DNA of 32,000 nt from Massilicoli timonensis (lineage in GTDB: Bacteria; Bacillota_I; Bacilli_A; Erysipelotrichales; Erysipelotrichaceae). Location: the NCBI RefSeq assembly GCF_900199515.1, contig NZ_LT963434.1, positions 393,272-425,271 on the forward strand. Direction: 5' to 3'. A program made the translations under genes and the position numbers. Shown here one piece after another: positions 1-32,000 of this stretch (the first letter of the stretch is position 1; the number at the start of each line of letters is the position of its first letter). The notes below the pieces were generated by a model, which was not told the DNA's origin, did no database searches, and was given only the letters and a program-made list of their open reading frames with translations.

Positions 1-1027
1 TTCCTGCCGCAAATCCAATCATGGCATTCTTTTTATGTTCGGGATCATCTGATCCTTTTACTTCGACCGATCCATGAATGGCTTTATACAACATTTCACT
101 CTCATAATTGTAATCACACCACACCAAACATTGATTTGATTTCTTGGCAATTTTATTAGCAATCCGTACACGTTCTTCTACACTCTGCTTTCTTGCTTCA
201 CGTCTTTCTGTCAATGTTTCAGCGTACTCAACAAATAAACTTGTTTCTTCAGGCGTACTTTCCACTACAATTTCATGAATGTTTAATTCAGGTAGATCAA
301 ATCTGCTTCCGTCAAAGCCTAAGTCCTTCGGATTCTTAATCATCATTGCCCAGGTTGAAATCCATTTGAAAAACTCCTTTTCCGCATGCCCTTTCAATCT
401 CCAGCCAATCCGCTCTTGTTTTCCTTTTCTTTTAATACAGTCATTGATGAAAAATGTTGATAACATTTCACTTCTCGGCATGATCCCTAGAAATTCTGCT
501 GTTGTACCGATTTCCGTATAGTCATTTGGCGAAGGCGTTGCTGTACAACATAGTTTGTATGGTGTATGTGCAAAACGCTCTAATAATTCATTAGTGGTCT
601 TTCCGGAATAAGACTTTATGATGGATGATTCATCTAATACAATTCCACTAAACACATCCGTATCAAATTTATGTAATTTATCATAGTTTGTGATATTAAC
701 ACCATTTACCACATCTTCTTGTGAACTGCATAATTCACAATGGATACCAAATTTATGCGCCTCTTGTTTCGTTTGTTCTGCTACTGCAAGTGGTGCTAGT
801 ATCAACACAGGTTCATTTGTATGCTTATGAACTGATTCTGCCCATGATAATTGCTGAATTGTTTTTCCTAATCCGGTATCTTCAAATAATGCTGCTCTTC
901 CTTTTCGCAATGCCCACTTAACAATTGCTTCTTGGTAATCAAATAAATTCTCATTAAGATATTTTGCATCAAATCCACTTTCGATTGACTGATATTCTTT
1001 GGATTTTAGAAATTCGTCATAAGTCAT
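1..1027 (-). CDS. SNF2/DEAD-like helicase, N-terminal part (3' end beyond window start)
   Basis: Absent from the ORF track because it runs off the window. My translation from ATG 1027..1025 reads MTYDEFLKSKEYQSIESGFDAKYLNENLFDYQEAIVKWALRKGRAALFEDTGLGKTIQQLSW... It has a Walker-A-like DTGLGKT and, in the same frame, a DExx box (GIVLDESSIIK, codons around 629-643). The ATG overlaps the stop of the upstream MTase gene (ATGA). Confidence 0.75.
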   Translation of the reverse strand, partial: MTYDEFLKSKEYQSIESGFDAKYLNENLFDYQEAIVKWALRKGRAALFEDTGLGKTIQQLSWAESVHKHTNEPVLILAPLAVAEQTKQEAHKFGIHCELCSSQEDVVNGVNITNYDKLHKFDTDVFSGIVLDESSIIKSYSGKTTNELLERFAHTPYKLCCTATPSPNDYTEIGTTAEFLGIMPRSEMLSTFFINDCIKRKGKQERIGWRLKGHAEKEFFKWISTWAMMIKNPKDLGFDGSRFDLPELNIHEIVVESTPEETSLFVEYAETLTERREARKQSVEERVRIANKIAKKSNQCLVWCDYNYESEMLYKAIHGSVEVKGSDDPEHKKNAMIGFAAG

Positions 1028-1932
1028 AGCTCTAATCCCTCAAATAGATCGATCTGTTCTTCTGATGTTTCTGCCTTTTGACAATTTTTCACTGCCTGCT
1101 TGAAATATGATGGCTTTAATTCAATTCCGATACCTTTACGGTGCATTTTGATTGCTTGATATACCTCTGATCCAATACCAAGAAACGGTGTAAATACTAT
1201 TTCTTCTTCTGCACTCCATAATTCAATACATCTTTCAATTACATCCAGTTGTAAAGGACAGATATGCTTTTCATCACGTTCTTCTCTTACAGAAGTACGA
1301 TTCAGTGTATTTGATTGTTTAATATCCATCCATACCGGACTTGCATACTGCTGCCATTTTTCTACCGGAAACGTCTCATTAGTATGTGCAATCAAGTTTT
1401 GATTATCTCCCGGTTTTCTCATGGTAATGATATAATCGGCAATCCCTTGTCTACACATGGAACTATCTTTTTTAATTTGCTTATGTAGAAGCCCAAGTGC
1501 TTTGGTACGTTGCATTGCAACAACCGGATCTTTCCAAATCGTTACACGCGAATGATAATAAAATCCGCACTCCTGAAATAGTTTGATCAAGATTCCCGGA
1601 AAGTCTTTCAATCCGATAAAACCGTCATTATTTTTTGTAGTTGGAAGATCCATACAGTGAATGCTGACTAACCGACCTGGCTTCATAATACGATACAATT
1701 CTTTAACGATGAATGTGAACTGCTGATAAAATTCCTCTGTGCTCCTGCAATTTCCTAAATCTCTAGGGCTATCGCTATACGTATATAAATCCTCAAATGG
1801 TGGACTAAAAATTGAATAATCCATGCTATTATCTTGCAAAAACTGCATTACTTCTGCACTATCGCCATTGTAGAGTGCATATTTTTTTGAAATTGCTTGA
1901 TCAATTACTTTCAATTTGATTCCTCCTTGCAT
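1024..1932 (-). CDS. Phage DNA methyltransferase, beta-class N6/N4 amino-MTase
   Basis: 302-aa ORF. A catalytic-type motif DYSIFSPPFEDLY lies near the N-terminus and an AdoMet-type motif VFTPFLGIGSEV near the C-terminus, which is the beta-class motif order. SPPF rather than DPPY hints at N4-cytosine specificity (inference). Confidence 0.8.
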   Translation of the reverse strand: MQGGIKLKVIDQAISKKYALYNGDSAEVMQFLQDNSMDYSIFSPPFEDLYTYSDSPRDLGNCRSTEEFYQQFTFIVKELYRIMKPGRLVSIHCMDLPTTKNNDGFIGLKDFPGILIKLFQECGFYYHSRVTIWKDPVVAMQRTKALGLLHKQIKKDSSMCRQGIADYIITMRKPGDNQNLIAHTNETFPVEKWQQYASPVWMDIKQSNTLNRTSVREERDEKHICPLQLDVIERCIELWSAEEEIVFTPFLGIGSEVYQAIKMHRKGIGIELKPSYFKQAVKNCQKAETSEEQIDLFEGLEL

Positions 1933-2642
1933 GCTATCTCGGATAATAATTTCTTTATTTCCTCATCACTCACTACTTCGCTTGTTTCTTCCCCTTGATC
2001 GTAATACCAATCCGGAAGTGGCTTGTCTTGCTTTCTTCTTTTGACCTGATCCCTTGCTTCCCATATCTTGATCGTCAAGTAGTGATTCTTGTATGTTTTA
2101 CCCGTCATTTCGATATAGTCATCCAAATTCTGGATCTTCTTTTTATAATCCGGAAACTCTGCTTTCAGCTTCTCAATTTCATTGAATGATAAGCGAACAT
2201 GACGATACGCGCCATATATATTCTTTTCATTCTTATCATTCTTTTCATTCTTATCATTCTTGTTTGTTGTTAGTTGATTGTTAGTTGATTGTTGATTGAT
2301 TGTTACTTGATTGTTAATTATCGTGTTACCTTCTTGGTATAAATCGTAATTTAACACGATAACTAAAGTGTTTTTATTACGTCCGATGCTTGTTATTTCA
2401 TGTGTTGATTTTAGATGTTTTAACGCAGTCCTAATCTGTTGGATTGAAAGCCCTGTTTCAGCGCTTAAACTGCCCAAAGATGTAATACAACTGCCTCTTT
2501 TTATCTTCTCTCCACGCCAATCAACATCATCATGATTGACCTTTAACAACAAGTGAATGAATAATTTGAACTCCGGGTAACTGTCGTACCATTCCCAATC
2601 CATTATCTTTCTGTGCAGTTTAACAAAACCCACCTTTTCCAT
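1911..2642 (-). CDS. Phage replication initiator / replisome-organizer-like protein
   Basis: 243-aa ORF. The N-terminal region (FVKLHRKIMDWEWY...GSCITSLGSLSAETGLSIQQIRTALKHL) resembles the wHTH of Firmicute-phage replisome organizers. A Q/N/T/K-rich linker is encoded by DNA repeats. The gene sits in the replication module. Confidence 0.6.
   Translation of the reverse strand: MEKVGFVKLHRKIMDWEWYDSYPEFKLFIHLLLKVNHDDVDWRGEKIKRGSCITSLGSLSAETGLSIQQIRTALKHLKSTHEITSIGRNKNTLVIVLNYDLYQEGNTIINNQVTINQQSTNNQLTTNKNDKNEKNDKNEKNIYGAYRHVRLSFNEIEKLKAEFPDYKKKIQNLDDYIEMTGKTYKNHYLTIKIWEARDQVKRRKQDKPLPDWYYDQGEETSEVVSDEEIKKLLSEIACKEESN
2221..2323. repeat. Direct repeats inside the replisome-organizer gene: 18-bp x2 plus five 11-bp iteron-like units
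   Basis: TTCTTTTCATTCTTATCA occurs at 2221-2238 and 2239-2256. Contiguous 11-mers then follow: GTTAGTTGATT (2269-2279, 2280-2290), GTTGATTGATT (2291-2301), GTTACTTGATT (2302-2312) and GTTAATTATCG (2313-2323). Confidence 0.85.
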
Positions 2643-2645
2643 ACC

Positions 2646-2969
2646 TTACACCTCTTTGATTTCCACTCCGTAAATCTCTGCAACAAGGCGCTTTTTAAGC
2701 TGATACAGCGGTGTTTTCGTTGCCGATGATTTCACATCTTCAACAATGTATTTTTCGTTCTCTATGTAGGTAAAATCAGCCACATACTTGATTTCTCGCC
2801 CGTATTTTGATTTCTCTACCAATACGAATGGCACTTGCAATTGTAGATCGGTAATGACACCGGCACGCTCCATCAAACATAATTCACAATACCTGTTAGC
2901 TTCTTTTTTACTGTCAAACATGATCCCGTCAATACACGTTTTGATCGCTCTGTATTTACTTCTGTTCAT
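2646..2969 (-). CDS. DUF1064-type phage protein
   Basis: 107-aa ORF. IDGIMFDSKKEANRYCEL and the later YVADFTY match the DUF1064 pattern as I remember it. This family is typical of Firmicute phage replication modules. Confidence 0.6.
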   Translation of the reverse strand: MNRSKYRAIKTCIDGIMFDSKKEANRYCELCLMERAGVITDLQLQVPFVLVEKSKYGREIKYVADFTYIENEKYIVEDVKSSATKTPLYQLKKRLVAEIYGVEIKEV

Positions 2970-3478
2970 CTCAATACCTCATCATAAAAGGCAGTATCAA
3001 GCCCTAATTGATGCGCATATTCCAATGTTGCATCGATCAACTTTCCCATTTCTTCAGTATTCATTTTTGAACTGCCTACATATACCTTGCATTGCGCCCA
3101 GATAGAACCGTTAGGTCGTTCTTCATATCCATACACCCTAATAGCTCTTACTTGCTTCTTTAACTCCTCTACAGCTTCCTGCAAGCACAAGATCCATTCA
3201 AATTTTGCATTCGCTCTCTCTAACAACACACAATACATTTCCCATTCATCATTTGATGATGCATTTTCATGGCAACAGATGTCATGGATCAGAGACCATA
3301 AATAATTGTTCTGATTGATCGATCTCTGACTTTTGACCTCTTTGATTTCAATGGCATACTCTTTTTTCTTCAATGCTTCTATCCATTTCCGATACTGCCA
3401 ATTCGATATCTTGAACGTGATTTCCATGTCGCCGTCTTCATCTATCGATCGTCTGATGAAATTTCCGATCACTTTCAT
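2966..3478 (-). CDS. Phage protein with NinB/Orf-like motif (function tentative)
   Basis: 170-aa ORF. KSQRSINQNNYLWSLIHDI resembles the RS-x-x-QN-x-x-x-W motif of lambda NinB/Orf-like and 'putative HNHc nuclease' phage families. It has 4-nt overlaps with both neighbouring genes. Confidence 0.4.
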   Translation of the reverse strand: MKVIGNFIRRSIDEDGDMEITFKISNWQYRKWIEALKKKEYAIEIKEVKSQRSINQNNYLWSLIHDICCHENASSNDEWEMYCVLLERANAKFEWILCLQEAVEELKKQVRAIRVYGYEERPNGSIWAQCKVYVGSSKMNTEEMGKLIDATLEYAHQLGLDTAFYDEVLR

Positions 3479-3774
3479 TTTCTATACACCCTTTCTCTAT
3501 CTGAAAAGTCGGGATAATGCTTTTCTAAATACGCCTTGATAAAGGCCAGATAATACGGACGATTGATGCTCTGATCCGTCATATAATGGCAATTTTGACA
3601 TAGTGTAACGATATTCTGTTCAATGCCCAATCCGCCTTTGGAACGTGGGATATAATGAGCATTCGGCATGGCAGAAGATGAGCCGCAGATGATACATCTT
3701 TGCCCATCTCTTTCCCATACTGCCCGTTTTACTTTTGCCGTTATATCACACGCTCTGCTGCGCTTGCTTTTCAT
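3475..3774 (-). CDS. HNH endonuclease
   Basis: 99-aa ORF containing CIICG...NAHYIPRSKGGLGIEQNIVTLCQNCH, i.e. an H-N-H core flanked by CxxC pairs. Confidence 0.8.
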   Translation of the reverse strand: MKSKRSRACDITAKVKRAVWERDGQRCIICGSSSAMPNAHYIPRSKGGLGIEQNIVTLCQNCHYMTDQSINRPYYLAFIKAYLEKHYPDFSDRERVYRK

Positions 3775-4483
3775 TTTTTTCTTTCTTCTTCTGGATCAAA
3801 AGATCCATAACGTTCAATAATCGTCCCAGTTCACTATGATCTAATTGCGTTACATCTGTCGTTTCTATGTAAGCATGTTTTAATACGAAATCTGTAATTG
3901 ATTTGTCTTTCATGTCAATGCCAAGCGGCGCCATTGCCTTTAGTAGCAGTTGATAGCGTTCCATCTGTGCCGTTCTTGTTTCGTCCATCGGATATTCCTT
4001 TTTCGTGCTCTTACGTTCTTCTTCCGGCAGATCTTCTCCGGCATAGATATATAACCCTAATCCATGTCTTGCTAATGCTTTTGTCAGACTTCTTTGGATT
4101 GCTTTATTTACGTCAAATGAAGTTACTTTATCAAGAGCGATCGACTTGTTTTTGAAGTCCATGACCGGCAATTCCTCGATATGTTCCAAGCCATTGATCG
4201 TTACGCCTGTCTTGACCCAACACGTCATGCCGTCGGTAAAGTAATTTACTTCTCCATAATCGGTCATACGCTCATATATCGTATAATTCGCATCCGGATA
4301 ATGCTTTTTTACTTCGCCCCATGCAAATGCCCATGACAGGTAAGAAAGTCCGTTTTTCTTCTCTACCTTATCATTGACATTGATCGCATTTAGAATGTTG
4401 AAAACCGATTCATTCTCATTTTCATTTGGGACATCCATTGTATTTATTTCACTCAAGATTTCTTTAGTCGTTGTGCTTTTCAT
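3746..4483 (-). CDS. Sak/DUF1071-type (Rad52-like) single-strand annealing protein
   Basis: 245-aa ORF. GLSYLSWAFAWGEVKKHYPDANY and AIQRSLTKALARHGLGLYIY are hallmarks of the Sak family as I recall it. Confidence 0.7.
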   Translation of the reverse strand: MKSTTTKEILSEINTMDVPNENENESVFNILNAINVNDKVEKKNGLSYLSWAFAWGEVKKHYPDANYTIYERMTDYGEVNYFTDGMTCWVKTGVTINGLEHIEELPVMDFKNKSIALDKVTSFDVNKAIQRSLTKALARHGLGLYIYAGEDLPEEERKSTKKEYPMDETRTAQMERYQLLLKAMAPLGIDMKDKSITDFVLKHAYIETTDVTQLDHSELGRLLNVMDLLIQKKKEKNEKQAQQSV

Positions 4484-4610
4484 CTGTCTTCTCCTTCAAC
4501 TGTTCTTTTAATGATTCGATTTTAAGATTTTTGAAATAGATTTCATCTTCCAGAGAACGGATCTTCTCTGCCATTGTCTTTAATACGGTCATGATGTAGT
4601 TTTCTTTCAT
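4464..4610 (-). CDS. Small hypothetical coiled-coil protein (48 aa, below ORF-track cutoff)
   Basis: ATG at 4610..4608 is preceded by GGAGG (reverse complement of 4616-4620). The translation is MKENYIMTVLKTMAEKIRSLEDEIYFKNLKIESLKEQLKEKTDEKHND*. It fills the otherwise empty 4484-4619 gap and overlaps the Sak start in another frame. Confidence 0.4.
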   Translation of the reverse strand: MKENYIMTVLKTMAEKIRSLEDEIYFKNLKIESLKEQLKEKTDEKHND

Positions 4611-4619
4611 ATGTTCCTC

Positions 4620-4811
4620 CTAATAGAGATGCGCTCTTATGTTTTTTGCAGAAGGTTCTGCTTCGACTGTTTCTAATTCCTCAAGCAAGCACTCCAAGCA
4701 TTCGATCGTTCCATCTTGCAGTTCTTTATAACGATCTCCCACATGCAGCACTTCCCCGCAGATATCACATTGATACACCGGTACATAGTCCGGATCTCTT
4801 CTGTCCATCAT
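4620..4811 (-). CDS. Small zinc-ribbon-like phage protein
   Basis: 63-aa ORF with two CxxC pairs (CDICGE ... CLECL). It has a 4-nt overlap with the upstream gene. Confidence 0.55.
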   Translation of the reverse strand: MMDRRDPDYVPVYQCDICGEVLHVGDRYKELQDGTIECLECLLEELETVEAEPSAKNIRAHLY

Positions 4812-5188
4812 AATTTCATCACCTCTTGTTTTTGTTCCTGTATGAATTTTTTGAATGTATATTCGCTCATTAAATGCTTCATTGCTCGCTTATGGCGTTC
4901 ATTCAAAGTGTGCTGTGCTTCTTCAACTGTATTTGCAATGAAATACCCTTTCCCCGATGAATAACTGCATATCGGCAATAGATCTTCTCTTATCAGCAGC
5001 TCGATTGCTTTTCTGTTCGTACGATCGGAAACTCCGGTTATTTGTTTTAGCGTACTTCTACTGATTGCATTTTCCTTTCCTGCTTTCAGATTTAACTTGA
5101 TGATGGCTTTGACTTCTTCGATGCTTTTCATGAGTAGATCCACTCCGCAAATCCAATCAAAGCGAATACCAGTATTGCAATGCGCCAA
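4808..5188 (-). CDS. Hypothetical phage protein, possible winged-helix
   Basis: The ORF-track start at 5188 is TTG. An internal ATG at 5131 (MKSIEEVKAII...) is an alternative start. The segment ISRSTLKQITGVSDRTNRKAIELLIREDLL looks wHTH-like. No family was recognised. Confidence 0.45.
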   Translation of the reverse strand: MAHCNTGIRFDWICGVDLLMKSIEEVKAIIKLNLKAGKENAISRSTLKQITGVSDRTNRKAIELLIREDLLPICSYSSGKGYFIANTVEEAQHTLNERHKRAMKHLMSEYTFKKFIQEQKQEVMKL

Positions 5189-5218
5189 GTCAAGCCATAT
5201 ATGATTGATGGTAATAGT

Positions 5219-5839
5219 TTAATTTGCTTTTTTATCATTTCCGTTTCCTCCATGTACTTCTCTCCAAATATCTATGATTTCATCTGTTCTTGGCTCTTCT
5301 GCCCACACTTGGCGCAACAACAATGGTGTATTACGTCCATTTACAGCATAATATTGAATCAGATGAAACATCGCATCGATTCCTTCTTCCTTAGAATCAT
5401 AATGCCGGTACTCTCCGCTACCATCTAATGTAATAATCCCGGCAGGATTGTTATGATTTATCCATACCTCGCTTGTCCCTCTTGCGGTTTCGAGCAGGAA
5501 CATAGCATATGCAAATCCAGGATCAATATCAGGATAGTTTATCGCTACATTTCTAAATGTCTCATCAGGAATAGCAGCAATGTCTGTTATAGGCATATCA
5601 ATGTGAGTATTCTGATTGATCTCGTTGTTTAACTCCGCTTTCATAACTGCATTTTCCGATCTAAGTTTTTCGATTTCTGTGATCATTACAGCATTTTTCT
5701 CGATCGTTTTTCCCTGTATCTCTCTTAACGTGATGATCTTATTTTCTGCGGTATTTAACTTTCCTTGTAAATTAGCACATCCAAAATATGCAACGGCATA
5801 TCCGGATAGCGCTATAATCGGTAATATCTTTTTATTCAT
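5219..5839 (-). CDS. Membrane-anchored/lipoprotein-like protein with C-terminal glucosaminidase-like domain
   Basis: The N-terminus MNKKILPIIALSGYAVAYFGC is a signal or anchor with Cys at +21. A coiled-coil segment follows. FAYAMFLLETARGTSEVWINHNNPAGI...YRHYDSKEEGIDAMFHLI resembles the FlgJ/LytD-type glucosaminidase motif (E-x-G-x-S...NN-x-x-GI). RBS GAGGAAAA lies upstream. Confidence 0.55.
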   Translation of the reverse strand: MNKKILPIIALSGYAVAYFGCANLQGKLNTAENKIITLREIQGKTIEKNAVMITEIEKLRSENAVMKAELNNEINQNTHIDMPITDIAAIPDETFRNVAINYPDIDPGFAYAMFLLETARGTSEVWINHNNPAGIITLDGSGEYRHYDSKEEGIDAMFHLIQYYAVNGRNTPLLLRQVWAEEPRTDEIIDIWREVHGGNGNDKKAN

Positions 5840-5862
5840 TTTGTTTTCCTCATATTTTTGTG

Positions 5863-6147
5863 TTAAAATAGATATGACGATTTTGGTGATTTTTCGTCAT
5901 TGCTGATGTTTGCTTGTTGATTGTTAAACATCAGCATTTTTATTTTGCCTGTTTTAACTATTTCTTCTACTTCCCTTCGACTAATCAGGTACTTGCCTTT
6001 TGCATTGCCTGGCTTTACCACACACACTCCAAACGGACAAATCCCTGCTTTGATCCACGCTCTTATACATTCTGCAGATATTTCATTGTTGAATGCATTT
6101 GCTGCTTCTTGCGGTGTCATGAATAATTTTCTATTCACTGAAATCAC
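5863..6147 (-). CDS. HTH_17/excisionase-like DNA-binding protein
   Basis: MTPQEAANAFNNEISAECIRAWIKAGICPF...GKYLISRREVEEIV follows the MerR/Xis-type HTH pattern. The start is ambiguous: GTG at 6147 or ATG at 6120. Confidence 0.5.
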   Translation of the reverse strand: MISVNRKLFMTPQEAANAFNNEISAECIRAWIKAGICPFGVCVVKPGNAKGKYLISRREVEEIVKTGKIKMLMFNNQQANISNDEKSPKSSYLF

Positions 6148-6607
6148 CTACATTCAAATTCTCAATCATATTTGCAATATCTGTCTGAATTGCAATATTT
6201 TCCCAAAATTGTGCGGTAAATTCTTTTAACCTAAGCACCTCGCTTCTGCTCAACTTACCATCAGCCAATGCTTTATGCAATGTATTCATATAATCACTTT
6301 GCGACTGAATAACACTTGGCATCATATAGCCAGTGGTAAGCAAATCCTGTGGTATATATCCATTCGGGTGCTTGCATTTCCCGATTGGGCACATCTGTGC
6401 ACAATACTCTTCTTTCAAAATTGGATCGTGAAGATAAGCAGAAATTGATACAATCACATCTGGCGATGGTGTCTGCATTCCATTTACCAATTTTGAAATG
6501 GTCGCTTCTGAATACCCTACATACTTTGCAATGTTGCAATTTGAATAAGATTTTTTATCATGAGTTTTCGCAATCGTTCTATCAATTGCATTTTTAATCA
6601 GATTCAT
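6131..6607 (-). CDS. XRE-like HTH phage regulator
   Basis: Contains SNCNIAKYVGYSEATISKLVNG (HTH). The likely start is ATG 6607 (MNLIKNAI...), preceded by AAAGGAAAG. The ORF-track start at 6628 is TTG. Confidence 0.55.
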   Translation of the reverse strand: MNLIKNAIDRTIAKTHDKKSYSNCNIAKYVGYSEATISKLVNGMQTPSPDVIVSISAYLHDPILKEEYCAQMCPIGKCKHPNGYIPQDLLTTGYMMPSVIQSQSDYMNTLHKALADGKLSRSEVLRLKEFTAQFWENIAIQTDIANMIENLNVGDFSE

Positions 6608-6697
6608 ATCATCTTTCCTTTCTTTCAAAAACTGCTATGTTTCCTTTCTTTACTGGAAAATCTGAAATTGACTATACTTGCTATAATGTAATCGTCA

Positions 6698-6895
6698 TTA
6701 ACTGGTATAAAACTGCGTCCAATCAAAACCTAGAAGCTCGCCTAATTTCTGTGCAGTCTTAGGTTTAGGCGTTCGTTCTCCGCGTTCGTATTTGACGATT
6801 GCAGTTGAAGTAACTCCTAGATACTGTGCGACTTCTTCTTGAGTTAATGACTTCTGCTTTCTAGCATCAATTAGCCACGCTCTCATATTTCTCAC
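6698..6895 (-). CDS. Cro-like XRE-family HTH protein
   Basis: 65-aa ORF with KSLTQEEVAQYLGVTSTAIVKYERGERTP, a canonical XRE HTH. It is oriented toward the early/replication genes. Confidence 0.75.
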   Translation of the reverse strand: MRNMRAWLIDARKQKSLTQEEVAQYLGVTSTAIVKYERGERTPKPKTAQKLGELLGFDWTQFYTS

Positions 6896-7011
6896 TTCCT
6901 TTCCGTTTCGGCTACCTTATAGCCATCATCAGCAGGGCTGTATCTCCCTGTACGGATTTTTTGGTATGACATAAAACCGTTTATTTGATATGATTTGCTT
7001 GAGGTGATTTT

Positions 7012-7353
7012 ATGTTCTATTTATTAGCACAGTATCGGATTCTAAAATATGTCCTTTTTTACCACATTAGAGAAAACCTACCTTTTGACAGTCAATTAGC
7101 CATCCCTCTTGAAGATATACAAAAGGCTTTATCTATAAGTAATCTTAAAATTTACTATCATGCGATGTGTCTAGCAAAATGCGGTTATCTAAACCACGAT
7201 TTAGGAAAAGATAATAAACATATTTTCATAGGTACGAAAAAGGGATGGCTGTATTTCAATGAGCTACATTCAAAATTATGGAAAATCATATTTGAATGTA
7301 TTTGGGCAATTGCTCTTATTTTTGTTGGCTATATAATCGCTCTAATTTTTTAA
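7012..7353 (+). CDS. Tail-anchored membrane protein with wHTH-like N-terminal domain (unknown function)
   Basis: Strong RBS GAGGTGA lies before the ATG. The 113-aa product has a C-terminal hydrophobic helix (IIFECIWAIALIFVGYIIALIF). The N-terminal part (YRILKYVLF...LEDIQKALSISNLKIYYHAMCLAKCGYL) is wHTH-like. Confidence 0.5.
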   Translation: MFYLLAQYRILKYVLFYHIRENLPFDSQLAIPLEDIQKALSISNLKIYYHAMCLAKCGYLNHDLGKDNKHIFIGTKKGWLYFNELHSKLWKIIFECIWAIALIFVGYIIALIF

Positions 7354-7711
7354 TGAATAAACGCATGAGTTTAATTTTTCTTACTTCTTTCTCATCAGGT
7401 AAACCAAATTCTTTATAAATAAATTTAGCCTCTTCACGTGTCATGTTTGAAATGTCAAAGCGATATAATATTGTGTTTATACTTGCTTCCTGTCTATGTT
7501 GGTTCATATATTCAAACAATGACATATGTACTCTTGCGATTAAATCCCTACGTGCGGTCAATCCTTTTCTTCTAGACAGCTGCTCTGTTTTATCAAGTTC
7601 TGATTGAAGCGATGGCACTAACTCTACTATCCTATCAACAGATGTTAAATAATCGAAGTTGAACCTTATATCATTCGTATCTATTCTTTTCAGGTCCTCT
7701 ATGATATTCAT
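7316..7711 (-). CDS. Hypothetical protein at the cro position of the switch (no recognisable HTH)
   Basis: RBS GGAGAGG lies upstream of ATG 7711. The 131-aa product looks helical and no family was recognised. Its 3' end overlaps the convergent gene 7012-7353 by 38 bp. Confidence 0.5.
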   Translation of the reverse strand: MNIIEDLKRIDTNDIRFNFDYLTSVDRIVELVPSLQSELDKTEQLSRRKGLTARRDLIARVHMSLFEYMNQHRQEASINTILYRFDISNMTREEAKFIYKEFGLPDEKEVRKIKLMRLFIKKLERLYSQQK

Positions 7712-7881
7712 TTTTTATACCTCTCCTTCTGTTTTTTATGACAGAACGTCATATCTTGATTAAATAATATTCCATTTAGGATATTTTGTCAATATAAAAT
7801 ATGACATTTTGTATTATTTTTGAATTAGTGCAACATTGCTGACAAATTGTCTGATAAAATACAGATAAAGGTAGGTGTTTT
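7712..7881. promoter_or_regulatory. Divergent switch region with candidate operators sharing a TGACA/TGTCA core
   Basis: Palindromes present: TATGAC-N5-GTCATA (7737-7753), TGTCA-N10-TGACA (7787-7806) and GACAA-A-TTGTC (7841-7851). Several weak -10-like elements occur, for example TAAAAT at 7855-7860. I could not assign exact promoters. Confidence 0.4.
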
Positions 7882-8376
7882 ATGTTCAGTCTTAAACTAA
7901 AAGAATTAAGAAAAAGTCGTAACTTAACACAAATTGAAATGGCTACTATGTTGAATGTAACTCAGGCTGCATATAGTAAATGGGAATCGGGTCAACGGGA
8001 ACCTAATTTCGAAATTTTAATTACACTTTCTGCCTTTTTCAATGTTTCTATTGATTATCTGTTAGATAACGAAACAGGAGTGAAAAATACACCACTTTCA
8101 AAAGATATTCAAGAGATAGTGACAGCAATGGAAAATTCAGATAGCGATATTAGAAATCGTATGAATGTTACTCTTAAATCTGCGTTCCCTGAGGCTTTCG
8201 CTAAGCCTACCAGCAAGTCGAAACCTATTAAGGAGGATATTGATAAGTATTCTTATGAATGGGCGCTAGGCGTGCTAGAACGCCATGATATGCAGCTGTT
8301 CAACTTCTTAAAAGATGATAACTCTAAAATAAGCAAAGAGGATATCATTAAAATCGCTAAAGGATTAGAAGATTAG
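7882..8376 (+). CDS. CI/ImmR-like XRE-family repressor
   Basis: The N-terminal segment LKELRKSRNLTQIEMATMLNVTQAAYSKWESGQREP is an XRE HTH. The gene diverges from the early genes and is on the same strand as ImmA and the integrase. Confidence 0.75.
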   Translation: MFSLKLKELRKSRNLTQIEMATMLNVTQAAYSKWESGQREPNFEILITLSAFFNVSIDYLLDNETGVKNTPLSKDIQEIVTAMENSDSDIRNRMNVTLKSAFPEAFAKPTSKSKPIKEDIDKYSYEWALGVLERHDMQLFNFLKDDNSKISKEDIIKIAKGLED

Positions 8377-8389
8377 GAGGATTAAATTC

Positions 8390-9232
8390 ATGGGGATTAG
8401 ATTTAGAAAAAGCGTTAATGTCGGACCTTTAAGAATCAATTTAAGCAAATCCGGCATCGGTTACAGTGTTGGCACAAAACATTATCGTGTTACCAAAACT
8501 GCTAATGGTAGAATAAGAAAAACTGCAAACTTAGGCGGCGGAATCAATTATGTTAAAGAAGAATCTATCAAAAAGAAATCTGATGAAAGCATAAACAATG
8601 GCGCCAATAACAAGATGCCTGATGATCCAAATAAGAAGAATAGTAAGCGACTAATTAAAGTGCTTTTGACGATTTTCTTCCCGCTCGGATTATTATATTT
8701 TGTTTGGAAAAACGATGAACGAAAAAAAGGAATGAAAATATTATTAAGTGCTCTATTACTTTTCTATGTATCTTTCCATGCTACTCTATGTTATAGATTG
8801 GCTAATCCAGAGGCATTCAATGAAGAAAAAATTGCTGAAAAGAAAGAATCTGATAAAAATGATAATGTATCTGACAATAAATCAGATAATGAAAATCAAA
8901 ATCCAGAAGAAGAACAAGCGCCAACGGAAGAACAATCTACACCTGATACAAATGATGCTCCAACCCAAACTCCTGAAAGCAATACGCCTAGTGAGCAAGA
9001 GCAGCCAACACAGACTCCAGTTGTTAATACACCGCCAGTAGTGGAAGAACAACCTACTCAATCGCCTGCTCAACCTCAAGAACCTGTAACTAGCATGGTA
9101 TGGGTTGCAGGAACAGATTATGTTGGTAAGTATCATTCACGAGCAAGTTGTAGTAATATGACAAGCCCTATTCAGTTAACTAGAGATGAAGCGATTGCAA
9201 GAGGTTATACGCCTTGTAAAAAGTGTTATTAA
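8390..9232 (+). CDS. DUF4236-type membrane protein with acidic/Pro-rich linker and C-terminal Cys module
   Basis: N-terminal MGIRFRKSVNVGPLRINLSKSGIGYSVG matches the DUF4236 pattern. Two hydrophobic helices follow (LIKVLLTIFFPLGLLYFVW and ILLSALLLFYVSFHATLCY). Next comes a low-complexity E/Q/P/T/N linker. The C-terminus is GKYHSRASCSNMTSPIQLTRDEAIARGYTPCKKCY. Confidence 0.6.
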   Translation: MGIRFRKSVNVGPLRINLSKSGIGYSVGTKHYRVTKTANGRIRKTANLGGGINYVKEESIKKKSDESINNGANNKMPDDPNKKNSKRLIKVLLTIFFPLGLLYFVWKNDERKKGMKILLSALLLFYVSFHATLCYRLANPEAFNEEKIAEKKESDKNDNVSDNKSDNENQNPEEEQAPTEEQSTPDTNDAPTQTPESNTPSEQEQPTQTPVVNTPPVVEEQPTQSPAQPQEPVTSMVWVAGTDYVGKYHSRASCSNMTSPIQLTRDEAIARGYTPCKKCY

Positions 9233-9243
9233 GCAGTTCCTAA

Positions 9244-9285
9244 AAAAGTTGCGTATTTTGCAAAAAAATATGCAACTTTTTATTA
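9244..9285 (+). terminator. Rho-independent terminator after the repressor/DUF4236 unit
   Basis: The stem pairs AAAAGTTGCGTAT (9244-9256) with ATATGCAACTTTT (9268-9280), with one G-U pair. The loop is 11 nt and a T-run follows. Confidence 0.65.
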
Positions 9286-9312
9286 TTGTTACAAAGTTAA
9301 TGTAATAATAAA

Positions 9313-9321
9313 TGATATACT
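9313..9321 (+). promoter_or_regulatory. Candidate extended -10 promoter for immA-int
   Basis: TGaTATACT lies between the terminator and the immA start. No good -35 element was found. Confidence 0.35.
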
Positions 9322-9339
9322 CACGTTGAGGTGAGTAAA

Positions 9340-9753
9340 ATGATTTGGAATAAGATTAAAGCAGCACTCGATTATAGCTCAGGAAAGGATATCTATCAAT
9401 TGCTCAATACGCATAATATAGAAATTCGTTATGATCGTTTTGAAAGCATCTATGCTGTAATTGCCATTGGGAATAAAACAATCATATGGATAGATTCAAG
9501 ACTTCCCTATCAAATCAAAGAATTTGTATTATGGCATGAATTGGGGCATTATCTAATAGATTACAAACATGGTGTGTTTACTTTTCATAAGTATCCATGC
9601 AAATCAGAACTACCAGTAAACATCTTTGCATGCCTAAAGGTTGGAATTAGCATGCAGGAATGGATACAAAGCGGGTGTCCTAAAAATATTGCAGTTTCTG
9701 TTTTTGATTATTTAACACAAAATGTTTATATTCCCGAAAGATTAGGGGAGTAA
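9340..9753 (+). CDS. immA: ImmA/IrrE-type metallopeptidase
   Basis: Contains an HEXXH motif (VLWHELGHYL). RBS GAGGTGA lies 6 nt before ATG 9340; the ORF-track start at 9331 is GTG. It lies between the XRE repressor and the integrase, as in ImmR/ImmA modules. Confidence 0.7.
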   Translation: MIWNKIKAALDYSSGKDIYQLLNTHNIEIRYDRFESIYAVIAIGNKTIIWIDSRLPYQIKEFVLWHELGHYLIDYKHGVFTFHKYPCKSELPVNIFACLKVGISMQEWIQSGCPKNIAVSVFDYLTQNVYIPERLGE

Positions 9754-9784
9754 AACTTTGCTAATATGATAGAGAGGTGATAAA

Positions 9785-10867
9785 ATGGCTAGAACAAAAA
9801 AGAGAACACGAAATGCGAACGGAGAAGGAACTATCTATCATTTAGGTGGAAAGTCTAGATCAAGACCGTGGGTCGCTAAAATTCCTGAAGGTATTGAATT
9901 TGATCCACACTTAAAAAAGGGATATCGTCAAAAATACAAAACGATCGGATACTATGAAACCGAAAAAGAAGCAAAAATTGCACTTCTTGAATTTCAGATA
10001 AATCCTACTCATTTTAATCATGTAAAGAAAACACAATCAATAAAATTCAAGGATGTTTATGAAATGTGGCTACCTATCGCTGCAAGAAAAAAAACTAACA
10101 AAACATTAGGCGGATACAAAGCTGGATTCAAAAATGCAAGTAAGATCCATGACATCCCTATTCAAAATCTTAAAACAGCACATTATCAGATGGTATTAGA
10201 CGAGTGTAAACTTTCTCCTTCTTCCAAAATAAAACTGCGCTCACTTTTGATCGCTGTAAACAAATATGCTGTGCAAGAAGATATCCTAGAAAAAAACTAC
10301 GCTGCATTTACAATTCCAATAACTGATGTGAAATCTAAAATGCACAAACCATTTACTAATGACGAAATCAAAACCTTATGGGATAATATTGATCTTCCTT
10401 ATGTTGATACGATCCTTATCATGATTTATTCAGGTTATCGTATCAATGAACTTCTAAATCTGATCTGTGGTGTCAACGTTGATCTAGATAAAAACATCTT
10501 TATAGGCGGTTTCAAAACAAAAGCAGGAAAAAATAGAATTGTCCCCATTCATCACAAAATACTACCGTATATTCAAACTCGTTATGAAAGCGGACTGCCT
10601 TTAATACGAACATCACGTTCTAATTCTAAAATGAAATATCAAAACTATCGAAACAATTATTTTGATAAAATTATGAGAAAGCTTAAAATGGATCATCTCC
10701 CACATGACTGTCGACATACTTTTGCTACATTACTAAACAATGTTAATGCAAACAATATTACTGTTACAAAGTTAATTGGTCATAAATCATTTGATACAAC
10801 TGAAAGAGTCTATATACATAAAAATATTGAACAATTAAGAGAGACAATCGAAAAGATCCCTGTGTGA
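9785..10867 (+). CDS. int: Tyrosine recombinase (phage integrase)
   Basis: 360-aa ORF. The C-terminal catalytic signature is SGYRINELLNL ... HDCRHTFATLL ... LIGHKSFDTTERVYIH (R, H-x-x-R, H, Y). Confidence 0.9.
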   Translation: MARTKKRTRNANGEGTIYHLGGKSRSRPWVAKIPEGIEFDPHLKKGYRQKYKTIGYYETEKEAKIALLEFQINPTHFNHVKKTQSIKFKDVYEMWLPIAARKKTNKTLGGYKAGFKNASKIHDIPIQNLKTAHYQMVLDECKLSPSSKIKLRSLLIAVNKYAVQEDILEKNYAAFTIPITDVKSKMHKPFTNDEIKTLWDNIDLPYVDTILIMIYSGYRINELLNLICGVNVDLDKNIFIGGFKTKAGKNRIVPIHHKILPYIQTRYESGLPLIRTSRSNSKMKYQNYRNNYFDKIMRKLKMDHLPHDCRHTFATLLNNVNANNITVTKLIGHKSFDTTERVYIHKNIEQLRETIEKIPV

Positions 10868-10990
10868 GATAATTGTGAGATATAACCTCATTTATTCTTT
10901 CGAAAAAGTATAAAAAAAGTTGATAAATTCGTTATTATTCATATCTGAAATTATTGGTAGTCGAATTCTACAACCGCTAGTAAACCGAAG

Positions 10991-11015
10991 AAAACCGCGT
11001 CATGCGGTTTTTTTA
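10991..11015 (+). terminator. Hairpin plus T7 (plus-strand terminator; also stem-loop on minus strand)
   Basis: The stem is ACCGC-gtcat-GCGGT (10994-11008), flanked by AAAA and TTTTTTT. It lies about 125 nt downstream of the integrase stop. Confidence 0.5.
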
Positions 11016-11092
11016 TTGCCAGATGCGTTTTTGAATGCTCCTTTGTCATCAGGGAATCATACTCATATTCATCATTATCACAAGCATAATCA

Positions 11093-11147
11093 AAAAGACC
11101 TTTGCAAAAGATGAAACATCCTATGCAAAAGTCTTTTCTGACATGAT
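11093..11147 (-). terminator. Long hairpin downstream of ssb
   Basis: AAAAGACCTTTGCA (11093-11106) pairs with TGCAAAAGTCTTTT (11134-11147), 14 bp with one mismatch. T residues flank it on both strands. Confidence 0.5.
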
Positions 11148-11156
11148 CAAAGTACG

Positions 11157-11498
11157 CTACTCATTTTCATTCATCCGACGTGCCTTATCTAAAAAAGAAA
11201 CCTTTTCGGCAATGATCTCTAAATGGTGGTACGTATTCCCATCCTTTGCCGTATAGCTGTTTGCCTGAATTCTGCCTTTTACCCCCACAATGTCGCCGAT
11301 AGCGCTTAGATCACATACCATTTCCGCGATCCCGCGCCAAAGTGTCACATTCACATGATCCACATCATACTCCCCGTTCATGTTTTTGAATGGACGATCC
11401 AAAAGCAAACCAAGCGTTGCCAGCTTATGACCTCCGCTTGTTTCTTTGATTTCCGGCAGCGTTTCGATCTTCCCAACCAAGATGATACTGTTCAGCAT
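11157..11498 (-). CDS. ssb: Single-stranded DNA-binding protein, short form lacking acidic C-terminal tail
   Basis: 113-aa OB-fold pattern: MLNSIILVGKIETLPEIKETSGGHKLATLGLLLDRPF...VTLWRGIAEMV...GDIVGVKGRIQANSY. It ends ...FLDKARRMNENE with no D-D-(I/L)-P-F tail. Composition is host-like. Confidence 0.75.
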   Translation of the reverse strand: MLNSIILVGKIETLPEIKETSGGHKLATLGLLLDRPFKNMNGEYDVDHVNVTLWRGIAEMVCDLSAIGDIVGVKGRIQANSYTAKDGNTYHHLEIIAEKVSFLDKARRMNENE

Positions 11499-11521
11499 TG
11501 CACGAACCTCCTTTCACACTC

Positions 11522-11550
11522 ATATTATGAATATTATTGGTAAAAAAAGC
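11522..11550 (-). promoter_or_regulatory. Candidate sigma-A promoter of ssb
   Basis: On the minus strand: -35 TTGCTT (11550..11545), a 17-nt spacer, then -10 CATAAT (11527..11522). Confidence 0.4.
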
Positions 11551-11588
11551 AAATTGCGCTATTTGCATATTACCTCTTATTTGATTAA

Positions 11589-11627
11589 AAATTCCTATAA
11601 AAAAAGCCCTTTTTTTGCCATAATCGG
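11589..11627 (-). terminator. Candidate terminator of the M16 peptidase operon
   Basis: The minus strand reads GCCCT...(inner TGCC/GGCA stem)...AGGGC followed by TTTTTTT. It lies 16 nt after the stop at 11643. Confidence 0.45.
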
Positions 11628-11642
11628 CATATAGGGCATATT

Positions 11643-12932
11643 TTAAGAATTTTTACTTTTTTTCGGATAAAGATGCACACAGGCTTTTTGTTCAAGATCA
11701 ATATGAGCCAAAGCCGCATCAATATCCGCTTGGGTGATCTGTGATACCAGCTCGATCGAATCATAAAAATCCAATCCTGCGAAATAGCTGCGCATAAAGG
11801 AGATCGCAATTTCATCAAAACGATTCAGTGAACGCACCATCGTACCGTAATAGCGGCGCTTTAACTGCTCTAAACAAGCCGCATCGATTTTCTGATCGAG
11901 CAGTTTTTTCATATGCTCCTCTACCAGTTCCATAAAGGCCTGCGTTTTTTGCGTTTCTCCATACAATACGATAAAGCCATAGTCATTCCCCAGATCCACT
12001 TCATAACCGAAGTAATCATTGATGATGCCTTCATCCATCCATTTCTGATAATCCGGATTCAACGTCGTAAACATCACATCCAGCGCCAAGGCAATCGCCC
12101 ATTCACACTGTTTGCGTTTTTTGGCATCGGCGATCCCTTCTAATTTATAAGCGATCGCATGCTTTGGCGTGCTCACATCCATTTCAAAGCGATACTCTTT
12201 TCGGGCAACCGTTTTCGGTTCTTCCTCATAGCCGCGCTCTACGATTTCGATGTGCGGAAATTGTTTCTTTGCCTGATTGCGCTTGATGATCTCCATAACG
12301 AAACGAGGATCTTTCGCCGTCACGCCGACCAGCAACATTCTTTGCGGATGATAATTGCGGCGGTAACAGTCCTCTAACTGCTCTTTGGTAATGGCCTGCA
12401 CACTTGCATCATCACCGCCGATGTCATAGCGCATCGGATGCTTGACAAATAATGAAGTAAACAGCTCCATCAGCAGTGAAGTATCGCTCATCTGCTTATA
12501 CATATGCAGCTCCTGAATGATGATGCCCTTTTCCTTTTCCACCGAAGCATCGCTGATCGACAGCTTCTGCACAAAGTCAAGCAGCAGTTCCAGCGGCTTT
12601 TCGATATCCTTGCTCGTAGAAAAATAATAACAGGTTTCCTGATAGGAGGTAAATGCATTGACATTGGCGCCCATTGCCGAAAACTGTTCCATTACATCCA
12701 TTTCTTCATCTTCAAACATCTTGTGCTCTAAAAAATGAGCGATGCCTGCCGGATATTGAATCCGATTGCCCTTTGCATCCACTTGTTCCATATCCAGTGC
12801 ACCAAGCGGCGTTGCCATCATGAAATATGATTTTTCATAATCCGGCTTATGCCATAAAACAACATGCAGCCCATTCTCTAATGTTTCTTCTACATAGCGC
12901 TCATCAAAACGCGCATTGATCACTTCACGCAT
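11643..12932 (-). CDS. M16-family zinc peptidase, active-type subunit (YmfH-like)
   Basis: Contains the inverted zinc motif HFLEH (GIAHFLEHKMFE). The likely start is ATG 12932 (MREVINARF...), preceded by GGAGAGGAGGAAG. It overlaps the upstream stop by 8 nt. Confidence 0.8.
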   Translation of the reverse strand: MREVINARFDERYVEETLENGLHVVLWHKPDYEKSYFMMATPLGALDMEQVDAKGNRIQYPAGIAHFLEHKMFEDEEMDVMEQFSAMGANVNAFTSYQETCYYFSTSKDIEKPLELLLDFVQKLSISDASVEKEKGIIIQELHMYKQMSDTSLLMELFTSLFVKHPMRYDIGGDDASVQAITKEQLEDCYRRNYHPQRMLLVGVTAKDPRFVMEIIKRNQAKKQFPHIEIVERGYEEEPKTVARKEYRFEMDVSTPKHAIAYKLEGIADAKKRKQCEWAIALALDVMFTTLNPDYQKWMDEGIINDYFGYEVDLGNDYGFIVLYGETQKTQAFMELVEEHMKKLLDQKIDAACLEQLKRRYYGTMVRSLNRFDEIAISFMRSYFAGLDFYDSIELVSQITQADIDAALAHIDLEQKACVHLYPKKSKNS

Positions 12933-14187
12933 CTGCTTCCTCCTCTCCGTATAACACATAAATCAGTTTTTCTTCCAGCAGGCTCGCCGCCTGAATGACA
13001 TCCTCTCTTGTCACTGCTTTGATTTCTTGTAATGTCGCTTTCAAATCAAAAGGTTCTTTCAACAATGCACATTGATAAGCATAAGCCATGAAGGAGGCCA
13101 TTTCATCCTTTGTTCCTTTGATCGAAGCATAAAGCAGATCCTTGCTTGTCGCAAACAGTTCTTCACTGAAAGCACCGCTTTTGATCTTTTCAACCTGTTC
13201 ATGAATCAAAGCAATTGCCTTTTCAATATCTTTGCGCTGGATCCCTGTCGTAATGCCTAAAGCTCCGTCAAATGAAATCAGGTTGGAATAGATGCTGTAA
13301 CACAGACTGTGCTTTTCTCTTACCTCTTGAAATAAGAAAGAAGAAGGATACTGTCCCAGCATCGCATTCGCTACCTTTAACGGCCAATAGTTTTTATCCC
13401 CGATCTGGCAGTTGCTTTGATACAGCAGCATCAGGTACGTCTGTGAAATGGCTTTGCTTTCTTCGATTCTTCTAAGCGGTGCCGCAATCTGTACTTGATA
13501 CGCATGCGCGATTTCCCGATGTTCCCCGCTAAAAGGCAAATAGCGTTTCACTAATTCTTCGATCTGTCTTTCGTCCACATTCCCGCATACGATCACATCA
13601 ATTTCATCTTCCCGCAGCAACTGCTCATAAGCCGCAAACACTTCTTCCCCGCTGATGCTTTGGATGCGTTTCTTTGTCCCCAGCGCGCTGATCGATAACG
13701 GCGCCGCATGATCCGCAAGCTCTAATGCCCGAGATACGCTGTAAGAGGAAGGATCATCCTGCGTCCGTTTCCATTTACTGAGAAGCACGGTACGCGCCTC
13801 CTCGATCATCGATTCCGCAAACTTCCCATCTTCCAAATAAGGATGAAAGATCACTTCATGCAGAAAAGCAAACTGTTCTTCCAATAAGTGCTCTTTGGAA
13901 TCGACATAACGATCATCTAAGATCCGACTTCTGATCTCCAAAACCTGCCCTTTTCCATATCCCATAGTCGATGCATGAAAGCTCATGCCATATAAACGAT
14001 CCATATGATTGGCCATTGCCTGCTTGCTTGGATAAGCCGCACAGTAATCACAAAACAACATTGCCAGCATGCTGCGTGCCGAAGCGCTTTCTTCCCGCAG
14101 CGGCGCCGAAAAACGAATACTGACACCGATATCCTTAAATTTCTTTTCCGCAATGACATGGATCTTGATTCCATTGATTCGCTTCAT
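12925..14187 (-). CDS. M16-family peptidase homologue lacking HxxEH (YmfF-like, probably non-catalytic)
   Basis: 420-aa ORF with insulinase-like length and pairing. No HxxEH motif occurs at the expected N-terminal position. It is translationally coupled to the active-type partner. Confidence 0.7.
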   Translation of the reverse strand: MKRINGIKIHVIAEKKFKDIGVSIRFSAPLREESASARSMLAMLFCDYCAAYPSKQAMANHMDRLYGMSFHASTMGYGKGQVLEIRSRILDDRYVDSKEHLLEEQFAFLHEVIFHPYLEDGKFAESMIEEARTVLLSKWKRTQDDPSSYSVSRALELADHAAPLSISALGTKKRIQSISGEEVFAAYEQLLREDEIDVIVCGNVDERQIEELVKRYLPFSGEHREIAHAYQVQIAAPLRRIEESKAISQTYLMLLYQSNCQIGDKNYWPLKVANAMLGQYPSSFLFQEVREKHSLCYSIYSNLISFDGALGITTGIQRKDIEKAIALIHEQVEKIKSGAFSEELFATSKDLLYASIKGTKDEMASFMAYAYQCALLKEPFDLKATLQEIKAVTREDVIQAASLLEEKLIYVLYGEEEADA

Positions 14188-14239
14188 CCGATTGCCTCCT
14201 TTTTTATTAGTATGGATATTTGATGAAATACCATGACAT

Positions 14240-14270
14240 AGTATATCACAAATTCCGCCGCTTTGTTCAA
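14240..14270 (-). promoter_or_regulatory. Candidate promoter of the M16 operon
   Basis: On the minus strand: -35 TTGAAC (14270..14265) and extended -10 TGaTATACT (14248..14240). The spacer is 19 nt, which is long. Confidence 0.35.
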
Positions 14271-14294
14271 AGGCCGCCGATTACAGCCATCTGA

Positions 14295-14321
14295 CGATAA
14301 AAAGAGGGATTTCTCCCTCTT
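14295..14321 (-). terminator. Rho-independent terminator of the ABC transporter operon
   Basis: The minus strand reads AGAGGGA-GAAA-TCCCTCT followed by TTTTTATC. It lies about 25 nt after the permease stop at 14344. Confidence 0.7.
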
Positions 14322-14343
14322 GTACTTATCCTTGTCTTTTTCT

Positions 14344-15294
14344 CTAGCGTTTACCGGAATCGTAAATTTCACCGGAGGCCTTCGGACCGACCGATTTGCG
14401 TGAGAATAACAGCAATGCGGCGATCGTAAGCAGGTATGGAAGTGCGAAAAACAATTCGCTAGGCAGTCCGTTTAAGAACGGGATCTGTCCGGAATAATTA
14501 GACAATACCTGAGAAAAGCCGAAGAAGATTCCGGCCCCCAAACAGCCATATGGATTCCATTTTCCAAAGATCAAACATGCCATGGAAATAAACCCGATGC
14601 CGTGAATCGAAAACACGGTAAACTGCACATCGAGAGAAAGTACCATGATCGCTCCTGCTAAGCCGCCTAAGCAGCCTGAGATCAATACGCCGATATAACG
14701 CATTTTTTCCACATGGATCCCCATTGATGCCGAAGCCTGCGGATATTCACCGCAAGAGCGCAAATGCAGACCGAATTTTGATTTGAATACGACAAACCAA
14801 GTCAGCACTGCCAATCCGACCGCCAGATAGAAAGTCGGAAAGACATTGGTAAACAACAAGTCACCGATGACCGGAATATCTTTCAAGACCGGAATCGAGA
14901 TCCTTCTAAAACGTTCCAAAAATTGTTCTGAGCGCTGCGCCCCGAAAATGATCTGACATAAATAAACCGTTAATCCGGTAGAAAGCATATTCAGCGCAGC
15001 ACCGGAAATGGTCTGATCCGCTTTCAGCGATACCGAAGCAAATGCATGGATCAAAGAATACAGACATCCGGCAATCATACCGACCAGCGCACCGGCCCAA
15101 GGCGCTAAATCACCTAGTGATCCTTCAAGGAAAAGAGAAGCCGTCGCACCGAAGAACGCGCCAACCAGCATGATCCCTTCCAATGCGATATTGACGATCC
15201 CGCTGCGTTCAGAAAACAAGCCGCCCAGCGCACAGATAATGATCGGCGTGGCAATTCCAAGTGCTAAAGGAAACATCTGATATAGTAAATTCAT
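14344..15294 (-). CDS. ABC transporter permease (BMP/nucleoside-type, NupQ/YufQ-like)
   Basis: 316-aa polytopic hydrophobic protein. It has a 4-nt overlap with the upstream permease gene and sits in an operon with the duplicated ATPase. Confidence 0.8.
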   Translation of the reverse strand: MNLLYQMFPLALGIATPIIICALGGLFSERSGIVNIALEGIMLVGAFFGATASLFLEGSLGDLAPWAGALVGMIAGCLYSLIHAFASVSLKADQTISGAALNMLSTGLTVYLCQIIFGAQRSEQFLERFRRISIPVLKDIPVIGDLLFTNVFPTFYLAVGLAVLTWFVVFKSKFGLHLRSCGEYPQASASMGIHVEKMRYIGVLISGCLGGLAGAIMVLSLDVQFTVFSIHGIGFISMACLIFGKWNPYGCLGAGIFFGFSQVLSNYSGQIPFLNGLPSELFFALPYLLTIAALLLFSRKSVGPKASGEIYDSGKR

Positions 15295-16418
15295 GACTTC
15301 ACTCCTTCCTTTGACACTGTTTGATCTGTATCGATCGTCCGATTCTCTTTTTTACGTGTTTTGAAATGATTTAAGACGATACGAATACCATACTGCATCG
15401 CCACAAACAACACGATGGAAGCCGAGATGATCTCGCCGATCTCCTTCGGTGTACCGACGATCTGAAGCAGCGGCTGCGCCACTTTCAAAAGTCCGAACAA
15501 CAAACCGGAAAGCACGATACCGATCACATTGCAGGCACCGGTCAAAGCAACCGCAATTCCATCAAAACCATAACTTTCAAAGGCGGACAGCACACGACCG
15601 TAATTGAATGTACCCAGTACCGAGATCGCTCCGGCCAAACCGGCCAGCGCTCCTGCGATCATCATGGAATAAACGATATTGCGATTCACCTTCATGCCCG
15701 CATACTGCGCTCCGTCTTTATTAAAACCGGTCGCTCGCAGACTATATCCAAAACTCGTCTTTTCAATGATAAACCAATAAGCCAGAACCGCAATGATCAA
15801 GAAGATAATGCCCCAGTTCAAACGGGAATGATTGGTAATGCTTCTTAAAAACTCCGATGAAAGGCTGGCCGTCTGCGGTGCATTGGCAGTAATCGTCGTC
15901 GTAGAACCCGGCAGGTGAACGATGATATAGTTATTCGCGTACATGCCGATATAATTCATCATGATACAGATCACGACCTCATGCAGATTAAACTTGCTTT
16001 TCAAAAAGCCCGGCAGAAAGCCCCACAATGCACCGGCAAGCGCACCGGCTAACACCGCCACGATCATGTGGATCACCGGCGGCATCGGAAACAGGATCGC
16101 AACTGAAATCGCCGCACATCCGCCGACCATGAACTGCCCTTCGGCACCGATGTTGAACAACCCCGTACGATACGCAAAGGCAACCGATAGACCCGTTAAA
16201 ATAAGCGGCATGCTCTGTACGATAAACTCACCGAGATAACGCAAATTCACACCGGTTCCACGCATTAAATCAATACCGGTGGCACCTCTTAACAGCGCAT
16301 TGAACAAAGCAATCGGATTTTGTCCGGTCGCAATCATGATGAGAACCCCTACCAAGATACCGAGCACGATCGCAAGAAGGGAAATCGTTAAGGTACTTTT
16401 ATTCTTCATGCTGTTCAC
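15291..16418 (-). CDS. ABC transporter permease (BMP/nucleoside-type, NupP/YufP-like)
   Basis: 375-aa polytopic membrane protein that overlaps the end of the ATPase gene. Confidence 0.8.
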   Translation of the reverse strand: MNSMKNKSTLTISLLAIVLGILVGVLIMIATGQNPIALFNALLRGATGIDLMRGTGVNLRYLGEFIVQSMPLILTGLSVAFAYRTGLFNIGAEGQFMVGGCAAISVAILFPMPPVIHMIVAVLAGALAGALWGFLPGFLKSKFNLHEVVICIMMNYIGMYANNYIIVHLPGSTTTITANAPQTASLSSEFLRSITNHSRLNWGIIFLIIAVLAYWFIIEKTSFGYSLRATGFNKDGAQYAGMKVNRNIVYSMMIAGALAGLAGAISVLGTFNYGRVLSAFESYGFDGIAVALTGACNVIGIVLSGLLFGLLKVAQPLLQIVGTPKEIGEIISASIVLFVAMQYGIRIVLNHFKTRKKENRTIDTDQTVSKEGVKS

Positions 16419-17934
16419 TTCCCTTCTTAGAACCGCTCATATAAAGACCCAGTTCATTTTCATTGGTTTCGCTTGCCTTCATCGATCCGTTTCGATGGCC
16501 GTCAAATAATACGACGATCTGATCGGACAAGCCTAAAATTTCATCAAGCTCAAAGGAAATCAGCAAGACCGCTTTCCCTTTGTCGCGTTCTTCTACAATT
16601 CGTTTGTGGATATATTCGATCGCTCCGACATCCAGTCCACGTGTCGGCTGTACGACCATAAGCAGATCCGGACTGCGGTCGATCTCTCTGGCAATGATCG
16701 CTTTCTGCTGATTTCCACCTGACATGCTGCGGGTCAAAGAGTCGATGCCTTCCCCGCTGCGCACATCAAATTCATCGATCAAATGCTGGGCATAGCGATC
16801 CATTTCCTTTTGCTGGATCATCGTGCCTTTGCAATAAGGCGCACGATCATATTCATGAATGATCATATTTTCTTTTAATGTGAAATCCAAAATCAAACCA
16901 TGTTTATGACGATCCTCCGGAATGTGTCCCATTCCTTTGTCAAAGCGCTGCCGAACCGTCGCCTTCGTGATATCTTCACCGTTCAATAAGATCGTACCGC
17001 TCTCTGCTTTAGCAAGGCCGCTCAGTGCATGTGCCAGTTCAGTCTGCCCGTTTCCATCAATACCGGCAATACCGACGATCTCTCCCGCTCTTACCTGTAA
17101 AGAAAAATCTTTCAGACCCAGAACGCCTTTGGCATTTTTTACATTCAAATGCTGCACATCTAAAACAACTTGCCCCGCTTCTTTTTCTTCTTTTTCTATT
17201 TTGAAATTCACTTCACGGCCGACCATCATTTCCGCCATCTCTTTTTCTGTTGTACTTGCAACATCTACCGTACCGATATATTTGCCGCGGCGCAGCACGC
17301 TGCATTCATCGGCCACCTCTTTGATCTCTTTCAATTTATGCGTGATCAGCAAAATGCTTTTCCCTTCGCTTACCAAACGGCGCATGATCTGCATCAGATC
17401 TTCGATTTCCTGCGGCGTGAGTACCGCTGTCGGTTCATCGAAAATCAAAATATTCGCATTGCGGTAAAGCATCTTCAAAATTTCCACACGCTGCTGCATG
17501 CCGACGGTAATATCGGATATCTTCGCATACGGATCGACATTCAATCCAAACTTCTTTGATAATTCCGCAATTTCTTTGGCAGCCCGTTTCACATCTACCA
17601 TTCCATATTTGGTAGGTTCCATTCCCAAAATAATATTTTCGGTTACGGTAAAGCATTCAATCAACTTGAAATGCTGATGCACCATCCCGATACCAAGTGC
17701 TGTCGCATCATTTGGATCGTTGATCTTTACTTCCTGACCATTTACCTTGATATGACCGCTGGTTGGCTGATATAATCCAAACAGGATAGACATAAGGGTC
17801 GATTTACCTGCACCGTTTTCACCCAGTAACGCATGAATGGTGCCTTCCTTTAGCCGAACAGTTACATTGTCGTTTGCCCTGATTCCGGGAAAATCCTTCG
17901 TAATATTCAGCAGTTCTACTGCATAGGTCATCAT
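16399..17934 (-). CDS. ABC transporter ATP-binding protein with two fused ATPase domains (NupO/YufO-like)
   Basis: Walker A GENGAGKST lies in the first half and GIDGNGQTE in the second half. A signature-like MSGGNQQK is present. At 511 aa it is typical of CUT2/BMP-type importers. Confidence 0.9.
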   Translation of the reverse strand: MMTYAVELLNITKDFPGIRANDNVTVRLKEGTIHALLGENGAGKSTLMSILFGLYQPTSGHIKVNGQEVKINDPNDATALGIGMVHQHFKLIECFTVTENIILGMEPTKYGMVDVKRAAKEIAELSKKFGLNVDPYAKISDITVGMQQRVEILKMLYRNANILIFDEPTAVLTPQEIEDLMQIMRRLVSEGKSILLITHKLKEIKEVADECSVLRRGKYIGTVDVASTTEKEMAEMMVGREVNFKIEKEEKEAGQVVLDVQHLNVKNAKGVLGLKDFSLQVRAGEIVGIAGIDGNGQTELAHALSGLAKAESGTILLNGEDITKATVRQRFDKGMGHIPEDRHKHGLILDFTLKENMIIHEYDRAPYCKGTMIQQKEMDRYAQHLIDEFDVRSGEGIDSLTRSMSGGNQQKAIIAREIDRSPDLLMVVQPTRGLDVGAIEYIHKRIVEERDKGKAVLLISFELDEILGLSDQIVVLFDGHRNGSMKASETNENELGLYMSGSKKGSEQHEE

Positions 17935-17962
17935 GATCCTCCTTTAATTATTCACTGTCATT

Positions 17963-17971
17963 ATTATATCA
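17963..17971 (-). promoter_or_regulatory. Candidate extended -10 promoter of the ABC ATPase-permease operon
   Basis: The minus strand reads TGaTATAAT about 30 nt upstream of the start at 17934. No convincing -35 element was found. Confidence 0.4.
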
Positions 17972-18105
17972 CATGACTTTTTAGAAAGTATAGCCAAACT
18001 CAGACAATAATCATAAAAAATCTTACTTTTTTCTGCGCTTCACCGAAGATGCCGCGCAATCTTTGTATGCGTTTACATCTTTTGCTGCCATTTCTGCTTC
18101 TCTAT

Positions 18106-18113
18106 ATTAAAAG
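18106..18113. repeat. Target-site duplication, left copy (ATTAAAAG)
   Basis: This 8-mer directly abuts IRL and is identical to the 8-mer at 19764-19771 that directly abuts IRR. Confidence 0.85.
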
Positions 18114-19763
18114 GGCGCTTTAAATTCGTGTGTGGGTGTGCCATACCTTTAAACTTTGGTGTTGCTATTTTAAAACCTATTTAACATTATATGTGGGTAT
18201 CTTTAACATTTGTGTGGATACCCTACTTTTATATATGAAAAAGCCTTCGTGTTATTATTTCTTTGCCGAGAAAATACACACGAAGGAGGTAATATACCTA
18301 TGTACGATTTTATCACAGATTTATTCAATATTGACAAAAAGATGATCAAAAAAATTGAAGTAGTCTCTTCAAAAGATTTAACCGAATTTCACATCTCTTT
18401 AGTGCCTGAAAAACTTAGATGCCCATATTGTCATGGCTTTACTCATTTACACGGATTTTCAAAACCTAAAACAATCAATCATCCTAAGCTTACTGATCGT
18501 AAATGTATCATCGTTTTCAAAAACAACAGATATCAGTGCAATGAATGCCTGCGCACATTCTCTGGAAAAAATCCTTTTACTTTTTCCAATTTTAAAAATT
18601 CATTTCTTTCCATGAACAACATCATGAAATCCTTATCAAACCTGAACTATACTTATTCCATGGTAGCCGAATTAAACCATATATCTGTTACTCAGGTACA
18701 GCGCTATTTTGACAGTTTTGTCAACATCCCCAGAATTCGTCTTCCTGAATCTATCGGTATTGATGAGATACATTCTAAAATGGCCAAAAGAGCTGATTCT
18801 GCTTATTTATGCGTCATGGTAGATAATATAAACAGATCTCTATTTGAAATTCTTCCCTCACGTTCCAAATCTGAATTAGGACGATACTTCGAAAGGATCC
18901 CGGCAGAAGAAAGAAACTGCGTTCATTACGTCACTATCGATATGTGGGAGCCTTACAAAGATATAGCCAATACTTATTTAAGGAACGCTATTATAGCTGT
19001 AGATCCTTTCCATGTCGTGAAGCATCTCATGGACGGTTTTAAACGCATCCGTCTTAATATCATGTATCAGACAGAATACAATTCTAACAGTTATTATCTT
19101 CTTAAGACATGGAAGGATCTTATCGAAAAAGATGTTTATTTGGATAACGAGCCTGTATACAATAAACGTTTCAAAAAGAAATTAAACAAACGTAATCTCT
19201 TAGATATGATACTGGACATTAGTGAAAACCTCGTTCTTGGATACAGATTAAAAGAGATGTATCTGCACTTCAATGAAAATGCCACAGAAAAGGATTGCGA
19301 ATCATGGTTTGATTCCATATATGAGGCATTTAGAGAAGCACAGTTGCCTGAATATAATGAATTTGTATCTATTCTTCAGACTTGGAAAACAGAAATACTA
19401 AACTCATTCAAAAGACCTGTTGATGACAGAAAACTAAGCAATGCACTTTCAGAAAATATCAATGGACAAATCCGTACATACCTGGCAGTTTCCAACGGAG
19501 TAAGAAACTTCACAAGATTCAGAAAGCGCTGTTTATTATCACTGAATAAAAAAGTATTCTATTCCATAAATGATCAATTAAAATCAGATAAACATATAAC
19601 AGATAAAAAACAAAACAATTAAATTAAAAACTTTTCTCGGCACATAAAAACAGATGATAATTAGGAATCAATTTCATCCATAAAATCATCTGTTTTTCAC
19701 TTTATAAACCACACACTAGTTTAAAGCGGATTTTTCAAAAACCACACACTAGTTTAAATTACC
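18114..19763 (+). mobile_element. ISL3-family insertion sequence, intact (about 1.65 kb)
   Basis: IRL is GGCGCTTTAAATTCGTGTGTGG (18114-18135). The reverse complement of 19742-19763 is GGTAATTTAAACTAGTGTGTGG, giving 17/22 identical positions. There is a single transposase ORF. Perfect 8-bp direct repeats flank the element, and ISL3 elements characteristically make 8-bp duplications. Confidence 0.85.
18300..19622 (+). CDS. ISL3-family transposase
   Basis: ATG 18300 follows GGAGG (18285-18289); the ORF-track TTG at 18210 is unlikely to be the real start. An N-terminal zinc finger (CPYCHG...CNEC) is followed by a DDE domain (IGIDEI...VTIDMWEPY...). The 440-aa length is typical. Confidence 0.85.
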   Translation: MYDFITDLFNIDKKMIKKIEVVSSKDLTEFHISLVPEKLRCPYCHGFTHLHGFSKPKTINHPKLTDRKCIIVFKNNRYQCNECLRTFSGKNPFTFSNFKNSFLSMNNIMKSLSNLNYTYSMVAELNHISVTQVQRYFDSFVNIPRIRLPESIGIDEIHSKMAKRADSAYLCVMVDNINRSLFEILPSRSKSELGRYFERIPAEERNCVHYVTIDMWEPYKDIANTYLRNAIIAVDPFHVVKHLMDGFKRIRLNIMYQTEYNSNSYYLLKTWKDLIEKDVYLDNEPVYNKRFKKKLNKRNLLDMILDISENLVLGYRLKEMYLHFNENATEKDCESWFDSIYEAFREAQLPEYNEFVSILQTWKTEILNSFKRPVDDRKLSNALSENINGQIRTYLAVSNGVRNFTRFRKRCLLSLNKKVFYSINDQLKSDKHITDKKQNN

Positions 19764-19771
19764 ATTAAAAG
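19764..19771. repeat. Target-site duplication, right copy (ATTAAAAG)
   Basis: See the left copy at 18106-18113. This copy overlaps the T-tract of the LRR-gene terminator. Confidence 0.85.
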
Positions 19772-19799
19772 AAAGCGAAGTCTTTTACGCTCCGCTTTC
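19764..19799 (-). terminator. Rho-independent terminator of the LRR protein gene
   Basis: The minus strand reads GAAAGCG-(15-nt loop)-CGCTTTC followed by TTTTAAT. It lies 30 nt after the stop at 19830. The IS insertion point lies in the T-tract. Confidence 0.6.
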
Positions 19800-19829
19800 T
19801 CATCTCAATCTTATTTTAGCATCTAAATG

Positions 19830-22562
19830 CTACTGCTCGCTTCTTCTGTTCTTGCGTAACATTGCAGCGAATACGATCATACTTCCACCTAACAGTACAT
19901 AGTACATTCCCTTGCTTACTTCATCCCCTGTATGTACTGCTTCGTTCTCCTCTTTCTTGATCTCCTCGATATTGCTTTCTCCCTTTTCCTCTTCATTTGG
20001 TGTATTCGGCTTCTCTTCCGGTTCTGTCGGTTTCTCTTCCTTCTGCCACATCACCTCAAATGTCCCAAACTCCTTGCTTCCTACCTCAAACTCCAATCCA
20101 CCCTCTGTCTTTCTTACTTCTATCTCTCTCCCTTTGCTCTTTGCGATCTCTTCATCCAAAGCCTCTTCGCTCATCTGCATCGTGTAATCTCTTGTCAATC
20201 CCTCATAATACACGACCGCAAACCGATCCCCTTCTTCGCTTCCTTCCGGATATGGATAATATACGCTTACCGTTTCCTTTTCCGTTCCTACCCATAAGTT
20301 CCCGTCATTTTGATCGACCAGATCCAAATACCGAAACTCTCTTTTCACTTCCTTCGTTTCATCTATCCCTTTCACTGCTTCCATTCCCTTTGCATGCAGC
20401 GCTTCCATCCGTTCTGCTGATCCCAATACCTCTTCGATCAATTCATCCCATAACAGCACGACCTTCGCATCTTCGTTTACCGGATACATCGTATTCCCGT
20501 TCTTATAAAACTGCGTCCCTGCTTTTACATGTGCATGTGCTTCCTTGATCTGGCATGCTCCTTCTTCTTCATATACCCCCTTATAGATCTCACTGCTCAA
20601 TGTCTCCGCGCTTTCATCGCTTACTTCTCTTACCTTTACTTCCCCTACTGCCATCCCTTCTTCCGGTATACTCAATAAGTGTTCATCTAAACGGATCTCT
20701 TTATCATCTACTCTTGGTAATGCATACAGTGCATAGCTTCCCGCTTTCGCTGCGCTCTCTACCTTCTCTCCCTCGCTGTTTCGATATTCCCATGCAAATG
20801 GCACTCCCTCTTCTTCCAAATCCCATGCTTCTCCATCTACGCTGATCGCATAGCTTTCCAAGCCTTCTTCCCATTGCGGTTCCGGCAAGGCATCGCCATG
20901 ATTGCTGGCGTCGGTTCCCAATCCTCCTTCATATGCGATCAGTTCGACTGCTTGAAGCGGTTCACTGTATCCTGCATATAAGTGCAGCGTACCGTTCGCT
21001 AATGTCGTAAAGTCGATCGTTGCGGCTTCATCAAATGGCTTCGTGCATGCTTCATCTAAATACCAGCCATTGAATACGCTTCCCTCTCTGCTTAGGCTAG
21101 TAGACGGGTTATTTGTTAATACGGTTGTACCGGTTAAGGTAAACTCTTGTTTTGCTTCTTCCATTGTGGAATAGATGAAATGATCTGCTCGATATACGAT
21201 TACTTCACTTTCTGTATTCCCATTATTAAAAGTACCGTCATTTCCATGATATACGACTTTTGCATAGTATGGGGTTCGACTAAAAATCAGAGCAGTATGT
21301 AGAGGATTATTAAAATCATCAATATATTCAAGTAAAACTTTACTTTCACTTATAATGATCGTCGGTATAGATTCATCTAGCGGTATTATATTAGGATATG
21401 TGCTTTCTATCTCATGCGAAGGGGTCTTTGTGGAAATAAACAATAAAGAAGGTCTCTTCGTAATATCTATTTCAAAATTATCTATATCGAAAATATTTAA
21501 TTGATTACAATTTACAAACATTCCCATATAATCTTCGCAAGAACCTGTATCAAAAGTTTCTAATCCTTTTATATTTTTCAGATTAGTGCAATCAGCAAAC
21601 ATAGCATTCAAGATCTTTGTTTTACTTGTATTGAAATTACTAACATCTAAGTTTTCAATACTTTCTAATCCTCTGAACAAAGCTCCCATACTACTCACAT
21701 TACTGGTATCAAAATTACTAACATCTAGGCTTTCTAAATTAGAGCAACTATGAAACATAGATGACATATCCGTTACATTTTTAGTATCGAAATTGCTAAC
21801 ATCTAAACTTTTCAATTGGGAACAGTTAGAAAACATATTCTTCATATTTGTAACATTTTCTGTATTAAAATTGTTGATATCTAAGTTTTTTAGATTAGTA
21901 CAACCATAAAACATAAATTCCATATTCGTGACATTTTTAGTAGCAAAGTTACTAAGGTCTAAGCTTTCTAAATTAGAGCAATCATAAAACATATATTCCA
22001 TATTTGTAACATTCTTAGTATCAAAGTTACTAATGTCTAGGCTTTCTAAACTAGTACATCTAGCAAACATCTGAGTCATATCCGTAACTTTGTCTGTATG
22101 GAAGTTACTCAAATCCAGACTTTCTAAGCTTCCGCAAAGAAAAAACATATTACTCATATCTGTTACATTGCCTATATCTAATCCACTTAAATCTATTATC
22201 TCTAAAGCATAAAAAGATCTAAATGCATCTCTAAGTGAGTCTGTTTCTAATGTTACTTTTTTCTCTGGTGTACCTATTTTTAGTGATATTATTTTTTTCT
22301 TAATAGTATCATTGAATAACTTATCTAAAGATCTAATCACTACTTGTTTTCCTTCATGTCCTTCAAATTCAGAAGGAATCACAACATTCACTACATACCT
22401 TCTGTATTCCGTCAATATGATTTTATCCCCTGTATCCTCATATTCCCAATCATCATCCAGCGTTAAACCGCCTACATTAGTTTCTGAGTACTGATTTACA
22501 GTACCCCCCCCCCCCTGGCTAAAATCATGTTCGGCCTCATTGCCATACCGATCATCATGCAA
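19830..22562 (-). CDS. BspA-like leucine-rich-repeat cell-surface protein, main ORF (no in-frame signal peptide with the G12 tract as assembled)
   Basis: The 910-aa ORF starts only at TTG with no RBS. It has about nine 25-aa repeats of the type VTxMxxMFxxCxxLxSLDxSNFDTxN (BspA/DUF285-type LRR). A Listeria-Bacteroides-repeat-like segment (FNGWYLDEACTKPF) follows, then an acidic region. The C-terminus is AVHTGD + hydrophobic helix + KNRRSEQ, which looks like a sortase-type anchor. Confidence 0.8.
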   Translation of the reverse strand: MHDDRYGNEAEHDFSQGGGGTVNQYSETNVGGLTLDDDWEYEDTGDKIILTEYRRYVVNVVIPSEFEGHEGKQVVIRSLDKLFNDTIKKKIISLKIGTPEKKVTLETDSLRDAFRSFYALEIIDLSGLDIGNVTDMSNMFFLCGSLESLDLSNFHTDKVTDMTQMFARCTSLESLDISNFDTKNVTNMEYMFYDCSNLESLDLSNFATKNVTNMEFMFYGCTNLKNLDINNFNTENVTNMKNMFSNCSQLKSLDVSNFDTKNVTDMSSMFHSCSNLESLDVSNFDTSNVSSMGALFRGLESIENLDVSNFNTSKTKILNAMFADCTNLKNIKGLETFDTGSCEDYMGMFVNCNQLNIFDIDNFEIDITKRPSLLFISTKTPSHEIESTYPNIIPLDESIPTIIISESKVLLEYIDDFNNPLHTALIFSRTPYYAKVVYHGNDGTFNNGNTESEVIVYRADHFIYSTMEEAKQEFTLTGTTVLTNNPSTSLSREGSVFNGWYLDEACTKPFDEAATIDFTTLANGTLHLYAGYSEPLQAVELIAYEGGLGTDASNHGDALPEPQWEEGLESYAISVDGEAWDLEEEGVPFAWEYRNSEGEKVESAAKAGSYALYALPRVDDKEIRLDEHLLSIPEEGMAVGEVKVREVSDESAETLSSEIYKGVYEEEGACQIKEAHAHVKAGTQFYKNGNTMYPVNEDAKVVLLWDELIEEVLGSAERMEALHAKGMEAVKGIDETKEVKREFRYLDLVDQNDGNLWVGTEKETVSVYYPYPEGSEEGDRFAVVYYEGLTRDYTMQMSEEALDEEIAKSKGREIEVRKTEGGLEFEVGSKEFGTFEVMWQKEEKPTEPEEKPNTPNEEEKGESNIEEIKKEENEAVHTGDEVSKGMYYVLLGGSMIVFAAMLRKNRRSEQ
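21471..22247 (-). repeat. 75-bp-period coding tandem repeats (LRR units)
   Basis: The 25-aa periodicity is visible in the translation from about aa 106 to 364. Recurrent DNA strings such as ctaacatctaa / ctttctaa occur at 75-nt spacing. Confidence 0.8.
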
Positions 22563-22597
22563 ATACTTACCAAAAGCAACGATACTTTCTTTTTCAT
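22496..22597 (-). CDS. Leader ORF encoding the orphaned signal peptide of the LRR protein (33 aa, terminates just after the G tract)
   Basis: GGAGG (22607..22603) lies 5 nt before ATG 22597. The translation is MKKKVSLLLVSICMMIGMAMRPNMILARGGGVL*, with a positively charged n-region and a hydrophobic h-region. This frame differs from the main ORF and would fuse to it with 10 or 13 G. Confidence 0.7.
   Translation of the reverse strand: MKKKVSLLLVSICMMIGMAMRPNMILARGGGVL
22504..22515 (-). repeat. Homopolymeric G12 tract (C12 on plus strand) in the 5' coding region of the LRR gene
   Basis: Counted directly: gta + 12 c + tggct. It encodes the GGGG of the main ORF. Confidence 0.95.
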
Positions 22598-22648
22598 CTT
22601 TTCCTCCTTCTCGTCTGTTTTCCTTTCTCAGACGCTATCTTTGTTTAC

Positions 22649-22657
22649 ACTATACCA
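22649..22657 (-). promoter_or_regulatory. Candidate extended -10 promoter of the LRR gene
   Basis: The minus strand reads TGgTATAGT about 50 nt upstream of ATG 22597. An alternative TTGAAA-18 nt-TATGAT lies further upstream. Confidence 0.35.
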
Positions 22658-22814
22658 TTTTTTCCCATATTTATCTACTTTTACTGCAAAGACAACATGG
22701 CACATGTAAGATGAAGTTGTCTTTACTATATAAACTACACTTATCATATTCATTAAACATTGCTTTTTTCAACAACAGAAGGATCGTTTCGTCATGAGAT
22801 ACAGTGTTTCAAGC

Positions 22815-22848
22815 AAAAAAACGAGAAGTGATCTATGATCTCCTCTCG
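22815..22848 (-). terminator. Rho-independent terminator of the BMP lipoprotein gene
   Basis: The minus strand reads CGAGAGGAGATC-ata-GATCACTTCTCG, a 12-bp stem with 2 mismatches, followed by TTTTTTT. Confidence 0.6.
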
Positions 22849-22883
22849 CTTTTTCATTCATTCAAGTGCGTTTATAATACTGC

Positions 22884-23945
22884 TTAGCCGACTTGACCGT
22901 TTTCGATCTGACGTTTGGTTGTAACTTCGATCTTACCATCTTTCATATCCTGTACGACTTCATCCAGTTTTGCCTGAATTTCATCAGAGATATTTGGGTT
23001 TTCTTCCGGTAAGCCAACGCCGTCTTCCGCAATCGTATAAACGATCGGTTCTGCTTTGAACTCTCCGTCTAATACTTGTTTAGCTGCTGTCTTTGCCGCA
23101 ACATCCACACGTTTTAATGCAGAAGTAAGCGTTACTGACTTATTATTGTCTTTGTCATAGATACCGGTATCATACTGATCAGAGTCAACACCGATTACCC
23201 ATACTTCTTCGCCTTTTTCAGCACGTGCCACTGCTGACGCAAATACACCGTTTCCGGTACCGCCGGCCGCATGGTAAATAACCTTCGCGCCTGCCGCATA
23301 TTGTTTTTCAGCTAATGTAGATCCCATTTCCGTCTTGTCGAAACCACCGGCATAGTCCACATAGATCTTCATGTTTGGATCGATTGATTTTACGCCCTGT
23401 TCAAAACCGGCCTGGAACGCGATGATCAGATCTTGTTCTTCACCGCCGATAAAGCCAACCGTATCGCCGCCCTGTGCTTTCGTCTGCATTGCTGCCGCAA
23501 CACCTGCTAAGTAAGAAGACTGTTCAGCCTTGAAAGTAGCGCTCTGTACGTTTGCCTCCTTACTTACCGTATCGATAACCAGGAAGTGGGTATCCGGGTA
23601 GGTAGGCGTTACATTTTCGATTGCCTTGTCGAATTTGAATCCTGCCGCTACGACCAGATCATATCCTTCATCCGCAAATGATGATAAGTTCGGTTCATAG
23701 TCAGAATCGTTTTTTGACTGCATGTACTTGATGCAGCTGTCATCAAGCCCATTTTCCTTCGCAAATTCTTTGATTCCATTCCATGTACCTTCGTTGAAAG
23801 AATGATCATCGATTCCGCCGACATCGGTTACAAAGCCGACACGAATCGGACATGTTGCTGAATCTGAGCCACCATCAGATCCACAGCCTGCAAGTGTAGT
23901 AGCCGCAAGCATTGCCACTAAACCTACTTTTGTAAATTTGTTCAT
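22884..23945 (-). CDS. BMP-family ABC substrate-binding lipoprotein (NupN/PnrA/Med-like)
   Basis: The signal peptide carries a lipobox (MNKFTKVGLVAMLAATTLAGCGS). GGAGGT lies 7 nt before ATG 23945. The body shows BMP-family-like motifs (VGFVTDVGGIDDHSFNE, GFIGG). It is the cognate partner of the ABC genes at 14.3-17.9 kb. Confidence 0.85.
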   Translation of the reverse strand: MNKFTKVGLVAMLAATTLAGCGSDGGSDSATCPIRVGFVTDVGGIDDHSFNEGTWNGIKEFAKENGLDDSCIKYMQSKNDSDYEPNLSSFADEGYDLVVAAGFKFDKAIENVTPTYPDTHFLVIDTVSKEANVQSATFKAEQSSYLAGVAAAMQTKAQGGDTVGFIGGEEQDLIIAFQAGFEQGVKSIDPNMKIYVDYAGGFDKTEMGSTLAEKQYAAGAKVIYHAAGGTGNGVFASAVARAEKGEEVWVIGVDSDQYDTGIYDKDNNKSVTLTSALKRVDVAAKTAAKQVLDGEFKAEPIVYTIAEDGVGLPEENPNISDEIQAKLDEVVQDMKDGKIEVTTKRQIENGQVG

Positions 23946-23982
23946 TGTATTTACCTCCATGTTTCCCTTACGGGCTACTAAA

Positions 23983-24011
23983 ATTTTACAATATTTCTCC
24001 CATAATTACAA
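23983..24011 (-). promoter_or_regulatory. Candidate sigma-A promoter of the BMP lipoprotein gene
   Basis: On the minus strand: -35 TTGTAA (24011..24006), a 17-nt spacer, then -10 TAAAAT (23988..23983). Confidence 0.45.
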
Positions 24012-24052
24012 TATGAATTTAAGCGTTTTCAGTTTTATACAGAGAAATATAG

Positions 24053-24094
24053 AAAAAAGCGTACTGAAATCAACAAAAAGATACCAATACGCTT
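24053..24094 (-). terminator. Candidate terminator after yjjW (long loop)
   Basis: The minus strand reads AAGCGTA...(24-nt loop)...TACGCTT followed by TTTTTC. It starts 6 nt after the stop at 24100. Confidence 0.35.
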
Positions 24095-24099
24095 ATTTA

Positions 24100-24939
24100 C
24101 TATGCAATCCTGCATAGATGATTTTGATTTTTTTCACATATTTCAACAAGCTCCGCCACTTCTTCCATTGCTAATGTCTGATTGCCGAAAGCCTTTAGCC
24201 CTGCTTCTCTTACTCCATATGGACGATAGCGGATCAGTTTATATTGAGAGCGATCTTTTATTCTTGCTGATACATAGGAAACGGTCTTGCGGTTTTGTTC
24301 CTTTTCATTTGGAAGCAATACCGTGCGCACTTCCTGCAATTTTCCATTCTCTAACAGGTAATCCAGATTTTTCAAGACCATCGCATTGTCTGCGCCGCAT
24401 AATTTCTGATGAAAATGCGGATCGACCGCTTTTACATCAAGCATGACGCCATCACATAAAGCAAGCAGCTGCGGATATTTAGAAAAGTCATGCGCACCGT
24501 TGCTGTCGATCAGACAAGTCAAGCCCATTTTTTTGACTTCCTGAAATAGGTCTAACAAGAACGCCGCCTGATTCATACATTCACCGCCGCTTACCGTAAT
24601 GCCGCGGATAAAAGGCTTCAATTTACTGATATGCTCACACAGATCTGCAACACTCATCATTTGAATACGTGGAGAAGCCTGGTGCTCACATACACGAATG
24701 CAGGTATCGCATTTCACGCAGCGCGATGTCTCAAACACGACCTTTCCCGCTTCCATACGCAGCGCATGCGTTGGGCAAGTCGCAACGCATTTCCCACAAT
24801 GTACGCACATTCGGATCGTTTCGGGATTGTGACAGTACAAGCAGGAAAAAGGACAGCTTTGGAAAAAGATGGCACATCGGTTCCCCGGGCCATCTACATT
24901 AGAAAAATCAATGATGTTATTGACGGGCGCTTTCATCAT
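24100..24939 (-). CDS. yjjW: Glycyl-radical enzyme activase, YjjW-like (radical SAM with two ferredoxin-type clusters)
   Basis: Radical-SAM motif CPFSCLYCHNPE (CxxxCxxC) plus CVHCGKCVATCP and CVKCDTCIRVCE. The likely start is the ATGATG at 24939/24936 (MMKAPVNNIIDFSNVDGPG). It overlaps the yjjI stop by about 20 nt. Confidence 0.8.
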   Translation of the reverse strand: MMKAPVNNIIDFSNVDGPGNRCAIFFQSCPFSCLYCHNPETIRMCVHCGKCVATCPTHALRMEAGKVVFETSRCVKCDTCIRVCEHQASPRIQMMSVADLCEHISKLKPFIRGITVSGGECMNQAAFLLDLFQEVKKMGLTCLIDSNGAHDFSKYPQLLALCDGVMLDVKAVDPHFHQKLCGADNAMVLKNLDYLLENGKLQEVRTVLLPNEKEQNRKTVSYVSARIKDRSQYKLIRYRPYGVREAGLKAFGNQTLAMEEVAELVEICEKNQNHLCRIA

Positions 24940-26425
24940 AAATGCGACGATCCAGTGCATTGGCATTGTATTTTGCACCCTGTCCATAACTGCTGACGTT
25001 GTTCAAGCTTGCTTCATTGCGGTCTAATTTGTCGATCTCGCTCTTCTTGACGAGATAACCGGTTACCCGCACGACATCATTATCGGCATTGTAGCCGGTA
25101 AAATAGCGCATGCCGCTGGCAAACGCACCCTTGATGATGTCAAGCAGCGCTTCCTGAGAATAATTCCAAGTATCATCAAAGCGGAAAATATCGCCGATGC
25201 CGCTTGGGAAGTATTTATGGAAATGTGATTCGACCTGAATATGCTGCGGCAGCTGTGGTTCAGCACCGATCGGGATACGGGTACCCGGAGAGTTATCACG
25301 GCCATCCGCATCGATTCCCACCTGTGCATGCAGCACATATTGGTTGTTGCAGCCTTCGCAATAAACGCCCTTATGTGCTTTCACGATCGCTTCTAAGCGA
25401 TCCATGATCCGCACGCCCAGCGCTTCTGCCTGCGGGTTGTTGCCATAGCCCTGCTTCGGATCGCTAATACCCAACAAGGTATTGCAGCACTCCGCTAAAC
25501 CGACCACACCGAACATGCCGGTAAAATTCTCACGTTTTACAAAGCCTTCCTTTACTAAGAAATTAGAAGTGAAGAAATTAGATTCTTCTACGATATAGCG
25601 GATACGCGTATCCATGTTGCGCAGCAGCAGCTCTGCATAATACGGCAGCACCCGATCCATAAAGTCCTCTACACCGTTTGCTTTCGTCGCACATTCATAC
25701 AAGCGGATGCGCGGTAACGTATAACCGCCTCCGCCTACCTTTAATGCGTTATAGCAGCTCGCGATCCCATACTCGCCGATGCCATCTGCCCGATACATCA
25801 CATGGTTAGAGAAACTCGGCTTGCTGGTTGCCAGCATGCAGTCAATACAGGCAAGCGCAAAGTCATCACTTGTCTGTTCAGGGTCATAGATCAAAGACAG
25901 ATTGGGAATCGCCAGCTGCATCTCTTTGGTCAGATCAAGGATGATCCGGGCAACCGGACTGTCTTTTGGACCGATATTGGCATGCACAAAGGAATCTGTC
26001 AGCGTCTTGTCAATGTGCAACAAAAACAGCTTCAGTGCTTTCCTGGTTTCCGCTTCCTCTTTGTGGAAAGGTTCCAGCAGTTCCGGCAGATTTCCCAACC
26101 ATACCGGAAAAGAGGTAATAGAAGGCACGTGCTTGTAGAAAATCAATAAACTGTTGCACGCTTCCCAAATATCCTGCGGCGGTGTCAAACCTAAAAACGC
26201 ACAGCCTTTTTTCATCAGGATGCGATAATCCGGCAAGATATAGCGCGGACGATACGGCGCAACACCCTCGCCCAGATCACAAAGCGTGTGATCCGCTAAT
26301 GCCTGTTTGAATGCCGGCTCTAACGGCAGCGTCGTATCTTCGCTTTCCGCGAGACGCGCCAACGCTAAAACCTGCTGGTGATAAGTCAATGTAGGATTTT
26401 TGATAATTTCGCTTACTTTACTCAT
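24917..26425 (-). CDS. yjjI: YjjI-like glycyl-radical-type enzyme of unknown function
   Basis: About 500 aa. The C-terminal VVRVTGYLV is a glycyl-radical fingerprint (RVxGY). It is paired with a dedicated activase, as in E. coli yjjI-yjjW. The likely start is ATG 26425 (MSKVSEIIKN...), 8 nt after AGGAG. The ATG overlaps the ftsK stop (ATGAGTAA). Confidence 0.7.
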   Translation of the reverse strand: MSKVSEIIKNPTLTYHQQVLALARLAESEDTTLPLEPAFKQALADHTLCDLGEGVAPYRPRYILPDYRILMKKGCAFLGLTPPQDIWEACNSLLIFYKHVPSITSFPVWLGNLPELLEPFHKEEAETRKALKLFLLHIDKTLTDSFVHANIGPKDSPVARIILDLTKEMQLAIPNLSLIYDPEQTSDDFALACIDCMLATSKPSFSNHVMYRADGIGEYGIASCYNALKVGGGGYTLPRIRLYECATKANGVEDFMDRVLPYYAELLLRNMDTRIRYIVEESNFFTSNFLVKEGFVKRENFTGMFGVVGLAECCNTLLGISDPKQGYGNNPQAEALGVRIMDRLEAIVKAHKGVYCEGCNNQYVLHAQVGIDADGRDNSPGTRIPIGAEPQLPQHIQVESHFHKYFPSGIGDIFRFDDTWNYSQEALLDIIKGAFASGMRYFTGYNADNDVVRVTGYLVKKSEIDKLDRNEASLNNVSSYGQGAKYNANALDRRIYDESARQ

Positions 26426-28802
26426 CTTCATACTCCTTTTCTGCTTTCGCATATACTTCACGCGGCTTACTGCCACGGCTTGGCCCGATTACGCCGTTTT
26501 CCTCTAATACATCGATCAGACGCGCGGCTCTGGAATAACCGATGCTGAACTTTCTTTGAATCAGCGAAGTGCTCGCTTTTCGCGCTTCGATCACAAATGC
26601 CTTTACTTCCTCATAAAGCGGATCGCCGCTGTCGCCTCCGCTCATTCCCACGCTGCCGTCCAGCATTTCCAAACGGACAAAGGCATCTTCAAACTTCGGT
26701 TTTCCTTGCGCCGATACAAACTGTGTGATCGCCGCTACTTCTTCATCAGATACAAACGCTCCCTGCACCCGCAGCGGCACCTGTTCTCCGACCGGTATGT
26801 ATAACATATCGCCATAGCCGAGCAGTTTTTCCGCTCCGCTTTGATCTAGGATCGTACGAGAATCAACGGCAGAAGAAACCGCAAAGGCAATACGGCTTGG
26901 AATATTCGCTTTGATGATGCCGGTAATGACATCTACGCTTGGCCGCTGGGTCGCTACGATCAGATGAATGCCCGCCGCTCTGGCAAGCTGGGTAATGCGC
27001 TGAATGCTCGCTTCGACATCCTTCGCCGCCACCAGCATCAGATCAGCCAATTCGTCAATGATCACAACGATCCATGGCAATTTGCTTAACTGCTCCTCCG
27101 GATGTTTTTCCAAATAAGCGTTATAGCCGGCGATATTGCGGACGCCCGCCATGGAAAATAATTCATAGCGGTTATCCATCATCGTTACGATGACCTTCAA
27201 GGCACGGCTTGCTTCTTCCCCATCCGTGATCACCGGACCGATCAGATGCGGAATATTGTGATAAGGGGTAAATTCCACCTTCTTTGGATCGATCAGCAGC
27301 AGCTTGACTTCATCCGGCCGTGATCGAAGCAGGATCGAAGTGATGATCGAATTGACGCACACACTTTTTCCGCTGCCGGTCGCACCGGCAATCAGCAGAT
27401 GCGGCATTTTGTTTAATTCACCGTAAATGCCATTGCCAAGCAGATCTTTCCCTAATGCAAACATCAGCTTGCTGTCATGGTACTTAGCCGGTACCTCTTT
27501 CATCAATTCCCGCATTGACACCGCTGTTTTCTCCACATTGGGAATTTCGATGCCGACGGCTGATTTGCCCGGTATCGGCGCCTCGATACGAATATCCTTC
27601 GCCGCCAGTGCCATCTTGATATCATGCTGTAAATTGCTGATCTTATTGACCCGCACGCCGAGATCCGGCTTTACCTCAAATTTCGTTACGCTCGGTCCGA
27701 TATGCGTTGCGGTCAGCGTTGCTTTCACACCGAACTCCTCAAGGATCTCCATCAACCGTTTCCCGCTTTCATTCGCAGCGGTGATATTGGCACTGGAACG
27801 TCCTTTCCTGCCGCTTTCTTTTAATAAAGAAAGCTTAGGCAAACGATACTTGCTGTAATCTATTTCATATTGTGACACAAAACTGTCTTTTTTACCAGTG
27901 ATCTGCTCTATCACTGTCGGCTCGCTTGCTTTCTGCACGATGGTCTGCTTTGGTTTTGATGCTCCTACGACTTCATCTACATCAATGAATTGGATCGTAC
28001 CGTTTTTCTGCTTCGTCGCATCAAAGAGCACCTGTTCTTCTTCATATGCATCATCGGCGTCAATACGTCCAAACATCATGCTCTGCTTCGGCTTTTCTTC
28101 CTCAAAAAGCGAGATCGGCTCAAAACGTACCGCGCTTTCCTCCATTTCTTCCTGCTGCTGCGCTTCTTTGATGCGCTTTTCTTCTTTCTTTTGCTCTTTC
28201 TTTTCCCGATGATCGCTCGCCGCCTGCCGTAGCGGTTCTTTGACCTTGACAAAAGCCGCCCAAAGCTTCGTAAACCATTCTTTTTTCAGCAGGAATACCA
28301 TGCTCAGCAATACCATCGCCGCAATGACGATATAGGTGCCGTTTCGATCAAACAGCAGCGAGGTCATCGCATAAGCAAGCGCACCGATGATACCGCCGCG
28401 CGCCGATAATTCGCCGACATAAATGGCCTCCAGCTGCTCCATATACTGTTCAAACACCGCCATGCCCTTTAAGGCTTCATCTTTAGGGACTGCCGCCAAA
28501 AGCATCCACGCGCTGACAAGCAATACGCTGCCCAGTACATAGCGCCATGAGATCTCGGAAAAATCCTTCTTCATCATCAAATACAAAGCACCGGCCGCGA
28601 TCACCGCATACACGATGCCATATAAATTGCCAAACGCTACCTTGATCAGGCTCGTTAATGTTTCTCCGATAAAACCGATATTCAAAATACCGATCACACA
28701 AAGGGTAATTGCGACCAATCCATAGATATAGAACAGAATTTCGTTTTCTTCCTGCTTTTTACGGCTGTTTTTTCGCTGTTTTGTCTTGGCCACCGTTTTC
28801 AC
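26418..28802 (-). CDS. ftsK: DNA translocase FtsK/SpoIIIE
   Basis: N-terminal TM helices are followed by a linker and then a motor domain with Walker A GATGSGKS. The C-terminal gamma wHTH is TSLIQRKFSIGYSRAARLIDVLEENGVIGP. The start codon is GTG. Confidence 0.95.
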   Translation of the reverse strand: MKTVAKTKQRKNSRKKQEENEILFYIYGLVAITLCVIGILNIGFIGETLTSLIKVAFGNLYGIVYAVIAAGALYLMMKKDFSEISWRYVLGSVLLVSAWMLLAAVPKDEALKGMAVFEQYMEQLEAIYVGELSARGGIIGALAYAMTSLLFDRNGTYIVIAAMVLLSMVFLLKKEWFTKLWAAFVKVKEPLRQAASDHREKKEQKKEEKRIKEAQQQEEMEESAVRFEPISLFEEEKPKQSMMFGRIDADDAYEEEQVLFDATKQKNGTIQFIDVDEVVGASKPKQTIVQKASEPTVIEQITGKKDSFVSQYEIDYSKYRLPKLSLLKESGRKGRSSANITAANESGKRLMEILEEFGVKATLTATHIGPSVTKFEVKPDLGVRVNKISNLQHDIKMALAAKDIRIEAPIPGKSAVGIEIPNVEKTAVSMRELMKEVPAKYHDSKLMFALGKDLLGNGIYGELNKMPHLLIAGATGSGKSVCVNSIITSILLRSRPDEVKLLLIDPKKVEFTPYHNIPHLIGPVITDGEEASRALKVIVTMMDNRYELFSMAGVRNIAGYNAYLEKHPEEQLSKLPWIVVIIDELADLMLVAAKDVEASIQRITQLARAAGIHLIVATQRPSVDVITGIIKANIPSRIAFAVSSAVDSRTILDQSGAEKLLGYGDMLYIPVGEQVPLRVQGAFVSDEEVAAITQFVSAQGKPKFEDAFVRLEMLDGSVGMSGGDSGDPLYEEVKAFVIEARKASTSLIQRKFSIGYSRAARLIDVLEENGVIGPSRGSKPREVYAKAEKEYEDE

Positions 28803-28827
28803 CCCTTTCTTTTTGTTTGATCAGTTT

Positions 28828-30489
28828 TTATAGATTCACTTCCATGATGACCGGCAGCACCATTGGCCGCTTACCGGTTTCCTTCATCAGATAGCGGCTG
28901 ATCTTTTCCCGTGCTTCCGCTCTTACTTCTAAATTGTCATAGCGTTTTTCTTTTACCGCATTGATAACGCAGTGCTCAATCATATCGCCTGCGGTCTTAA
29001 TGATATACTCCGCATCCTTCAAATAGATCAACCCGCGCGTCTGCACATCCGGTCCGCCGATGATCTCCTTGCTTTTGAAATCTACGACGATCCCGATGAT
29101 CATCGCCCCATCAGTCGATAAAATCTCGCGATCTTTCAATACGACTCCGGTTACATCCCAATTCGCCTTGCCGTCAATGAGCGTATCCTCCAGCTTCAGA
29201 TGATCGGCAACCGATGCCAGCGCCTTATTTTCAAAACGCGCGATCTGTCCATTGTCCAAGATCACGATCTGATCCGGGCGATACCCCATCGAAACCGCCA
29301 AATTGGCGTTAGCGATCAAATGCCGGTATTCGCCTTTGATCGGCAGATAATAGCGCGGCTTAAACAGATACAGCATCATCTTCAGATCTTCGATGCTCGG
29401 ATGCATCGATAAGACGCTTTTAGGCGAAAGCGAATACAGCTTTCCGTTTTCTTTATAGATCTCATTCTCCATCTTATTGGCTTCCATCTCCGTACCGCTT
29501 ACGATTGGCGATGCCATGATGATCGTATCACTGGAACGGAAATGTACCCGCTCATCCTCCTGCGATGCGATATTGGTCATCGTTCTGAACAGATTTTTAC
29601 CGCCGCCGCTGATCAGCACTACGACATCTTCTAAATCATCGGAAAACTGCCGATCGCTCAGCTGCATTTCCCTAGGTACTTTATAATAGCCCATCTCCTC
29701 TAACAATCCCAGCATATTGCGCAGTTCCTTGTCATGGAAATAAATCTTGCGATTGTACTTTTTACAAACATCGATGATCTCGATGATGCGAAACAAGCTC
29801 TGCCGATATGCGGATATCAAAATACGTCCTTCCTGCGCCGATTCAAAGATCGGTTCGATCAGATGCGCAATTCGATGTCTTGGCGCCGTATGTCCGCTTT
29901 GATCCGCTCCCAGCGATTCACAAAGCAGCGCCAAAACGCCTTTCTTGCCGATTTCCGAAAGCTCATTGAGATCGCACTGGTATTCCTTTTGAATCATATC
30001 ATAGTCGATGATATATTCACCGGTATAAACGATATAGCCCTGATCGCTTTTGATCGCAATACCGAAATTGTCCGGCATCGCATGCGTCATGGCAAAGGTG
30101 CGCACTTCCACACCGCCGATATTCTGCTTGCTGGTGCGTTTGATCTTTTTGATCTTAAACTTCGATACGCCTTCCTTTTTCAAATAATCATACAGAAAAT
30201 TCGCCGTCAAGGCACCGGTATATACCGGTACGTTTATCTCCTGCAATAAAAACGGCAAAGCCGCAACGACATCATCATGTCCATGCGTGATGAAAATACC
30301 TTGTACCCGTTCTTTATTTTCAATTAAATAAGTAAAATCCGGAATGACAAACTCCACGCCCAGCTGCTCTGAATCAGGATATTTGATTCCCGCCTCTATT
30401 ACAAAAATCGCTTCGTTCACTTCTACTACGAATAGATTTTTACCGTTTTCATCTAAACCGCCGAGTGCAAATATTGATACTCGATCCAT
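28828..30489 (-). CDS. rnj: RNase J-family beta-CASP metallo-beta-lactamase, J2-like (degenerate catalytic motifs)
   Basis: 553 aa, with GGAGGAG before the ATG. It shows the RNase J architecture, but ITHGHDDVV replaces HxHxDH, YTGEY replaces TGD, and PIKGEY replaces HGE. MTHAMPD and SMHPS are retained. Confidence 0.8.
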   Translation of the reverse strand: MDRVSIFALGGLDENGKNLFVVEVNEAIFVIEAGIKYPDSEQLGVEFVIPDFTYLIENKERVQGIFITHGHDDVVAALPFLLQEINVPVYTGALTANFLYDYLKKEGVSKFKIKKIKRTSKQNIGGVEVRTFAMTHAMPDNFGIAIKSDQGYIVYTGEYIIDYDMIQKEYQCDLNELSEIGKKGVLALLCESLGADQSGHTAPRHRIAHLIEPIFESAQEGRILISAYRQSLFRIIEIIDVCKKYNRKIYFHDKELRNMLGLLEEMGYYKVPREMQLSDRQFSDDLEDVVVLISGGGKNLFRTMTNIASQEDERVHFRSSDTIIMASPIVSGTEMEANKMENEIYKENGKLYSLSPKSVLSMHPSIEDLKMMLYLFKPRYYLPIKGEYRHLIANANLAVSMGYRPDQIVILDNGQIARFENKALASVADHLKLEDTLIDGKANWDVTGVVLKDREILSTDGAMIIGIVVDFKSKEIIGGPDVQTRGLIYLKDAEYIIKTAGDMIEHCVINAVKEKRYDNLEVRAEAREKISRYLMKETGKRPMVLPVIMEVNL

Positions 30490-30559
30490 AAATCTCCTCC
30501 TTTTTTCTTTTCTATTATTGATGAATCTTCATTCGATAAAGCCATTCACACTACATTAA

Positions 30560-30568
30560 ATTATACCA
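30560..30568 (-). promoter_or_regulatory. Candidate extended -10 promoter of rnj(-ftsK-yjjIW)
   Basis: The minus strand reads TGgTATAAT about 70 nt upstream of ATG 30489, downstream of the miaB terminator. Confidence 0.5.
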
Positions 30569-30612
30569 CGATTTATAAGCTGTGAATACACTTACCCTCG
30601 CAATTTTTCATA

Positions 30613-30640
30613 AAATGTAAAAAAGTGCAGCTGCACTTTT
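30613..30640 (-). terminator. Rho-independent terminator of miaB
   Basis: Perfect palindrome AAAAGTGCAGCTGCACTTTT (30621-30640). It overlaps the stop codon and is followed on the minus strand by further T residues. Confidence 0.7.
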
Positions 30641-32000
30641 ATACTTGTTTTCCATCAAGCGACCACGTCTTGACATCGGTGATCTCGACCTCGACAAAAT
30701 CACCGGCTTTGACATCTTTGCCGATGAAATTCACCAGTTTGTTCGTGTCCGTATGACCGCTGTAAACCTGATCGTTTTTCTTGCTGAAACCATCTACCAG
30801 CACCGTTACGATCTTGCCGCGATACTTCTCATTCTGCATATGTGTATAATAATTCGTCTTTTCATTTAAGCGCTGTAAACGCTCTTGCTTGACGGCAAGC
30901 GGTACATTGTCCGCCATTTTGGCAGCAGGGGTGCCTTCCCGCGGCGAATAAATAAAGGTAAAGGCATTGTCAAACTTGCAATAGTCCACGATGTCCAGCG
31001 TATGCTGAAACTGCGCTTCGCTCTCATTGGGAAAGCCGACGATGATGTCGGTGGAAAAGGCGCAGTTTTTAATGTTTGATGTGATCTTGTCATACAGTCT
31101 TTTGTATTCTTCGATCGTATAGCGCCGTCCCATGAGCTTTAAGATGTCGCTGTCGCCGGACTGCACCGGCAGATGGATAAAAGGCATGATATTGTCATAG
31201 CGGGCGATGACATCGATCATTTCATCGGTAAAATCCCATGGATGACTGGTCATAAAGCGAACGCGCGCAATGCCGATCTGCGCCACTTCCGCAAGCAGTT
31301 TCGCAAAACCGCCCGCCAGTCCTAAATCTTTGCCATAAGCATTGACGTTTTGCCCCAGCAGCGTAATTTCATGAAAGCCCTGCGCCTTTAGGGTCCTTAC
31401 TTCCTCTAAAATATCCTCCATCATGCGCGAGCGTTCTTTTCCTCTTGTATAAGGGACGATACAATAAGTACAGAATTTATCACAGCCGTACATGATATTG
31501 ACCCATGCCTTATGTGAATCAAAACGGATGACCGGCAGATTTTCGATCACTTCGCCTTCTTTGGAATATACCTCGATCACTTTTTTATGCGTCGTCATCA
31601 CCTGATAGAGCAAGATCGGCAGACGATGCAGATTATGGGTTCCAAAGATCAGCTCCACATGACGATAATGCGTCAACAGGGTATCGATGATCGCTTCTTC
31701 CTGCGACATACAGCCGCAGATACCGATGACCAGATCAGGATTCTCTTTTTTCAGGCGCTTGAGCTGTCCCAGTTCGCCAAGCACCTTGTCTTCGGCGTTT
31801 TTGCGGATCGCACAGGTATTCAATAAAATGACATCGGCTTGTTCAGCATCCTCACACGGCGTAAAGCAAAGCGCCTCCATGATGCCGGCAAGCGTTTCGC
31901 TGTCGCGCTGATTTGCCTGACAGCCATAGGTGCGCAGATAGTAGCGTTTGCCCTGCCCCAGTAGTTTGGCCTCCGTCGGGATCTCAAACAAACCTTTTTC
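30639..32000 (-). CDS. miaB: tRNA-i6A37 methylthiotransferase MiaB (5' end possibly outside window)
   Basis: N-terminal cluster region YLRTYGCQANQRDSE, radical-SAM motif CDKFCTYC, and a C-terminal TRAM-like domain. The ORF-track start at 31991 is TTG. The frame stays open to position 32000, so the real start may lie upstream. Confidence 0.9.
   Translation of the reverse strand, partial: EKGLFEIPTEAKLLGQGKRYYLRTYGCQANQRDSETLAGIMEALCFTPCEDAEQADVILLNTCAIRKNAEDKVLGELGQLKRLKKENPDLVIGICGCMSQEEAIIDTLLTHYRHVELIFGTHNLHRLPILLYQVMTTHKKVIEVYSKEGEVIENLPVIRFDSHKAWVNIMYGCDKFCTYCIVPYTRGKERSRMMEDILEEVRTLKAQGFHEITLLGQNVNAYGKDLGLAGGFAKLLAEVAQIGIARVRFMTSHPWDFTDEMIDVIARYDNIMPFIHLPVQSGDSDILKLMGRRYTIEEYKRLYDKITSNIKNCAFSTDIIVGFPNESEAQFQHTLDIVDYCKFDNAFTFIYSPREGTPAAKMADNVPLAVKQERLQRLNEKTNYYTHMQNEKYRGKIVTVLVDGFSKKNDQVYSGHTDTNKLVNFIGKDVKAGDFVEVEITDVKTWSLDGKQV

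Follow-up and report, generated by a model that had tools for sequence, protein, structure and literature searches.

We describe here a run of 12 G residues at the start of a surface-protein gene of Massilicoli timonensis, a member of the Erysipelotrichaceae that lives in the human gut, and consider it probable (about 80%) that this run is a hypermutable contingency tract through which slippage switches a PARCEL/BspA-type LRR protein ON and OFF. The phase-variation reading was put forward in an initial annotation of the 32-kb stretch of DNA analysed here (the window), and natural differences in tract length between strains and between paralogs support it. Tract-length polymorphism, in-frame alleles included, occurs among near-identical strains, and the body of the gene is under purifying selection.

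The tract and the gene it divides

The features on which the argument depends all lie on the minus strand:

22504..22515, minus: homopolymeric G12 tract (C12 on the plus strand), the candidate switch, read directly
22496..22597, minus: signal-peptide ORF as assembled, 33 codons plus stop, read directly
22603..22607, minus (5'->3' 22607..22603): Shine-Dalgarno GGAGG, 5 nt before ATG 22597, read directly
19830..22562, minus: 910-aa ORF with a TTG start, passing through the tract in a different frame from the leader
19830..22505, minus: mature-protein frame, 891 codons from the tract-ending GGT codon to the stop
21474..22238, minus: PARCEL/DUF285 LRR block, about residues 121-375 of the G13-fused protein, boundaries approximate
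19833..19943, minus: sorting-signal-like tail, from the translation: EAVHTGDE, hydrophobic MYYVLLGGSMIVFAAML, RKNRRSEQ
22649..22677, minus: predicted cassette promoter, -35 TAGATA, 17-nt spacer, extended -10 TGgTATAGT (consensus scan, 9/12 matches, TG before the -10)
22612..22634, minus: 5'UTR stem-loop CGUCUG / 11-nt loop / CAGACG, shortly before the ribosome-binding site (RNA fold)

The ribosome-binding site, the ATG, the 33-codon ORF and the tract are where the initial annotation had placed them, and direct reading confirmed that the 910-aa ORF has a TTG start with no Shine-Dalgarno-like sequence 5' of it and crosses the same tract in another frame. The leader ORF encodes MKKKVSLLLVSICMMIGMAMRPNMILARGGGVL followed by a stop, whose TAA begins 5 nt past the final G of the tract and not 6 nt as had been reported. 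The G12 tract would form the opening codons of the mature protein, right after the signal-peptide cleavage region. No other G/C run in the window exceeds 5 (the next C run is 5 and the next G run 4), and base composition predicts about 8e-4 C12 runs, so that this homopolymer within the 5' coding region is far above background length.

Tract length alone sets the reading of an otherwise intact ORF at the window locus and at five paralog loci. When the window tract was resized in silico, G10, G13 and G16 each gave one ORF (921, 922 and 923 aa), in agreement with the fusion to about 922 aa claimed earlier for G10 or G13, while the remaining lengths between 9 and 16 gave stubs of 32-40 aa. The context GCCA(G)n is thus ON at n = 10, 13 or 16 and OFF at G12, which yields only a stub, and the gene is OFF as assembled, as the annotation had it. 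Paralogs with a GCCCA context are ON at 9 or 12.

The window protein is a PARCEL/DUF285 BspA-type LRR protein, matching PF03382 (3e-54, three stretches; 182 bits against a family cut-off of 25) and TIGR02167 (9e-82, eight stretches; 268 bits against 30, 8 repeats). The mature protein comprises an N-terminal domain, the PARCEL/DUF285 LRR repeats and a Flg_new-like repeat, together with a PE-rich linker and a conserved domain of about 330 aa at the C-terminal end. The tail is arranged like a sortase sorting signal with the motif AVHTGD and no canonical LPXTG, and it matches NF053819 (EF0750_LPXTG) weakly and below threshold (17 bits, cut-off 47); every full-length paralog examined combines x[HN]TGD with a hydrophobic stretch and a basic tail. 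A functional body product starting at TTG 22562 or at the GTG chosen by RefSeq was considered and rejected, since neither start supplies a signal peptide despite the cell-surface sorting tail. A Pfam domain search found no pilin domain in the protein. The gene is not the first of a sortase-dependent pilus cluster; its neighbours are Bmp and ABC-transporter genes and an ISL3 element, the latter inserted 66 nt downstream of its stop codon.

In the ON allele the leader would span residues 1-27, with an n-region MKKK, a 16-residue hydrophobic core and a c-region RPNMILA. Its layout by eye, with P at -6 and I-L-A at -3 to -1, makes cleavage after ILA likely, and together with the homology to in-frame alleles this suggests a Sec signal peptide, in the fused reading only. 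A lipoprotein signal was rejected: Cys 13 is invariant, but by eye it is preceded by I or L at -1 and by an h-region of just 8 residues, and is itself followed by a hydrophobic stretch. By the same inspection, cleavage of a type I signal after ILA or IFA would seem to fit better. The leader differs from paralog leaders by seven amino acids, all of them conservative (V/A, I/L, M/L, I/L, M/V, R/K, L/F), and the substitutions are conservative in the leader frame only.

Paralogs and tract-length variation between strains

At least eight paralogs share one cassette of about 190 nt, comprising promoter, 5'UTR, signal peptide and poly-G tract, while their LRR bodies differ. Conservation between paralog loci starts approximately at the predicted promoter, and further upstream the alignment is locus-specific, which would be consistent with promoter function of 22649..22677. 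The 5'UTR stem-loop (-7 kcal/mol, z = -4.7 against shuffles) has both arms invariant and a variable loop in nine loci, and the GGAGG Shine-Dalgarno is kept in most cassettes (slightly displaced in L003). The tract itself is 7 to 11 G in the paralogs, and 7-12 over all loci including the window. The 144.7 kb of M. timonensis-type DNA contains 15 G/C runs of at least 7, of which 14 are the cassette tract and one is a G12 in a promoter spacer, where it separates TTGACA from TACAAT ahead of a different surface-protein gene in a related strain (L009:336-347).

In-frame relatives bear out the claimed fusion of leader and body. Two paralog alleles, P0149 (818 aa) and P0174 (675 aa), are both G9 in DNA and in frame, with N-termini that start MKKKVSLLLASLCLMLGM..KPNMIFAQGGGT, and in P0188, a more distant homolog that lacks the G tract, signal peptide and body form one reading frame; the leader is the same in all of these. 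Judging from this tract-less relative, the in-frame fusion would be the native architecture. The in-frame alleles were found by listing cluster members. When five repaired N-termini were used for a profile search, just four short matches came back, none of them in frame, and exact-pattern scans of genome contigs (flanks plus a variable gap; GGGTACTGTAAATCAGTACTC) gave no match, the species being apparently absent or masked there.

Length differences at orthologous loci, a comparison that the initial annotation had proposed as a check, are present. The syntenic ortholog in another strain (L010) has G11 where the window has G12, at 99.4% identity over 8.4 kb and 98.9% over 5.9 kb; in these 14.3 kb the alignment holds only four indels, and of these just the tract breaks a reading frame. 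Both known alleles of the window locus are OFF, and the analysis turned up no allele of the window-type copy that is in frame. At a sister locus, four strains at 99.5-99.8% identity carry G9 (ON; L008), G10 (L011), G11 (L012) and G10 (L013), and between L011 and L008 the tract is the lone indel across 10,382 nt. Near-identical strains therefore carry both ON and OFF lengths at the sister locus, and OFF lengths only at the window locus. At least three further paralogs are out of frame on the same 2.09-Mb genome contig (P0128 G10, P0143 G11 and P0157 G11).

Most paralog copies are OFF in most sampled populations. Among the 39 distinct N-termini whose sequence reveals the tract state, 22 are G10, ten G11, three G8, two G7 and two G9 (ON), so that 37/39 are out of frame; the in-frame share (2/39) is far below the one-third expected from random lengths, and G9 is also rarer than the neighbouring length G11 (2 vs 10). 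At least 142 contigs carry a called ORF that contains the signal alone. The rarity of in-frame alleles would be accounted for by strong selection for the OFF state, and likewise by expression independent of DNA change.

Some members of the family are decayed. L005 lacks an ATG and has a body of just 43 codons, and one truncated version, 106-121 aa long, is found widely. L003 and L009 have different bodies in one chromosomal slot, and the flanks of L013 are hybrid, as might follow from exchange of LRR bodies between slots.

We propose the following model. Slipped-strand mispairing during replication would add or remove G's, and only lengths that join the leader and body frames (10, 13 or 16 in the window, 9 or 12 in GCCCA paralogs) would yield an exportable preprotein. 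At other lengths, translation from the only good ribosome-binding site would stop a few codons past the tract, leaving the body of about 2.7 kb without translation, or at most allowing a product that lacks the signal peptide. The window copy is OFF as assembled and one insertion short of ON; a locked-ON counterpart would be an interrupted in-frame tract, e.g. GGAGGTGGAGGT. We infer replication slippage as the cause, and likewise the reversibility and rate of switching, the export and anchoring of the product and its function as an adhesin.

Other explanations for the out-of-frame tract

The split gene might be a plain pseudogene, a frameshift-inactivated surface-protein gene now decaying. The OFF state of both known alleles of the window locus, the decayed L005 and the widespread truncated copy, and the ISL3 insertion close behind the stop could all be taken this way. 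Yet the mature frame of the window gene contains no second lesion in its 891 codons, and promoter, ribosome-binding site and leader are identical to those of the ortholog (0 mismatches over window 22598-22900). Moreover, dN/dS between the window gene and L010 is 0.15 (15 synonymous and 9 non-synonymous changes), paralog pairs give 0.28-0.51, and the repaired ORFs are intact (808, 593, 865 and 922 aa). Simple decay, which the initial annotation had named as one outcome that would overturn its proposal, is thus not seen and we regard it as highly improbable. The assembled length could alternatively be a homopolymer assembly or sequencing error, in which case the true majority length, G13 or G10, would be in frame and the gene ordinary and intact. 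Illumina chemistry struggles with G runs, and assembled G-tract lengths can depart from the population majority, as in Bifidobacterium breve, where an annotated G11 was not the majority length in culture (PMC9187656). Against such an error, out-of-frame lengths occur at every paralog in independent assemblies from many samples and assemblers, among them the three or more further paralogs on the window's own contig, and the ortholog in another strain is likewise out of frame; the other called ORFs of the window look intact in the ORF list, even across A/T runs of 7-8. We therefore think an error quite unlikely, and with one off-by-one call the locus would remain a variable tract.

A different possibility is that the out-of-frame state is normal and that some full-length preprotein is made constitutively, with no DNA change, through RNA-polymerase or ribosomal slippage. 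The scarcity of in-frame N-termini and the many signal-only ORFs would suit such recoding, as would the purifying selection on bodies that lie behind out-of-frame tracts. Runs of 10-12 identical bases are enough for transcriptional slippage, and the poly(A) frameshifts maintained in endosymbionts offer a parallel. The published surveys of transcriptional slippage (PMC1088944) deal with A and T runs. However, both out-of-frame registers exist (G10 and G7 as against G11 and G8), and the window would need +1 nt where most paralogs would need -1 nt, so that no one direction of programmed shift would suit them all; because of the two registers we reject a single programmed +1 or -1 ribosomal frameshift. 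A programmed frameshift gene has a slippery site of fixed length and one direction of shift, whereas here lengths run from 7 to 12, vary among near-identical strains and include in-frame DNA alleles. Recoding as the sole explanation is hence unlikely, although the two are not exclusive and RNA polymerase slippage could supply some leaky expression in addition to switching at the DNA level.

Relation to known switches and significance

Switching by changes in DNA tract length, the reading we prefer, has close counterparts elsewhere. In Neisseria, pilC carries a poly-G within its signal-peptide coding region, and about 11 opa paralogs carry CTCTT repeats in the leader. Like these genes, the window gene has its repeat in or adjoining the leader coding region and would be under translational ON/OFF control, and like opa the M. 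timonensis genes form a multigene family with conserved 5' ends; independent switching is established for opa. The neisserial genes belong to Gram-negative pathogens and encode different proteins, and the opa pentamer lies inside the hydrophobic core of the leader, whereas the tract in M. timonensis encodes Gly residues starting the mature protein. An overview of the Opa repertoire is included in PMC3745409. The promoter-spacer G12 in L009 resembles the poly-G phase variation in the promoter spacer of N. meningitidis porA (PMC3639595), a mode that alters transcription level and not, as the window tract does, the reading frame; it belongs to a neighbouring gene family and not to the window gene.

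The closest match is with the pilus genes bbr_0113a/b and bbr_1889a/b of B. breve UCC2003, for which G-tract slippage has been measured experimentally (Penno et al. 2022, PMC9187656) and whose annotated tracts, G11 and G10, are OFF, with G10 and G9 being ON (PMC9187656). In both species, Gram-positive gut commensals with OFF as the majority state, a Sec signal and an anchor-bearing body, with signal and anchor putative in M. timonensis, lie in two ORFs split by a G tract, the second ORF having neither a ribosome-binding site nor a signal peptide. The architecture is thus a known kind of switch in a new instance, and by this analogy the window switch would work like that of the B. breve pili, yet outside their gene family. 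The B. breve gene encodes a pilin and stands first in an operon of pilus and sortase genes, whereas that of M. timonensis encodes a stand-alone PARCEL/DUF285 LRR protein and has at least eight paralogs with a common promoter, leader and tract cassette. The phyla differ (Actinomycetota as against Bacillota, class Erysipelotrichia), and slippage, measured in B. breve, is in M. timonensis deduced from differences between strains. A large BspA-like LRR family in which the lengths of simple sequence repeats predict ON/OFF states has been reported in Candidatus Mycoplasma girerdii, from a lineage related to the Erysipelotrichia (Costello et al. 2017, PMC5476646); there too the majority variant is often OFF and the evidence comes from metagenomes. 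Its repeats are mostly dinucleotides at various positions, where the window has a poly-G that joins leader and body; the authors describe no shared 5' cassette, and, the organism being wall-less, sortase anchoring does not apply.

Literature searches on phase variation or poly-G in Erysipelotrichaceae or Firmicutes returned no report for this lineage, and a full-text search on the PARCEL repeat returned no match. RefSeq and metagenome gene callers mis-start the genes of this family (MNVVIPSEF.., MPRGGGT.., MPD..HDFCPGG..) and list the leader on its own, as an ORF of 33-37 aa, with the result that every copy is annotated without a signal peptide.

The family resembles a stochastically expressed adhesin repertoire. 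More tentatively, at slightly less than even odds, M. timonensis may possess an opa-like 'phasome': at least eight PARCEL-LRR adhesin genes scattered over a chromosome of about 2 Mb, switching independently through the same portable cassette, exchanging bodies between slots by recombination and overwhelmingly OFF in the human gut, with promoter-spacer G tracts on other surface proteins as a second layer. Such a phasome, if real, would amount to pathogen-style antigenic variation in a Gram-positive commensal lineage for which none has been described. Phase variation in gut commensals is known mostly through invertible promoters in Bacteroides, and slippage switches in Gram-positive commensals have so far been found mainly in Bifidobacterium pili; a poly-G-switched BspA-type LRR family in the Erysipelotrichaceae would carry the slippage mode to another phylum and, if confirmed, would make tract length in metagenomic reads a tractable marker for host selection on surface antigens.

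Reading frames on either side of the G tract

Read directly, the minus strand of the window runs GAAGGAGGAAAAG-ATG...GCC-A-G12-TACTGTAA. Re-reading of coordinates and starts bore out the initial annotation, in which a G12 tract lies between a short leader ORF and a long TTG-start body ORF.

22677..22649, minus strand: predicted promoter (-35 TAGATA, extended -10 TGgTATAGT)
22612-22634, minus strand: 5'UTR stem-loop CGUCUG-N11-CAGACG (fold -7 kcal/mol, z = -4.7)
22496..22597, minus strand: leader ORF, 33 codons (ORF reading)
22504..22515, minus strand: G12 tract (run scan)
19830..22562, minus strand: body ORF, 910 codons, TTG start, no Shine-Dalgarno-like sequence 5' of it (ORF reading)

The tract is the sole G/C run longer than five in the 32 kb, where base composition predicts about 8e-4 C12 runs. 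Resizing it in silico gave one ORF each at G10 (921 aa), G13 (922 aa) and G16 (923 aa), and only stubs of 32-40 aa at the remaining lengths within 9-16, in agreement with the earlier proposal of a fusion of about 922 aa at G10 or G13. The window copy is OFF as assembled, as had also been claimed: G12, one G below G13, gives a stub and G13 the full ORF.

Matches of the fused product to DUF285 (PF03382, 3e-54) and to eight repeats of the PARCEL model TIGR02167 (9e-82) place it among the BspA-type LRR surface proteins. Its C-terminus (EAVHTGDE, a hydrophobic segment, then RKNRRSEQ) is laid out as a sortase sorting signal, with canonical LPXTG absent and a sub-threshold model match. In RefSeq the gene opens at an internal GTG (MNVVIPSEF, 853 aa), and it is therefore annotated without its leader. 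A PE-rich linker (window ~19950-20040, minus strand, and homologs) consists of 7-aa units, EKPTEPE or EKPSEPE, whose copy number differs among alleles, with length classes of 853 and 867 aa at the window locus and, among other paralogs, of 945/959/966 and 786/793/807. The linker thus adds a second length polymorphism, one that keeps the frame.

Tract length varies between strains

Thirteen loci (L001-L013) have in common at the DNA level a block of ~190 nt comprising, in order, the predicted promoter, 5'UTR stem-loop, RBS, leader ORF, poly-G tract and TACTGTAAATCAG, while paralog alignment shows locus-specific sequence 5' of the promoter. The family of this cassette numbers at least eight paralogs, and its common leader reads MKKKVSLLLASLCLMLGM.VKPNMIFA. 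In the GCCCA(G)n context of most paralogs the in-frame lengths are n = 9 or 12, and in the GCCA(G)n context of the window copy and its ortholog they are n = 10 or 13. The closest homologs lack an N-terminal signal peptide; their first residues are MPRGGGTVNQYSE.. or MPD..HDFCPGG(G)GTVNQ.., from starts that gene callers set in or just 5' of the leader/body junction.

The syntenic ortholog from another strain (L010) conserves the order of FtsK-like, YjjI-like, radical-SAM, Bmp, LRR and ABC-transporter genes and is 99.4% identical to the window over 8,385 nt and 98.9% over 5,942 nt. The two differ by four indels only: an in-frame GCA, two intergenic A/T runs and the tract, which is G11 in the ortholog and G12 in the window. 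At a second locus, adjoining an Fe-hydrogenase gene, four metagenome strains 99.5-99.8% identical carry G9, G10, G11 and G10, and the tract is the sole indel across 10,382 nt between two of these loci (L011 and L008). The variation among orthologs that the initial annotation had proposed to look for is thus present at both loci. The G9 alleles L008 (P0149) and L009 (P0174) read through in frame, MKKKVSLLLASLCLMLGM..KPNMIFAQGGGT.., and one sample (ERZ26858782) holds L009 ON and another paralog, L002, OFF. Three further paralogs on the 2.09-Mb genome contig of the window copy are likewise out of frame (P0128, G10; P0143 and P0157, G11). Among 39 distinct informative N-termini, G10 occurred 22 times, G11 ten, G8 three, G7 twice and G9, the ON state, twice; in-frame alleles (2/39) thus fall below the neighbouring G11 class. 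At least 142 contigs carried a called ORF of 33-37 aa that comprises the leader alone.

The stem-loop, with its 6-bp stem (CGUCUG/CAGACG) and variable A-rich loop, lies directly 5' of the RBS in the window and in all paralog cassettes; its arms do not vary across nine loci, which leaves no covariation to assess. Possible roles are those of a 5' hairpin that stabilises the mRNA or of a palindrome bound by a protein. Decayed members retain the cassette as well: L005:3647-3654, with G8, no ATG and a 43-codon body, and a widespread copy truncated to 106-121 aa that ends in ..TDSLY* (P0181-P0185, P0121; P0181 on 125 contigs, mostly G7). In one allele (P0006, N-terminus ..CPGGVTVNQ..) the tract seemingly either is interrupted or has an additional T after it (G7-TT). 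The T that follows a G run is reported to mutate to G at a strongly raised rate (PMC12344412), and such a change after the tract would lengthen or shorten it by substitution.

Selection on the body and competing explanations

Resetting the tract yields intact bodies of 808, 593, 865 and 922 aa. In the mature frame dN/dS is 0.15 between the window and L010 (15 synonymous and 9 non-synonymous changes, 891 codons) and 0.28-0.51 for paralog pairs. The window leader differs from the common one at seven residues, each a conservative change when read in the leader frame (V/A, I/L, M/L, I/L, M/V, R/K, L/F). Homologs were searched exhaustively with the first 100 mature residues as query; in P0188, a more distant one without a G tract, the leader MKKKLALFFTCLCLFFVAMSHAVIILA continues in frame into the same N-terminal domain. 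By these comparisons, in-frame fusion of leader and body is the native architecture, and the genes are maintained, with selection acting on the body.

A plain pseudogene, which the initial annotation had named as a possible outcome, is therefore unlikely, given this selection signal and expression signals that are intact and conserved. The window tract may carry an assembly error, but an error at one tract would leave the nature of the locus unchanged. Slippage of RNA polymerase or of the ribosome along the G run may yield some product from OFF templates, and the scarcity of in-frame alleles would fit this; the occurrence of both out-of-frame registers rules out one programmed shift as the only mechanism. 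The same scarcity may instead mean that the gut favours OFF, expression being limited to a minority of cells invisible to consensus assemblies (by a 100%-identical database entry, the window belongs to Massilicoli timonensis, family Erysipelotrichaceae, from human gut). The best-supported reading of the tract remains a slipped-strand contingency switch, the phase-switch interpretation being supported by the frame logic, between-strain polymorphism and selection on the body demonstrated here. Replication slippage would alter tract length, and this would set whether ribosomes starting at the sole good RBS enter the body or not. We infer slippage as the cause, as well as reversibility and a switching rate; the product would presumably be exported and anchored and act as an adhesin.

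Neighbourhood and precedents

14344..17934: ABC ATPase and permease genes
18114-19763: ISL3-family insertion sequence (transposase ORF 18210..19622, plus strand; PF01610 at 3.6e-43)
22884..23960: Bmp/PnrA-like substrate-binding protein gene

The LRR gene has its own promoter and, within window 16399-23960, separates the Bmp/PnrA-like gene from the ABC genes, which together would normally form one transporter operon. The ISL3 element starts 66 nt 3' of the LRR stop, before the ABC-transporter ATPase gene, and is absent from the otherwise collinear L010. L003:3001-4707 and L009:4001-6028 share one chromosomal slot and identical neighbouring genes but differ in their LRR bodies (568 vs 675 aa), and L013:4001-10256 combines the hydrogenase-locus upstream flank with the window-locus ABC-transporter downstream flank; this mosaic reflects either paralog recombination or a scaffold chimera fused at the conserved C-terminal region. 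A second G12 tract at L009:336-347 (ENA ERZ26858782 NODE_20), TTGACA-AAAACGCT-G12-TACAAT, is part of a 20-nt spacer between TTGACA and TACAAT that G9 would make 17. It lies 5' of a gene for a 572-aa secreted protein with a PNTGD sorting tail and a weak pectate-lyase-like adhesive-domain match. The arrangement resembles promoter-spacer phase variation acting on a further surface protein of this species. The published species description (3.12 Mb, 53.0 mol% G+C; PMC6796691) does not match the genome studied here (window G+C 41%; database contig named M. timonensis, 2,090,366 bp).

The architecture of the window gene is that of two sortase-dependent pilus genes of Bifidobacterium breve UCC2003, in which a Sec-signal ORF and a G tract precede a body with a cell-wall anchor and without its own RBS and leader; there, tracts of G11 and G10 are annotated OFF, G10 and G9 are ON, slippage has been measured, and in mice the ON state became enriched (PMC9187656). 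Ca. Mycoplasma girerdii has phase-variable BspA-like families that vary by dinucleotide repeats (PMC5476646), whereas the M. timonensis family varies by poly-G. A literature search for reports of such switching in Massilicoli or Erysipelotrichaceae found none. Leader-region repeats in a multigene family are a hallmark of Neisseria opa, and poly-G in the leader is one of pilC. Because of these precedents in B. breve, Ca. M. girerdii and Neisseria, the switch belongs to a kind already known; what is new is the lineage, the protein family and a portable cassette common to at least eight paralogs.
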